From Myxococcota bacterium (GTDB lineage: Bacteria; Myxococcota_A; UBA9160; JAFDDA01): a stretch of 64,000 nucleotides of DNA. Made by a program: the position numbers and the translations under genes. Under the pieces are notes generated by a model. The model made no database searches. It was not told the DNA's origin and saw nothing but the letters and a program-made list of their open reading frames with translations. The DNA is taken from positions 2,848,001 to 2,912,000 of the forward strand of contig OZ245817.1 of the NCBI GenBank assembly GCA_965228475.1, in the 5' to 3' direction. Positions 1 to 64,000 of this stretch are shown piece by piece (position 1 is the first letter of the stretch; each line of letters starts with the position of its first letter).

Positions 1-1934
1 ACCAGCCCGTGGCCGTCCTGGTGCTGCAGCCCCTCGCCGGCCAACGTCGTGCGGCCGGCGGTGCCTCCCATCAGGAAACCCCGCGCCTGGCTGTCGGCGG
101 CCGCCCAGGCGAGGTCGCCGATGCGCTGGAAGCCGAACATCGAGTAGTAGATGTAGAAGGGGATCATCGCGACGCCGTGGTTGGCGTAGGAAGTCCCGGC
201 CGCGATCCAGGAGGAGATCGCACCGGCCTCGGTGATGCCTTCTTGAAGGATCTGGCCCGCGGAGTCCTCCTTGTACCACATGACCTGATCGGCATCGACG
301 GGATCGTAGAGCTGACCCTGGGCCGAGTAGATGCCGAGCGTTCGGAAGAGCCCCTCCATACCGAAGGTCCGCGCTTCGTCGGCGACGATCGGCACGATGC
401 GCTTCTTCAGGTTCTCGTCGCGGGTGAGCGCCGTCAGCATGCGGACGAAGCTCATGGTCGTCGAGATCTCGCGGTCGCCGGTTCCTTCGAGCTGGTTGGC
501 GAAGACCTCGGGGCCGGGAACCTCGAGGGCCTCCGCTTCGTGCCGACGGGCCGGCAGGTAGCCGCCCAGCGCCTCGCGGCGCTCCCGCAGGTACTGCATC
601 TCCGCCGAGTCCGGGTCGGGCTTGTAGAACGGCGGGTTGTCGAGCTCGTCGTCGGAGATCGGGATCCGGTAGCGGTCCCGGAACGCGGTGAGGGCTTCGC
701 GCCCGGGCTTCTTCAACGAGTGGGCGATGTTCACGCTCTCGCCCGCCTTGCCGAGCCCGTAGCCCTTCACCGTCTTCGCGAGAATGACCGTCGGCTGGTC
801 GGTGTGCTGCATCGCCTGGGCGTAGGCGGCGTAGACCTTCGCCGGGTCGTGGCCTCCGCGCTGGAGGGCCCAGATCTCGTCGTCGGTCATGTCCTCGACC
901 ATGGCCGCGGTCTCGGGGTACTTCCCGAAGAAGTGCTCCCGCACGTACGCGCCGCCCTTGGCCTTGTAGTTCTGGTAGTCCCCGTCGACGGCCTCTTCCA
1001 TCCGGCGAAGGAGCATGCCCTTCTTGTCCTTGGCGAGCAGGCGGTCCCAGCCTTCGCCCCAGATCACCTTGATGACGTTCCAGCCCGCCCCGCGGAAGAC
1101 GCCCTCGAGCTCCTGGATGATCTTCGCGTTGCCCCGCACCGGGCCATCGAGGCGCTGGAGGTTGCAGTTCACGACGAAGATCAGGTTGTCGAGCTCTTCG
1201 CGCGCGGCGAGGGAGATCGAGCCCAGGGATTCGGGCTCGTCCATCTCACCATCGCCGAGGAAGGCCCAGACCTTGCGCTCGGTCGCGTCGATCAGCCCGC
1301 GCTGATGGAGGTGCTTCATGAAGCGGGCCTGGTAGATCGCCATCAGCGAGCCGAGCCCCATCGAGACGGTCGGGAAACTCCAGAAGTCCCGCATCAGCCA
1401 GGGATGCGGGTAGGAGGAAAGCCCGTCGCCATCCACTTCCTGGCGGAACTTCAAGAGCTGCTCTTCGCTCAGGCGGCCCTCGAGGAAGGCGCGGGCGTAG
1501 ATGCCCGGTGCCGCGTGTCCCTGGAAGTAGATGAGATCGCCGCCGTGGTCCGCGGTCGGCGCGTGGAAGAAGTGGTTGAAGGCGACCTCGAGCATCGTCG
1601 CGCAGGAGGCGTAGCTCGAGATGTGGCCGCCGAGCTCGCTGCTCAGCGTGTTCGCCCGGTGCACCATCGCGATCGCGTTCCAGCGGTTGATGCTGCGGAT
1701 GCGGTGTTCGAGCCCGGGCTCGCCCGGGGACTGCTCTTCATCGCTCTTGCGGATCGTGTTCAGGTAGGCGGTGGTCGCCTTGTAGGGAAGGTGCGCGCCC
1801 GAGCGGCGCATCTCGGCGACGAGCCGCTCGATCAGGAAGTGGGCGCGCTCGATGCCCTCCTTCTCGAGCACCGAATGCAGCGAGTCGACCCAATCGCGGG
1901 TCTCTTCGGGGTCGACGTCGTGTTCTTCCGCCAA
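1..1934 (-). CDS. aceE: Pyruvate dehydrogenase E1 component, homodimeric type (5' part; runs off the window start)
   Basis: Absent from the ORF track because there is no stop in the window. The minus strand reads TTG-AEEHDVDPEETRDWVDSLHSVLEKEGIERAHFLIERL..., later GGHISSYAS, FPTVSMGLG and the TPP motif GDGEMDEPES. GAGG RBS at 1942-1945. Confidence 0.95.
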   Translation of the reverse strand, partial: MAEEHDVDPEETRDWVDSLHSVLEKEGIERAHFLIERLVAEMRRSGAHLPYKATTAYLNTIRKSDEEQSPGEPGLEHRIRSINRWNAIAMVHRANTLSSELGGHISSYASCATMLEVAFNHFFHAPTADHGGDLIYFQGHAAPGIYARAFLEGRLSEEQLLKFRQEVDGDGLSSYPHPWLMRDFWSFPTVSMGLGSLMAIYQARFMKHLHQRGLIDATERKVWAFLGDGEMDEPESLGSISLAAREELDNLIFVVNCNLQRLDGPVRGNAKIIQELEGVFRGAGWNVIKVIWGEGWDRLLAKDKKGMLLRRMEEAVDGDYQNYKAKGGAYVREHFFGKYPETAAMVEDMTDDEIWALQRGGHDPAKVYAAYAQAMQHTDQPTVILAKTVKGYGLGKAGESVNIAHSLKKPGREALTAFRDRYRIPISDDELDNPPFYKPDPDSAEMQYLRERREALGGYLPARRHEAEALEVPGPEVFANQLEGTGDREISTTMSFVRMLTALTRDENLKKRIVPIVADEARTFGMEGLFRTLGIYSAQGQLYDPVDADQVMWYKEDSAGQILQEGITEAGAISSWIAAGTSYANHGVAMIPFYIYYSMFGFQRIGDLAWAAADSQARGFLMGGTAGRTTLAGEGLQHQDGHGL

Positions 1935-2092
1935 TCTGGAACCTCGGTTCTTTCCCGAGCGCTCAGTCTAACGACCCGCCTCCGCCGATGCCGCCGCCGG
2001 CGCAAACGGCTCGGCCTTTTGGACTACAGTAGCGGCGCTCGGGCCGGCCTCGCGCTCCGCCGGCTCGACCCTTGGGAGATCGACGAACGAGC

Positions 2093-3319
2093 ATGAGCCC
2101 GCGCAGCCCCCTGGTCCACGGCCACGTCGCGCCCGGCTTCGAAGGCGTCCGGCGCGCCTTCGAGCACAACTTCTCCGCGCGTCGCGAGCTCGGAGCGGCC
2201 GTCGCCGTCCACCATCGGGGGCAGCTCGTGGTCGACCTCTGGGGTGGCCACCTCGACAAATCGCGCAAGACACCGTGGGAACGCGACACGGTCACGACCG
2301 TCTTCTCGACCACCAAAGGCGTGAGCGCCCTGGCGATGGCCCTGGCCCACTCCCGGGGCTACTTCGAATGGGACGACCCGGTCGCGCGCCACTGGCCGGA
2401 GTTCGCTCAGGCGGGCAAGGCCGAGATCACGCTCCGGCAGCTCCTGGCCCACCAGGCGGGCCTCAGCGCCGTCGACACCCCCCTCGATCCGGCGTTGCTC
2501 GGCGACCCGGACCGCCTCGCCGAGGTCCTCGCCGCCCAGAGACCTTCCTGGGAACCCGGCACGCGGCACGGCTACCACGCCATCACCCTGGGCTTCTACC
2601 AGAGCGAGCTGATCCGACGGACGGACCCGGCGGGCCGCTCGCTCAGTCGTTTCTTCCGCGAGGAGATCGCCGAGCCGCTGGAGGTGGACTTCCAGATCGG
2701 CCTGCCCTCGGACTTCTCCCTCGAGCGCCTGGCGCCGATCCATCCGGTTCCGCCCGCAACCGTCCCGTTTCGGCTGCGCGGCCCGAACAAGATGCCCGCG
2801 CGCATGATCCTGCAGATCCTCAACCCGAGGTCGCATACCGGGCGCGCCGTCGGCAATCCACGCATGCGGTCGCCCGCAGACCTGAACCGTCGGGCCGACC
2901 TGCGCAGCGTCGAGATCCCCTCCGGCAACGGCATCGGCAACGCGCGCAGCCTGGCCCGCCTCTACGGAGCCTTCGCCACGGGCGGCGAGGCGCTCGGCCT
3001 CCGCAAGGAAACGCTCGACTCGCTCACGGAGGAGCCGACGCCGCCCCGGGACGGTGTCCGTGATCTGGTCCTCCACACGGACACGCTCTACGCCCATGGC
3101 TTCACGCGCCCGCGCCCGACCTTCGACTACGCCTCGAGCCCGCGCGCCTTCGGCACGCCGGGCGCCGGTGGCTCCTTTGCCTTCGCGGACCCGGACGCGC
3201 GGCTCGGCTACGCCTACGTGATGAACCGCATGGGCGTCCACCTCGTCGACGATCCGCGGGAGAAGGCCCTGCGCGACGCCACCTACCGCGCGATCGCGAA
3301 GGTCGGCCCGGGCCACTAG
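2093..3319 (+). CDS. Serine hydrolase, beta-lactamase class C-like esterase
   Basis: HGHVAPGFEGV N-terminus, FSTTK (SxxK), LLAHQAG, HGYHA, GGSFAFADP. Confidence 0.9.
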   Translation: MSPRSPLVHGHVAPGFEGVRRAFEHNFSARRELGAAVAVHHRGQLVVDLWGGHLDKSRKTPWERDTVTTVFSTTKGVSALAMALAHSRGYFEWDDPVARHWPEFAQAGKAEITLRQLLAHQAGLSAVDTPLDPALLGDPDRLAEVLAAQRPSWEPGTRHGYHAITLGFYQSELIRRTDPAGRSLSRFFREEIAEPLEVDFQIGLPSDFSLERLAPIHPVPPATVPFRLRGPNKMPARMILQILNPRSHTGRAVGNPRMRSPADLNRRADLRSVEIPSGNGIGNARSLARLYGAFATGGEALGLRKETLDSLTEEPTPPRDGVRDLVLHTDTLYAHGFTRPRPTFDYASSPRAFGTPGAGGSFAFADPDARLGYAYVMNRMGVHLVDDPREKALRDATYRAIAKVGPGH

Positions 3320-3326
3320 CCCGTCG

Positions 3327-4694
3327 CTATTCCAAGTAGCCGAGGGCCCGCAAGGCGTCCCGCTCGGCTTCACTCAGCGTGTTCACGCGAGCGGCCTCGC
3401 GACGCTGCGCGTCGGCGCGGCCGATCTGCTGCGCCAAGAGCTCCTCGAGCCCCTCGTCTGGCGGAACCACCTCTCGGTAGCCGGGCATCCCACCCTCGGG
3501 AACCAGCTCAGCCACTCGCTGCGGCAGTGGGGTCAGTTCGCCGCCCGTCATTGGATCCCGGATCGGCTCGTCGAACCCGTCGCGGTCTCGAGCAAAATAG
3601 CTGCCCCCGAGAACGATGGCGCCACGCTCCCGATGCTCGGCGAAGACCGCGCGATCGCCAGGCGGAGCCTCCTGCAGCGGATGTCCCAGGAAGCTCTCGG
3701 GGACCTCGAGGCCCGCGGCCACCAACAGTGTCGGAGCCACATCGACCACGCTCGCTGGACCGACGACCCTTCGCTCCTTTCCCGGTTCCAACGGGCGCAG
3801 CAAGAGCGGCACTCGAATCTGGTCCAACCCGACCGAGTGCCCGTGAGCGAAGTAGTAGCCATCCTCTCCGAATGCCTCACCGTGGTCGGACGTAAGGAGG
3901 ACGAAAGGCGGCGTTCCAAGCGAGTCGACTCCGTCGATCAGTCGTCTGAAGTGCTCATCGAGGTAACGGATCTCGTCGACGTAGCGCCGGGCATACGCCT
4001 CGAAGCTACGCAGGCCCGGCAGAACCTGGTACCGCGGAATCCCTCCGCGCCCCGAGTGGTCGTCGAGCACCTTCAGGCGCTTCTCCTCGGGGACGTCTTC
4101 GCCGACTAGCCGGCTGGTGGGCGGTTCGTAGGGGCCGTGAGGATCTTGATAGTGCACCCACAGAAACCACGGCGGCTCGGCCCTCTTCACCCAGGCCAGG
4201 GCGGCCCGGGTCGTGTCGCCCGCGGAACGCTCTACGAGGTGTGGGCGACTCCGCTCGGGCATCGACATACGGTCGTCGTAGACGTCGAAACCCCGCTCGA
4301 GCCCTCGGCCCCGCGCAACGACCGGGTTCGAAACGAATGCTGCCGTGCTGTAGCCCGACGCACGCAAGCGCTCCGTCACCGTCACCACGTCTTCGCGGAG
4401 GCGGCTGACTGCCGCCTCGGTCAGGCCGTGCCCGGAGGGATAGCGGGACGTCAGCACCGACCCGAGGGAGGGTGCCGTCGACGGCGCCGTCGAGAACGCC
4501 CAGACGAACTGGGCGCCCGAGTCAGCAAGCGCGCAGATCGAAACACCTGCGCCCGGCTCTCCGCCATAGCAGGCCAGACCGTCCGCACGCAGCGTATCGA
4601 CGGTCACAAGCAGAAGATTGGGCGGAGGCCCCGGCTCCGCGCAGGCGGCAGCGAGCAACAGCGGCAGCACCAGAAGGGCTTTCCCCAGCTTCAT
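3327..4694 (-). CDS. Sulfatase-like alkaline phosphatase superfamily protein, probable lipoprotein
   Basis: PNLLLVTVDTLRAD, HYQDPHGPY, TSDHGE, HGH, C-terminal LRALGY; signal peptide ending LAAAC; start chosen at MKLGK. Confidence 0.85.
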   Translation of the reverse strand: MKLGKALLVLPLLLAAACAEPGPPPNLLLVTVDTLRADGLACYGGEPGAGVSICALADSGAQFVWAFSTAPSTAPSLGSVLTSRYPSGHGLTEAAVSRLREDVVTVTERLRASGYSTAAFVSNPVVARGRGLERGFDVYDDRMSMPERSRPHLVERSAGDTTRAALAWVKRAEPPWFLWVHYQDPHGPYEPPTSRLVGEDVPEEKRLKVLDDHSGRGGIPRYQVLPGLRSFEAYARRYVDEIRYLDEHFRRLIDGVDSLGTPPFVLLTSDHGEAFGEDGYYFAHGHSVGLDQIRVPLLLRPLEPGKERRVVGPASVVDVAPTLLVAAGLEVPESFLGHPLQEAPPGDRAVFAEHRERGAIVLGGSYFARDRDGFDEPIRDPMTGGELTPLPQRVAELVPEGGMPGYREVVPPDEGLEELLAQQIGRADAQRREAARVNTLSEAERDALRALGYLE

Positions 4695-4792
4695 CGCCGA
4701 GAGCTTATCGCGAATGCAACAGGCGGCTGGTCCCCGGTTCATGACATCCTACAATCCGGCGAGCGCCAGCCCCGGGATGGAGGAGACCACGC

Positions 4793-6166
4793 TTGCAGCC
4801 CTTGGAGCAGGGACCTGCACCGGAAACTGAAGAAGAGCGCATTCCGACCCGCGAGATCCTCGTCTACAGCGCCCCCGTCCTCGGCGTTTTCTTTGCAAAT
4901 ACGCTGATCTCCTTCTACTTCCTGAAGTACACCACGGACGTCCTGCTGATCGCTCCGGCGATCGCGGGGACGATCCTCCTGGCCGGCCGGGTGTGGGACG
5001 CGGTGACGGACCCGCTGATCGGCCATTGGTCGGATCGCACGCGCTCGCGGCTCGGCCGGAGGCGGCCGTGGTTCCTGGCCTCGGCGATCCCCCTGGGCTT
5101 GGCGGTCGTCGCCCTGTGGAGTCCGCCCGCAGCCCTCGAGGGGCGCGCGCTCACCCTCTGGCTGCTCTTCACGTTCCTGATCTATCTGACCTTCTACACG
5201 ACGTTCCGCGTCCCCCACATGGCCCTCGGCGCCGAGCTCACGCGCGGCTACCACGACCGGACGCGCGTGTTCGGCGTGATGCAGGTGGTCGAGAACGTCG
5301 GCATCCTGCTGGCCGCCGGCGGGCTCGCCTTCCTCGAGAACGCCGACGCCCCGCGCGAGGCCGCCGCACAGCTCTCGCGCGGCATCGCCGTCCTCATCAT
5401 CGCGCTCATCCTGTGGACGACCTGGCGCGTCCGGGAGCGCAGCGAGTTCCAGGGGCGCGGGCGCGCCGGCTCCTACCGCGCGTTCCGCGAGGTCCTCGCC
5501 AACCCGCACGCGCGCCTGCTCGTCGGGATCTTCTTCCTCGAGCAGCTCGGCTTCTCGACGCTGCTGATCCTCTTCCCGTACCTCTCGGACTACCTCGTCG
5601 GAACGCCGGGGCAGACGTTCATCTACCTGATGGCCGCGATCGTCTCGATGGCCGCGAGCATCCCCTTCTGGATTCCGGTCTCCCGCCGGTTCGGGAAGCA
5701 GCGGGTGTGGATCGTCACCCTGGGCATCAAGATCGCCGTCTTCGGCGGCCTGTTCCTCGTGGGTGAGGGCGACTCGATCCTCCTCGCCTCGGGCGCCATC
5801 GCCTTCGGGGTCCTCTCGGGCGCCGGCAACGTCGTCGGCCCCTCGCTCAAGGCGGACGTCATCGACTGGGACGAAGCGGAGAGCGGGGAGCGGAAGGAAG
5901 GCGCCTACTTCGCCGCCTGGAACTTCGTCCAGAAGGCCGCCGGGGGCTTCGCGGGCTGGATGGTCGGCATCACGCTGAGCGCCACGGGCTTCGTGCCGAA
6001 CGAAGCCCAGTCCGAGGCCGCGCTGCTCGGGATCAAGCTTCTGGCTTCGCCGTGGCCGCTGCTCCTCCACGTCTTCGCCCTGGCCCTGGTCTGGCGGTTC
6101 GCGCTCGACGAGCGAGCACACCGGGATGCCCGGGACCGCGCGCGAAGGGAACAGGCGGGCCGCTGA
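4793..6166 (+). CDS. MFS transporter, glycoside-pentoside-hexuronide (MelB-like) family
   Basis: About 12 hydrophobic segments; WDAVTDPLIGHWSDRTRSRLGRRRPW; ADVIDWDE..GERKEGAYFA. Confidence 0.9.
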   Translation: MQPLEQGPAPETEEERIPTREILVYSAPVLGVFFANTLISFYFLKYTTDVLLIAPAIAGTILLAGRVWDAVTDPLIGHWSDRTRSRLGRRRPWFLASAIPLGLAVVALWSPPAALEGRALTLWLLFTFLIYLTFYTTFRVPHMALGAELTRGYHDRTRVFGVMQVVENVGILLAAGGLAFLENADAPREAAAQLSRGIAVLIIALILWTTWRVRERSEFQGRGRAGSYRAFREVLANPHARLLVGIFFLEQLGFSTLLILFPYLSDYLVGTPGQTFIYLMAAIVSMAASIPFWIPVSRRFGKQRVWIVTLGIKIAVFGGLFLVGEGDSILLASGAIAFGVLSGAGNVVGPSLKADVIDWDEAESGERKEGAYFAAWNFVQKAAGGFAGWMVGITLSATGFVPNEAQSEAALLGIKLLASPWPLLLHVFALALVWRFALDERAHRDARDRARREQAGR

Positions 6167-6244
6167 ACCTCCCTGCGCGCCGAGACTTCCACCGATCATC
6201 TTCCGCCCGGGGTATCCTCCCCTCTCCAACCCGAAGGAGGCCCC

Positions 6245-6718
6245 ATGGCCAGCATGCACGACTTCTCGATGGAATCGATCACGGGCGACACGGTCGCGCT
6301 CTCCGAATACGAAGGCGACGTCTGTCTGGTCGTGAACCTCGCCAGCCGCTGAGGCCTCACCGGCCAGTACGCAGGTCTGCGTACCCTTCACGAAGACAAC
6401 GACGGCTTCCAGGTGCTCGGCTTTCCGTGCAACCAGTTCGGCGCCCAGGAGCCCGGGACGAACGCGGAGATCCTCGCGTTCGCCCAGAACGAGTACGGCG
6501 CGAACTTCCCGATGTTCGCCAAGACCGAGGTCAACGGCGACGGCGCCTGCGAGCTCTATCGCTTCCTCAAGGCCGAAGCCCCCGACGAGGAGGGCAACCC
6601 GGACATCCCCTGGAACTTCACGAAGTTCCTGGTGGGCCGGGACGGTCGGGTGCTGAAGCGCTATGCGCCGCAGGTCACGCCCGAGCAGATCGCGGAAGAG
6701 CTCCCGTCCCACCTCTAG
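6245..6718 (+). CDS. gpx: Glutathione peroxidase family protein with in-frame UGA (selenocysteine) at codon 36
   Basis: AAGGAGG RBS then ATG at 6245; reads MASMHDFSMESITGDTVALSEYEGDVCLVVNLASR-TGA-GLTGQYAGLRTLHE..GFPCNQFGAQEPG..IPWNFTKFLV; TGA 6350-6352 lies at the catalytic Cys/Sec position. Confidence 0.93.
6367..6384 (+). promoter_or_regulatory. Putative bacterial SECIS hairpin
   Basis: GTACGCAG-GT-CTGCGTAC, a perfect 8-bp inverted repeat starting 14 nt after the TGA, with a G-led apical loop. Confidence 0.8.
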
Positions 6719-6741
6719 AACGATCTCCGCGAAAGGACCGA

Positions 6742-7875
6742 ATGGAACTCCACGGCTTCTGCGAACCCGGCTTCGAGCCCGTGCGCGACGCCTTCGTTGC
6801 GAACTTCGAGCGCGGCGCCGAGGTCGGCGCGTGCTGTGCCGTCACCCGCAACGGCGAGCCGGTCGTCGACCTCTGGGCGGGCGACGCCATCCAGGGCCAG
6901 GCGCCCTGGCGGGAGGACACGATCGTCAACGTCTACTCGACGACGAAGACGATGGCGGCGATCACGATGCTGGTCCTCGCCGACCGGGGTCTCCTCGACT
7001 TCGAGGCGCCGGTGGCGCGCTACTGGCCCGAGTTCGCCGCCCAGGGCAAGGAGACCGTGAAGGTCAAGCACGTCATGAGCCATTCGACCGGGCTTTCGGG
7101 CTTCGAGCCCGCGCTCGGTTCGATCGACGAACTCTACGATCGGAAGGCCATCGCCGAGCGGCTCGCGGCCATGACGCCCTGGTGGGACCCCGGGGAGGGC
7201 TCCGGCTATCACGCGGTCACCCAGGGACAGCTGCAGGGCGAGATCGTGGAGCGCATCACGGGCAAGACCCTCGGCACCTGGTTCCGGGAGGAGATCGCGG
7301 AGCCGCTCGGCGCCGATTTTCACATCGGCCTCGACCCCGCACACGACGCGCGCGTCGGCGAGCTCGTACCGCCCGAATCGGGGCTCGCGACCCCTCCCGG
7401 CGGCCGCGAGTCCATCGCGGCACGCACCATGCGGAGCTGCCCGATCACCGGTCTCGAACCGCGCACCGAAGCGTGGCGCCGGGCCGAGATCCCGGCGGCG
7501 GGCGGCATCGGCAACGCTCGTGCCGTGGCGCGGATCCACTCGATGATGGCCTGCGGCGGCGAGGTCGACGGCGTGCGGATCCTCTCCGAAGCCGGTGCGC
7601 TGCGAGCCCTCGAGGAGCAGACGAACGGCCCGGATCAGGTGCTGATCCTTCCGATCCGTTTCGGATTGGGCTTCGGTCTGGTCAGCGAGACCTTCCCTCT
7701 CTCCCCGAACCCTCGCTCATGCTTCTGGGGCGGGTGGGGCGGCTCGCTCGCGATGATCGATTTCGACGCGCGCATCTCGGCGTCGTACGCGATGAACAAG
7801 ATGGAGGGGAATCTCGCCGGCGACGCCCGGGGCGGCAGCATCCTGCTTTCGGTCTACAAAGCGCTCGGAAGCTGA
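6742..7875 (+). CDS. Serine hydrolase, beta-lactamase class C-like esterase
   Basis: MELHGFCEPGFEPVRDAF, YSTTK, SGYHA, WGGWGGS; AAGGA RBS. Confidence 0.9.
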   Translation: MELHGFCEPGFEPVRDAFVANFERGAEVGACCAVTRNGEPVVDLWAGDAIQGQAPWREDTIVNVYSTTKTMAAITMLVLADRGLLDFEAPVARYWPEFAAQGKETVKVKHVMSHSTGLSGFEPALGSIDELYDRKAIAERLAAMTPWWDPGEGSGYHAVTQGQLQGEIVERITGKTLGTWFREEIAEPLGADFHIGLDPAHDARVGELVPPESGLATPPGGRESIAARTMRSCPITGLEPRTEAWRRAEIPAAGGIGNARAVARIHSMMACGGEVDGVRILSEAGALRALEEQTNGPDQVLILPIRFGLGFGLVSETFPLSPNPRSCFWGGWGGSLAMIDFDARISASYAMNKMEGNLAGDARGGSILLSVYKALGS

Positions 7876-7901
7876 GACCCCGCGAGGCACCGGCGCACGC
7901 G

Positions 7902-9230
7902 ATGTACCGACTCTACTCCTGGGAGCACAGCTACTTCTCCGGCAAGGCCCGCGCGTACCTGCGCTTCAAGGAACGCGCCGGCGCCCTCGCTCCGGGCTGG
8001 GAGGACGTGCTGGCCACCCCCGAGCTGATCACCGGGCGGCTCATCCCGCGCTCGGGTTCGAACGCCGTACCCCAGCTCGAGGCGCCCGACGGCACGTGGA
8101 TCCAGGACACGTCCGAGATCATCGACTTCGTCGAGGCGGCCCACCCGCAGACGCCCGTCGTCCCGGACCCCGCCCGGGCGCCGCGCCAGTGTCTCGCCGC
8201 CTACCTGATCGAACTGTTGGCCGACGAGTGGATGCTCGTGCCGGCGTTCTGGGAGCGCTGGTTCTTCAGCGAGGACGGCCGCAGCCCGAGCCACCGCGCC
8301 TTCAACGAACAGCAATGGGGTGCGGTCTTCGCGGCGGGTGCGCCGGGCGAGGCGCGCCGGGCCGCCGCCGCGGGGCTCTTCGAAGAGATGTTCGGCATCT
8401 CCCACAGCCGCGACGAACCGAAGGGCACCTACGCGGGGCTGGTCCATCTCGGCTGCGACGGAAAGACCGAGCGCGCCTGGCAGGCAAGCCAGCACCGGGT
8501 GCTCGGGCTGCTCGAGGCCCACTTCGCGCGCCACGACTACGCCTTCGGCGGCCGGCCGAGCCTCGCGGACTTCGCCCTCCTGGGCCCGCTCTACGCCCAC
8601 CTCTATCGCGACGCGGTCTCGGGCTTCGCGCTCCGCACGTTCTTCCCGATCACCACCGAATGGGTCGAACGCACGAACGGCGAAGGCGCGCTCAACGCCC
8701 GCCAGTGGGGCCAGCAGCTCTACTCCCTCGGTGACGACGGCGAGCTCGTCGGCCGGGCCGCGACGAGCGACGGGGGAGACTGGCTCGCCGACGACGTCGT
8801 CCCCGACACCTTGCATCCGCTGCTCGGAGTCTTCTTCGAAGAGATGTGGCCCGTTCTCGCGAGCAGCATGCGCGTGCTCGGAGACTTCATCGCGAGCGAC
8901 GCCCACGAGCCCGGCGGCCCGCTCCCCGGCGGAAGCTTCATGGCGACGCCCGGGTTCTGGGACGTCCAGACCGGCAACGGGCCGCTGACCCACGAGTTCG
9001 AGATCGGAGGCATCGCCTCCCGACGCATGGTGGCCCCCTACCAGGTCTGGATGCTCGGCCGGCTCGCCGAGGTCCTCGAGCGCTGCATCGGAACGGCCGA
9101 GGGCCGGCGCTCGATCGAGGGTCTCCTCTCGAGCCACCCGAGCGCGCTCGAGTTGCTCGAGCTCCCCGAGCGTCTCGCCCGGTGCCGGGTCGAGAAGGTC
9201 GGGGGACGGCTCCGGTCGGCCAGCGCCTAG
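7902..9230 (+). CDS. Large glutathione S-transferase family protein
   Basis: SYFSGKARAYLRFK, AVPQL..DGTWIQDTSEII, GGRPSLADFALLGPLYAHLYRD. Confidence 0.8.
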   Translation: MYRLYSWEHSYFSGKARAYLRFKERAGALAPGWEDVLATPELITGRLIPRSGSNAVPQLEAPDGTWIQDTSEIIDFVEAAHPQTPVVPDPARAPRQCLAAYLIELLADEWMLVPAFWERWFFSEDGRSPSHRAFNEQQWGAVFAAGAPGEARRAAAAGLFEEMFGISHSRDEPKGTYAGLVHLGCDGKTERAWQASQHRVLGLLEAHFARHDYAFGGRPSLADFALLGPLYAHLYRDAVSGFALRTFFPITTEWVERTNGEGALNARQWGQQLYSLGDDGELVGRAATSDGGDWLADDVVPDTLHPLLGVFFEEMWPVLASSMRVLGDFIASDAHEPGGPLPGGSFMATPGFWDVQTGNGPLTHEFEIGGIASRRMVAPYQVWMLGRLAEVLERCIGTAEGRRSIEGLLSSHPSALELLELPERLARCRVEKVGGRLRSASA

Positions 9231-10714
9231 GCCCCCTGGCAGCCGGCGGGACCCCCGACGGAACCGTGCGGAACGCAGACCACTTCGGGCTTCGTCCAGC
9301 GCTTCCGGAGGTAGCAGGTTCCCGAGTCCGCCCGCGAAGTGTCCGCGTGCACCGAGTCGTGGGCGCCCAGGGCGATCGAGGGCTTCGATGCGTGATACGT
9401 GTTGAAGTCGATGAGGCTGTTCGACCCACCCCACCCGATCTGCCCCTTCGAACTCACGACCGAGTTGCAGCGAGCGACGGTCCCGTCGGCCGAGTCCTGG
9501 GCGTTGATCCAGCTTCCGCTGTCGACCACCGTGTTGTTCAAGACTTCGCTGTCCCGGCCCGCAACGATCGTCGCGATGCTCTGCTGGCTTCTGGCTCGGT
9601 CGATGCGATGCAGGTGATTTCCGATCACCCGGGTGTTCCGGGCCGACCCGGCCACGGTGACGCCTCGGGGCCCCTCCTCGAGGAAGTTGTCCTTCACCAC
9701 GACGTGGCTTCCGTGCATTCCCACGACGACCAGGCCACCCCAGGAGCCGCTGGCTCCGCAGGCATCCTCCCAGTCTCCCTTGGGCCCCTGGTCGGTCTCG
9801 AGCCACCCCCAGATCCGATTGTTCGAGATCGTCACCCGCTCCTGGGCCAGGTCTCCGGACCCGCCGAGCTTGATGTCGATCCCCTCTTCACCGCAAGAGC
9901 ACGGACCGTCCCACTGCAGCTTGCCGCGACAGTCCGTCCTCCGGGCCTTCGAGAGATAGATGTCGTTCTCGTCGATCACGAGATCCCGAAACCGGCCCCC
10001 GGGCAAGAACTCGGGACGAGAGTAGAGCTGGATCCCGTCGGTGCAGTCGTAGATCTCGTTCTGGACGAGCCGGTTTCCCTGCTGATGGTGGCCGGGGCCC
10101 GGATCGACGAACAAGACACAGACGCGGTCCCCGCCGTAGACGATCTTCGAGCGCCGAACGACCGAGTCCTGGAGGACGTTCCCATGCGACGCGCCCTCGA
10201 AGCGGACCTGCTCCCACTCCGCCTCCTGGACCACCAGCCGGTTCAGGACGTTCCGGCTCGCGTCCTTCAGCCACAGACCGACCCGCTCCCCTCCCCGGAT
10301 GAAGAGGCCATCGACCACCCAGTGTTCCGCGCCTCGCAGCGTGAGCGCCTGGAGCGTGACCCGCGCCGAAGCGCGGAGCTTCAAGGGATGAAGCCCGGCA
10401 TCGACCCGCCGGATCACGCGCGGCCGGGCGGCAGTACCCGAACGCTCGAGGCGGATCACGCCCGCCGCGCTGTAGTCACCGGGATGGACGCAGAAGATGC
10501 GGAGCCCCGGCTCGTTCACGCGCGACCAGTCGCTGTCCTGCCGGATGAAGGTGACCTCCGGGTTCGAGGCGTCGCAGGCGGGCATCGCCGGAGCGACGGC
10601 ATACCGGCTCGTCGAGAATCCTCGGCAGCTGGCACCGGAAGCCAGCGCCGCAATCACGATGGCGAGACAGACCCGCCATCGCACGCCAAGGGTGCGATCT
10701 CGTCCGATTCCCAC
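9227..10714 (-). CDS. Secreted right-handed parallel beta-helix protein (pectate-lyase-like fold)
   Basis: Hydrophobic N-terminus, VHPGDY, repeated NRLVQNEIY / DENDIY / ISNNRIW / KDNFL / IGNHL / LNNTV rungs, DGIQLY and EEGIDIK; start uncertain (GTG 10714 or 10684). Confidence 0.7.
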   Translation of the reverse strand: MGIGRDRTLGVRWRVCLAIVIAALASGASCRGFSTSRYAVAPAMPACDASNPEVTFIRQDSDWSRVNEPGLRIFCVHPGDYSAAGVIRLERSGTAARPRVIRRVDAGLHPLKLRASARVTLQALTLRGAEHWVVDGLFIRGGERVGLWLKDASRNVLNRLVVQEAEWEQVRFEGASHGNVLQDSVVRRSKIVYGGDRVCVLFVDPGPGHHQQGNRLVQNEIYDCTDGIQLYSRPEFLPGGRFRDLVIDENDIYLSKARRTDCRGKLQWDGPCSCGEEGIDIKLGGSGDLAQERVTISNNRIWGWLETDQGPKGDWEDACGASGSWGGLVVVGMHGSHVVVKDNFLEEGPRGVTVAGSARNTRVIGNHLHRIDRARSQQSIATIVAGRDSEVLNNTVVDSGSWINAQDSADGTVARCNSVVSSKGQIGWGGSNSLIDFNTYHASKPSIALGAHDSVHADTSRADSGTCYLRKRWTKPEVVCVPHGSVGGPAGCQGA

Positions 10715-10907
10715 GGCCCCCCCTCTTCGACCGAGCCATCCCCAAAGAAGCCGGGGCCGCTCACGGCCTGGACGACGGCCTGTGCAAAAGGCGTGCAAAG
10801 GAATCCAAGGCCGTCCCAACCCTCCTTGCGGCGATGTGGGGGCCGGGGGGTGTGATCCGTCGCACGCCCTCGGGAGTTCCGGTCGGACTTACACGGCGAT
10901 CGATTCC

Positions 10908-10936
10908 TTGACAAAGTAAATTTTACGGCGTATACA
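10908..10936 (+). promoter_or_regulatory. Sigma70-type promoter with overlapping palindromic operator
   Basis: TTGACA-17 nt-TATACA; palindromes GTAAA-T-TTTAC (10916-10926) and TTTAC-GGC-GTATA. Confidence 0.75.
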
Positions 10937-10943
10937 CCACCCC

Positions 10944-11525
10944 ATGCCGCGAACCGCCCTCTCCCAGGATCAGGTCGACGAGTTCCGCGAGGCGCTGTGC
11001 GAGACCGCCACCCGCCTCTTCGCCGGCCACGGCTACGAGGGCGTCACCATGCGCGCCCTGGCCCGGGAGCTCGGTTGCAGCCCGATGACGCCCTACCGCT
11101 ATTTCGAGAACAAGGCCGAGATCTTCGAAACGGTCCGCTCCGCGGCCGCCCACCGCTTCGCCGATGCGATCGACGGTGCCGGCAAGGCCCACTCGGAGCA
11201 CCGGCCGCGCCTCGAGGCCATGTGCCGGGCCTACGTCGAGTTCGCCGTGGTCGAACCCCACGGCTACCGGATCATCTTCGAACTCGACCAGGACCAGCGC
11301 CCGCCGGACCGGAGCCTCGAGGACGCCCGCGGCTGGTTCGTCATGAAGGCCGCCGTGACCGAGGCCATCGAGGCCGGCGCCCTCGAAGGCGACCCCGATG
11401 CCGTGGCGCATCTGTTCTGGTCGGGCATCCACGGCATCGTGGCCCTGCATCTGTCCGGAATGCTCCAGCTCGGCATGGAGCTCGAATCCCTCGTCGAAGC
11501 CTTCATCGAACGCGAACTCGGCTGA
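10944..11525 (+). CDS. TetR/AcrR family regulator (WHG-type C-domain)
   Basis: LFAGHGYEGVTMRALARELGCSPMTPYRYFENK; WSGIHG. Confidence 0.93.
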   Translation: MPRTALSQDQVDEFREALCETATRLFAGHGYEGVTMRALARELGCSPMTPYRYFENKAEIFETVRSAAAHRFADAIDGAGKAHSEHRPRLEAMCRAYVEFAVVEPHGYRIIFELDQDQRPPDRSLEDARGWFVMKAAVTEAIEAGALEGDPDAVAHLFWSGIHGIVALHLSGMLQLGMELESLVEAFIERELG

Positions 11526-11568
11526 GGCGCGCGCCCCGCGCCCTGCCCTTCCGCCCCAGGAGTCCGTC

Positions 11569-12993
11569 ATGAACGAACGCATCCAGACCGCCAACGAACG
11601 TTTCGCGCAGATCTCGCGGCCGAACCCCGTCGAGGCCGATGGCCCGATCACGCGCGTGGAGGGGGAGATCCCGCGCGAGCTCTCGGGCACCCTCTACCGC
11701 AACGGACCCAACCAGAAGGTCGCCCCCCAGGCCGGCGCCCGCGCGCTCCACTTCTTCGATGGCGACGCTCTCATCCAGGCGATCCGCTTCGAGGACGGCA
11801 CGGCCCACCACCTCGGCCGCTACGCGCGCACCGAGAGTTTCCTGCGCAACGAAGCCGAGGGCGCCTACGCGGTGGCCGGCCTGAACCTCCCGGCGGACCG
11901 AGCGGTCGAGCCGCTGCTCCCGAGCCATGCGCCCAACACGAACGTCGTACCCCACGCGGGCCGGCTCTTCGCCATGGCGGAGAACATGCCGCCCTTCGAG
12001 ATGGACCCGAAGACCCTCGAGTCCAAGGGGCTCTGGGAGTACGACGGGAAGATGGTCGGGATGTCGACGACGGCCCACCCGAAGATCGACGGCAAGACCG
12101 GCCAGATGTGGATCCACGGCTATGCGCCGATCGCCCCCTTCATCCAGCTCTACTGCGTCGAGCCCGATGGCACGGTCTCGCTCGCCGAAACCCACGACGC
12201 GCCGTGGGCTTCGATGATGCACGACTTCGCCATCACCGAGAACCACGTGATCTTCCCGCTCGGCAGCATCGGCTTCGACCTGAACCCCCTGCTCCAGGGC
12301 GAGCGCTTCAGCAAAGCCATCCAGGGCAACGACCGGCCGATGATCTTCGGCATCCGCCGCCGCGAGCCGGGCAGCGAGGTGCACTGGTTCGAGACTTCCT
12401 CGGTCGGGTACATGTTCCACCCGGGCAACGCCTACGAGGTCGACGGCCGCATCCTCATGGATGCCTGCACCTACGAGAACCCGCAGGGCCTGATCGACTC
12501 CCTCGACGGTGCGCGGGACGCCGAGGTCGGCTGCGGGCTGAACGCCCACCCGTACCTCTACGAGTTCGACCTCGAGTCCGGCACCTGCAAGGAGACGAAG
12601 TTCTCCGACTCGACGGCCGAGTTCCCGCGCATCGACGACCGCCTCGTGGGGCACGAGAATCGCTTCGGGTACGCCGCGACGGCCGAGCCCGACGACGGCG
12701 CCCTCGGCTTCGCCCGGCGCATCACCCGGTACGACCGCAAGGGCGGCGCCTCGCTCCACCGCGCGGCGGCCGAGGGCCAGTGGGTCGGCGAGCCCGTCTT
12801 CGTCCCGCGCGACGCGGAGGCCGCCGAAGACGACGGTTTCGTGCTCTTCCCCGTCTACGATGCCATCCGGGACGAGACGGCCGTCGAGATCCTCGACGCC
12901 GGTGCCGTCGATGCCGGGCCGGTCGCACGGCTGTGGCTCGACACCCGGATGCCCTTCGGCTTCCACGGCAACTGGGCGGGCGCCGCGCGCTAG
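11569..12993 (+). CDS. Carotenoid cleavage oxygenase / lignostilbene dioxygenase (RPE65) family
   Basis: GEIPRELSGTLYRNGPN, FDGD, four Fe-binding His (TAHPK, MHDF, MFHPGN, GFHGNW), EFPRID, GEPVFVP, EDDG. Confidence 0.93.
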   Translation: MNERIQTANERFAQISRPNPVEADGPITRVEGEIPRELSGTLYRNGPNQKVAPQAGARALHFFDGDALIQAIRFEDGTAHHLGRYARTESFLRNEAEGAYAVAGLNLPADRAVEPLLPSHAPNTNVVPHAGRLFAMAENMPPFEMDPKTLESKGLWEYDGKMVGMSTTAHPKIDGKTGQMWIHGYAPIAPFIQLYCVEPDGTVSLAETHDAPWASMMHDFAITENHVIFPLGSIGFDLNPLLQGERFSKAIQGNDRPMIFGIRRREPGSEVHWFETSSVGYMFHPGNAYEVDGRILMDACTYENPQGLIDSLDGARDAEVGCGLNAHPYLYEFDLESGTCKETKFSDSTAEFPRIDDRLVGHENRFGYAATAEPDDGALGFARRITRYDRKGGASLHRAAAEGQWVGEPVFVPRDAEAAEDDGFVLFPVYDAIRDETAVEILDAGAVDAGPVARLWLDTRMPFGFHGNWAGAAR

Positions 12994-13640
12994 GCCTCGC
13001 CGTACAGGAAGCGCATGTCCGGCCGCTCGGTGCAGAAGTAGTGCACCCAGATGTAGGCGTGCGAGAAGGCCGCGACGAGCAACCCGGCCCCCGAGCCGAA
13101 GGCCAGCGCGATCGCCCAGAAGGCGAGGAACGCGTAGACGTACATGCCGTTGCTCGTGAAGCGGAAGATGCCCTCGCGGACGAGCGGCATCGTGCGGTAG
13201 CGCGGGTCGAAGTGATCGGCGCCCGCCGCACGCACGGGGCCGAAGTAGCGCGCGACGCTGTAGCCCGCGTAGACCGCGGGCGCGGCCACCAGGCTGCCCA
13301 GCGAGAGCTGCTGCGCCAGGGAGAGGCCGAGGCTCCCCCGGTCGAGCCAGGAGAGCCAGGCCAGCGCGACGAAGCGCCCGCCAAAGAGGACGAAGAAGAT
13401 CGCCAGGTAGACCCCGAAGCCGATCGTCTCGCTCGTGGCGCGGGACCGGAGTTCGGCCCGCCATGCGATCCAGACGAAGACCTGGTGCAGGACCGGAAGT
13501 GCGACGGCCGCCCAGAAGGCGGTGGGATGCGGCGCGCCGAGGGCCCGCCACGCCAACACCGTCAGCGCCAGCAGGAGACCAAGCGACGCGGCATGGAGCG
13601 GAAACCCGCTGCCGAAGGAAGGGGCGGAATCCTGGCTCAT
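12990..13640 (-). CDS. PEMT-like membrane phospholipid methyltransferase family protein
   Basis: Multi-TM protein; GADHFD..LVREGIFRFTSNGMY; TERPDMRFLYG. Confidence 0.7.
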   Translation of the reverse strand: MSQDSAPSFGSGFPLHAASLGLLLALTVLAWRALGAPHPTAFWAAVALPVLHQVFVWIAWRAELRSRATSETIGFGVYLAIFFVLFGGRFVALAWLSWLDRGSLGLSLAQQLSLGSLVAAPAVYAGYSVARYFGPVRAAGADHFDPRYRTMPLVREGIFRFTSNGMYVYAFLAFWAIALAFGSGAGLLVAAFSHAYIWVHYFCTERPDMRFLYGEA

Positions 13641-13696
13641 CGGGCTGCCTCACGATGATTCTACGACAGCCTGCCTCCGCAGAGCCGCCTCCTCCT

Positions 13697-13720
13697 AAAA
13701 CAATCAATCCTGATTGCTTT
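13697..13720. promoter_or_regulatory. Palindromic operator (probable TetR site) in divergent intergenic region
   Basis: AAAaCAATCA-atcc-TGATTGcTTT, an AT-rich island in GC-rich DNA. Confidence 0.65.
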
Positions 13721-13771
13721 TTTAGCCGAAGCTCGGTACACCCTAGGAGGACCGCGCCCCAAGGAGACCCG

Positions 13772-14554
13772 ATGGCGACGGAAGTCGTGGAGCCGCCCCG
13801 GCGGAACTGGATGACCCCGGCGCAGGCGCTGCGCGCGGCGCGAGCCCTCGGCGGCGCGATCCGGGACCCGGACCGGACGGACCTGATCGGCGAGTTCATC
13901 GCCGCCACCTCGGGCGCTTCCGGCGCAGAACTCTACGACGAGCTCATGGCCGACCCAGAGGCCCGCGCGATCCTCGAGGAAGGCCGCGACCTCGAGTCGA
14001 CGCTCTCCGATCGCGAATCGCTCGCCGCGATGCCGCCCGGCAGCCTCGGCCGTACCTACCATGCCTGGACTTCCGAACGCGACTTCGACGCCGAAGGCAT
14101 CGCCAACGCCATCCGCAAGCAGGTCCCGCGGGACCTCGGCGGCCCCTTCCCCACCCTCGCCGCCCGCGTCGTCGACCAGCACGACCTCTGGCACGTCCTG
14201 AACGGGTGGGACTCCGACATCCACGGCGAGCTCCACCTGCTCGGCTTCAGCCACGCCCAGCTCGGCGGCCGCGGCTGGATCTGGCTGGCCCGCCTCGCGG
14301 TCTTCTTCCTCTCCTCCGCCGGGAGCTCGGAGAGCCGCCGGTACCTGGAAACGGCCATCGCCCGCGGCCGGAAGGCCCGGACGCTTGCAGGCGTCGACTG
14401 GGAAGCCATGCTGCCCTTGCCGCTCGAGGAAGTGCGCCTTCGTCTCGGGATCGACCCGCCGGTCCCCTACGAACGCCTCGAACCCGCCGACGCCCAGCGC
14501 CTTCGCGCGAAGAGCCCGGTGCTTCGCCTCCTGAACACCGTCCTGCCGGCCTGA
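13772..14554 (+). CDS. Coq4-family protein
   Basis: LAAMPPGSLGRTY, HDLWHVLNGWDSDIHGE (HDxxH-x11-E), VDWEAML; AAGGAG RBS. Confidence 0.8.
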   Translation: MATEVVEPPRRNWMTPAQALRAARALGGAIRDPDRTDLIGEFIAATSGASGAELYDELMADPEARAILEEGRDLESTLSDRESLAAMPPGSLGRTYHAWTSERDFDAEGIANAIRKQVPRDLGGPFPTLAARVVDQHDLWHVLNGWDSDIHGELHLLGFSHAQLGGRGWIWLARLAVFFLSSAGSSESRRYLETAIARGRKARTLAGVDWEAMLPLPLEEVRLRLGIDPPVPYERLEPADAQRLRAKSPVLRLLNTVLPA

Positions 14555-14573
14555 GCGGCGAGAGGAACCCGAC

Positions 14574-16390
<1,817 letters not shown>

Positions 16391-16391
<1 letters not shown>

Positions 16392-17230
16392 TGGCCGGCC
16401 GAGGGCCCCTCTCCCGCGAGGCCCGGGCGGTGGTGACCGGCGCCGGCAGCGGCATCGGCCGCGGGTTCGCCGAGGAGATCCACCGGCGGGGCGGCGCCTT
16501 GGTCTGCGCGGACGTCGATGCGGAGGCCGCGGAGGAGACCGCCGCGAGCCTTCGCCGCGCAGGAGGTCACGCCCGCGCGGTGCGTTGCGACGTCGCGCAG
16601 CTCGAAGAGGTCGAAGCGCTGGCCAAGGAGGCCGAGGCCTTCTTCGGCACCGAGACGACCCTCGTCGTGAACAACGCCGGCGTCGGGGTCGGCGGCGCGC
16701 TCCTCGAAGACATCGCGATGGACGACTGGCGCTGGATCGTCGGCGTGAACCTCTGGGGCGTGGTGCACGGCTGCAGGGTCTTCGCTCCCCGCTTGCGCGC
16801 TGCCGGCTCGGGAGGGATCGTGAACGTCTCCTCGGCAGCGAGCTTCGGCGCGGCGCCCCGCATGGGCGCCTACAACGTGACGAAGGCCGCGGTGCTCTCC
16901 CTCTCGGAGACCCTCCACGCCGAGATGTCGGGCAGCGGCGTCCACGTCGCCGTCCTGTGTCCGACCTTCGTGCGCACCAACATCATCCGGAAGTCGCGCA
17001 TCGCCGTCGGCTCCCGCGACCGGGCCCAGGCGCTGATGGACCGCCGGGGCGTCGACGCCAGCGAAGTGGCCCGCAAGACCCTCGACGCCCTCGACCGCAA
17101 CCGCCTTCACGTCCTGCCCCAGGCCGATGCCCGCTTCGCCTGGCGCATCAAGCGGTGGCTTCCCGGCCTGTACACCCGCGGCATGGGGCGCGCGGCGCGC
17201 GCCGCCGCCAGGGAGCTCGAGAAGGAATGA
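16391..17230 (+). CDS. Short-chain dehydrogenase/reductase
   Basis: TGAGSGIG, NNAG, YNVTK; TGATG coupling to the BVMO. Confidence 0.9.
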
Positions 17231-17883
17231 GCGACCCCCTCGCCCGGGAGAAGGCGCCGCGTCGGCCGGGCCGAAAGCGCCAGGCCCGCAGCGCAGCCAC
17301 GCGAGAGAGCATCCTCGACGCGGCCCTCGAGTGCCTCGTCGAGCGCGGCTTCGCCCGGACCGCCACCGCCGACGTCGCCGAGCGTGCCGGTGTCTCGCGC
17401 GGGGCGCAGCTCCACCACTTCCCGACGCGCGCCGGGCTGCTCGCGGCCACGGTCGAACACCTCGCCGAGCGCCGGCTCACGGAGCTCGGCCGGACGCTCG
17501 AAGCGCACGACCGGACGGGAGACGACATCGATGCCATGGTCGACTTCGTCTGGGAGGCCTACTCGGACCCGGCCGCGTACGCGAGCCTCGAGCTGCTGAT
17601 CGCCGCGCGCACGGACGACGACCTGCTCGCCCACCTGCGCCCCGTCGCCGAGCGGTTCGAGGGCTCCCTCGCCCAGGCCGACCTCGACCTCGCCCCGGAT
17701 TCCATGGCGCGCGAACGACGCGCGGCCCTGCGAAAGCTCGTGATCTCCACGATGCAGGGCCTCGCCGTGATGCGCATCCTCGGAGAGGACGACGCCGCGG
17801 TGGAGCCCGTCCTCGACATGCTGAAGGACCTCTGCCGCCGGAGCCTGGCGAGCGAGGCGAACGAGTCCGACCCCCGCGACTGA
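17227..17883 (+). CDS. TetR/AcrR family regulator
   Basis: ILDAALECLVERGFARTATADVAERAGVSRGAQLHHFPTR. Confidence 0.92.
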   Translation: MSDPLAREKAPRRPGRKRQARSAATRESILDAALECLVERGFARTATADVAERAGVSRGAQLHHFPTRAGLLAATVEHLAERRLTELGRTLEAHDRTGDDIDAMVDFVWEAYSDPAAYASLELLIAARTDDDLLAHLRPVAERFEGSLAQADLDLAPDSMARERRAALRKLVISTMQGLAVMRILGEDDAAVEPVLDMLKDLCRRSLASEANESDPRD

Positions 17884-17943
17884 TCCGGGCCGTTGGAGGT
17901 ACACTCGCGTGGCGCCGCGGACGAGACGGCCGCACGAGGGCCC

Positions 17944-19194
17944 GTGTCGAACGAAGTCATCCGCATCCGCGATCTCGCCCAGCCAGAACGGACCGACCTG
18001 CAGCGGGCGGGCCTCGCCTATGCCGAGACGCTCGAGCTCGACCTGAGCGTCGAGGCCGTGCTCGCGAAAGCCTCCGAGACCGCCGGCCTCGACGACTTCG
18101 GCCCGAGCGACTTCACCGACCGCCTCGCCCTCTGGCTCTCGGAGCCCGACGAAGACCCGGACCGCACCGACCTCGGGCGCCTGATCCTCTTCAACGACTG
18201 CGTCCGCTATGCCACGAACCGCCTGCGCATCCACAAGCTCCTCGCCGACCATCCCGAGATCCACGACCTCGAGATCCGCGCGCCGATCATCGTCCTCGGG
18301 CTGCCGCGCTCCGGAACGACGCACCTCGTGAACCTGATCGCCGCGGACGGGCGCCTGCGCTCGATGCCGCTCTGGGAGGGCCAGGCGCCGGTCGCCGAAG
18401 AGAATCCTTCCCGCGGCCCCGCCGATCCGCGCTGGGCCCGCTGCCAACAGGCGTGGGAGCAGATGCAGGCGGCCTCCCCGCTCATCTCCGCCATGCATCC
18501 GATGAACCCGGACCACGTCCACGAAGAGCTCGAACTCATGCTCCCGGACTTCTCGAGCTACAACCAGGAGTGGACGGGACGCGTCCCGAAGTGGGTCGAG
18601 TACTACCACGCCCACGACCAGCGCCCGCACTACGCCTACATGAAGACGGGCCTGAAGATCCTCCAGTGGTACCTCCCGCGCGAGCGCTGGGTGCTCAAGT
18701 GCCCGCAGCACCTCGAACAGATCGGTCCGCTCGTCGAGACGTTCCCGGACGCCACCTTCGTCGTGACCCACCGCGACCCCGTCGCCGTGATCCAGTCCGC
18801 CGCGACCATGACCTGCTACGGCGCGCGCATGAGCTACCGGACGACGGACCCCGCGTGGTACCTCGACTACTGGTCGAAGCGGGTCCACGAGCTGCTCTCG
18901 GCATCCGTGCGGGATCGGGCCCTCCTCCCCGAGTCGCGAACGATCGACGTCCCCTTCCACGAGTTCATGGCGGACGACCTCGCGATGGTCGAGTGCGTCT
19001 ACGAGGTCGCCGGGCTCCCGATGACCGGGAACGCGCGACGCGAGATCCAAGCCCACCTCTCGGCTCACGCCCGCGGCAAGCACGGCCGGGTGGTCTACGA
19101 CCTGCGCGCGGACTTCGGCGCCGAGCCCGCGCGAGTCCGCGAGCCCTTCCGCTTCTACATGGATCGTTTTCCGATCGAGACCGAGGTGACCTGA
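17944..19194 (+). CDS. Sulfotransferase family protein (PAPS-dependent)
   Basis: PIIVLGLPRSGTTHL (5'-PSB loop), WVLKCPQH, THRDP; start GTG 17944 (alternative TTG 17893). Confidence 0.88.
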   Translation: MSNEVIRIRDLAQPERTDLQRAGLAYAETLELDLSVEAVLAKASETAGLDDFGPSDFTDRLALWLSEPDEDPDRTDLGRLILFNDCVRYATNRLRIHKLLADHPEIHDLEIRAPIIVLGLPRSGTTHLVNLIAADGRLRSMPLWEGQAPVAEENPSRGPADPRWARCQQAWEQMQAASPLISAMHPMNPDHVHEELELMLPDFSSYNQEWTGRVPKWVEYYHAHDQRPHYAYMKTGLKILQWYLPRERWVLKCPQHLEQIGPLVETFPDATFVVTHRDPVAVIQSAATMTCYGARMSYRTTDPAWYLDYWSKRVHELLSASVRDRALLPESRTIDVPFHEFMADDLAMVECVYEVAGLPMTGNARREIQAHLSAHARGKHGRVVYDLRADFGAEPARVREPFRFYMDRFPIETEVT

Positions 19195-20477
19195 TGGCGC
19201 GGGCCGAAATCGAACGAGAGGTCGACCGCCTGATCGACGAGCGTCCGGGGCGCGAGCTCCTGCATGTCCCCTACGACGACGCCGCCGTGCAGGTCCACGC
19301 CCGCGTCTGGCGCTCGGCCGGCCCGACGGCGAGCTACCTCGTCGATTGTGGCAGCGAGCGCGTCATCGTGAACTGCGGCATGGGCTTCGAAGCGCCCCAC
19401 CACCGGGCGCTGTTCGCCCCGGTCCATCCGGGCCCGACCCGCTACATCATCACGACCCAGGGCCACGTCGACCACGTCGGCGGGGTCTCCCAGTTCCGGG
19501 AGCCGGGAACCCAGTACGTCGCCCACGCCAACAACCCCCGCTGCCAGGCCGACGACCGGCGCATCGCGCGGTTCCGCGGCGCGACCGCGCTCACCTGGTT
19601 CCCGGATCTCCCGCAGATGATCGGGGATCTGCGGAAGCGATACCCGGATGCGAAGCCCGTTCAGGACGCCCCGACCCCGGACCTGACCTTCGAGACCCGC
19701 ATGCCGCTTCGCGCGGGAGATCTCGACTTCGAACTCGTCCACTGCCCGGGCGGCGAGACGATCGACAGCCTCGTCGTCTGGTTCCCCGAGCTCCGCACGG
19801 CGATCGTGAGCAACCTCTTCGGCCCCCTCTTCCCCCACTTTCCGAACTTCAACACGCTGCGGGGCGACCTCTACCGCTTCCCGGTTCCCTACATGGAAAA
19901 CGTCGACCGCGTCCGAGCGCTCGGTGCCGAGACCCTGATCACCGGCCGCCACCTTCCGATCGTCGGCGCCGACTTGATCGATGCCTGCCTCGCCCGCATG
20001 CGCGGTGCCGTCGAACACGTCCACGACCAGACCCTCGCCATGATCAACGAGCAGAAGAGTCCCTACGAGATCATGCGTGGGGTCTCGCTTCCACCGGAGC
20101 TGCGGGTCGGCCAGGGCTACGGGAAGATCGAGTGGGGCGCGCGAACGATCTTCGAGGCCTACACCGGCTGGTTCCAGCGGCGCTCGACGGCCGACCTCTA
20201 CGCCGCGGACCCGGCCGACGCCCCCGCCGCGCTCGCAGGCCTGCTCGACTCCGAGCGGGTCGTCGACCTCGCGCGCGAGCGCCTCGCCGAGGGAGACGCC
20301 GCCACCGCCATCCGGCTCGCCGAAGCCGCCCTCGCCGCGCACCCCCGCGACCGCGGCGCGATGCAGCTCATGCTCGACGCCCACGAGGCCCTGCTCGAGA
20401 CGGGCGACGAGAGTTTCTGGGAGAGCGGCTGGCTACGCTCCCAGATCGAACGCTGGCGCGAAGCCCTGGCTCCGTGA
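19194..20477 (+). CDS. Alkyl-sulfatase-like metallo-beta-lactamase fold hydrolase
   Basis: TQGHVDHVGG, PGGETID, PNFNTLRGD, GQGYGK..W.AR.IFEAYTGWF, FWESGWL. Confidence 0.82.
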   Translation: MARAEIEREVDRLIDERPGRELLHVPYDDAAVQVHARVWRSAGPTASYLVDCGSERVIVNCGMGFEAPHHRALFAPVHPGPTRYIITTQGHVDHVGGVSQFREPGTQYVAHANNPRCQADDRRIARFRGATALTWFPDLPQMIGDLRKRYPDAKPVQDAPTPDLTFETRMPLRAGDLDFELVHCPGGETIDSLVVWFPELRTAIVSNLFGPLFPHFPNFNTLRGDLYRFPVPYMENVDRVRALGAETLITGRHLPIVGADLIDACLARMRGAVEHVHDQTLAMINEQKSPYEIMRGVSLPPELRVGQGYGKIEWGARTIFEAYTGWFQRRSTADLYAADPADAPAALAGLLDSERVVDLARERLAEGDAATAIRLAEAALAAHPRDRGAMQLMLDAHEALLETGDESFWESGWLRSQIERWREALAP

Positions 20478-20496
20478 GCGGGCGCCGAGGAGGACC

Positions 20497-21246
20497 ATGG
20501 CGACGACGACCTTCGATTTCTCCGGGCGCCGCGTGCTCGTCACCGGTGGAAGCTCCGGGATCGGGCTCGCCGTGGCGGCGGCCTTCGCCGACGCGGGTGC
20601 CGAGGTCACCGTCACCGGCCGCAAGGCGAAGCCGGAGGAGTACGAGGCCGATCTCTCGCGCTTCGCCTATCGGCCCGCGGAGATGACGGACGCGGCTGCG
20701 CTCGACGCACTCGCCGGAAGCTTCGACGCACTCGATGTCCTCGTGAACAACGCCGGCAGCAACCTCGTCGCCCTCGACGAGTGGAAGCCCGAAACCTTCG
20801 CGACGGCCCTCGAACTGCACCTCGTGAGCGCCTTCACGCTCGCAGTGAAGCTGAAGCCGCTGCTCGCCGGGAGCACGCTCGAAGGCGGCGGCAGCGTTCT
20901 CAACACGACGAGCCTCTCGGCCTTTCGCTCGGTGCCCCTGGTCCCCGGGTACGGCGCGGCCAAGGCGGGCCTCGTCCAGATGACGCTCAACCTGGGCGCG
21001 GCCTGGGCGAAGGAGAACGTCCGGGTGAACGCCGTCGCCCCGGGGCTCATCGAGACGAACATGACCGCCATCATGAAGATGGAGGGGATGGAGGCGATCG
21101 CCCGGGCCGAGCTCGACCGCGTGCCCATGGACCGCTGGGGCGACCCGGCGGAGGTGGCGCCGGCCTATCTCTTCCTCGCGAGCGAAGAAGCCCGCTTCAT
21201 CACCGGCGCGACGCTGCCCGTCGACGGCGGCTTCATGGCCCGGTAG
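20497..21246 (+). CDS. Short-chain dehydrogenase/reductase
   Basis: TGGSSGIG, NNAG, YGAAK, VNAVAPG, VDGG. Confidence 0.92.
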   Translation: MATTTFDFSGRRVLVTGGSSGIGLAVAAAFADAGAEVTVTGRKAKPEEYEADLSRFAYRPAEMTDAAALDALAGSFDALDVLVNNAGSNLVALDEWKPETFATALELHLVSAFTLAVKLKPLLAGSTLEGGGSVLNTTSLSAFRSVPLVPGYGAAKAGLVQMTLNLGAAWAKENVRVNAVAPGLIETNMTAIMKMEGMEAIARAELDRVPMDRWGDPAEVAPAYLFLASEEARFITGATLPVDGGFMAR

Positions 21247-21271
21247 GCGCGGCAGGCGGATGGGAGGCTCG

Positions 21272-22276
21272 ATGATCCAAGCGCGCATCCATGGCCCCGA
21301 CGACGTCCGACTCGACGAGGTGCCCGAGCCCGTCGCGGGCCCCGGCGACGTCGTGCTCCGCGTCCGCTCCTGCGGGATCTGCGGCAGCGACCTCGGCTAC
21401 ATCCGGCTCGGCGGCGTCGCGGGCCCCGGCCGCGAGCCGATGCCGATCGGTCACGAGCTCGCCGGCGTGGTCGAGGCGGTCGGCGAGGGCGTCGCGTCCG
21501 TGGCCGTCGGCGACCGGGTCGCCCTCGACCCGCGGGATCCGGCGGGCCCCGTCCTCGGCAACGGCGGAACCGAAGGCGGCTTCACGCCGCTGCTGCTCGT
21601 GCGGAGGGCCGAGGGCCGGCTCCACAAGCTTCCCGAGGCGATGCCCTTCGAGCGCGCGGCCCTCGCCGAACCCCTCGGCGTCGGCACGAACGCCGTCGAC
21701 AAACTCCGCGTCGGGCCGGGCGAGAAGGCCGCCGTCTTCGGCGCCGGGCCGATCGGTCTCTCGGCCGTAGCCGCCCTGCGCGCCGCCGGCTGCGAGGACG
21801 TCGTCGCGATCGACCTCTCGGAGCGGAGACTCGCCCTCGCCCGAGCGCTCGGCGCCCGCGCAACCCTCGACGCCGGCGCGGTGGACGTGTGGCGGGAACT
21901 CCGCCGACTCCACGGCGAGACCACCTTCTTCGGCGGCCCCGTGGCGGCCACCGACGTCTTCGTCGAAGCCTCGGGCGCACCGCCGGTCATCCCCCAGGTG
22001 ATCGGAAACGCCCGGCGTGGCGCCCGCCTCTCCGTCGTCGCCCTTCATCGCGCCCCGATCGAGGTGAGCTTCCTGCTCGTCCTCATGCGCGAACTCCAGA
22101 TCAACGGCGCGATGGAGTACCCCGAGGATTTCGGCCGCGGCATCGCGATGCTCGAAGACGGAACCCTCGACCCGATGATCACCCACCGCTTCCCGCTCGA
22201 GCGCTTCCACGAGGCCCTCGAGGTCGCGCGGGACGCCTCGGTGGCGGGGAAGGTCATGATCGAGGTTTCGCAGTAG
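21272..22276 (+). CDS. Zinc-binding medium-chain dehydrogenase
   Basis: CGICGSD, GHE, EPL, GAGPIG. Confidence 0.9.
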   Translation: MIQARIHGPDDVRLDEVPEPVAGPGDVVLRVRSCGICGSDLGYIRLGGVAGPGREPMPIGHELAGVVEAVGEGVASVAVGDRVALDPRDPAGPVLGNGGTEGGFTPLLLVRRAEGRLHKLPEAMPFERAALAEPLGVGTNAVDKLRVGPGEKAAVFGAGPIGLSAVAALRAAGCEDVVAIDLSERRLALARALGARATLDAGAVDVWRELRRLHGETTFFGGPVAATDVFVEASGAPPVIPQVIGNARRGARLSVVALHRAPIEVSFLLVLMRELQINGAMEYPEDFGRGIAMLEDGTLDPMITHRFPLERFHEALEVARDASVAGKVMIEVSQ

Positions 22277-22301
22277 GACTGGGCGACTCGCGAGCCCCTC
22301 C

Positions 22302-23240
22302 TCAGTAGCCGAGCTCGCGGCTCACCTCGTAGAGGAGCGGATCCGCCCGCCGATAGCGACCGAGGTTCTCGACGAACGGCTCGACGAGCCAGTCGAGCGC
22401 ACCCGGCATGCTCCAGGAGATGTGCGGGCTCAGGCGAACGTTCGGATGGGAGTAGAGCCAGTGGCCTTTGGGCAGGGGCTCGGGGTGGGCGACGTCGAGC
22501 GAGGCCCGGGCAACGCGCCCCTCGTCGAGCGCTTCGCGCAAGGCGCCCTGATCGACGAGTTCGCCGCGCGCGACGTTCACGAGGTGCGCACCCGGCTCGA
22601 GGTGAGCGAGCGCCCGCCGATCGATCAACCCGCGCGTCTCCTTCGTGACGGGCGCGGCGAGGACGACGTGGTCGGCGCCCGCCAGGAGTTCGCTCAGCTC
22701 GTGGACGATCTCCACGCCCGGGACGGGGCTCGCAGCGTCGCTCCGCCGAAGGGCCCGAACGCGCATGCCGAAGGCCAGCGCGCGCGTGGCCACGGCCTGG
22801 CCGATTCCCCCGACGCCCACGAGCCCGAGCTGCTTGCCATGCAATCCGCCGAGCCCGCGGATGCGCCAATCGGCCGCCTCTCGGATCCAGGTCGCCGGGA
22901 AGTCCTTCTCGTGGGCGAGCATGGCCGCGAGCACGAACTCCGCGATCGGCACCGCACTCGCACCGCGCGAACAGGTCAGCACGCGGTCGCCGAGCGCCTC
23001 GTATGGGAACTCGTTCACGCCGGTGCCGTAGGCGTGGACCCACCGCACGCCGCGAGCGACGACTTCGCCGAGGTTCGGACTGCCCCAGGCCTGGGTCAGC
23101 AGGACCTCCCCGCAAACGCTCGCGGGAACCGGGCCTTCCTCGGGCACCGCGACGATCTCCACGTCGGGGTGGGCCTCTCGCACGAGCCGGAGGAGCGGTA
23201 CCGGAACGTGGCTGAGGATGCGAAGGGCTGACGCACTCAT
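22302..23240 (-). CDS. D-isomer-specific 2-hydroxyacid dehydrogenase
   Basis: GVGGIG, VNVARG, LDV..PEPL, SPHISW. Confidence 0.9.
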   Translation of the reverse strand: MSASALRILSHVPVPLLRLVREAHPDVEIVAVPEEGPVPASVCGEVLLTQAWGSPNLGEVVARGVRWVHAYGTGVNEFPYEALGDRVLTCSRGASAVPIAEFVLAAMLAHEKDFPATWIREAADWRIRGLGGLHGKQLGLVGVGGIGQAVATRALAFGMRVRALRRSDAASPVPGVEIVHELSELLAGADHVVLAAPVTKETRGLIDRRALAHLEPGAHLVNVARGELVDQGALREALDEGRVARASLDVAHPEPLPKGHWLYSHPNVRLSPHISWSMPGALDWLVEPFVENLGRYRRADPLLYEVSRELGY

Positions 23241-24715
23241 CCCGTCACCCTGGCGCTGATCTCCTGAACGAGCAGGGCGCGCAGCACCTGGCCCGTGGCC
23301 GCGGTGCGCGGCAGGGCGTCGCGCCGTTCGAGGCGGCGTGGTTTTTTGAAGCCCGCGAGGCGGCCCTCGCAGTGCGCCTGAAGCTCGGCCAGCCCGGGCT
23401 CCGTGCCCGCGGCCGGCACGATCACGGCGCAGACCTGCTCGCCCCACTCCGCGTCGGGAATGCCCACCACGGCGACCTCGGCCACCGAGGGATGGGTCGC
23501 GAGCACGGCTTCGACCTCGCCCGGGGCCACGCTCTCGCCACCGGTCCGGATGATCTCCTTCAGCCGTCCGACGATCGAAAGGTGGCCTTCTTCGTCGAGA
23601 GCGCCGAGATCGCCCGTATGGAACCACCCTTCGCGCAGCGCCGCGGCGGTTGCCTCGGGATCGTCGAAGTAGCCCTCGGTGAGATAGGGGCTTCGCACGC
23701 AGATCTCGCCGGTCTCCGAGAGGCGCACGTCCACCCCCGGCGAGGGCGGCCCGACCGAGCCGGGCTTTCGCAGGACGTCGGCGTCGGGCAGGGTGGTCGC
23801 GGACCCGACCTCCGTCGAGCCGTAGTAGATGCGTGTCGCCGTACCCGGGAAGCGCTCCTTGAGTGCGCGAATCAGGGAGACGGGCGTGGCCGAGGTGCCG
23901 GTGTCGAGCTCGCGAAGGCTCGAGAGGTCGTAGCGAGCCGTGTCCGCCGCGAGGATCCGGCTCCAGACCGCGGGGATGCAATAGAGTCGGTTCGCCTTGC
24001 GCCGTTCGACGGCCGCCAGGATCTCCGCGGGCGTGGCGGCGTCCACGAGGGCGAGTTCGCCGCGAGTCTGCCAGGCCGCGAGCCCGAGCGTGAAGGCCGC
24101 CATGTGGAAGAGCGGGAACATGCAGAGCGAGACTTCCGGCACGTCGCGGAAGACGCCCTGAAAGGACCGCAGCCAGTTCGCACGGTGCGAGAGCACGACG
24201 CCCTTGGGCGCGCCCGTGCTGCCGCTGGTGAAGAACACGACCTGGGCGTCGGTCTCGCGAAGCGCGCGCTCCTCGACGGGCGCGTCGGAGAACGCCGCCA
24301 CATCCGTGCCGAGATCGTGGGTCTTGGCACCGGCGCGATCGGCCACCTCCTCCGCGGCGGCCGCGCGCTCCGCATCGGACGCCACCAAAGCGGGCCGCGC
24401 CAGCCGGACCAACGCCTCGGCCTCCCCGGGCGTGAGCCGCGCCGAGATCGGAGCGAAGGCCGCGCCGAGCCGCGCGCAGGCGACGAACAGCGGGATCACC
24501 TCGAGGGCCGTGTCCGCCCAGCACACGACGCGGTCGCCGTGGCCGACGCCCTCGCCGCGCAGCGCTCGGGCCACGCGGTTCGCCCGGCGATCGAGCTCAC
24601 CGTGCGTCATCACGTCTTCGCCGAGGGAGACGGCCGCGCCGTCGGGGACGGCCTCCGCATTGCGGCGGAAGATCTCGCCCACCAGCAGCGCCTCGGACGC
24701 GGAGCTTGCGGTCAT
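23237..24715 (-). CDS. Acyl-CoA synthetase (AMP-binding)
   Basis: FTSGSTGAPKG, YGSTE, GWFHTGDLG, GRLKEIIRTGGE. Confidence 0.92.
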   Translation of the reverse strand: MTASSASEALLVGEIFRRNAEAVPDGAAVSLGEDVMTHGELDRRANRVARALRGEGVGHGDRVVCWADTALEVIPLFVACARLGAAFAPISARLTPGEAEALVRLARPALVASDAERAAAAEEVADRAGAKTHDLGTDVAAFSDAPVEERALRETDAQVVFFTSGSTGAPKGVVLSHRANWLRSFQGVFRDVPEVSLCMFPLFHMAAFTLGLAAWQTRGELALVDAATPAEILAAVERRKANRLYCIPAVWSRILAADTARYDLSSLRELDTGTSATPVSLIRALKERFPGTATRIYYGSTEVGSATTLPDADVLRKPGSVGPPSPGVDVRLSETGEICVRSPYLTEGYFDDPEATAAALREGWFHTGDLGALDEEGHLSIVGRLKEIIRTGGESVAPGEVEAVLATHPSVAEVAVVGIPDAEWGEQVCAVIVPAAGTEPGLAELQAHCEGRLAGFKKPRRLERRDALPRTAATGQVLRALLVQEISARVTG

Positions 24716-24724
24716 CGTGGACTG

Positions 24725-24737
24725 AGAATATCATTCT
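24725..24737. promoter_or_regulatory. Palindromic operator between divergent acyl-CoA synthetase and TetR
   Basis: AGAAT-ATC-ATTCT within a 26-bp intergenic gap. Confidence 0.55.
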
Positions 24738-24741
24738 GAAA

Positions 24742-25425
24742 ATGCAGAACAAGCCTCTCCGCAGCGCAACGAGCGACGCAGGCCCCTCCTTCGCCGGACG
24801 GGCGGTCGAGCGCACGCTTGCGCGGCGGCGGGAACGCTACGCCTCCGAAGTCACGCGGCTCGTCGACGCGGCGCTCGCGCTGATCGAAGCCACGGGCGAG
24901 CTCGAGCCCCGCGTGAGCGAGATCGTGGCCCGTGCGGGCCTCTCGAATCAGGCCTTCTACAAGCACTTCCGCTCGAAGCGCGAACTCCTCGTCGCCGTGC
25001 TCGACGCCGGCATCGAGCGGCTCGCCACGCACCTCGCCGAGCGCATGGGCGCGCACGCCGACCCCGTGGAGCGGGTGCGCGCCTGGCTCGAGGGCATGAC
25101 CGCCCAGGCCCTGCACGAGAAGGCCGCCTCGGCGACGCGCCCCTTCGCCCTCTCGCGCGAGCGACTGGCGAGCGCATACCCCGAAGAAGTCGCCGACTCC
25201 GAGCGGAGGCTCACCGCCCTCGTCCGCGACGCGCTGCTCGAGGCGCGGGAGTCGGGCGCCCTCCCCTTCGCGGACCCGGAACGCGACGCGGAGACGCTCC
25301 ATCACCTCGCCATGGGTTGGATGCAGTCGCGGCTGCGTGCGGGCGACGCCACGGATCCGGCGGATGCGGAGCGGCTGGTGCGGTTCGCGCTCGCAGGGCT
25401 CGCACGTACGGGCGAGGCCGACTGA
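24742..25425 (+). CDS. TetR/AcrR family regulator
   Basis: PRVSEIVARAGLSNQAFYKHFRSK. Confidence 0.9.
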   Translation: MQNKPLRSATSDAGPSFAGRAVERTLARRRERYASEVTRLVDAALALIEATGELEPRVSEIVARAGLSNQAFYKHFRSKRELLVAVLDAGIERLATHLAERMGAHADPVERVRAWLEGMTAQALHEKAASATRPFALSRERLASAYPEEVADSERRLTALVRDALLEARESGALPFADPERDAETLHHLAMGWMQSRLRAGDATDPADAERLVRFALAGLARTGEAD

Positions 25426-26003
25426 TGGAGCGCGAGATTCTCCTCACCGGCATCGGCGGGCAGGGAATCCAGCTCGCGGGCCAGGTGCTCGCGCGCGCGG
25501 CCGTCCGCGAAGGCCGCCACGCCATGGCCCTCGGGACCTACGGCGGGACCATGCGGGGCGGCAACACGGACTACTCCCTCGTCCTCGCCGACGCACCGAT
25601 CGTCACGCCGCCCATCGTCCCTCGGGTCTGGGCGGCGCTGGCCCTGCACCACCGCTTCTTCGAACCCACGCGCGCGCGCCTTCGCACGGGGTCCCGGGTC
25701 GTCGTCGACGAGACCCTCTTCGACGCACCGCTCGACCGGGAGGCGCATCGGGTCCTGGCCCTCCCGGCAACGCGCATGGCGAGCGAGCTCGGGTCTGCCG
25801 TCGCGGGAGCGCTGGTCCTGGCGAGCGCCTTCGCCGCATGGACGCAGCTCGTCGGCGTCGAGGCCCTGGTCCTCGCGATGCGCGATTCGGTGCCGTCCTA
25901 CCGAAGCGAGCACCTCGAGCCGAACGAACGTGCGCTGCGCACCGGGTTCGCCGCCGGCGCGCCGGGGGAACCCTCGGCCTGGGCGACCGGGGAGGCGGCG
26001 TGA
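25425..26003 (+). CDS. 2-oxoacid:ferredoxin oxidoreductase gamma subunit
   Basis: EILLTGIGGQGIQLAG, YGGTMRGG, NERAL..G. Confidence 0.9.
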   Translation: MEREILLTGIGGQGIQLAGQVLARAAVREGRHAMALGTYGGTMRGGNTDYSLVLADAPIVTPPIVPRVWAALALHHRFFEPTRARLRTGSRVVVDETLFDAPLDREAHRVLALPATRMASELGSAVAGALVLASAFAAWTQLVGVEALVLAMRDSVPSYRSEHLEPNERALRTGFAAGAPGEPSAWATGEAA

Positions 26004-26236
26004 GCGAAGCAGCCGTTTCCCGCGGTACGGTCCACCTCGCCGCCGAACGCTGCAAGGGCTGCGAGCTGTGCATCCCGGCCTGCCCGCCGGCCGTTCTCCA
26101 CATGTCCGACCAACGAAACGCCCAGGGGTTCCGCGTGCCGGAGCTCCGCGCAGGCTGCACCGGCTGCGGGGCGTGCCTCCTCGTCTGCCCGGACTTCTGC
26201 TTCGAGGTCTACCGGTTCGAAGGAGGTCCGGCGTGA
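26000..26236 (+). CDS. 2[4Fe-4S] ferredoxin (OFOR delta subunit)
   Basis: CKGCELCIPACP and CTGCGACLLVCPD. Confidence 0.92.
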   Translation: MSEAAVSRGTVHLAAERCKGCELCIPACPPAVLHMSDQRNAQGFRVPELRAGCTGCGACLLVCPDFCFEVYRFEGGPA

Positions 26237-27294
26237 CGCGGCGGCTCCTCGAAGGCTCGGAGGCGATCGCCGAGGCCGCGCTGCTGGCCGGCTGTCGTTT
26301 CTTCGCCGGCTACCCGATGACCCCGTTCACCGAACTCCTCGAGACCTTCGCGCGGCGGCTGCCGGAAGAGGACGGCGTCTGCATCAACGCGGAGAGCGAA
26401 CTCGAGGCGATCGGCATGGCCTGGGGGGCGGCCGCCACCGGCGCACGCGCCGCGACGGGCTCGACGGGCCAGGGGCTCGCGCTCATGCAGGAGTCCCTCT
26501 CGGAACTGACGCGTGCCGAGATCCCGCTCGTGTACTTCAACATGGCCCGCGGCCAGGGCGACTACTTCCAGGCCACACGCGGCGGCGGCCACGGCGACTA
26601 TCGCCACCCCGTGCTGGCGCCCATCGACGCCGGCGAGGCCGTCGCGCTGACCCAGCTCGCTTTCCACATGGCCGACCGCTGGCGGAACCCGGTCTGCGTC
26701 CTCGGCGACTACCTCCTCGCCCACACGAGCGAATCCGTCCTGCTCGAGCCCGTCGATTTCGGGCCCCTCCCCGAGAAGGACTGGGCCGTCGACGGAACGA
26801 AGGGGGGAACCGGGGCGGCGCGCAACCTGAACCCGATCGGCATGGAGCCCGGCCGGAAGGGCATCGACCCGGAGCCCTTCTGGCAGCGGCTCCAGGCGAA
26901 GCACGAGGCCATGGCCGCCGCAGAGGTCCGTTTCGACGCGGAAGGCGTCGAGGACGCCGAGATCCTGGTCGTGGCCTACGGCACGATGGCGCGCTTCGCG
27001 CGCTACGTGGTCCGCGAGCTGCGCGCCGAGGGGCGCCGGGTCGGCTGGTTCCGTCCGATCACGCTGTGGCCCTTCCCCGCCGAGGCCCTCGCGGCTGCGG
27101 CCGAGGGAACCCGCTGCGTCGCGGTCCTCGAGCAGAACGCGGGGCAGATGATCGACGACGTCCGGCTTGCCGTCCTCGGACGGGCGCCCGTACGAGGCAT
27201 CGGCGGGATCTCCTCCGACGAAGCCGGCTTCGGGATCGGGCCGCTGCTCGACGTCGGCGAGGTGCGGCGCCGCATCGAAGAGGTCTCCCCGTGA
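26233..27294 (+). CDS. 2-oxoacid:ferredoxin oxidoreductase alpha subunit (Vor/Kor-like)
   Basis: FFAGYPMTP, AESELEA, QGDYFQATRGGGHGDY, RPITLWPFP, EQNAGQM. Confidence 0.9.
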   Translation: MTRRLLEGSEAIAEAALLAGCRFFAGYPMTPFTELLETFARRLPEEDGVCINAESELEAIGMAWGAAATGARAATGSTGQGLALMQESLSELTRAEIPLVYFNMARGQGDYFQATRGGGHGDYRHPVLAPIDAGEAVALTQLAFHMADRWRNPVCVLGDYLLAHTSESVLLEPVDFGPLPEKDWAVDGTKGGTGAARNLNPIGMEPGRKGIDPEPFWQRLQAKHEAMAAAEVRFDAEGVEDAEILVVAYGTMARFARYVVRELRAEGRRVGWFRPITLWPFPAEALAAAAEGTRCVAVLEQNAGQMIDDVRLAVLGRAPVRGIGGISSDEAGFGIGPLLDVGEVRRRIEEVSP

Positions 27295-28139
27295 GCGACG
27301 ACACGAACGTGCGCATCGACGCGCCCCCCGCCTGCCCGGCCACCCGGGTCGGCGAGTTCGCGCCGCGGCTCCAGCGCGACGTCGACCACGATCTCTGCCC
27401 GGGCTGCGGAGAGCCCGTCGCGCTCCGCGCGATCCTCGAGGCCATCGAAGAACAGGGACGCGCGAGCTCGGCCATTGGTGTGGTGGGCATCGGCTGCTAC
27501 ACGGCGCTCACGCCGCTCATGGACGTCGACCTGATCCAGGCCCTCCACGGCCGAGCGCCGTCCCTCGCGACCGGTGCAAAGCGCATGCGCCCCGAAGCGC
27601 TCGTCTTCACCCTCCAGGGCGACGGCGACATGGTGAACGAGGGCCTCCAGGAAGTGATCCACACCGCCGCGCGCGGCGAGAGCGTGACCTGCGTGCTCCT
27701 GAACAACGGCGTGTTCGGAGAGACCGGCGGACACATGACCGCCACCACCGTCCTCGGGCAACGCACGAAGAACTCGATCGAGGGGCGCGACGCGGACTAC
27801 CACGGTCACCCGATCGTGATCGGCGACCTGCTCGCCGGCCTCGGGGGGACGCGCTACGCCGCGCGCGGGGCCGTCTACGACGCAGCCACCGTCGCCCAGA
27901 CGAAGCGATTCCTGAACCGTGCGTTCGCCTCCCAGCGCGAAGGCGGTTTCTCCTTCGTCGAGATCCTGACGATGTGTCCGACCGGCTGGTTCATCCCCAC
28001 CGCGGAAGGCCCGAGCTACCTCGCCGACGTCATGGCGCCGGTCCACGCCATCGGCGAACTCAAGGTCGACGGCGAGCTGCAGCGCACCACGGACGACCTG
28101 CGAGAGCGCGCCGAGCGGCGCGGGAAGCCCGGGCCGTGA
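27291..28139 (+). CDS. 2-oxoacid:ferredoxin oxidoreductase beta subunit (TPP-binding)
   Basis: CPGCG, GIGC, HGRA, QGDGD..NNG, CPTGW. Confidence 0.9.
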   Translation: MSDDTNVRIDAPPACPATRVGEFAPRLQRDVDHDLCPGCGEPVALRAILEAIEEQGRASSAIGVVGIGCYTALTPLMDVDLIQALHGRAPSLATGAKRMRPEALVFTLQGDGDMVNEGLQEVIHTAARGESVTCVLLNNGVFGETGGHMTATTVLGQRTKNSIEGRDADYHGHPIVIGDLLAGLGGTRYAARGAVYDAATVAQTKRFLNRAFASQREGGFSFVEILTMCPTGWFIPTAEGPSYLADVMAPVHAIGELKVDGELQRTTDDLRERAERRGKPGP

Positions 28140-28624
28140 AGCGGGTCGCAGCGGTCGCCGTTGGTTCTGCCCTGCTCGGCTGCGGCAGCTGGGAAACCGA
28201 GCGAAGCCTCGTCATCGAGGCGCCCCCGGATGCGGTGTGGTCGCTCCTCGCCGACCTCGACGCCTACCCGGAGTGGAACTCCTACTCCACCCGCGCCGAG
28301 GGAAACCTGACGGTGGATGGCATCGTGACGATCGAAGCGCAGCTCGGCGGGGAGACCCGCCAGGTGGCGAACCGGGTGACCCGCATCGAGCCCGAACGCG
28401 CGCTCTGCTGGCATTCGACGAACTGGTACGAGGTCCTCGTCCGCGGCACGCGCTGCCGCTTCCTCGAGCCCGACGGTTCCGGAGCGACCCACTTCCGGCA
28501 CCACGAAATCATGGAGGGGCCCCTGGCGCGGGTCGTCGAGCGCATCTACCGCCCCCGCATCGAAGCCGGGCTCGAACGGATGAACGACGACCTGAAGCGC
28601 GCCGCCGAGGCCCCCGGACGATGA
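28136..28624 (+). CDS. SRPBCC/START-like domain protein, possible lipoprotein
   Basis: IEAPPDAVWSLLADLDAYPEWN; MNDDLKRAAE; lipobox-like LLGC. Confidence 0.8.
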   Translation: MKRVAAVAVGSALLGCGSWETERSLVIEAPPDAVWSLLADLDAYPEWNSYSTRAEGNLTVDGIVTIEAQLGGETRQVANRVTRIEPERALCWHSTNWYEVLVRGTRCRFLEPDGSGATHFRHHEIMEGPLARVVERIYRPRIEAGLERMNDDLKRAAEAPGR

Positions 28625-29091
28625 GGCCCCCGGCCTACCTGGCCGTCATGGACCGCCTGAACCCGCTCGTCGTCGGCCTGCTGCATGCACCACTCCTGCA
28701 CTGGCTCGCGAGCCCGGGCCTGATGACGATCACGCTCGAGGGCCGGCGAACCGGCCGACGGGCGCGCTTCCCCGTCGGCTACCACGACCAGGGCGACGCG
28801 GTCGTCGTACTCGTCTCGAACGCGAGCGCGCGCCAGTGGTGGCGGAACTTCCGTTCTCCCTGGCCGGCCGAACTCCGCCTGCGGGGAAAGCGCCGGCCGA
28901 TGACGGGCGAGGTGCTCGAGCCGGGCAGCGAGGAGTATCGTGAGCGCGTCGGCCGTTCCTTCGCGCGCGCTGCCTTCATCCCGGGCCTGTTCGAGATCGA
29001 TTTCGATCGCGAGCGCGGCCTCACCGCGGAGCAGATGAAGGCACTCGGCGAATACGCCGCCGTCGTTCGATTCACGGAGAACCCGGGATAG
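28621..29091 (+). CDS. Deazaflavin(F420)-dependent nitroreductase-like split-barrel protein
   Basis: NPLV..LL..PLLH, ITLEGRRTGR..FPVGY, WWRNF. Confidence 0.7.
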   Translation: MRPPAYLAVMDRLNPLVVGLLHAPLLHWLASPGLMTITLEGRRTGRRARFPVGYHDQGDAVVVLVSNASARQWWRNFRSPWPAELRLRGKRRPMTGEVLEPGSEEYRERVGRSFARAAFIPGLFEIDFDRERGLTAEQMKALGEYAAVVRFTENPG

Positions 29092-29582
29092 TGTGGTTCG
29101 ACCTCGAGCCGGTCCCCCTCGAGTTCCTCGAGCGTGCACCTCGCCGTTTCACCGTCGAGGCCCGCGTCCGCGCCCCGCGCCAGGCGGTCTGGGACGCTTT
29201 CATCGACGCTCCCGGCTGGCCGCGCTGGTTTCCGGGCGTGAGCGAGGCGAGCTATCCGGGCGGCGCGCCCCCCTATGGTGTGGGGACCCGGCGGGAAGCG
29301 ACCGTCCGGGGCCAGCGCTGGCAGGAGACCATCCTCGCCTTCGAGCCCGGCGTCCGCTGGGCCTACCGGGTGGACCGCGCGACCGTTCCGCTGGCCCACG
29401 CCCAGATCGAGTGCACCGAGTTCGCCGACGACGGCCCCGGAACCCGTCTGCGCTGGACCCTCGCCGCCCGGCCGAGGGTCTTGCTCCGGCTCTCCGGGCC
29501 CCTGATGGAACGATCCCTGGCCAGGCTCCTTGCAAGGGCCAGCGAGAACCTCGAACGCGAGGTCGGGATTCCCGAAAACTAG
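29091..29582 (+). CDS. SRPBCC family protein
   Basis: APRQAVWDAF.D...WPRWFPGV, GVGTRR. Confidence 0.8.
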   Translation: MWFDLEPVPLEFLERAPRRFTVEARVRAPRQAVWDAFIDAPGWPRWFPGVSEASYPGGAPPYGVGTRREATVRGQRWQETILAFEPGVRWAYRVDRATVPLAHAQIECTEFADDGPGTRLRWTLAARPRVLLRLSGPLMERSLARLLARASENLEREVGIPEN

Positions 29583-29585
29583 GCA

Positions 29586-29630
29586 TTGACAAGATCGCCG
29601 CCTTCGATCATCTTGGCGCCGTCAAGATGA
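29586..29630 (+). promoter_or_regulatory. Sigma70-type promoter and TetR operator
   Basis: TTGACA-17 nt-CATCTT; palindrome TCATCTTGGC-GCC-GTCAAGATGA (29608-29630, 9/10 arm match). Confidence 0.8.
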
Positions 29631-29640
29631 AGGAGCGGGC

Positions 29641-30273
29641 ATGGCCTACCACCACGGAAACCTCAAGGAAGCCCTGCTCGAGCGCGCCGCCGAGGTGATC
29701 GCCGAGCGCGGGATCGAGGCGCTCTCCCTGCGCGGCCTCGCCCGGGACCTCGGCGTCTCCCACGCCGCGCCGGGCGCCCACTTCGCGGACCGCCGGGCCC
29801 TGCTGAGCGAGCTGGCCAAGCAGGGCTTCGAGAAGAGCGTGGAAGCCATGAACGCGGGGGCTGCCGCCGCCGGGCCCGACCCCGTCGCCCGCTACCGCGC
29901 GCTCGGGCGCTCCTACGTTCGCTTCGCTCGGGACTTCCCGTCGTACTTCCGGATCATCAACCACCCGGAGGTCCAGTCCCACGTCGACGAAGCCCTGCGC
30001 GAGGCGCGGGCCGCCTGGGTCACGACGCTCCGGGAGGGAGTCGAGGCAGCGCGCGCTTCGGGATGGCACCCCGAGATCGACGTCGAGACGCTCCTTGCCT
30101 TCAGCTGCGCGGCCGCCTCGGGCGCCGCACAAATTCTCTCCGACTCCGGCTGGTCTGCACACTTCGACACGGACGACCTCGATGCCCTCGCGGACGACGT
30201 GCTCGACCTCGTCGTGCACCGCAGCCGGACGAGCGCGCTGCCGAGCGCCGAGGACGAAAGGAAGGTCTCATGA
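29641..30273 (+). CDS. TetR/AcrR family regulator
   Basis: YHHGNLKEALL, LSLRGLARDLGVSHAAPGAHF. Confidence 0.93.
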   Translation: MAYHHGNLKEALLERAAEVIAERGIEALSLRGLARDLGVSHAAPGAHFADRRALLSELAKQGFEKSVEAMNAGAAAAGPDPVARYRALGRSYVRFARDFPSYFRIINHPEVQSHVDEALREARAAWVTTLREGVEAARASGWHPEIDVETLLAFSCAAASGAAQILSDSGWSAHFDTDDLDALADDVLDLVVHRSRTSALPSAEDERKVS

Positions 30274-30470
30274 GATTCGCCGGCTCGAACCGCGCCCTCA
30301 CCGCCGCGGGCCCGATCCTCTTCGGCGTCGCATTCCTCGCGCCGCTCGTCGCGCAGTCCCTCGAAGCGGCCTCGCTCCCGGCCCCCTTCGGCCTCGAGCC
30401 GCTTCCCTTCGGGCTGGCGCTCGGCCTCTCCCTCGGCGTCGTCGCGGCGCTGCGAGGTTGCTGGGTATGA
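30270..30470 (+). CDS. Small two-TM membrane protein (66 aa)
   Basis: ATGA overlaps at both ends; GPILFGVAFLAPLVAQ..FGLALGLSLGVVA. Confidence 0.7.
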   Translation: MRFAGSNRALTAAGPILFGVAFLAPLVAQSLEAASLPAPFGLEPLPFGLALGLSLGVVAALRGCWV

Positions 30471-31357
30471 GCGCTGCCGCCACCCGAAGCGAGCCGCTCG
30501 CGCCGCGCAGCGAACGGGAGCTGAAACTCGAAGAAGCCGCCGTCGCCCGGAAGTACATGGGGCGCGTGCCGTGGGAGATGGTCGCCTGGGGGCTCGGCAA
30601 CTTCGTCCTGTGGCTCTCGATCTGGCCGCTCACGTTCCTGGGCGTGCTTCCGCTGTGGGCCGCCTTCGTGCTCTCGACCGTCTCCATCACGGTCTGCTAC
30701 CTGCCGTCCCACGAGGCGCAGCACTCGATCATCGCGACCGAAGGGAGCCGGCTGCGCTGGCTGAACCAGCTCGTCGGACACGTCTCGACGATCCCCCTGC
30801 TGCTCCCCTACCGGATCGCGTGGATCACGCACAAGCAGCATCACGCCAACGCGAACGACCCCGAGCTCGACCCCGACCACCACAACAAGGGCGACACGTG
30901 GTGGCAGGCCGCCTGGAACGGTTTCCAAGCCCGGCAATTCGGCGCGAAGAACGGGTACAAGAGCGCGCTGGCCCGGAGCGACGACCCGGACCTCGGGAAG
31001 GCGATCCGCGAAGGCACGATCCTCTCGCTCTCGTACTACGCGATCCTCACCGCGCTGGCGTGGTCGGGACATGCCCTCGAGGCGGCCTTCATCTGGTGGC
31101 TCCCGCGGCACATCGCCATGACCTACATCCAGCTCTTCCTCAGCTGGGCGCCGCACCACCCCATGGAAGAAACGGGCCGCTATCGCGATACGCGCGCCTG
31201 GAAGTCTCCCGTCGGAACGATCCTCTCGATGGGGATGGAGTACCACCTCATCCACCATCTCTTCCCGAGGATCCCCCTCTTCCAGACTGGCCCCGCCTAC
31301 CACGAGCTGCGTCACCTGCTCGACGAACGGGGCTGCCCGAACGACCGGCCCGACTGA
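30467..31357 (+). CDS. Membrane fatty-acid desaturase / CrtR-like hydroxylase family
   Basis: His boxes HEAQH, HKQHH, WAPHHP, HLIHHLFP. Confidence 0.88.
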   Translation: MSAAATRSEPLAPRSERELKLEEAAVARKYMGRVPWEMVAWGLGNFVLWLSIWPLTFLGVLPLWAAFVLSTVSITVCYLPSHEAQHSIIATEGSRLRWLNQLVGHVSTIPLLLPYRIAWITHKQHHANANDPELDPDHHNKGDTWWQAAWNGFQARQFGAKNGYKSALARSDDPDLGKAIREGTILSLSYYAILTALAWSGHALEAAFIWWLPRHIAMTYIQLFLSWAPHHPMEETGRYRDTRAWKSPVGTILSMGMEYHLIHHLFPRIPLFQTGPAYHELRHLLDERGCPNDRPD

Positions 31358-31421
31358 GCGCCCACGCGCATCCGCGGCGATCTGCCCTACGCTGACGCCT
31401 CACGACGCCGCGGGGCCCGCC

Positions 31422-32336
31422 ATGACCGATCTCATCCTCCACCACTACGACCTCTCGCCCTACGCGGAGAAGATCCGGCTCGCGCTCGGGATGAAGGGGC
31501 TGGCTTGGCGCTCCGTCCAGACGCCGATGGTGCTTCCGAAGCCCGATCACTTCGAGCTCACCGGCGGCTACCGGCGCGTCCCGGTCCTGCAGATCGGCGC
31601 CGACGTCTACTGCGACAGTCACCTCATCACGCGGGTCCTCGACCGGCACTTTCCCGAGGTGCCCCTCTCCCCGCCGGGCCGGGAAGCCGAGGAGATCGCG
31701 TTCTCCCGCTTCGGCGAGACCACCTTCATGATGCTGATCAACGCGTTCTTCGGGCTCGGCGGCGTCTTCGACGAAGCCTTCGTCGAGGACCGCACGGCGA
31801 CGATGATTCCGCCCGGCATGGACGTGAAACAGGCTCCCCTGATCCTGCCGACGAAACTCCTGCAGATCCGCGCCAACCTCGACCGGATCGATCGACAGCT
31901 CGCGGACGGGCGGCTCTTCGTCCTGGGCGGCGAGGCTTCGGCGGCGGACCTCTCGGCCTACCACCCGACGGCGATGCTCCGCGTCCATCCGAAGACGGCG
32001 GAACTGCTCTCGCCCTACCCGCGCGTGACGGATTGGCTCGCGCGCGTCGCCGCCTTCGGGCACGGCAAGCCGGAACCCATCGACGTCGCTGAGGCCATCG
32101 AGACCGCGCGCACGCACGCCCCGGTCCCCTTCGAGGGCGAGCCGGTCTTCCCCGACGGCATGGAGGAAGGCACGCCCGTCGTGATCCTGCACGACGAGTA
32201 CGGCTCCGGGACCGTCACGGGCGAGCTCGCCGCCTCAGGCCTCCACGAGATCGCCGTACGCCGGCGGACGGAACGGGCCGGCGAGGTCGTCGTGCACTTC
32301 CCGCGCGACGACTTCACGGTCATCGCCACGGGCTAA
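31422..32336 (+). CDS. Glutathione S-transferase family protein with C-terminal extension
   Basis: ILHHYDLSPYAEKIR, GGYRRVPVLQIGADVYCDS, VHFPR. Confidence 0.9.
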   Translation: MTDLILHHYDLSPYAEKIRLALGMKGLAWRSVQTPMVLPKPDHFELTGGYRRVPVLQIGADVYCDSHLITRVLDRHFPEVPLSPPGREAEEIAFSRFGETTFMMLINAFFGLGGVFDEAFVEDRTATMIPPGMDVKQAPLILPTKLLQIRANLDRIDRQLADGRLFVLGGEASAADLSAYHPTAMLRVHPKTAELLSPYPRVTDWLARVAAFGHGKPEPIDVAEAIETARTHAPVPFEGEPVFPDGMEEGTPVVILHDEYGSGTVTGELAASGLHEIAVRRRTERAGEVVVHFPRDDFTVIATG

Positions 32337-33385
32337 GCGTCGACGACGCGCTCCTCGACGAACTCCCGGAGCGTCGTCAGCGCCTCGGGGAGGTAGGGCA
32401 GGAAGCCCATGTGGCTGCACGGGTACCAGGAGATGCCCGGCTCGCCCCAGTCGCGCCAGAGATCTTCGACGAGCTCGGGCCGGAAGAACAGATCGTCGCT
32501 TCCTGCGAACAGATGGATCCGTTCCTGCGGGATCACCGGGCGCAGGCGTCCCCAGCCGATGCGCTCCATCCACTTTCCGACGTCCTCGGGTTCCCAGCCG
32601 AAGCCGCGCAGGTCTTCCCGCATCGCGCCGAGTACCGGGGCATCCTCGACCACGGCGCCGAGGTCCATGTGCGCGATGAACGGCGCCGCGAAGGCGAAGC
32701 CGGGTTCGAGGCACGCCAGCGTGGCCGCGATCGAACCCCCGAGGCTCAGCCCGCAGATGCCGACGGGCGTGGGGCTCTCGGCGCGCATCCACGCGAGCAG
32801 CGTACGGGCATCGATCACCGTCTGGCGCAGGGATTCGAAGCTCTGGACGAGGTCCGCGGTCCAGAAGAGTTCGCCGTCGAACCGGGAGCCGCGCGGCTTG
32901 CGCGAGCCGTGATACGGAGGCTGGAGCTGGACGATCTCCATGTCGAGCCGCCGCGCCATCCCGGCAATGAGGGTCACTTCCTCGAGCAGGGTCTCGGGCT
33001 GCATGTAGCCGTGGATGTAGAGGAGGCGCGGGCGTCCGCGCGCGGCCGGCGTTCGCACGCGCCGCGCCGTGACGGTCTGGATCCGCCGCCGGCGCGCGTG
33101 GTAGTGGCGGCGGAACGCGGGCTCGAGCGGATCGTGCTCCGAGGGAAAGGAGAGCTGCTCGCTCTCGATCCCCGGCACGCGCCAGCGGGGGTTCCAACGG
33201 ACGGCGGGCACGCCCCTCGGCTCCGGGAAGAGCTCTTCGACGCTCCTGCCCTCGTAGACCCCGAGCCGGTCGAGGGTGTTTCGCGCCGTCGGCCGAAAGA
33301 GCTGCGCGATTCGGGCGAGGCCACCGGTGATGGCGTCGAGATGAAACCCGCTGCGGGCCTCTTCAGCGTCGGAGTCGGGGGGCAT
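32333..33385 (-). CDS. Alpha/beta hydrolase (ABHD18/DUF2048-like)
   Basis: IHGY, PYHGSRKP, GLSLGG, DDLF, SHMG. Confidence 0.8.
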   Translation of the reverse strand: MPPDSDAEEARSGFHLDAITGGLARIAQLFRPTARNTLDRLGVYEGRSVEELFPEPRGVPAVRWNPRWRVPGIESEQLSFPSEHDPLEPAFRRHYHARRRRIQTVTARRVRTPAARGRPRLLYIHGYMQPETLLEEVTLIAGMARRLDMEIVQLQPPYHGSRKPRGSRFDGELFWTADLVQSFESLRQTVIDARTLLAWMRAESPTPVGICGLSLGGSIAATLACLEPGFAFAAPFIAHMDLGAVVEDAPVLGAMREDLRGFGWEPEDVGKWMERIGWGRLRPVIPQERIHLFAGSDDLFFRPELVEDLWRDWGEPGISWYPCSHMGFLPYLPEALTTLREFVEERVVDA

Positions 33386-33440
33386 GGCGTGGGCAGCCTA
33401 CCATGCGCGCGACCGCCGCGGCCGACCCGTCCCGCCTCCG

Positions 33441-34644
33441 CTAGGCCCGGTCGGCGCAGCGGACCGCGGCGCCACCGATGCGGGCGATGCGCGTGTCGCC
33501 GAAGGGCGTCCCGACGCCACTGTTCACGGTCAGCGCCACGGCCAGCTCCCGCTGCGGATCGGCCCAGCCCCCGGATCCACCGAAGCCGAAGTGGCCGAAA
33601 CCCTGGGGCACCCGGCCACGGAACGCGAACACCCGGTGGTAGCCGAGCCGCCAGCGCATGGAGATGGGGATCACCCGCCCGGCCCCGCGGTTCTGCTCCT
33701 CCGCGGCGCGTCGCAGCGTCTCCGGGGAGAGCAGGCGTACGCCGTCGAGCTCCCCGCCCCGGGCGAGGCAGGCATACATCCGCGCCAGCGACCGCGCCGT
33801 GAACATGCCGTTGGCCGCCGGGATGGAGGCGGCGCGGAACTCGGGCGCGTTGAAGTCGAGGTCCTCCATGCTCGGAGCCATCAAGGCCGCGATGCTCTCG
33901 CTCGGGTCGTACCGGAAACCCAGCCGGGAGAGACGGCGGCTCCACCGATCCGCCCGCGCGAGGACCTTCTCCGTGTTGCGGCGGCGACGCTCGACGGGTC
34001 CATCCACGAGGCCGGACATGAGCGTCGCGCAGCGATGCTGCTGATCCGCCGGCACGCCGCAGTACAGACCGTCCAGCCCGAGCGGCCGCGCGATCTCACT
34101 CTCGAGCAGCTCGGCAAAGGGCTTCATGCCGGCAACGCGCCGCACGATCTCACCGACGAGCCAGCCGTAGGTGAGCGCGTGGTAGCCGTGCGCCTCGCCC
34201 GGGGCGTGACGGGGCGAGGCCTTCGCGATCCGTGCGGTGACGTGATCCCAGTCGAGCATCTCGCTGCCGTGCTCGACCATGTCCTGGATCCCGTAGAGCC
34301 CGGCCTCGTGGCACATCACCTGGCGAACGGTGACCCGCTCCTTGCCGGCTTCGGCGAACTCGGGCCAGTAGTCCGAGACGGGCGCGTCGTAGTCGATCAA
34401 CCCGCGGTCCGCGAAGACGTGGAGGAGGGTGGAAGCCACGCCCTTCGTGGTGGAGAAGGAGATACTGAGCGTGTCTTCCTCCCAGGGCGAGCCCGCGGCG
34501 TCCCGCGTGCCGCCCCAGATGTCGACGACCTTCTCGCCGCGGTAGTAGACGCAGGCGGCCGCCCCACCCTGTCGCCCCTCGCGGGGCAGGATGCGACGGA
34601 GATGCAGGGCCACCTCGGCGAAGGCGGGATGGACGGTTCCGCAT
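33441..34644 (-). CDS. Serine hydrolase (class C beta-lactamase-like esterase) with apparent frameshift just after the start codon
   Basis: FSTTK, HGYHA, FGHFGFGGS; main frame open from GTVHPAFAEV (34640) but the RBS-linked ATG at 34644 is out of frame; first in-frame start is GTG 34613. Confidence 0.8.
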
Positions 34645-34704
34645 GAGCGACCTCCGCGGGCAGCTTACCGAATGCTCTCCGGCGAACCGTGGGCGGCCTT
34701 CCCT

Positions 34705-35589
34705 TCAGTCGAGCTGCGCGCTCGGGCCCGCGTCGGAGGCTCGGGCGTCGCCCTTGCGGATCATCGCCCGGGACCCCTCGTCCATCCAGCGCCCGCACAT
34801 CGCGAAGACCCCCGCGCCGTCGGTGTCGACGATCGCCCCGTTCAGCCAGCGCGCGGCGGGCGAGCAGAGCAGGACGATGGGCGGCGCTGCGTCCTCGGGC
34901 CTCGCCGCGGTCCGCAGCGGGTGGCTGCGCGACTCGTAGCCGGTCGCGGTAGCGAAGAGCGCGTCACCGAGCATCGTGCGCATGGAGTCGCTCATGATCG
35001 TGCCGGGATTGACCCCGAGCACGGTGATGCCGCGCTGTCCGACTTCGCAGGCGAGGTAGCGGATCATGGCCTCCATCGCGGCCTTCGCACCGGCGAGGAT
35101 GCCATGGGCAGGGATGAGGGTGCGGGTATCCGCGCCGGAGACGCCGATGATCGTCCCGCCGCCGACGGCTTCCATCATGGGGACCGCATTCTGGACGGCG
35201 CGCAGGAAGCCGATGGTCGAGATCGCGTAGGTCTTCTCGAGATGGTGCGGCTTCGCCTCCATCAGCGGCTTGAACGCCGTGGCCGCGGCGTTGAGGACGA
35301 GGATGTCCAAGCGACCCGGGGTCTGCCGCGCGGCCTCGAACAACGCGTCGATGCTCTCGACGTCGCCCATGTCGAGCTCGTGCACGAAGGTCTGCCGCCC
35401 CATCGAGCGGATCTCCTGCGCGACCTCGTCCGCCGCCTCCCGCTGCTTCCGGTAGGTGACGATCACGTCGGCCCCTGCGCCGGCGAGGTCGAGCGCCGTG
35501 GCGCGTCCGAGGCCACGCGATGCTCCGGTGACCAGCGCCGTCTTTCCCGAGAGGTCCGGCAGATCCCGGTCCGGTCGTTCCGTATCCAT
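34705..35589 (-). CDS. SDR, enoyl-ACP reductase FabL-like
   Basis: TGASRGLG, LVLNAAATAFKPLME, AGAKAAMEAMIRYLACE. Confidence 0.8.
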   Translation of the reverse strand: MDTERPDRDLPDLSGKTALVTGASRGLGRATALDLAGAGADVIVTYRKQREAADEVAQEIRSMGRQTFVHELDMGDVESIDALFEAARQTPGRLDILVLNAAATAFKPLMEAKPHHLEKTYAISTIGFLRAVQNAVPMMEAVGGGTIIGVSGADTRTLIPAHGILAGAKAAMEAMIRYLACEVGQRGITVLGVNPGTIMSDSMRTMLGDALFATATGYESRSHPLRTAARPEDAAPPIVLLCSPAARWLNGAIVDTDGAGVFAMCGRWMDEGSRAMIRKGDARASDAGPSAQLD

Positions 35590-35687
35590 GCAATCACTCC
35601 GGCATTCCGGAAGCGAGACGCTCCCTCTTCTCACACTCTAGGCGATCGGTTCCGTGGAGAGTCCGGGGGAAGCGGCCGGCCGGGGTT

Positions 35688-35731
35688 TTGACAGGACGGG
35701 GGCCGGCTCTAGTCTCCAGACATGCCTGTCT
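35688..35731 (+). promoter_or_regulatory. Sigma70-type promoter and downstream palindrome upstream of pdxH
   Basis: TTGACA-16 nt-TAGTCT followed by AGACA-TGCC-TGTCT (35718-35731). Confidence 0.55.
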
Positions 35732-35750
35732 CATCTTGCGCGGCCGACCC

Positions 35751-36428
35751 ATGAGCACGAAGGCCTCCGAGTGGCCTCACCTCCCGGACCCCCTCCCCCG
35801 GGACCCGTTGCCCTGGGTCGCGAAGTGGTTCGAAGAGGCGCGGGGCGCGGAGCGTTTCCGAAATCCCGACGCCATGGCCCTGGCCACCTGCGACGCGGCG
35901 GGACGCCCCCAGGTCCGCATGGTGCTCTGCCGGGGCTTCGACCCGGCTCGCGGGAGCCTGCGTTTCTACACCCTGCGTGACAGTCCGAAAGGGCAGCAGC
36001 TCGATGCCTCCGGCCGCGCGAGTGGCGTCTTCTACTGGGACGGCTGGGGCCGCCAGCTGCGCATCGAAGGCCGCGTGGCTCGTACCAGCGACGCCGACTC
36101 CGACGCCTACTTCGCGAGCCGCCACCCGCTCTCCCAGATCTCGGCCTGGGCGAGCGAGCAGAGCCGGCCCATCCCCTCACGGCAAGCGCTGATCGAGCGC
36201 CACGAGGCGTTCGCGAAACGTTTCGGTGTGTCCCCGACGGATGGAGTGGCGGAACGCGACGGCCACGATCCCGTCCCCCGGCCGCCGAACTGGGGCGGCT
36301 ACGAGATCCTCGCGGACCGGATCGAGTTCTGGCTCGAGGGCGAGGCCCGGATGCACGAACGCGCCGCCTTCACGCGCAACGCCGGCGCGACGGACGCCAC
36401 CTGGCGGGCCGAGCGCCTCCAACCGTGA
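35751..36428 (+). CDS. pdxH: Pyridoxamine 5'-phosphate oxidase
   Basis: AMALAT, RMVL, FYT..SPKG, RQLRIEG, YFASR, AWASEQS, RPPNWGGY, IEFW..RMHER, RLQP. Confidence 0.92.
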   Translation: MSTKASEWPHLPDPLPRDPLPWVAKWFEEARGAERFRNPDAMALATCDAAGRPQVRMVLCRGFDPARGSLRFYTLRDSPKGQQLDASGRASGVFYWDGWGRQLRIEGRVARTSDADSDAYFASRHPLSQISAWASEQSRPIPSRQALIERHEAFAKRFGVSPTDGVAERDGHDPVPRPPNWGGYEILADRIEFWLEGEARMHERAAFTRNAGATDATWRAERLQP

Positions 36429-36865
36429 GCGACGCCCCGGATCTTCTCCTGCTCGTCCACGTCGCTGCGACCTGGTACATGGTGGGCCTCTGCTGGCTGA
36501 TCCAAAGGGTCCAGTATCCGCTGATGGCTTCGGTCGGACGCGAGTCCTTCGTGGCGTACGAGCAGGGCCACACGGACCGGATCCGCGCCGTCGTGGTTCC
36601 TGTCATGCTCGTCGAGGTCGCCACGGCCCTGACACTCTTCTTTCGGGGTGGCAGCCCGGCCGAGCGGATCGAGTTCCAGGTCGGCCTGGCCCTGCTCGCA
36701 GCGATCTGGCTCTCGGCCTTCCTGATCCAGGTCCCCCTCCACGCGAAGCTCACGACGGCCTTCGACGCGCGCGCCCACGCCGAACTCGTCCGCAGCAACT
36801 GGATTCGCACCCTCGCCTGGAGCGCCCGCGGTCTGCTGCTCCTGCACCTCCTTTGGGCCGGTTGA
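36425..36865 (+). CDS. Hypothetical four-TM membrane protein
   Basis: GTGA-coupled to pdxH; hydrophobic segments; QVPLH..L, NWIRT. Confidence 0.75.
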   Translation: MSDAPDLLLLVHVAATWYMVGLCWLIQRVQYPLMASVGRESFVAYEQGHTDRIRAVVVPVMLVEVATALTLFFRGGSPAERIEFQVGLALLAAIWLSAFLIQVPLHAKLTTAFDARAHAELVRSNWIRTLAWSARGLLLLHLLWAG

Positions 36866-36949
36866 ACCGTTCCGATCGGGCGGGGGCCCGCCCGGGGCCG
36901 CCGGTGCTCGCCGCCCCCGCATCCCGGTCGCGAGTGATACGCTCGCCGG

Positions 36950-37891
36950 ATGGAATTCATCGAAACCCCCGACGAGCGCTTCCTAGGCCTGAAGGACTAT
37001 CCCTTCGAGCCCCACTACCACACGATCGAGCCCGAAGGCCTGCGCATGCACTACGTGGACGAGGGCCCGCGCGACGCCGCGCCGGTGCTGATGCTCCACG
37101 GGGAGCCGTCGTGGTCCTATCTCTACCGCTTCATGATCCCGCCCTGCGCCGCGGCCGGGCACCGCGTCATCGCGCCGGACCTCGTCGGCTTCGGGCGCTC
37201 CTCGAAGCCCACGCGCCTCGAGGACTACACCTACGAGCGTCACTGCGACTGGCTGCGCTCCTTCATCGAAGCCCTCGACCTGCGTGAGATCACGCTCTTC
37301 TGCCAGGACTGGGGTTCGCTCCTCGGGCTGCGCCTCGCCGCCGAGCTCGAGGGCCGCTTCGCGCGGGTGATGGTCGGCAACGGCGGGCTCCCGGACGGAA
37401 AGCCGCCGGGGGGTACCGGGCTTCGCGCGCTCCCGAACGTCGCTGCGTTCCTGGCGTGGCGCACATTCGCGCGTTTCTCACCGCGCCTTCCCGTCGCGCG
37501 CATCCTCCAGTTCGGCACCGGGCGCGAACTCGACGCGGAGGAGCTGCGCGCCTACGACGCCCCCTTCCCCGACGACCGCTTCAAGGCCGGCGCACGGGCC
37601 TTCCCGCTGCTCGTCCCGATCACACCTGGCGACCCCGCCGTTCCGGCGAACCAGCGCGCCTGGCAGATCCTCGAGCGGTGGGAGAAGCCCTTCCTCACCA
37701 CCTTCAGCAGCGGTGACCCGATCACCCGCGGGATGGATCGGGCGCTCCAGCGCCGGATCCCCGGAACGAAGGGCCAGCCTCACCGCACCGTCCGCGGCGG
37801 CCACTTCCTCCAGGAGGACTCCGGCCCCGAGCTCGCCAAGATCCTCACCGAGTGGGTCGCCGCGACCCCTGCCGAGGGAGCCATCGGATGA
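36950..37891 (+). CDS. Haloalkane dehalogenase family
   Basis: TPDERF, HGEPSWSYLYR, QDWG (Asp nucleophile), DPIT, GHFLQED. Confidence 0.92.
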   Translation: MEFIETPDERFLGLKDYPFEPHYHTIEPEGLRMHYVDEGPRDAAPVLMLHGEPSWSYLYRFMIPPCAAAGHRVIAPDLVGFGRSSKPTRLEDYTYERHCDWLRSFIEALDLREITLFCQDWGSLLGLRLAAELEGRFARVMVGNGGLPDGKPPGGTGLRALPNVAAFLAWRTFARFSPRLPVARILQFGTGRELDAEELRAYDAPFPDDRFKAGARAFPLLVPITPGDPAVPANQRAWQILERWEKPFLTTFSSGDPITRGMDRALQRRIPGTKGQPHRTVRGGHFLQEDSGPELAKILTEWVAATPAEGAIG

Positions 37892-38817
37892 GCGAGACCC
37901 TGATCCTCCATCACTACGACGCCTCGCCCTACGCCGAGAAGATCCGCCTGATGTTCGGTGCGAAAGGCCTGCGCTGGCAGTCGGTCCTGTCCCCGCCCCA
38001 GCCACCGCGCCCGAACGTGGACCCCCTCTCCGGCGGCTACCGGCGCATCCCGATCGCCCAGATTGGGGCAGACGTCTTCTGCGACACCTACGTGATCGCC
38101 CAGGAGGTGGCCCGGCTGGCCGACGCGCCGGAACTCGACCCCGCACTCGCGAGCGGTGACGCCGCCGAGATCCTCGAACGGGCCGAGGGCGACGTCTTCT
38201 TCGCGGCGATCGGCAGCGTCGCGCCGGCGACCCTGCTCGGAACGCTCCTGCGCACGGTCGGGCCTTTCGGGCTCGTGCGCTTCGCCCTCGACCGCGCGCG
38301 CATGATGCAGACGGCGAACGTCCGGCCCGCCCAGGGCGAAGCCGCCCGGAAGATCATGAAGGAGTTCCTGGCGGACCTCGAGCAGCGTCTCGCGTCCGGC
38401 GCGACCTTCCTGACCGGCGACGGCCCGACGATCGCGGACTTCGCCGCGTTCCATCCGCTCTGGCTCCACGTCCGCAGCCGCCGCGAGCCGCTCGACGAGC
38501 GCTACGCGCGGATCGTTCGCTGGTACGAGCGCATGGAAGACCTCGGCCACGGCACGCGCGAGGAACTCCCTCCCGAACGAGCTCTCGAAGCCGCGCGGTC
38601 CGGCAAGCCGCGCCCGCTCCCGGCGGCCGCCGGCGAAGCCGACCCTCGGGTCGGCCGCCGCGTCCGCGTGGCGCCGAGCGACTACGGGAACGTCCCGGTC
38701 GAGGGGGTTCTCGCGGCGGCCACGCCGGACCGACTGATCCTCGCCCGCGAGAGTGAAGCCGCCGGGGCCGTCCACGTCCACTTTCCGCGGCGCGGGTTCT
38801 CGATCGAAGAGGCCTGA
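37888..38817 (+). CDS. Glutathione S-transferase family protein (paralog of 31422-32336)
   Basis: ILHHYDASPYAEKIR, GGYRRIPIAQIGADVFCDT, VHVHFPR. Confidence 0.9.
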   Translation: MSETLILHHYDASPYAEKIRLMFGAKGLRWQSVLSPPQPPRPNVDPLSGGYRRIPIAQIGADVFCDTYVIAQEVARLADAPELDPALASGDAAEILERAEGDVFFAAIGSVAPATLLGTLLRTVGPFGLVRFALDRARMMQTANVRPAQGEAARKIMKEFLADLEQRLASGATFLTGDGPTIADFAAFHPLWLHVRSRREPLDERYARIVRWYERMEDLGHGTREELPPERALEAARSGKPRPLPAAAGEADPRVGRRVRVAPSDYGNVPVEGVLAAATPDRLILARESEAAGAVHVHFPRRGFSIEEA

Positions 38818-38831
38818 GCCGGGACGCCCGA

Positions 38832-39869
38832 TCAGCGGAGGCTGGAGAGTCCGGGCCACCAGAGGTAGTGGAAGCCGGGCTGCTCGAGCATCGCGCCGAG
38901 CGCCGCGGGCAGCGGCGCGCCGGAAGCCGCGGGCGCCGGCGTCGCAGACTTCATGTAGACGTTGCGGCGCCGCTGGTTCGGACGGTGGTAGGAGACGACC
39001 CGGACCTCCGGCACGCCGATCTCCTTCTCGAGCAGCGCGATCGCATCGTTCAGGTTTCCGATGCGGTCGACCAGTCCGTTCTCGAGCGCCTGCGGTGCAC
39101 TGTAGACCCGGCCGTCCGCCAGGGCGTCGACGCGTTCCGGGCCGAGCGCCGGGCGCCCGCGCACGACCACCTCACGGAACCGCGCGTGCAGGTCGTCGAC
39201 GATCGCCTGAAGCTGGGCCCTCTCCTCCGTCGTGAGCGGCCGAAGCGGAGAGCCCATGTCCTTGAGCTCGCCGCCGGTGATCGTCTGGTTCTCGATTCCG
39301 AGCTTGTCCATCAGGCCGGCGACGTTCACGCCGCCGAAGATGACGCCGATCGAGCCGAGCACGCTGGTCGGATGCGCCTGCACGGTGTCTGCGGACATCG
39401 CCACGTAGTAGCCGCCCGAGGCCGCGAGCTGGAGCATCTGCGCCACCACCGGCGCGCCCCGCTCCTCCTTGAAGCGCACGATCTCGCTGTAGATCTGCTC
39501 GGAGCCGGTCGCGGTCCCTCCCGGGCTGTCGATGCGCAGAAGCAGGCCGCGGACCTCGTCGTCCTCGCGCGCGCGATCGAGGGCCTCCCTGACGCGGGCG
39601 ACCATGCTGGGCGCTTCCCGATCGAACAGACCCGACGAAGAGGGTTCACCGCTGATCACCCCGTCGATCTCGACGAGCAGGACCTTGGGCCCGGCGTCGC
39701 CTTCGACCGTGGATTCCCGAAGTGGCGCGTTGGCGCCCCCGGACAGCAGGTCGACGGTGATGCACCCGGTCGCCCCGAGCGCCATCAGCGACAGGGCGAA
39801 TGCACGAATCCAGGAAAGGAGGGGCCGCGCACGGCGCGGCGCGTGCCAGCTAGAGATAGACATCGACAT
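38832..39869 (-). CDS. sppA: Signal peptide peptidase SppA (36K type), probable lipoprotein
   Basis: IDSPGG, AASGGYYVA, GSIGV, KDMGSP, ADGRVY; ATGC lipobox. Confidence 0.9.
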   Translation of the reverse strand: MSMSISSWHAPRRARPLLSWIRAFALSLMALGATGCITVDLLSGGANAPLRESTVEGDAGPKVLLVEIDGVISGEPSSSGLFDREAPSMVARVREALDRAREDDEVRGLLLRIDSPGGTATGSEQIYSEIVRFKEERGAPVVAQMLQLAASGGYYVAMSADTVQAHPTSVLGSIGVIFGGVNVAGLMDKLGIENQTITGGELKDMGSPLRPLTTEERAQLQAIVDDLHARFREVVVRGRPALGPERVDALADGRVYSAPQALENGLVDRIGNLNDAIALLEKEIGVPEVRVVSYHRPNQRRRNVYMKSATPAPAASGAPLPAALGAMLEQPGFHYLWWPGLSSLR

Positions 39870-39913
39870 GGTCAGGAGGATATCCCCTCTCGTCGCTCTC
39901 CGAAGGAGCACGC

Positions 39914-41872
39914 TCAGAGACCGTCCGCGAGATCCTCGAAGGCCCGGAAGCCGGTCTCTTCGCGAAACACGCAGAAGTGTCCGTCGTAGTCGACACTGGG
40001 GGTGCAGCGTTCGAGGCGGCCTTCGCGGCTGGCATCGGCGATCCAGCCGGGGCCGTCGTCGGGGACCTTGCTGTCCCCATCGCCTTGGAAGACGACGATC
40101 GGCACGGGGTGACTCGCCGCTACGGGCAGCGGATCGCCCCCGTCGAGAATCAACTGGAACGGGAAGCCCAGGGGGTGGAAGCGATCGATCCCGTCGAGGG
40201 CCTGGGGCGGCACTCCGAACAGTGCGCCTAGCACCTTGGGAGGCGTCGGGTCGTCGGGAAGCGGCACCCCCGAGAGCAGGAAGATCGTCTCCGCAATGCC
40301 CTCGAGCTCGAACAGGTCCGAGGCAAGGACCGAATGGAGCTGGAAACCGGACGTTCCGTTGATCAGGGCGCGCCGCGGCCCACTCCCGCCGTGGAGGGCC
40401 AGGGCCACGCCGCCGATCTGCGCTCCGATCGAGTGGCCGAACACGCCCAGCCGATGCGGATCGAGCCCGGCCCCCTCCCCGACCGCTGCCAGCACGTCCG
40501 GGAGTCCTTCGCGTGCGAAGCGCACCAGGACGTGTTGGTCGACCGCGCCCTGCTGCATGGCGGCGCGGAAGGCCGGAAGGTTGGGCACGTTCACCACGGC
40601 CAGATTCGTCTCGTAGCCTTCGTCGACGAGGGGATGCCGTCTGCCGAACAGGGGCTGGTCCGAGCTCAGCAACACCGTGCCGCGTTCGGCGAGTCTCCGC
40701 CGGATCTCCGGAATGTCGTTGCCGGGGCTCTTGCGCTGCACCGCCTCGTAGGCGTCCCCGCCGGAACCGTGCCCCCAGAGCACGATGCGCTCCGGCGAGA
40801 CGGCTCTCGGGACCTGGACGACGACGCGCATTGGCTCCGGCATTCCGGTCGAGAGCAGCCCCCCGTCGTCCGCGAACCGGATCCATCCATCGGTGCGATC
40901 GGTATCGGAGAGGATGCCGAGCCCGGGGCTCTGGTACGGACGGCCCTCGGGCGCCTGGAAGACGACGGTGTGCAGGGTGATCTGGAAGACCCGCATCGGA
41001 CCAGCGAGTACGTCGATCTCCTGGGCCGCGCCGCCGCTCACGCGACCGAGGTAGGTCACCTCCTCCCCTCCGTCGACGAAGCGCACCGTCTCGACCGTCG
41101 CCGCTCGCCCGGAGGGTGTCACCCCCTGCGCATAGCCGACGGAGGCCACCTCCCGAGGCGGCTCGAGGGGCTGGAGCGCTTCGGGAAACGCCTCGATGAC
41201 GGCATCCGTGGCACGTCTCAGCTCGAGGAGCTCCGACACCGGATCCTGGACCGTGAAGACCGTCGCGATCCCGGCCCGCCTGGCCAGCCGCCACGGCAAC
41301 TCCGCCGGAGGCTCCCAGCCCTCCGCCGGCCGCACCGCCTGGTGCGAAACGACGCACGCGTAGCGTTCACCGGGCCGGAGCGGGTGACGCTCGTCCGGCG
41401 TCACGATCAGCAGGCCGTCCCTCAAGTACGGATCGCCGAGCGCGTCCGCGCGATAGCGGACGCGGACCGGCACCCGATGCCCCGAATCGAGTGACACCAG
41501 CCGCACCGCGTCCCAGCGGCGGCTCTCGTAGGCCGAAGCCAGATCGGGCTCGCCATCGACGCGGAAGTAGATCGGGGTCATGGCGGAGAAGCCCCGGACG
41601 CTGCCCGCCACCTGGCCGAGCCAGCCTCCGAGGAACAGATCGCCCAGCGCCGGACCCGAGCGCGGAAACCCTTCGAGCGAGACGAGGCCGTCGCCTCCTC
41701 GAAGCTCGTCGGCGGGATACGGCCGATCGAGCAGGTGCCCACTGCGGTCGGGTGCGACGAGCGCGGTCGGCCGCGCGCTGCCGCTCGGCGGACACGCCTC
41801 GGGCGCGAAGCCGAGCCACGCGAGGAGGAGGAAGAAGATCGAGAAGTGGCTCTGGAAGGTGACGGCGTACAT
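39914..41872 (-). CDS. Secreted large alpha/beta hydrolase (lipase-like)
   Basis: N-terminal signal, PYPADEL, WGHGSGG, GHSIG, GDGDSKVP, DGHF. Confidence 0.7.
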   Translation of the reverse strand: MYAVTFQSHFSIFFLLLAWLGFAPEACPPSGSARPTALVAPDRSGHLLDRPYPADELRGGDGLVSLEGFPRSGPALGDLFLGGWLGQVAGSVRGFSAMTPIYFRVDGEPDLASAYESRRWDAVRLVSLDSGHRVPVRVRYRADALGDPYLRDGLLIVTPDERHPLRPGERYACVVSHQAVRPAEGWEPPAELPWRLARRAGIATVFTVQDPVSELLELRRATDAVIEAFPEALQPLEPPREVASVGYAQGVTPSGRAATVETVRFVDGGEEVTYLGRVSGGAAQEIDVLAGPMRVFQITLHTVVFQAPEGRPYQSPGLGILSDTDRTDGWIRFADDGGLLSTGMPEPMRVVVQVPRAVSPERIVLWGHGSGGDAYEAVQRKSPGNDIPEIRRRLAERGTVLLSSDQPLFGRRHPLVDEGYETNLAVVNVPNLPAFRAAMQQGAVDQHVLVRFAREGLPDVLAAVGEGAGLDPHRLGVFGHSIGAQIGGVALALHGGSGPRRALINGTSGFQLHSVLASDLFELEGIAETIFLLSGVPLPDDPTPPKVLGALFGVPPQALDGIDRFHPLGFPFQLILDGGDPLPVAASHPVPIVVFQGDGDSKVPDDGPGWIADASREGRLERCTPSVDYDGHFCVFREETGFRAFEDLADGL

Positions 41873-42078
41873 CGAGAGATCCGGTGCTGCAGCGGCGGAG
41901 AGGAACGAACCGGGCGCGGCGCTTCGACGCCTCAGCCGAAGGGCATCATTTCATGCGAGCCAGCCGGAGACAATGGCGCAGTGCGCGCCGGGCCTCGCTT
42001 CAAGCCGGTTGCGGCCCGGGCGGGACTCGCCGAACCTGCCCCGAGCGGTGCCCTTCGCAGCCTTGGGAGCAGCTGGCC

Positions 42079-43308
42079 ATGCAGCCCGGAACCGACGACG
42101 ACCGACCCAACGGTCGCTACGACATGGGTAGCTCGGGCGACCAGCGCCGCATTCGCTCGCTGGCGGACGAGTACCTGGCCTCCGGCGCCACGAGCGAAGA
42201 GCTCATCGAACGCGGGCGGCAACCGGGCACCCCGATCGACGTCGCCCTGGCCCTCCGGCTCGCCCGCTCGAAGCGCTACATCCGCGAGATCCGCTGGGAC
42301 GGCGAGCTCGCGGTCGTCATGGCGATGTGGGGTGAACGGCGGCGGCTTCGGCCTCGCGGGCCGGAGAACCCGACGGGAGAGGATTCACTCCACGCGAAGC
42401 TCGACCAGCTCGAGTGGCTCTTCCGCGACTCGGCCGTGCGCTGGAGCCTGCTTCCGGTCGACGATGGCGACCCGGAGGACAGCGCCTCGGTCGCCCGGGA
42501 ACGAGCCGCGGACCACCCGCTCGGAGACCGCGTCCGCGTGCTGCGCCTGGCGGACGCGCTGCCCGCGACCAACGGACCGCTCGCCACGCTTGCGGACGTG
42601 GACCAGTCGCGGAAGGGAGGCGCGATCGTGCTCGGCGCAGCCACCGCTCTCGAGCGGGGGGCCGACGCGATCCTGATCACGGATGCGGACAACTCGGTGC
42701 ACCTCGGACAGGCGGGGCTCCTGCTCGAACCGTTCGTCCGCCGAGGCAGCGACGTCGTCGTCGGCGACCGCAAGCACCCCGATGCCGTCCTCGTGAAGGC
42801 GGAAGCCCGCTGGGGCCCGGGCATCGTGGTCCTCCGGCACATGCAGCGCATGGTGGGGCGCGCCCTCTTCGGACGTGGGCTGCGCGACACCCAGGCCGCC
42901 TTCAAGCTCTACGGGCGCCGGGCGCTCGAGCCGGTGCTTGCAGCCCCCTCGACCTTCGGTTTCTCCTTCGACTCGGACTGGCTGCTCGCGGCCCTGGGCG
43001 CCGGAGCCGAGATCGAACGAATTCCTTTCGTCTTCACCGACTCCTTCGAGGAGTCCGCATCGATCGTGCAGGGCCCGATGACGACCTGGGAGTCCCTGCT
43101 CCAGGGCCTCGTCGCCGCCGCCCGGGCGCGCGGCGCCGACCACGACGAAGAGATGGCCACCGTCGTCGACGACTTCGGCCAGGCCGCCACCCTGGAAAAG
43201 GTCGTCGCCCGGGTCCCCGAAGCGCTCGTCGGCGTCTCGGACGCGGAGCTCGGCCAGCGCTCGACGATGACGCCGTCTGAACTTCGAACCTGGCTGGAGA
43301 CCCTGTGA
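42079..43308 (+). CDS. GT2-like glycosyltransferase (polyprenyl-phosphate glycosyltransferase-like)
   Basis: VDDG, RKGGAI, TDAD, GDR, DTQAAFKLY, FSFDSDWL; start uncertain. Confidence 0.75.
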   Translation: MQPGTDDDRPNGRYDMGSSGDQRRIRSLADEYLASGATSEELIERGRQPGTPIDVALALRLARSKRYIREIRWDGELAVVMAMWGERRRLRPRGPENPTGEDSLHAKLDQLEWLFRDSAVRWSLLPVDDGDPEDSASVARERAADHPLGDRVRVLRLADALPATNGPLATLADVDQSRKGGAIVLGAATALERGADAILITDADNSVHLGQAGLLLEPFVRRGSDVVVGDRKHPDAVLVKAEARWGPGIVVLRHMQRMVGRALFGRGLRDTQAAFKLYGRRALEPVLAAPSTFGFSFDSDWLLAALGAGAEIERIPFVFTDSFEESASIVQGPMTTWESLLQGLVAAARARGADHDEEMATVVDDFGQAATLEKVVARVPEALVGVSDAELGQRSTMTPSELRTWLETL

Positions 43309-44906
43309 GCGACACGACGGAGCGCTATGACGTGATCGTCATCGGTGCGGGCGTGAGTGGCATGTATGCGCTGCACCACTTCCGCGAGATGGGCCTGTCC
43401 GTGCGTGTGTACGACGGAGCGAGCGACGTCGGAGGGACGTGGTGGTACAACCGCTACCCGGGCGCGCGCGTCGACGGCCCGGGCAGCCCCTTCTACTGCT
43501 ACACCTTCTCCGACGAACTGATGAAAGAATGGGACTGGGCCGAGACCCAGTCCACGCAGGCCGACGTGCTGGCCTATCTCGAACACGTCGCCGACAAGTT
43601 CGATCTGCGCCGCGACATCCAGTTCGAGACCTGGGTCGAGGACGCGCGCTTCGACGAGACCGCGCGGCGCTGGACCGTCGAGACCCACGCGGGCACCCGG
43701 GCTTCGGCCCCGTTCCTGATCTGCGCGGTCGGCGCCCTCTCCACGGCGAACCGGCCCGACATCCCGGGGATCGAAGACTTCGCGGGCGAGTGTCACCACA
43801 CGGGGCGCTGGCCCCACGACCCGGTCTCCTTCGCCGGCAAACGCGTCGCCGTGATCGGCACCGGCTCTTCGGGGATCCAGGCGATTCCCGAGATCGCGCG
43901 TGAAGCGGCGCACCTGACCGTGCTGCAGCGCACGGCGCAGTTCTCCGCTCCGGCTGGAAACCAGCCCATCACGCCGGAAGAGATGTCCGAGGCCCGGCGG
44001 GACTGGGAAGTCATCCGCGCCCGGATGCTCGCGCACCCCGGCGGCTTCCCGTTCGAGCCCAACCCCCGCTCGGCCCTCGACGAGACGCCCGAGCAGCGCC
44101 GCGAACGGTACGAAGCACTCTGGCAGCGCGGCGGGTTCCGATTCTTCCTCGACGGCTACGCGGACATCCCGATCCACGAGGAGGCCAACGCCTCGCTCTC
44201 GGATTTCGTACGCGACAAGATCCTGGAGATCGTGAAGGACCCGGAGACGGCCCGGAAGCTCCTCCCGGACCACTTCATCATGACCAAGCGGCCGATCCTC
44301 GACAACGGCTACTTCGAGACCTTCAACCGCGAGAACGTCAGCCTCGTCGACCTGCGCGAGGACCCCATCGAGCGTTTCACCCCCACGAGCGTCATCACGC
44401 GAACGGGCGAGCACCCCATCGACATGCTCGTCCTCGCGACCGGCTTCGACGCCATCAGCGGCTCCATGCTTCGCCTGAACCCCATGGGGCGCGGTGGCGC
44501 CCGGCTCGAAGAGCGATGGAAGGACCGATTCCACAACTACCTGGGGCTCACCATCGCGGGCTTCCCCAACCTGTTCGTGATCCACGGCCCGGGCTCGCCC
44601 GGCGTCTTCTACAACATGCCCCTCGGAGCCGAACGACAGATGGAGTGGATCGGCAACCTCGTCCGGCACCTCCAGAAGCACGGACTCGCCGCCGCCGAAC
44701 CCACGAAGGAAAGCGAAGAGTCCTGGGCGAGTGAGGTCGACGCCATCGCGAATGCCACGCTCTTTCCGAGGACCGATTCCTGGTGGACCGGCGCGAACAT
44801 CCCGGGCAAGCCCCGGTATTTCTCGGCGTACCTCGTCGGCATGCTCTACTACCAACGGATCGCCGAGGTCGCCGCCGCGGATTACCCCGGCTTCGTCTTC
44901 GAGTGA
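43305..44906 (+). CDS. Baeyer-Villiger monooxygenase (cyclohexanone/steroid monooxygenase-like)
   Basis: GAGVSG, GGTWWYNRYPGARVD, FAGECHHTGRWP, GTGSSG, ATGFD, SWWTGANIPGKPR. Confidence 0.93.
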   Translation: MSDTTERYDVIVIGAGVSGMYALHHFREMGLSVRVYDGASDVGGTWWYNRYPGARVDGPGSPFYCYTFSDELMKEWDWAETQSTQADVLAYLEHVADKFDLRRDIQFETWVEDARFDETARRWTVETHAGTRASAPFLICAVGALSTANRPDIPGIEDFAGECHHTGRWPHDPVSFAGKRVAVIGTGSSGIQAIPEIAREAAHLTVLQRTAQFSAPAGNQPITPEEMSEARRDWEVIRARMLAHPGGFPFEPNPRSALDETPEQRRERYEALWQRGGFRFFLDGYADIPIHEEANASLSDFVRDKILEIVKDPETARKLLPDHFIMTKRPILDNGYFETFNRENVSLVDLREDPIERFTPTSVITRTGEHPIDMLVLATGFDAISGSMLRLNPMGRGGARLEERWKDRFHNYLGLTIAGFPNLFVIHGPGSPGVFYNMPLGAERQMEWIGNLVRHLQKHGLAAAEPTKESEESWASEVDAIANATLFPRTDSWWTGANIPGKPRYFSAYLVGMLYYQRIAEVAAADYPGFVFE

Positions 44907-44925
44907 GCGGCGAGAGAGGCCAGGC

Positions 44926-45753
44926 GTGAGCAAGCAAGCGAAGTATCTCGGCATGCGGCCCGGCGACCTCGACGGAAAGCCCTATGCCCGCCACTGGAAC
45001 CCCGACATGGGGCCGATGCAGGAACCGGCCCGCCGCGCCCTCTTGCACGGACCCGAAGCCTCGGAGCTCGGCTTCCCGTTCAGCGAAGTGCACCGGCTCC
45101 TCGAGCCCGGCGATCTGCCCCTCGAGAATGGCTACACGCGCCTTCCCAACGGTCAGGTCTTCGTCGCGGCGCTGACGAAGATGCCGGGTGTCACGAGCGC
45201 GATGATCGACTGGTGGTTCGGCTGGCACTACATGGAGTCCCAGCGGTACAAGCTCTGGCACCCCCGCGCGCACCTGTCGAACGGCGCCGAGAAGATGATC
45301 GGAGACGAGCCCGGCCTCTCCGACCGCGAGAAGTACCTGAACAACCCGAACTACGTGACCGAGTACGTCGGCTCGGAGCGGCTCGACATCGTGATCACCT
45401 TCCGCGACGCCGGCGAGCTCTTCGACGTCGCCCGATTCGAGGAATCCCGGACGGGCACGATCGTCTGCGGGACCGTCAGCCACCCCACCCTGCCGGTGGC
45501 GGTCGCGCGCCTCGTCCACCAGATCCGCGCGACCGACGACGGCTGCGAGATGCGAAGCCGCTTCTGGATGGGCGACGTCGAGCTGAAAGGAGCGGCGCGC
45601 TTCCTGAAGCCCGTGGCCAATGCCGGCTTCGTCACGCGCCGCGCCGTCTCCCTCTCCCAGGGTCGCGACCTCCTCGCGCACTGTGCGGCCGAGATGAACC
45701 ACCTGGCGAGCTTTCTCCCGGCGCTCTACGCGGACTACCACCCCGGGGCGTAG
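44926..45753 (+). CDS. DAPG hydrolase PhlG-family protein
   Basis: MIDWWFGWH, RYKLWHPRAH, EYVG, EMRSRFW, HCAAEMNHLASFLP. Confidence 0.85.
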   Translation: MSKQAKYLGMRPGDLDGKPYARHWNPDMGPMQEPARRALLHGPEASELGFPFSEVHRLLEPGDLPLENGYTRLPNGQVFVAALTKMPGVTSAMIDWWFGWHYMESQRYKLWHPRAHLSNGAEKMIGDEPGLSDREKYLNNPNYVTEYVGSERLDIVITFRDAGELFDVARFEESRTGTIVCGTVSHPTLPVAVARLVHQIRATDDGCEMRSRFWMGDVELKGAARFLKPVANAGFVTRRAVSLSQGRDLLAHCAAEMNHLASFLPALYADYHPGA

Positions 45754-45761
45754 CGTGTAGA

Positions 45762-45775
45762 ATGAACACGTTCAT
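45762..45775. promoter_or_regulatory. Palindromic operator upstream of TetR
   Basis: ATGAAC-AC-GTTCAT. Confidence 0.6.
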
Positions 45776-45799
45776 CGAATAGCCCGCCCCGAGGAAACC

Positions 45800-46405
45800 G
45801 TGCCGAGGAAGCCGGCGACTCCCGAACAACGCATGGAACTCCGACGCCGCCTCCGGCAGGCCGCGGAGGAGGTGTACGTCGAGAAGGGACTCCAGGGCGT
45901 CTCGGCTCGCGCCATCGCGAAGCGCGCGGGCGTCTCCCCGGGAACGCTCTACCTCCACTTCGAGAACCTCGAAGACCTGATGCGGTCGCTCTGGACCGAG
46001 CCGGTCGCCCGGGCCAACGAACGTCTCGAGCGGATTGCGAAGTCCCGTCGCGATCCGCTCCGGCGGATCCGCGCACTGCTCGAAGCGTACGTCGCCTTCG
46101 CGCGCGAGAACCCCATGGTGTACCGGCGGGTGATCCTCTTCGTGCGTCCGGAGACCCAGCCCTCCCCCGAGCGGCGGCCGCTGTCCGAGTTTCCGATCCA
46201 CGCCCTGCTCTGTGAGGCGATTCGCGAAGGTCAGGAGCGCGGCCAGATCCGCGCCGGCAACCCGCGCCAGATGGCCCAGGTGCTCTGGGCGTCGCTTCAC
46301 GGCGCTCTGGGCCTGCCCATCAACGTCGACGGGGCCGCCTTCGATCCGCCGGAGAAGCTCGCGCGCGCGACGATCCGGCTCCTCCTCCGGGCCATCGAGG
46401 CCTGA
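45800..46405 (+). CDS. TetR/AcrR family regulator (WHG-type)
   Basis: VSARAIAKRAGVSPGTLYLHF; WASLHG. Confidence 0.92.
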   Translation: MPRKPATPEQRMELRRRLRQAAEEVYVEKGLQGVSARAIAKRAGVSPGTLYLHFENLEDLMRSLWTEPVARANERLERIAKSRRDPLRRIRALLEAYVAFARENPMVYRRVILFVRPETQPSPERRPLSEFPIHALLCEAIREGQERGQIRAGNPRQMAQVLWASLHGALGLPINVDGAAFDPPEKLARATIRLLLRAIEA

Positions 46406-46416
46406 CGTCGTCGGGT

Positions 46417-47610
46417 CTAGCTCGCCGGTCGCAGCTCGTTCAGCGCGGCGCCGTTCTCGTAGAGGATCTTCGCCTGGTCGCCGAGCGAGAGGCCGTCGAG
46501 TTCCGCCTCGCCGAGGATGTCCATGGGCTGCTCCATCCCCTCCATGTGGGGCCAGTCGGAGCCGTAGATCACCCGGTCGGCCCCCATGTGCTCCACGACG
46601 TCCGTGATCTTGTCCTCCCAGAACGGGTTGATCCAGACGTTGCGCCGGAAGAGCTCGGCCGGATCTTCCTTGTAGTACCAGGGCATTCGCTGCTTCGAGT
46701 GTTCGAGCTTCACGAACAGATCGCCGAGGAAGCCCGAGCCGTTCTCGACCGAGCAGATCCGCAGGTTCGGGAACCGCTCGAACATCCGGTCGAAGGCAAA
46801 GGTGAGCAGGTAGTCGTAGATCGCACGTTCGGGAATCAGCCCCGCGACGGTCGGCTTCAGTCCTCCGCCGAGGGAGTCGATCGCCGAGTTCCCACCGTAG
46901 CCGTTCGACGTGTACCCGGTGCTCCCGACGTGGGCCACCACCGTGATGCCGGCCTCGTTCACGCGTGACCAGAACGGGTCGAAGCGCTCGTCGGTGTGCG
47001 GGAACCAGCCGTCGCGCGTCAGGATCGGCGACGGGCGCATGACGATCAGGCGCGCATCGTGCTCGAGGGCCCAGTCGAGCTCGCGGCAGGCCCAGTCGAC
47101 GTCGGCCAGGGTCAGATAGGGCGCGCTGAAGAGCTTGTCCTTGTAGCTGAGGCCCCAGTCCTCCTCGAGCCACCGGTTGAAACCCTCGGTCAGCACGCAG
47201 AGTGCCTCGATGTCCCGCGACATGGCCTGCTCGTACAGCACCCCTGCGGTCGGGAACAACCAGGCGCCGGCCAGGCCCTGCGCCTCGGCGCGAGCGACGC
47301 GCGCGTCCCGATCCATGTACTCGGGCGGCATCGGCTCGAGGGCCGAGCGGATGAGTTCGAGGAAGCTCTTCCCTTCCGGATTGCCCTGGTAGTACTCGCG
47401 CAGTACGCCCGGCTTCGAGATCGGGTTGAAGGTCGGGTTGCCGACGGCGTGGTTGAGCTTGCCGGCGACGAGATGGCGGCGCTTCCCGTCCATCTCGACC
47501 CACTGCACGCACCGCTTCTGCATGCGCTTGGGGACGTGGCGCATGAAGGCGTCTTCCGCCTCGTAGTAGTGGTTGTCGCAGTCGAAGAGAGGGCCGTCGT
47601 AGCGCTCCAT
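46417..47610 (-). CDS. Amidohydrolase family protein (amidohydro_2)
   Basis: FDCDNHYYE, FNRWLEEDW, VAH, ENG, GSDWPHMEG. Confidence 0.88.
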   Translation of the reverse strand: MERYDGPLFDCDNHYYEAEDAFMRHVPKRMQKRCVQWVEMDGKRRHLVAGKLNHAVGNPTFNPISKPGVLREYYQGNPEGKSFLELIRSALEPMPPEYMDRDARVARAEAQGLAGAWLFPTAGVLYEQAMSRDIEALCVLTEGFNRWLEEDWGLSYKDKLFSAPYLTLADVDWACRELDWALEHDARLIVMRPSPILTRDGWFPHTDERFDPFWSRVNEAGITVVAHVGSTGYTSNGYGGNSAIDSLGGGLKPTVAGLIPERAIYDYLLTFAFDRMFERFPNLRICSVENGSGFLGDLFVKLEHSKQRMPWYYKEDPAELFRRNVWINPFWEDKITDVVEHMGADRVIYGSDWPHMEGMEQPMDILGEAELDGLSLGDQAKILYENGAALNELRPAS

Positions 47611-47632
47611 GGGGGACTCCTTGATGGTCGGC

Positions 47633-48442
47633 CTAGCGGCCGCGGAACTCGGGTTTGCGCCGCTCGAGGAAGGAACGGATGCCCTCCTTCACGTCCTCGG
47701 AACGGCTCGCGATCCTCTGGTTGCGCGCTTCGAAATCGAGCAGGCTCTCGAAGGGCCGGTTCGCGCTTTCGTAGACCGCGGCCTTCGCGAAGCCGTAGGC
47801 CACGGTCGGTCCGTGGGCGAGCCGCTCGGCGAACTCGCGGGTCGCGTCGGCCAGCGCATCGGCAGCGACGACCCGGTTGACCAGGCCGAGCTCGAGGGCT
47901 TCGGCGGCGTCGATGATGTCGCCGGTGAACAGGAGCTCGAGTGCCTTGGCCGTCCCGACGAGTTCGCGCAGGAGGTGCGACGCACCCCCGTCGGGCGCAA
48001 GGCCGATCCGCGAGAAGACCACGCCGAAGCGCGCGACCTCCGAGACGATCCGCAGGTCGGCCGCGAGCGCCAGGCTGCAACCGATCCCGACGGCGTCGCC
48101 GTTGACGCTGGCGAGTACCGGTTTGGGGAGCGTGCGAAGGCGGAGGATGCACCGGTTGCCGCGGTCGAGGATGTCGCCCCCTGCGTCGCCCGGGAAGCTC
48201 GGCGCAGCCGTACGGCGGCGTTCCTCCTTGGAGACCGGCTTCAGGTCGGCGCCCGCCGAGAATCCCCGGCCGGCGCCGGCCAGCACCACGACGCGGACCT
48301 CCGGATCCCCCTCGATCTCGAGGAGGATCCGCTCCATGTCGAGAAACATCGCGTTCGTCAGCGCGTTGCGGGCGGCGGGACGATTCAGCGTGAACGTCGC
48401 GATACCACCGTACTTCTCGAAGAGGAGCGCATCGTCCGCCAT
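47633..48442 (-). CDS. Enoyl-CoA hydratase/isomerase (PaaG-like)
   Basis: LNRP..RNAL, FSAGADL, KPVLASVNG, GLAPDGG. Confidence 0.92.
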   Translation of the reverse strand: MADDALLFEKYGGIATFTLNRPAARNALTNAMFLDMERILLEIEGDPEVRVVVLAGAGRGFSAGADLKPVSKEERRRTAAPSFPGDAGGDILDRGNRCILRLRTLPKPVLASVNGDAVGIGCSLALAADLRIVSEVARFGVVFSRIGLAPDGGASHLLRELVGTAKALELLFTGDIIDAAEALELGLVNRVVAADALADATREFAERLAHGPTVAYGFAKAAVYESANRPFESLLDFEARNQRIASRSEDVKEGIRSFLERRKPEFRGR

Positions 48443-48445
48443 CGG

Positions 48446-49210
48446 CTAGCGGCCCTCCACGCGATGCACCATCGACCAGACCAGGCCCGGTGCGAAGCGG
48501 CGCATCACCTGGGCGAGCTTCGTCTGGGCCGTCGGGAAGCAGAAGGGCTTGCCCTTCGCGAGGTCCCGCTCGATGGCATCGAGCACCTGCCCGGGCGGAA
48601 TCGGCTTGCCCATCTCGAGCACCTTCGGCTTCGAGACGGCCTGGTCGAGCAGCGGCGTCGCCACCGGCGGCGGGCAGACGGCGATGATGCGAACCCCTTT
48701 GCCGAGGTTCTCGTGGTGGAGCACCTCGCTGAACGCCACCACCGCGAACTTCGCCGCGTTGTAGGCGCCGAAGTGCATCGTCGGGCCCCAGCCCGCGATC
48801 GATGCGAAGTTGATCAGGTCCCCGCGCCCCCGTTCGAGCATCCCGGGGAGGATGGCCTTGGCCACGTGCACGACGCCGTCGTAGTCGACGCGCATGATGC
48901 GGGTGATCGTCTCCGTGTCCTGCTCCATCAGGATCCCGGTGGGCATGATGGCCGCCGCATTGTAGACCCGGTCGATGGGCCCGAGCCGATCCTCCACCTC
49001 CTTCACCGTCGCGAGGACCGCCTGGTTGTCGGTCACGTCGAGACGCCACGTGTGAATGGCCTCGCGCCCCTCGGCCGTCTCGGCGAGTCCGGCCTCGTTG
49101 ACGTCGACGGCGGCGACCTTCGCGCCGGCATCCGCCATGCGCTGGGCGGCCAGCCGCCCCATGCCGCTCCCGCCTCCGGTCACGAACACCACCTGGTCTG
49201 CGAAGGGCAT
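48446..49210 (-). CDS. Short-chain dehydrogenase/reductase
   Basis: TGGGSGMG, YNAAK. Confidence 0.9.
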   Translation of the reverse strand: MPFADQVVFVTGGGSGMGRLAAQRMADAGAKVAAVDVNEAGLAETAEGREAIHTWRLDVTDNQAVLATVKEVEDRLGPIDRVYNAAAIMPTGILMEQDTETITRIMRVDYDGVVHVAKAILPGMLERGRGDLINFASIAGWGPTMHFGAYNAAKFAVVAFSEVLHHENLGKGVRIIAVCPPPVATPLLDQAVSKPKVLEMGKPIPPGQVLDAIERDLAKGKPFCFPTAQTKLAQVMRRFAPGLVWSMVHRVEGR

Positions 49211-49240
49211 CGTGTCTCCTCTCTTCGAGAACGCCTGCCG

Positions 49241-50494
49241 TCAGGCGAGATGCAGCGGCAACCGCGTGATGCCGCCGATGAAGTTGGATTCGAGCCGCTC
49301 GGCCGGCCCCGCGAGCCGGATGGCCGGGAAGCGGCGCAGGAACTCTTCGAGGGTCACGCGCATCTCGAGCCGGGCGATGTGGCTCCCCATGCAGAAGTGC
49401 GTGCCGATGCCGAAGGCCAGGTGCGGGTTCGGGCGCCGCGTGATGTCGAAGGTCTCGGGGCTTTCGAAGACCTCCGGGTCGCGGTTGGCCGCGCCGTAGT
49501 ACATGACGACCTTGTCGCCTTTGCGGATCTTCCGCCCCCCGAGCTCCGTGTCCCGGGTCGCCGTCCGGCGAAACTGCATCACCGGCGAGACCCAGCGCAG
49601 CATCTCCTCGATGGCCTGGGGCAGGAGGGACGGATCCCGGCGCAGGAGCGCCAGCTGCTCGGGATGTTCGCAGAGCGCCTGGATGCCCCCGGAGAGCGCG
49701 TTCCGCGTGGTCTCGTTGCCGGCCACGATCAAGAGGAAGAAGTTCACCTGAAGCATCCGGCGCGTGAGCGGTGCTCCCTGGAACTCCCCGGTGACGAGAC
49801 TCGAGAACGGGTCGTCGAGGGGCCGCTTGCGGCGCTCCCGTTCGAGGAGGGTCGATTGCAGAAAGATCTGGGCCAGCGCGAAGCGCACGCGCAGCCGGTT
49901 CCAGAGCCCGGGCTCGCCGAAGCGCATCGTCTGGTTCGTCCAGCGATAGAAGCGGGCCGTGTACTCGTCGGGTACGCCGAGGAAGTTCGTGAGGATCCGC
50001 AGCGAGATCGGCGCGGAGACGGCGTCCACGAAGTCGCACTCGGTCCGGCCCTCGAGGCGGTCGAGGGTCTCGCACACGACCTTCCGCATGTGGGCTTCGG
50101 TCTCGCGCACGACGGCCGGCTTGAACTTCACGTTCATGAGGTTCCGCAGCTCGGTGTGGCCGGGCGGGTCCATCTGGATGAGCTGGTCGTAGGCCAGCTC
50201 GCGCAGCCGCGGCGGCAGGTCGTTCAGCGCGGAGGTTCCGACCTCGGAGGAGAAGAGCTCCGGGTCTTTCGAGACCTGCACGACGTCCTCGTAGCGCGTG
50301 AGCGCCCAGTAGCCCGGCCAGGGAAGGAAGCCGAAGAGCTCGCGCTCCGGCTGCCAGTGAACCGGGTCTTCTTCCCGCAGGACGCGGTAGTACTCGTGGG
50401 GGATGCCGTCGAGGAAGGTCCGCGGGTCCGAGAGGTCGACGTCGCCGGGGCGGAGTCCGGTCACGAGCGGCTGCTTCAGGGCCGGGGCGCTCAT
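49241..50494 (-). CDS. Cytochrome P450 (CYP124/125-like)
   Basis: MDPPGH, AGNETTRN, EEMLR, ANRD, FGIGTHFCMG. Confidence 0.93.
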   Translation of the reverse strand: MSAPALKQPLVTGLRPGDVDLSDPRTFLDGIPHEYYRVLREEDPVHWQPERELFGFLPWPGYWALTRYEDVVQVSKDPELFSSEVGTSALNDLPPRLRELAYDQLIQMDPPGHTELRNLMNVKFKPAVVRETEAHMRKVVCETLDRLEGRTECDFVDAVSAPISLRILTNFLGVPDEYTARFYRWTNQTMRFGEPGLWNRLRVRFALAQIFLQSTLLERERRKRPLDDPFSSLVTGEFQGAPLTRRMLQVNFFLLIVAGNETTRNALSGGIQALCEHPEQLALLRRDPSLLPQAIEEMLRWVSPVMQFRRTATRDTELGGRKIRKGDKVVMYYGAANRDPEVFESPETFDITRRPNPHLAFGIGTHFCMGSHIARLEMRVTLEEFLRRFPAIRLAGPAERLESNFIGGITRLPLHLA

Positions 50495-51222
50495 CGGTCC
50501 GAATCGATCCAGGCGACGGGCTGCTTGAGCTCTTCGGGGGCGTTCCGCTCGCGATAGCGCGCGGCGGCAGCCAACGACCGGGCGATGATCGCGCGGGCCT
50601 CCTCGGGCTCACCGTTCTCGATGGCGCTGACGACTCTCGCGTAGCTGCGAACGGCCGATGCGCGCTCCCGCTCTCCCCAATCGCCGCTGCCCTCGGACAT
50701 CCGGTGCAGGGCGTCCACCAGCACCGCGAGCACCGGGTTCGCCGAAGCGGTGCCGAGCAGGCTCATGAAGCGGCGGGCTTCTTCGATGAAGAACTCGGGG
50801 TCTGCGGCGCCCTCGCGCAGGCGTGAGACGCTCTCCTTCAAGGCGGCGACGTCTTCGGCGCTCGCGCGCTCCGCCGCCTCGGCCGCCAGGACGGGGTAGA
50901 TGGAACGGCGTGCGTCCACGACGGAACGGAAGGTCGCGCCCGCGAACTGAAGGTGGAGTGAGAGCACGCTCGCCAGGTGGTCGGCACCCGGGACGCTCAC
51001 GACGGGGCCGCCCCCCGGTCCGGCCTTGATGCGGAGCGCGCCCTGGAGCTCCAGGAAGCGAAGCGCTTCGCGAACGGTGGCCCGCGCGACACCGAGGCCC
51101 TCGACCATGCGGTGCTCGGAGGCGAGCTTCGTGCCCGGCCGCAGGCGCCGCCGCCGGATCTCTCCGACGAGCTTGCGCGCAACGCGGATGGCCGCGCGTT
51201 CCTGGGTCGCCTTCGAGCGCAT
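50491..51222 (-). CDS. GntR/FadR family regulator (FCD domain)
   Basis: LASEHRM..GVARATVREALRFLE..G.GGGPVV; SANPVL. Confidence 0.9.
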   Translation of the reverse strand: MRSKATQERAAIRVARKLVGEIRRRRLRPGTKLASEHRMVEGLGVARATVREALRFLELQGALRIKAGPGGGPVVSVPGADHLASVLSLHLQFAGATFRSVVDARRSIYPVLAAEAAERASAEDVAALKESVSRLREGAADPEFFIEEARRFMSLLGTASANPVLAVLVDALHRMSEGSGDWGERERASAVRSYARVVSAIENGEPEEARAIIARSLAAAARYRERNAPEELKQPVAWIDSDR

Positions 51223-51261
51223 GCGATCGGCGCCTCCGAGAGCTCCGGTTGACCGAGGCTT

Positions 51262-51276
51262 AACTAGTATCATAGT
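51262..51276. promoter_or_regulatory. Putative FadR-family operator, copy 1
   Basis: AACTAGTATCATAGT between divergent regulator and acyl-CoA dehydrogenase; overlaps TTGACC-18 nt-TAGTAT. Confidence 0.65.
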
Positions 51277-51311
51277 ATCGCTCGGCCAGGAACCCCACCC
51301 CGCGAGGGCCC

Positions 51312-53477
51312 ATGTCGATCGCACTGACCGAAGAGCACCGGGAGCTCGCCCGCGTGGCGCGCTCGTTCCTCGAGGCCCACGCCGCCCGGGCCGCCTCGCG
51401 AGCCCAGCTCGAGGCCCCGAGCGATCGCCTGCCCGAGTTCTGGAAGGAGATGGCGGAACTCGGCTGGATGGGCCTGCACGTGGACGAGGCCTTCGGCGGC
51501 CAGGGTTTCGGCATCGCGGAGCTCTCGATCGTTCTGGAGGCGCTCGGTCACGCGGCGGCGCCCGGGCCCTTCCTGCCGACCGCCCTCGCCGCGGCGCTCG
51601 TCGCCGAGGCCGGCAGCGACGCCGCGCGCCGCGCGACGCTCCCGGCCCTCGCGGACGGCTCGCTGGTCGGGGGCGTCGGCCTCGGCGGCGATCTCGCCCT
51701 CGGTGGCGACGGCGGGCTCTCGGGCTCGGCCGGGCTCGTGCTCGGCGCCGAGATCGCGGGCCTCCTCGTCGTCTGCGTAGGCGACGACGTCGCCCTGCTC
51801 GCCCCCGACCTGCCCGGCGTGAGCATCGCGCCCCGCAAGAACATCGATCCGACCCGCCGGGTGGCCGCGGTCACGTGCGAGGGCGTAGAGGTCGCCCCCG
51901 AGAACCTCCTCCTCCGCGGGGCCCGCCCTGCCCTCGAACGTCTGGCCCGCACCCTCGCCGCCGCCGAGGCCGCGGGCGGTGCGCGCGCCTGCACCGAGAT
52001 GGCGACGGCGTACGCGAAGGAGCGCCGCCAGTTCGGCCGCCCGATCGGCACCTTCGGCCCGGTCAAGCACCACTGCGCGAACATGCTCGTGGCCACCGAG
52101 CAGGCGACCGCCGGCGCCTGGGGCGCGGCGCGCGGGGACCTCGACGACGCCCAGGCCGAACTCGCCGCAGCCGTCGCCTGCGCCCTCGCCCTGCCCGCCT
52201 TCGCCTTCTGTGCCGAGCGCAACGTCCAGGTGCACGCCGGCATCGGCTACACCTGGGAGCACGACGCCCACCTCTACGTTCGGCGCGCCCTCGCGCTCGA
52301 CGCCCTCTTCGGCCCCGTCGACGCGGCGCGCGAGGACGTCGCGCGGCAGATGGCCGCCGGCGCACGGACCAAGGCGACGATCGAACTCCCGGCCGAAGCC
52401 GAGACCCACCGCGCGGAGGTCCGCGACTTCGTCGAGCAGTACCGCTCGCTCCCGAAAGAGCAGACGCGGCAGGCGCTCTGCGACAGCGGCTACCTCGTGC
52501 CCCACTGGCCGAAGCCCTGGGGGCGCAATGCGGGCCCCGTCGAGCAGCTCGTGATCGAGGAGGAGTTCGAAGGGATCCGCCGCCCGGACCTCTCGGTGAG
52601 CGCCTGGAACACGCTGACCATCGCCCAGCACGGCAACCCCGATCAGCTCGAACGCTTCGTACGGCCGAGCCTCGAGGGCGCGATCGAGTTCTGCCAGCTC
52701 TTCAGCGAGCCGGCCGCGGGCTCGGACGCGGCCGCGGTGCAGACCCGCGGCGTGAAGGTCGAGGGCGGCTGGCGCGTCTCGGGCCAGAAGGTCTGGACGA
52801 GTCTCGCCCACCGCTGCACCCACGGATTCGCCACGGTGCGGACCGACCCGGACGCTCCGAAGCACCAGGGCATCACCATGATGGTGATCGATCTGCGCGC
52901 CGAGGGCGTCGACGTGCGCCCCCTGCGCCAGCTGACCGGACACTCGCACTTCAACGAGGTCTTCCTCGACGACGTCTTCGTCCCGGACGCCGACGTCGTC
53001 GGCCCCGTCGACCAGGGCTGGACGGTCGCCCGCAGCACGCTCGGTAACGAACGGATCTCCCTCGGTGGTGGCACGGAGGGCGGCATGGAGGGCGGTCCCG
53101 ACCTCCTCGCGCTGCTCGAGCAGCACGCCGCCGGAGACCGGGGCCTCGCCCGTGAGGTCGGCACCGCCCTGGCCGAGACGCAATCGATCGTGCTGATGAA
53201 CCTGCGCGGCGTGATCCGTGCCGTGGAAGGCTCGGAGCCCGGCGCCGAAGCCAACGTCACGAAGCTCCTGGGCTCGGAGCTCGCCCAGCGCAAGGCCGAG
53301 CTCATGGTGAAGCTCGTCGGCCCGGGCGCCGCCGTGCGCGACGGCGAGGACCGGCGGGTGGCCACCTGGCGGATGGCGACCCTCGGCGCCACGATCGGCG
53401 GCGGCACGTCGGAGATCCTGCGCAACCAGATCGCCGAGCGGCTGCTCGGCCTTCCGCGCGACCCCCTGATCCAGTAG
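51312..53477 (+). CDS. Double-domain (fused) acyl-CoA dehydrogenase, FadE34/FadE22-like
   Basis: 721 aa; first module RRQFGRPIG..VKH, GIGYTWEHD; second module FCQLFSEPAAGSD, GQKVWTS, FNEVF, TIGGGTSEILRN. Confidence 0.9.
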   Translation: MSIALTEEHRELARVARSFLEAHAARAASRAQLEAPSDRLPEFWKEMAELGWMGLHVDEAFGGQGFGIAELSIVLEALGHAAAPGPFLPTALAAALVAEAGSDAARRATLPALADGSLVGGVGLGGDLALGGDGGLSGSAGLVLGAEIAGLLVVCVGDDVALLAPDLPGVSIAPRKNIDPTRRVAAVTCEGVEVAPENLLLRGARPALERLARTLAAAEAAGGARACTEMATAYAKERRQFGRPIGTFGPVKHHCANMLVATEQATAGAWGAARGDLDDAQAELAAAVACALALPAFAFCAERNVQVHAGIGYTWEHDAHLYVRRALALDALFGPVDAAREDVARQMAAGARTKATIELPAEAETHRAEVRDFVEQYRSLPKEQTRQALCDSGYLVPHWPKPWGRNAGPVEQLVIEEEFEGIRRPDLSVSAWNTLTIAQHGNPDQLERFVRPSLEGAIEFCQLFSEPAAGSDAAAVQTRGVKVEGGWRVSGQKVWTSLAHRCTHGFATVRTDPDAPKHQGITMMVIDLRAEGVDVRPLRQLTGHSHFNEVFLDDVFVPDADVVGPVDQGWTVARSTLGNERISLGGGTEGGMEGGPDLLALLEQHAAGDRGLAREVGTALAETQSIVLMNLRGVIRAVEGSEPGAEANVTKLLGSELAQRKAELMVKLVGPGAAVRDGEDRRVATWRMATLGATIGGGTSEILRNQIAERLLGLPRDPLIQ

Positions 53478-53485
53478 GCCGGGGG

Positions 53486-54382
53486 TCAGCGCTCCTCTCG
53501 CGCCTTCCGCACCGCTTCGCTTCGGCCCTCGGGCTCGTCCACCCGCGCGTAGCCCTCACCGAAGGGTTCGTCGCGCCGGCGCAGGGTTTCTCGCAGACCG
53601 TGGTCGCGCACGTCGCGACCGTACTGCCGAACGGCCGGCGCGCGGTGGGCGCGCGCGTCGTTCTCGCCCGCCAGGCGCTGGAGGGTCTGGGCTCCCATCA
53701 GCTCGAGCGCGAGGTTCGTGATGCGCTTGTTCGCCGAGAGCAGATCCGGGTCGATCAGCGCGAAGCGATCGGCCAGCCCCTCGACCTCGTCCTCCAGGGC
53801 TTCGGCGGGGACGGCCTTCAGCGCGAGGCCGATCTTGGCGGCGTCGGCGCCGGTGACGGAGTCCCCCGTCAGCTGCAGGCGCTTCGCCCACTGCGGTCCG
53901 CAGTGGTACATCCAGAGATTGTTCGGCAGGGCGCCCATCGCGCGCGCGGCCGGAAAACCGATGCGCGCATCCTCCGCAACGACCACCAGGTCGCAGGCCA
54001 TGGCCAGGTCGGTCCCACCCGCGAGGCAGTTCCCGTGGACCTGGGCGATCACGGGCTTGTGGATCTCCCACAGGGCACGGATGCGGCGGTTGTTCTGCTC
54101 GATCAGCCAGGCGTCGTCGTCGTGGGTCCGGCCGGTGCGATGCCCGTCGCGGGGTTTCTCGGTGAGCGCGGTGAGGTCGTAGCCCGAACAGAACGAAGGG
54201 CCCTGCCCTCTCAGGATCACGCCGTGCACCGCGAGATCCGAGTCCGCTTCCCAGAGTGCGTGTTCGAGCTCCTCGAGCAGCCGGGGGGTCATCGCATTGT
54301 GTTTGTCGGGCCGCGCAAGCGTGATGCGCGCCCGGCCCTCTCCCACCTCGTAGTGGATCTCGCGGTAGTCGCCGGTCTCCAT
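53486..54382 (-). CDS. Crotonase/enoyl-CoA hydratase family
   Basis: FCSGYDL, KPVIAQVHG.CLAGG. Confidence 0.9.
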   Translation of the reverse strand: METGDYREIHYEVGEGRARITLARPDKHNAMTPRLLEELEHALWEADSDLAVHGVILRGQGPSFCSGYDLTALTEKPRDGHRTGRTHDDDAWLIEQNNRRIRALWEIHKPVIAQVHGNCLAGGTDLAMACDLVVVAEDARIGFPAARAMGALPNNLWMYHCGPQWAKRLQLTGDSVTGADAAKIGLALKAVPAEALEDEVEGLADRFALIDPDLLSANKRITNLALELMGAQTLQRLAGENDARAHRAPAVRQYGRDVRDHGLRETLRRRDEPFGEGYARVDEPEGRSEAVRKAREER

Positions 54383-54396
54383 GGATCGTCCGTCCC

Positions 54397-55191
54397 CTAG
54401 CGCCCGGTGAACTCGGGCTTGCGTTTCTCGAAGATGGCCTTCACGGCCTCGCGGCCGTCCTCGCTGCGCAGGGCCTGCCTCGCGAGGTCGAGCTCCATCC
54501 GCAGGTGATCTTCCAGGTCCTCGATCAAGCCGGCCCGCGCCACCAGACGCTTGGTCTGCCGGGCGGCGAGCGGCGCGACCTCGGCGAGCCTGCCGCAGTA
54601 GGCACGAAACGCGTCCGCGAACCGGCTCTCGGGCACGACTTCACCCACCAGTCCGAGCGCGAGGGCCGTCTCCGCGTCGTTCATCCTGGGCTCGAGGAGA
54701 AAGCGCATCGCGCGCTCGCGCCCGATCGCCTCGGGAAGCGTGAAGGAGAGCCCGCAATCCGGGGAAGCGCCGGCGCGCGCGTAGCCCGGATGGAAGCGTG
54801 CAGCCGCGCTGGCGATCCGCATGTCCGCGCACATCGCGAGGGAGAGACCCGCGCCGATCGCGATGCCGTTGACGCCGGCGACGACGGGCTTCTCGCAGTC
54901 GATGCGCAGGCCCCGCACGAGGCGGACGACCTGCTCGGTTCCGTCCCGGTCCGACGAGGCGTCGGGCGCCGGTTGCGGCGAGAGATCCGCCCCGGAACAG
55001 AAGGCATCACCGGCACCGGTGAGGCCGACGACACGGACCGCGGCGTCCTCGGCGGCCGCCACGATGCCTTCGACGATCGCATCGATGAGCTCGGCCGAGA
55101 GCGCGTTCTTCCTCGCGGGCCGGTTCATCGTCAGGATCCGCACGTGCCCGAGGTTCTCTTCGAGCAGCACCGCTTCCGTGGAATCGCTCAT
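54397..55191 (-). CDS. Enoyl-CoA hydratase/isomerase
   Basis: MNRP..KNAL, FCSGADL, KPVVAGVNG, PDCG. Confidence 0.9.
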   Translation of the reverse strand: MSDSTEAVLLEENLGHVRILTMNRPARKNALSAELIDAIVEGIVAAAEDAAVRVVGLTGAGDAFCSGADLSPQPAPDASSDRDGTEQVVRLVRGLRIDCEKPVVAGVNGIAIGAGLSLAMCADMRIASAAARFHPGYARAGASPDCGLSFTLPEAIGRERAMRFLLEPRMNDAETALALGLVGEVVPESRFADAFRAYCGRLAEVAPLAARQTKRLVARAGLIEDLEDHLRMELDLARQALRSEDGREAVKAIFEKRKPEFTGR

Positions 55192-56240
55192 GCACCCTCC
55201 CGATCGCGACACCCCGTGAGTTCCGACATCAGCTCCATCGCCTCGGGCTGGAGGTTCGCGAGGATCAAGCCCGTCGCACCGGAGCGCTCCCACTCCGGGT
55301 AGCGCTCGCGGATGCGCTGGACGGGGCCCACCAGGGACGACTCGTCGCAGTACTCGTCGGGGACGGCATCGATGGCCTCGCGCTTGCGTCCGGCGAGGTA
55401 GAGCTCCTGGATCTTCGCTGCCGCTTCCGGGTAGCCCCGGCGAACCATCATGTCGTTGTGGAAGTTCTTGTCGCGGTGCCCCATGCCACCGACGTAGAGC
55501 GCAATGCCCGGCTTCATGCGCGCGAGGCTGCCCCGGACGTCGTCCGTGACGCGGACGGAGACCATGGGTTGGATCTCGAAGTCCGGGAAGCCCTTCCCCG
55601 TACCCGCACGCCGGAAGCCCGCCTCGAGCCACGGACGGTAGAGCTCCATCATGCCGGGCACGAAGGCGAGCGGAAACCAGCCGTCGGCGATCTCGGCCGT
55701 GAGCCGCACGTTGCTCTCGCTCCCGGTGCCGAGCCAGATCGGGATGTCCGGGTTCATGTGGAGGATCGACTTCAGCGGCTTGCCGATCCCCAGGGAACCC
55801 TCGCCGGTGTAGGGCAGTGAGATCTCCCTGCCCTCGTGGGACACCGGCTCCTCTCGCTCGAAGATCTTGCGCATGATCGAGACGTAGTCGCGGATGCGCC
55901 AGTACGGCCGCCCCCAGGGCTGCCCGTACCAGCCTTCGACGATCTGTGGCCCGCTCACGCCGAGCCCGGCGATGAAGCGGTTGCCGCCGGCGAGCGCGTC
56001 GATGGTCGCCGCCTGCATCGCCGCCATGGCCGGCGTGCGCCCGGCCAGCTGCATGATCGCCGTGCCGAGCCGGATGCGCTCCGTCACCGCGGCCAGATAC
56101 GCGAGCGGCGAGGTGGCATCGGAGCCGTACGCCTCGGCCGTCCAGACCGAATCGAACCCGAGCGCCTCGGCGCGCATCACGAGCTCGACCGGGAGCGCCA
56201 GCTCGGCCCCCGAGTACCCGAGCATCAGACCGAGCTTCAC
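55188..56240 (-). CDS. LLM-class (probably F420-dependent) oxidoreductase
   Basis: WTAEAYGSDA, RTPAM.AM, GLGVSGPQIVEGWYG, YVGGMG...NFH. Confidence 0.88.
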   Translation of the reverse strand: MKLGLMLGYSGAELALPVELVMRAEALGFDSVWTAEAYGSDATSPLAYLAAVTERIRLGTAIMQLAGRTPAMAAMQAATIDALAGGNRFIAGLGVSGPQIVEGWYGQPWGRPYWRIRDYVSIMRKIFEREEPVSHEGREISLPYTGEGSLGIGKPLKSILHMNPDIPIWLGTGSESNVRLTAEIADGWFPLAFVPGMMELYRPWLEAGFRRAGTGKGFPDFEIQPMVSVRVTDDVRGSLARMKPGIALYVGGMGHRDKNFHNDMMVRRGYPEAAAKIQELYLAGRKREAIDAVPDEYCDESSLVGPVQRIRERYPEWERSGATGLILANLQPEAMELMSELTGCRDREGA

Positions 56241-57505
56241 GGCCGCGCCTCGCCGCTCACCCGATAGCGCAGCGGCAGCTTCTTCAAACCCACTACGAAG
56301 CTCGAATGGATCCGCTCCGGCTCACCGGCCAGTTCGACCGAATCGAGGCGCCGCACCAGCTCGGCGAGAAGCGCCCGCTGGGAGCGGCGCGCCAGGTGGG
56401 CACCCAGACAGAAGTGCTGACCGATCCCGAACGCCAGGTGCGGGTTCGGGTGACGATCGACGCGGAAGCTCGAGGGATCCTCGAAGACGGCCTCGTCGCG
56501 GTTCGCCGAACCGTAGAAGAGCACGAGGTTGTCCCCCTTGCGAAGCTTCTGGCCGCGGAAGTCGGCGTCGTGGCCGACGACACGCTTCATGTAGTTCACC
56601 GGCGAGACGTAGCGCAGGATCTCCTCGACTGCGCTCGGAACCAGTTCCGGGCGTCGCTTCAGCTTCTCGAACTCCTCGGGATGCTCGGCCAGGGCGTGGA
56701 GCCCACCGACCAGCGCGTTCTTCGTCGTGTCGTGGCCCGCCGTGAAGACGATCAAGAAGTAGCCGAGGGTTTCGAGCGGTGGCATCGGCTCGCCGTTCAC
56801 ACGGCCGTTCGCGAGCACGGTCGCCAGATCGTCGCGTGGGTTCGCCCGTCGGTCCGCGATGATTTCGTTGAAGAGCTTCAGGAAGTCGACGGCAAGGCCC
56901 TTCGCCGCGGCCAGGCGATCCTCCCCCTCGCGCTGGAGATCCGGATCGTCCGAGGCGAAGAGCTGATTGGTCAGTTCGAGAAGCTCGGGCTCCCGCTCCC
57001 GCGGCAGACCGAGGATCGTCGAGAGGATACGCAGCGGGTGCTGCGCCGCGATCTCGTTCGCGAACTCGCACTCCCCCTCCCCTCCAGCCGCGCGCTCGAC
57101 CAGCCGGTCCACGAGCCCGCGGGCGCTCTCCTTCGCGATCGGATCCACGCGCTCGATGGCCCGGGGCGTGAACCAGGACGAGGCGACCTTCCGGTAGTCG
57201 CGGTGCTCGGGCGGGTCCATGACGAGAATCGCGCGCAGGTTCCCGAGCCCGGACTCGGCCTCGAGAATCGTCCGCTGCTGTCTGCTCTCGAGCACGATGC
57301 CCTTGCGGTTCCAGAAGAGGTCCGGCCGCTTCGAGATCTCGCAAATGTCACGGTGGCGTACCACGGCGTGAAAAGCGTCGTAGCCCTCGGGCTCGAAGCG
57401 TTGCAAGCGATCACGCTGGCGAAGCCGCGCCCAGGCGCCGTGAGGAGTCCCCCGCGCGGCGTAGGCGCGCGGCGCGATGAGGTCCCGGCCATCGATCTCG
57501 GTCAC
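56237..57505 (-). CDS. Cytochrome P450
   Basis: MDPPEH, AGHDTT, EEILR, SANRD, FGIGQHFCLG. Confidence 0.93.
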   Translation of the reverse strand: MTEIDGRDLIAPRAYAARGTPHGAWARLRQRDRLQRFEPEGYDAFHAVVRHRDICEISKRPDLFWNRKGIVLESRQQRTILEAESGLGNLRAILVMDPPEHRDYRKVASSWFTPRAIERVDPIAKESARGLVDRLVERAAGGEGECEFANEIAAQHPLRILSTILGLPREREPELLELTNQLFASDDPDLQREGEDRLAAAKGLAVDFLKLFNEIIADRRANPRDDLATVLANGRVNGEPMPPLETLGYFLIVFTAGHDTTKNALVGGLHALAEHPEEFEKLKRRPELVPSAVEEILRYVSPVNYMKRVVGHDADFRGQKLRKGDNLVLFYGSANRDEAVFEDPSSFRVDRHPNPHLAFGIGQHFCLGAHLARRSQRALLAELVRRLDSVELAGEPERIHSSFVVGLKKLPLRYRVSGEARP

Positions 57506-57557
57506 GTGGACTCCGCTCGTTCGGGGCGGTGCTTTCTTCTTCCCAGCCCGCGAAGGA

Positions 57558-57572
57558 AACTAGTATCATGGT
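57558..57572. promoter_or_regulatory. Putative FadR-family operator, copy 2
   Basis: AACTAGTATCATGGT between divergent P450 and acyl-CoA synthetase; 14/15 identical to copy 1. Confidence 0.65.
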
Positions 57573-57608
57573 TTTCGGGATCCGCAAAGCAGGTCCCAGG
57601 AGGGCCGC

Positions 57609-59177
57609 TTGTACCCCGGACAGCACGCGAAGACCCATCCGGACAAGCCGGCCGCCATCCACGGGCGCAGCGGAGAGGTGCTGACCTACGGCGAGCTCGA
57701 CGCCCGCTCGAACCGCCTGGCCCAGCTCTTCTGGGCCGAAGGTCTGCGCCGCGGCGACCACGTGGCGGTCTTCCTCGAGAATCACCTCCGCTACTTCGAG
57801 GTGTTCTGGGCCACCTTCCGTTCGGGCCTCTACCTCACCACCGTCAACCGCTACCTGACCGGGCCCGAGGCGGCGTACATCGTGGACGATTGCGAGGCGC
57901 GGGTGCTGATCTCCTCGCGGGCGCTCCACGACGTGTCGGCCGAGATCCCCGCTGCGGCACCACGCTGCCGGCGCTTCCTCGTCGTCGACGGACTACCCGA
58001 CGGCGCCTCGGGCCCCTTCGAACCCTACGAGGACGCGATCGAAGCGCATCCCGCGGACCCGCTCGCCGAAGAGCCGCTCGGCGAGTTCATGCTCTACAGC
58101 TCGGGCACCACGGGTCGGCCCAAGGGAATCACGCGCCCCCTACCGGAGCGGTCGGTCTCGAAAGGCCTGGCGATGAACGCCGTGCTGAAGGGCCTCTTCC
58201 ACGTCGACGCGAGTGCGGTCTACCTCTCGCCCGCGCCGATGTACCACTCCGCACCGATCGGGTTCTCGTCGGCGACGCAGTCCCTCGGCGGCACGGTGGT
58301 CATGATGGATCGCTTCGATCCCCTTCGCGCGCTCGAAGCCATGGAGAGGTACGCCATCACCCACAGCCAGTGGGTTCCGACGATGTTCTCGCGCATGCTG
58401 AAGCTCCCCGAGGAGGAGCGCGCCCGCTTCGACCTCTCGGCGCACCGCGTTGCGATCCACGCTGCGGCCCCCTGCCCTCGCAAGGTGAAGGAGCAGATGT
58501 TCGCCTGGTGGGGGCCGATCCTGCACGAGTACTACGGCGGCACCGAGCTGAACGGCCTGACCTACGTGGGCCCCGAGGACTGGCTCGCCCACCCGGGCAC
58601 CGTCGGCCGGGCCGTCATGGGGACGCTCCGCATCTGCGACGAGAGCGGCGAGGAGCAGCCGGCCGGAGAGCCGGGCATCGTCTACTTCGAACGGGACAAG
58701 CCGCCCTTCCGCTATCACAACGATTCGGAGAAGACGCGCAGCGCGCAGCACCCGAAGCACCCGGGCTGGACCGCCCTCGGCGACGTCGGCTACGTCGACG
58801 AGGAGGGTTTCCTCTACCTCACCGACCGCGCGACCTTCATGATCATCTCCGGCGGCGTCAACATCTACCCGCAGGAGATCGAGAACGAGCTGATCCTGCA
58901 TCCGAAGGTCGAAGACGTCGCGGTGATCGGCGTTCCGCACGAGGAGTTCGGGGAGGAAGTGAAGGCCGTCGTGCAGCCCGTGGCCGGCGTCGAGGGCGAC
59001 GAGGCCCTGGCCGAGGAGCTCCTCGCCTTCGCGCGCAAGCACCTCGCGGCCTACAAGTGCCCCCGCTCCATCGACTTCGAGCGCGAGCTTCCACGCCTTC
59101 CCACCGGAAAGCTCTACAAACGCCTGCTCAAGGACCGCTACTGGGGGCGTGGCGAGTCGAAGATCGTGCAAGAATGA
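57609..59177 (+). CDS. Acyl-CoA synthetase (FadD4-like)
   Basis: YSSGTTGRPKG, YYGGTE, GDVGY, SGGVNIYPQE, TGKLYK; TTG start with GGAGG RBS. Confidence 0.93.
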   Translation: MYPGQHAKTHPDKPAAIHGRSGEVLTYGELDARSNRLAQLFWAEGLRRGDHVAVFLENHLRYFEVFWATFRSGLYLTTVNRYLTGPEAAYIVDDCEARVLISSRALHDVSAEIPAAAPRCRRFLVVDGLPDGASGPFEPYEDAIEAHPADPLAEEPLGEFMLYSSGTTGRPKGITRPLPERSVSKGLAMNAVLKGLFHVDASAVYLSPAPMYHSAPIGFSSATQSLGGTVVMMDRFDPLRALEAMERYAITHSQWVPTMFSRMLKLPEEERARFDLSAHRVAIHAAAPCPRKVKEQMFAWWGPILHEYYGGTELNGLTYVGPEDWLAHPGTVGRAVMGTLRICDESGEEQPAGEPGIVYFERDKPPFRYHNDSEKTRSAQHPKHPGWTALGDVGYVDEEGFLYLTDRATFMIISGGVNIYPQEIENELILHPKVEDVAVIGVPHEEFGEEVKAVVQPVAGVEGDEALAEELLAFARKHLAAYKCPRSIDFERELPRLPTGKLYKRLLKDRYWGRGESKIVQE

Positions 59178-59194
59178 ACGCGCAAGCCGCGATG

Positions 59195-59794
59195 TCAGGC
59201 AGTGCCCACGAGGTACGCGCGAACGAGGTCGGTGAGTTCCTCGGCGAGGCGCTCGCCGAAGTCTTCCTCGCTGACCGTGGCCCCCACGCCCTCGACCGAC
59301 GCCACGACCACGAATGCGGCGAGTTCGAGATCGGCGACGCGGAGCTCGGCCCGGTGCTCGGCGAGGAGGTCGCGTATGAACCCCACGCTGGCCGCGCGCG
59401 CTGCGGCGAGCTTCGTCCGGAACGTCGCGTTCGGCACCTGCTCGAGAGAGCGGTAGAAGCTCGGACCGTGTCGCATGGCCGCCATGGCGGCCCGCACGAC
59501 CTGCCCGAGCTTCGCGTCGATCGAGGCCCGCGCCGGCAGCGGCTCGCTCGCGATCGCACCGACGAGGCGTTCGAGTTCGCGGTCGATCAGGGCTTCGTAG
59601 ACCTCGGCCTTGTTGGCGAAGTACTCGTAGACGGTTCCGACGCTGACCCCGGCCTCCTCGGCGATCCGGTTCGTCGTGGCGGCGGCGTAGCCTCGCTGCG
59701 TCAGAACCCGAGCCGACGCCTCCAGAACGACGTCCACGGTCTCCCGCGCGCGACGCTGTTTCGCTTTTCTTCTCGGACGGTTAGGGCCCGCCAG
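59195..59794 (-). CDS. TetR/AcrR family regulator
   Basis: PRRKAKQRRARETV, ATTNRIAEEAGVSVGTVYEYFANK; start uncertain (CTG 59794 has the RBS). Confidence 0.88.
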   Translation of the reverse strand: MAGPNRPRRKAKQRRARETVDVVLEASARVLTQRGYAAATTNRIAEEAGVSVGTVYEYFANKAEVYEALIDRELERLVGAIASEPLPARASIDAKLGQVVRAAMAAMRHGPSFYRSLEQVPNATFRTKLAAARAASVGFIRDLLAEHRAELRVADLELAAFVVVASVEGVGATVSEEDFGERLAEELTDLVRAYLVGTA

Positions 59795-59915
59795 ACGAGC
59801 CCCCTCCGAAGATCGGAAACCCGAGTTGAGCAAAGTTGAGCATTTCTTCAATTTAGGCGCATCGCCCCAACCTCTCAAGGAGGCGCCCAGTGGGGCGCGT
59901 GAGGGAGATCCCGCC

Positions 59916-60638
59916 ATGGACCCGACCCAGGCCCGCTACTCGGGGGAGCCGACCCGCAACCCCTTCCGCTACGCGCGCGCCGCGTGGCGACTCATCCGCA
60001 ACGACCCTGCCGAGACCACGGACGAGGCCGCCATCATCGAGATCGGATTCGCCCGTTCCCGATTCGGCCGGCGCTTCGCGCGCTGGGAGCAGACCCTCGC
60101 GCACCTGAAGCGCGACCCGCGCACGGCGGCGGCGATGGAGGCACGCCGGGTCTTCGAACCGATCGACCTCGCCGCCCTCGAGCGGCTGCCGGCGGGCACG
60201 CTCGGCCGCGTCTTCGCGGAACACTGCCGAACGCGCGAGATCGACCCGAACCTCATCCACGTCCCGCCCGACGACGAGGTCGGCTGGTTCCTGAATCACC
60301 TCTACCGAACCCACGACGTCTGGCACGTCGTGACCGGCTGGGGAAACGACCTCCCCGGCGAAGTGGGCCTCGGCGCCTTCTACGCCGCGCAGCTCGGCTC
60401 CCCGCCGTTCTTCGGGTACATGTCGGCGCTGATCTTCTTGAACGTGATCTCGCGCCGAGCGGATCTCGACGGGGTCTTCGCCGCTTTCAGTGCCGGCTAT
60501 CGGATGGGAAAGACCTGCGAGCCGCTTTTCGGCGTCGCGTGGGACGAGCTGTGGGATGGGCCGATGAGCGACATCCGTGCCCGGTTCACGACCGACCGGT
60601 CGCAGGTCGTCGGCGAGGGGATCCTGCATGCCGCCTGA
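59916..60638 (+). CDS. Coq4-family protein
   Basis: LERLPAGTLGRVF, HDVWHVVTGWGNDLPGE, WDELW. Confidence 0.82.
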   Translation: MDPTQARYSGEPTRNPFRYARAAWRLIRNDPAETTDEAAIIEIGFARSRFGRRFARWEQTLAHLKRDPRTAAAMEARRVFEPIDLAALERLPAGTLGRVFAEHCRTREIDPNLIHVPPDDEVGWFLNHLYRTHDVWHVVTGWGNDLPGEVGLGAFYAAQLGSPPFFGYMSALIFLNVISRRADLDGVFAAFSAGYRMGKTCEPLFGVAWDELWDGPMSDIRARFTTDRSQVVGEGILHAA

Positions 60639-61512
60639 GCTCGCGACGCTCCCGGAAGCCCCCGAACCGGCGCCGATGGCAAGAGAGGCCGTGGTTCCGC
60701 GCCGTTTCATCGGCCCGCCCGACTCGGCGTGGAATCCGACGCTCTCCCTGATGCTCGGGTGCGTCCTCGGTTTCCTCGCCATGGCCTTCGCGATGCGGGG
60801 CGCTCACCTGCCCGCGTGGATCGCCATCGCAGGGCTCGCCGTCTCCTACTACGTCGTCTTCACCGTCCTGCACGACGCCATGCACGGCGTCGCTCACCGG
60901 AACCGCACCGTCAACGCGTGGCTCGGCCGGGTCGCGGGCTTCGCGTTGATGCTGCCGTACCCGCTCTTCCGCGCGGCGCACCTGGCCCACCACACCCACA
61001 CGAACGACCCCGAGCGCGACCCGGACATCATGGTCGCCTACCGCCCGGCGTGGCTCCGGCCGGTGTGGTTCCTCCTGACGCCCGCCCACTACCGGCGAAT
61101 CGTCTATGGCACGGGGCCCCTGCGAGACGCGGCCGCGCGCCGCGAAGCCTTCGCCACCGAAGCGCTGCTCCTCGCGAGCATGGGCGCCGCCGTGGCGCTC
61201 GGGCACGGCATGACGCTCCTGCAGCTCTGGGTGATCCCCGCCGTCCTGGCCATCCTCTGGCTCGCCCTCGCCTTCGATCTGCTGCCGCACCACCCTCACA
61301 CGACCCGCGAGCGCTACTACGACACGCGCGCCTACCCCGGGCGCTTCCTGAACGCCGTACTGCTCGGCCAGAACTACCACCTGGTCCATCACCTCTGGAC
61401 GACGATCCCGTGGTACCGCTACCGCCACGCCTACCGAGAGGTCGAGGCCGACCTCCTCTCGCGCGGCGCCCCGATCGGATGGGGACGCCTCGCAGAGCGG
61501 CCGCCCGGTTGA
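60628..61512 (+). CDS. Membrane fatty-acid desaturase / CrtR-like hydroxylase family
   Basis: HDAMH, HLAHH..DPD, LPHHPH, GQNYHLVHHLW. Confidence 0.88.
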   Translation: MPPELATLPEAPEPAPMAREAVVPRRFIGPPDSAWNPTLSLMLGCVLGFLAMAFAMRGAHLPAWIAIAGLAVSYYVVFTVLHDAMHGVAHRNRTVNAWLGRVAGFALMLPYPLFRAAHLAHHTHTNDPERDPDIMVAYRPAWLRPVWFLLTPAHYRRIVYGTGPLRDAAARREAFATEALLLASMGAAVALGHGMTLLQLWVIPAVLAILWLALAFDLLPHHPHTTRERYYDTRAYPGRFLNAVLLGQNYHLVHHLWTTIPWYRYRHAYREVEADLLSRGAPIGWGRLAERPPG

Positions 61513-61517
61513 GAGAC

Positions 61518-62828
61518 GTGCTGAACTCCCCCCGGATTCCGTTGTGGGCGGCGGCCCTCCTGCTCGCGAGCGGCGTTGCTTCCGCGGCGGAGGATGCCCT
61601 GCCGGGCAATGCGCCCCTTCGCGAGGGGGAGGTCATCTCCTTCGACGCCATCGACCGGCTCGAACCCCACCTGCCGCCCGAACTGTGGCCCTACCGGGAG
61701 TTCGTCTTCTACGAGGGAATGCAGCTCGAGATCGGACCGCCCTTCCGCGAGTACGGCCCGCCGCCCGTCTATCGGGAGGCGACCGAGACGAACCGCGGCA
61801 AGGCGCGCATCGGCCCCGACGGGAGCCTCGAGAACTACGCCGCCGGCCAGCCTTTCCCCATGGAGGAGATCGACTGCGAGGGCGACCCCCAGGCCGGCGA
61901 GAAGATCATCTGGAACTTCGACTACCGCTGGCAGGGCGCCGGAACGGCCGGCCACGGCTACTACTCCTATTGGGATCGTGGGGAAGAACTGCCCCTGTAC
62001 TACGAAGGATGGGCCCGCCAGGTCTGGCTCGCCCACCGGCCCGAGCCTCAGTACGCCGGGAACGGAGGCGATCTCTTTCGCGGCGAAAAGCGCAAGCTCG
62101 CCTACGGCGTCGAGGTCTGGGCGCCCTTCGACGCCAAGGGCATCTCGCTCCTCAGCTACCGCTACAAGTCGGCCGACGGCCCGCTCGCGGACGCGAAGAA
62201 CGACGATACCTGGGTCTACGTCCCGGCCCTGCGGCGCGTGAGGCGCATCTCGACGGCCCAGCGCACCGACGCCGTCTCCGGCACGGACTTCACGTTCGAC
62301 GACTTCTCGGGCTTCTTCGGAATCCCCCCGCAATACGAATGGAGCTGCCTCGGCCGGGTGGACGTCCTCGCCACGGTGAACTCGAAGGTCAAGGCCTACC
62401 CCTACACGAAGGATCACAACTTCGGGCCCTACGGCCTGTCCTTCGCCAACGATCGCTGGGAGATGCGGCGCGCCTTCAAGATCCGTTTCGTCCCCAAGAA
62501 CGACGACCACCCGTACGCCTACAAGACGCTCTACATCGATCGGGACACCGCAGAGATGCTCTACTCCTTTGCCTACGACCGGAAGGAGGAGCTCTGGAAG
62601 ATCATCTACCACAACAAGCGCTGGAGTGAGGACGGCCACGAGTTCTACGAGGGCTGGAAGGACGTCCCGAAACCCATGGACAGCGTCTCGATCGCCGACG
62701 TCGTCTTGAACGTCCAGACGGGAACGGGCAACCGGATCGAGTTCTGGGACGCCCACGGCACGCCGCTCAAGAGCAAGGGAAAGACCCGGCGCTTCATCGA
62801 CATCGGCCGCCTGAACCAGGGGCGCTGA
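61518..62828 (+). CDS. DUF1329-family periplasmic protein
   Basis: Signal peptide; YAAGQPFP, DPQAGEKIIWN, DDTWVYVPALRRVRRIS..RTD, WEMR, YDRKEELWK. Confidence 0.82.
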   Translation: MLNSPRIPLWAAALLLASGVASAAEDALPGNAPLREGEVISFDAIDRLEPHLPPELWPYREFVFYEGMQLEIGPPFREYGPPPVYREATETNRGKARIGPDGSLENYAAGQPFPMEEIDCEGDPQAGEKIIWNFDYRWQGAGTAGHGYYSYWDRGEELPLYYEGWARQVWLAHRPEPQYAGNGGDLFRGEKRKLAYGVEVWAPFDAKGISLLSYRYKSADGPLADAKNDDTWVYVPALRRVRRISTAQRTDAVSGTDFTFDDFSGFFGIPPQYEWSCLGRVDVLATVNSKVKAYPYTKDHNFGPYGLSFANDRWEMRRAFKIRFVPKNDDHPYAYKTLYIDRDTAEMLYSFAYDRKEELWKIIYHNKRWSEDGHEFYEGWKDVPKPMDSVSIADVVLNVQTGTGNRIEFWDAHGTPLKSKGKTRRFIDIGRLNQGR

Positions 62829-62832
62829 GCCG

Positions 62833-64000
62833 GTGCGTCGCGCTCCCCTCCTGCTCGCCGCGGTCCTCGCCCTCCTGTCCGCCAGCGCCGCGGCGGATTC
62901 CCGCCCCAAGCTGGTCTCGCCGGATGCGGGGCGATTCCGGGTCGGCGGATACGTCGAACAGCAGCTCCGGGCCCTGGCGGACGGCTTCGACATGGACCGG
63001 GGCTACCTGAGCCAATGGGCGTGGGTGCTCGACGTCGAGCCGGAGTTCGAGATCGCGCCCGACGGCTGGGGACCCTTCGACAGTCTCTCCGCCTTCGCCC
63101 GCATCGAGGCGCGCTACGAGTGCGTCTTCACGGGCTGCGGCAGCACGACCTGGCAGCACTTCGGCAACCGCGCGCGCCGGGCCCCCGCGCGCAACTGGGC
63201 CGATGCCGAGACCGAGCGCTTCGTCGGCGGCATCGGGCTTGCGGGCGTCGGCGTGGGACAGCGCGACGTCCACACCAACGCGCTGAAGCTCCTCGATGCC
63301 ACCTTCACACCGCGCTTCGAGCGCTTCTTCGACGTCGGGATCCCGCGCTCGACGGTACGCTCGGCGCTCGGCCCCCTCGGCGACGACCGCTTCGCCTTCA
63401 AGCGCATCGACGGGCCCCGCGAGGGTCTCGCCCTCCCCCTCGGGCCGTGGAACCCCTCGTCGGAGATCGAATCCGTCTCCCCTCTCGCCGGCCGACCGTC
63501 GTCGACGCTCGCCCTGCCCCTGCGGCCCTCCACCGGCGACCTCTACACGCCGAGCGCCGCGCTACTTCGCCGGATCGACGAGTTCGACGACTTCGACCAG
63601 AACTTCCGGCAGAGCGATCTCGAGTGGAACCACGGGGCGAGCCAGGACGAGTACGAGTTGAAGGAGGCGTACATCGACGCCGAGCTGTTCGACGGCCGGC
63701 TCTGGATCCGGGCGGGCAAGCAGAACGTCGTCTGGGGGAAGACCGAGCTCTTCCGCACCACCGACCAGATGAACCCGATCGACATCGGGCTCGCCTCACT
63801 CCCGAGCCTCGAGGAGAGCCGCGTAGCGCTCTGGGCGTTCCGGGCGACCTGGTCGGCCTACGAGATCGGCCCTCTCGAAGACGTGCGGCTCGAAGTGGCG
63901 GTGAACCTCGACGACTTCGAACCCATCGACACCGGACGGTGCGGGGAACCCTATACCGTGTGGCTCATCTGCGCGAAGTCGACGGGACTCTGGGCACACG
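62833..64000 (+). CDS. DUF1302-like outer-membrane protein (partial, runs off window end)
   Basis: Absent from the ORF track because there is no stop. GTG-RRAPLLLAAVLALLSASAAA signal; ELKEAYID, RAGKQNVVWGKTELFRTTDQMNPID. Confidence 0.78.
   Translation, partial: MRRAPLLLAAVLALLSASAAADSRPKLVSPDAGRFRVGGYVEQQLRALADGFDMDRGYLSQWAWVLDVEPEFEIAPDGWGPFDSLSAFARIEARYECVFTGCGSTTWQHFGNRARRAPARNWADAETERFVGGIGLAGVGVGQRDVHTNALKLLDATFTPRFERFFDVGIPRSTVRSALGPLGDDRFAFKRIDGPREGLALPLGPWNPSSEIESVSPLAGRPSSTLALPLRPSTGDLYTPSAALLRRIDEFDDFDQNFRQSDLEWNHGASQDEYELKEAYIDAELFDGRLWIRAGKQNVVWGKTELFRTTDQMNPIDIGLASLPSLEESRVALWAFRATWSAYEIGPLEDVRLEVAVNLDDFEPIDTGRCGEPYTVWLICAKSTGLWAH

Follow-up and report, generated by a model that had tools for sequence, protein, structure and literature searches.

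A glutathione peroxidase gene of a Myxococcota bacterium with TGA at the peroxidatic codon is very probably a selenoprotein gene

A reading frame that would encode a complete glutathione peroxidase (GPx), were it not for a TGA exactly where the peroxidatic residue is expected, raises the question of whether this codon is a stop, an error or a site of selenocysteine (Sec) insertion. Such a frame is found on the plus strand of the window (the whole 64,000-nucleotide stretch of DNA analysed here), which occupies C1:2848001-2912000 of a genome available as a single contig of 5.0 Mb with an estimated completeness of 96%. The gene at 6245-6718 very probably encodes a GPx4-like peroxidase of 157 residues with Sec at position 36 (U36), referred to below as Sec-GPx. 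This reading is preferred because the frame contains an in-frame UGA followed by a hairpin, because both of these are conserved, and because the machinery for Sec insertion is present in the genome. The features of the locus are as follows:

6234..6240, plus strand: Shine-Dalgarno sequence AAGGAGG, 4 nt 5' of the ATG at 6245, read directly
6245..6718, plus strand: complete coding sequence of the predicted Sec-GPx, with ATG at 6245, 157 codons and a TAG stop at 6716-6718
6350..6352, plus strand: UGA codon of the predicted U36, the peroxidatic residue, in a U-G-L-T (UxxT) motif, assigned from the in-frame reading and conservation
6367..6384, plus strand: predicted SECIS apical hairpin, with a 7-bp stem (6367-6373 with 6378-6384) and a GGUC loop (6374-6377)
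6413..6718, plus strand: 101-aa fragment of the ORF finders and of the public gene call, with a GTG start and without the catalytic residue

Read from the ATG at 6245 with TGA taken as U, the frame yields 157 residues, including the segments VVNLASR-U-GLTGQY, GFPCNQFGAQEPG and WNFTKFLV, and contains one in-frame TGA, no frameshift and no further stop. Most of the orthologues described below (11 in total) likewise have a purine-rich motif of the GGAG type 5' of their ATG. The GSHPx domain (PF00255) was matched by residues 4-109 over profile positions 1-108 of 108, with an E value of 5.4e-36 and a score of 122.9 bits (cut-off 27). The motif N-x-A-S-x-[C/U]-G of the GPx family is present as VVNLASR-U-GLT, and the residues U36-G-L-T39 form a UxxT motif inside PF00255, the Thr39 of which is invariant in 11/11 orthologues. 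Hence the ribosome-binding site, the start codon, the position of the TGA and the 157-aa GPx frame named in the original prediction were all recovered on re-reading of the sequence. The same is true of its observation that the ORF track holds a 101-aa piece only: the sole part of the GPx gene in the ORF list is the one at 6413-6718. Its claim that standard pipelines would truncate the gene proved literally true, as the public protein collection entry for the source contig of 5,006,157 bases (P0023) is exactly this 101-aa C-terminal fragment. According to the accessible part of PMC13188914, the truncation of selenoprotein genes by such pipelines is routine. A scan of 5900-7000 for promoters and terminators found none.

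On another reading, the locus would give rise to two products, namely a leader peptide of 35 residues that terminates at the UGA and a 101-aa protein initiated at GTG 6413. The 101-aa ORF does exist and is what the pipelines call; however, the fragment would be devoid of the catalytic residue and of the first third of the GSHPx domain, the protein sequence of codons 37-56, which separate the TGA from the GTG, is conserved in every orthologue, and no ribosome-binding site was noted 5' of 6413 in the sequence read. The probability of two separate products is therefore practically negligible.

A TGA at this position could also be produced by a sequencing or assembly error, the true codon being TGC or TGT. 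The contigs of three sequencing runs (X1-X3, from two studies) cover 6100-6800 with 0 differences, although these runs may be the source data of the assembly itself and thus not independent of it. A marine-metagenome contig from a fourth run (X4), which is 98% identical and covers 6100-6452, shows 7 differences in 353 bases, and the six of them that are listed all fall outside both the TGA (6350-6352) and the hairpin (6367-6384), the seventh not being listed. Since the orthologues of other genomes carry the same TGA and nothing was found that would favour an error, such an explanation is hardly credible at all. Taken together, the contigs and the orthologues rule out that the putative Sec codon stems from faulty sequencing or from a nonsense mutation of recent date.

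The conservation of the TGA was followed in 41 related genomes, the host genome included. A GPx match was obtained in 31 of them, and 11 (again with the host), which are spread over several families of the order, harbour an orthologue with exactly one internal TGA, at 63-74% identity and with residues 1-157 covered. In the translated alignment the TGA column always coincides with the Cys column of Cys homologues that are 45-55% identical. When 301 genomes sampled evenly across the phylum were considered, a TGA-bearing orthologue was present in 20, of which 17 belong to the same order, 1 to another order of the class and 2 to other families of the phylum. Among the best 80 named loci of the species-representative genome collection, the codon in question is TGA in 15, TGC in 50 and TGT in 15 cases, the TGA loci originating from MAGs titled Myxococcales, Gammaproteobacteria, Pseudomonadales, Pseudomonadota, Acidimicrobiia and 'Deltaproteobacteria'. 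The set of DNA-checked TGA genes thus comprises 26 members (11 from the relatives and 15 from the named loci), and because an in-frame TGA recurs in the same column in these genes, its placement is far beyond chance.

A further group of homologues came from the protein database, where the full-length matches (n = 115) contain Trp at the peroxidatic site in 38 cases (P0008, P0012, P0014 and 35 others) and Cys in 76, while 1 could not be placed. The W would result from gene callers having switched to code 4 to read past the TGA of short contigs from metagenomes, and the 38 Trp-bearing entries therefore evidently represent further putative Sec forms. Sec-containing GPx is thus common in metagenomes.

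The diversity of codons 2-35 by codon position 1/2/3 amounts to 0.30/0.185/0.50, which is the pattern of a translated sequence, and both halves of the gene, on either side of the TGA, are under coding constraint. These data bear on the possibility that the locus is a pseudogene, in which a TGC or TGT codon for Cys has mutated to TGA and which is decaying while a Cys paralogue does the work. Close Cys homologues do reach up to 72% identity to Sec-GPx (P0001), and the genome does possess a Cys-type GPx gene at C1:2327635-2328069 (minus strand; L033:1384-1818). Yet a decaying gene would not be expected to keep the same TGA in 26 DNA-checked genes across several phyla, to retain coding-type constraint on both sides of it free of frameshifts and extra stops, or to be followed by a hairpin whose conservation is confined to the TGA-bearing forms. 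A pseudogene is accordingly an extremely unlikely explanation.

The hairpin mentioned above starts 17 nt after the U of the UGA and is predicted to fold into a perfect 7-bp stem with the GGUC loop at +24. Its folding energy alone is unremarkable (z = -1.6; 12/200 shuffles fold at least as well), and it is the comparative evidence, not the energy, that carries the weight for this putative SECIS element. A hairpin occurs at the same offset in 11/11 orthologues, with 100% of the helix cells paired. In two of the 11 sequences one stem pair is changed from C-G to U-A, a synonymous TAC>TAT being coupled with CGT>CAT (Arg to His). In a distant MAG (L042) another stem pair is changed from G-C to A-U, and two other loci have U-G in place of U-A. 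Six of the seven stem pairs are invariant within the order and hence speak neither for nor against pairing. At third codon positions the diversity amounts to 0.085 over the six codons of the hairpin, whereas the FPCNQFGxQEPG block, which is invariant as protein, reaches 0.386 and other regions 0.45-0.53. The codons to which the hairpin is fixed are seldom used in three genes nearby, where GCA, GGT and CGT account for 8%, 9% and 9% of the codons of their amino acid, respectively. In addition, the hairpin was found in 0/9 Cys homologues of the relatives and in 0/4 Cys forms inside the Sec-rich clade, whereas its exact 10-nt core is kept in 12 of the 15 TGA loci of named genomes.

The core of the hairpin, GCAGGTCTGC, is identical to the SECIS core of fdhF of E. 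coli K-12. This identity extends over the whole 10-nt apical core GCAGGUCUGC (three base pairs and the GGUC loop), which is also read in the same frame (Ala-Gly-Leu). The two elements differ in that the loop of fdhF lies at +21 from the U of the UGA and that of Sec-GPx at +24, and in that the SECIS of fdhF has a bulged U, whereas the predicted hairpin of Sec-GPx is a perfect 7-bp helix without one; the host proteins are unrelated. Both the bulged U and the G and U of the loop matter for the binding of E. coli SelB. A stem-loop directly after the UGA with a G in the small apical loop, as found here, is the bacterial SECIS feature described in the accessible text of PMC1088965. An Rfam search of 6000-7000 with E values of up to 10 matched no SECIS family, and a Guanidine-III match obtained in the same interval is ascribed to chance, as its 14 bits fall well short of the gathering score of 36. 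The lower SECIS stem, in which the UGA would pair with the UCA at 6388-6390, is not claimed either: it is 93.9% paired, shows zero compensatory changes and is broken in 2 sequences.

All four components of the Sec-decoding machinery were identified in the genome. They are a tRNA-Sec (69.9 bits, Rfam gathering score 47), called by ARAGORN as tRNA-SeC with the anticodon TCA, a SelA (460.5 bits), a full-length SelB with a SelB wing-3 domain (TIGR00475, 310.9 bits, cut-off 242, model positions 2-580 of 581) and a SelD (TIGR00476, 257.5 bits). The Sec system appears to be used elsewhere in the genome too, since a gene of the UGSC family (NF041046) at C1:4424173-4424598 (minus strand; L115), which scored 151.7 bits (cut-off 125), carries one in-frame TGA and is another predicted selenoprotein gene. 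SelA was detected in 11/11 TGA-bearing relatives, and the TGA form was found in 0/7 relatives in which SelA was not detected. This co-occurrence is consistent with the Sec reading but weak, because SelA is present in 34 of the 41 relatives and the relatives are not independent of one another.

The SelD mentioned above forms the C-terminal portion of an ORF of 743 aa (C1:3887471-3889702; L011:283-2514, plus strand), the N-terminal 300 residues of which match Pyr_redox_2 (pyridine nucleotide-disulphide oxidoreductase, E value 2.6e-28) and are followed by AIRS and AIRS_C. SelD fusions of this kind have been described previously. No in-frame stop was found in this ORF, so that SelD is not itself a selenoprotein.

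The genes around Sec-GPx are as follows:

3327-4742, minus strand: sulfatase
4793-6166, plus strand: MFS_2 sugar-type transporter
6742-7875, plus strand: beta-lactamase-family serine hydrolase, starting 24 nt after the GPx stop
7872-9230 (frame), plus strand: ORF containing a GST C-terminal domain, at a distance of about 1.2 kb or more 3' of GPx

TGA terminates both of the adjoining genes, MFS on the 5' side and the beta-lactamase-family gene on the 3' side, and 7/11 of the TGA-bearing orthologues have TGA as their own terminal stop, so that the code is not reassigned. No obvious redox operon is formed around Sec-GPx by the sulfatase, MFS_2, beta-lactamase-family and GST-domain neighbours.

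The UGA may nonetheless be thought to be decoded in some other way, be it by a reassigned code (Trp or Gly), by near-cognate read-through or by the insertion of Cys through the Sec machinery. The 38/115 database homologues read with W leave a code-4 reading formally open, and mammals are known to insert Cys at Sec codons when selenium is scarce. However, TGA is in ordinary use as a stop in the neighbours and orthologues, and an enzyme with Trp or Gly at the peroxidatic site would be inactive. Moreover, the genome has a dedicated tRNA-Sec along with SelA, SelB and SelD, and a SECIS-like hairpin would have no role under a reassigned code. Decoding other than by Sec is thus very unlikely.

The inference of the original prediction that the organism makes a Sec-GPx is, in the light of these results, strongly supported by the machinery, the pairing with Cys, the contigs, the coding constraint and the hairpin. 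The genes selA, selB, selD and selC, for which it had suggested a search of the genome, are all four present; the TGA pairs with Cys in the homologues, as it had expected; and the TGA itself is present in the contigs of four sequencing runs. Its view that the recoding is site-specific and does not reflect a change of the code agrees with the TGA stops of the neighbours and of 7/11 orthologues. The conserved SECIS hairpin, a feature that had gone unmentioned there, adds further to the Sec reading.

Bacterial Sec-containing GPx has been on record as a selenoprotein family since 2004-2005. In Table 1 of PMC1088965 it appears among the known selenoprotein families, with 5 Sargasso Sea sequences and 1 in sequenced genomes, and the UxxT motif for GPx selenoproteins is given in Table 3 of the same paper. 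In Table 1 of PMC13188914, a review of 2026, the entry 'GPX-like protein, PF00255, UxxT' stands under 'Predicted with high confidence' and not under 'Experimentally verified'. The protein predicted here shares with this prokaryotic GPX-like family the Pfam domain, the Sec at the peroxidatic position within U-x-x-T and a SECIS element inside the coding sequence, and no difference in kind is apparent when it is set beside the published descriptions and tables, rather than the sequences, of that family. Judged by its sequence, it thus displays every trait by which members of the family are recognised; the family is already known, and Sec-GPx leaves the general knowledge of selenoproteins unchanged.

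The nearest solved structures are all chains of the GPx family, the best being 26jk with an E value of 1.7e-40. Mammalian GPx4 (e.g. PDB 2obi, 5l71) was matched by phmmer over nearly its full length with E values of 1e-37 to 6e-33, and it is likewise a short, monomer-type enzyme with an active-site Sec, Gln/Trp/Asn partners and no canonical resolving Cys. The two are decoded differently, however, as mammalian GPx4 depends on a 3'-UTR SECIS, SBP2 and eEFSec, whereas Sec-GPx would rely on a SECIS within the ORF and on SelB. In the accessible part of PMC1088965 it is argued that at least some bacterial and eukaryotic Sec-containing GPx evolved independently. The 2-Cys enzymes poplar GPX5 (2p5q, E value 3e-38) and yeast Hyr1/Orp1 (3cmi, E value 3e-35) have the same fold, belong to the same family and share the peroxidatic motif except for a Cys instead of the Sec, but they possess a resolving Cys where Sec-GPx has Ala80.

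The proposed decoding follows the established bacterial Sec pathway. As the ribosome approaches the UGA at 6350-6352, SelB carrying Sec-tRNA(Sec) would bind the GGUC-looped hairpin at 6367-6384 within the coding sequence and would deliver Sec at the UGA in place of termination. The tRNA-Sec would be charged through SerRS and SelA, with selenophosphate supplied by SelD.

In the catalytic cycle, by analogy with GPx chemistry, the selenolate would reduce a hydroperoxide and be converted to selenenic acid, aided by Gln68, Trp123 and Asn124. By the numbering of GPx4, these three residues are presumably the partners of the peroxidatic residue in the catalytic tetrad, and they are invariant in 11/11 orthologues and in 214/214 aligned rows. 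The selenenic acid would then form a selenenylsulfide with an external thiol and return to the selenolate, a GPx4-like cycle being favoured. Regeneration is more likely to consume two thiol equivalents than to proceed through an intramolecular disulfide. Sec-GPx has Ala80 where Cys stands in the F-C-x-x-x-[YF]-G block of the 2-Cys subclass. We take position 80 to be that of the resolving Cys of the 2-Cys thioredoxin-dependent GPx enzymes. With Ala at the canonical resolving position, an intramolecular disulfide is improbable, and Sec-GPx is therefore probably devoid of the peroxiredoxin-like route of 2-Cys GPx. Cys at position 80 was found in 0/64 TGA forms versus 93/150 Cys forms, a contrast much of which is phylogenetic, because the entire Sec-rich clade is without the resolving Cys.

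The reductant is the least certain step of the mechanism, and the confidence expressed above applies to the Sec-GPx reading alone. Glutathione may well serve in this capacity and is modestly favoured, and a glutathione synthetase gene, gshB, is present in the genome (356.8 bits). Another thiol or a redoxin, possibly acting through Cys102, is a plausible though somewhat less probable reductant. As Cys102 is present in 38/64 TGA forms, it is not essential.

The history of the Sec and Cys forms was approached with a FastTree tree of 215 rows and 159 columns, which included the 26 DNA-checked TGA genes, 74 Cys locus forms and 115 database proteins, the latter of at least 150 aa, shorter truncated matches having been left out. 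All TGA forms but one fall inside a clade of 136 rows with 96% local support. Over the 214 labelled rows, the Sec/Cys label changes 22 times on the tree, and at least 7 of these changes are forced by well-supported branches. Shuffled labels gave a mean of 55.3 changes, and 0/500 shuffles were as low as 22. Switching between Sec and Cys can thus be claimed to be frequent, as far as a short, unrooted tree with many weak forks allows, and no direction is claimed for it. This agrees with the dynamic Sec/Cys exchange pictured in the accessible part of PMC1794560.

The single TGA form outside the clade, from a Myxococcales MAG (L090, match 1501-1971), is a Sec-GPx of a different GPx subclade. The hairpin after its TGA is also different, with a 6-bp stem and an AGGUG loop. 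The resolving-Cys position is occupied by Ala in this form but by Cys in its four nearest Cys neighbours, which looks like an independent history of change from Cys to Sec or from Sec to Cys.

On these grounds it may tentatively be suggested that the large clade is a distinct bacterial GPx lineage, which would be characterised by the absence of a resolving Cys, by repeated Sec/Cys swaps (at least 7) and by one near-invariant SECIS common to MAGs titled Myxococcales, Gammaproteobacteria and Acidimicrobiia, with Sec accompanied by an absent resolving Cys in both independent Sec lineages. Eukaryotic GPx enzymes are split into those with Sec and no resolving Cys and those with Cys and a resolving Cys; should the suggestion hold, bacteria would repeat this split. 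In that case the clade would also offer natural replicates in which to ask under what conditions Sec is more profitable than Cys, and it would be in line to yield the first bacterial Sec-containing GPx with biochemical validation.

For annotation, the consequence of the Sec reading is more immediate. It corrects a public call that consists of a fragment from which the catalytic residue is missing. Entries for related genes are either truncated or carry W at the active site, and as a result the gene content of such bacteria is underestimated, as are their antioxidant capacity and their selenium dependence. It would also add a well-supported case from a single-contig genome to a family which Table 1 of PMC13188914 still lists as predicted, and it provides a clean set of Sec/Cys pairs. 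As the SECIS shares its core with that of fdhF, expression in a heterologous host may be possible.

The second GPx gene of the host genome, the Cys-type gene on the minus strand, is 49% identical to the Sec form. Its product has FPSNDF in place of FPCNQF and a Cys at the canonical resolving position (EFCRSTYG). With this Cys paralogue beside the Sec form, the genome is therefore predicted to hold one GPx of each mechanistic type.
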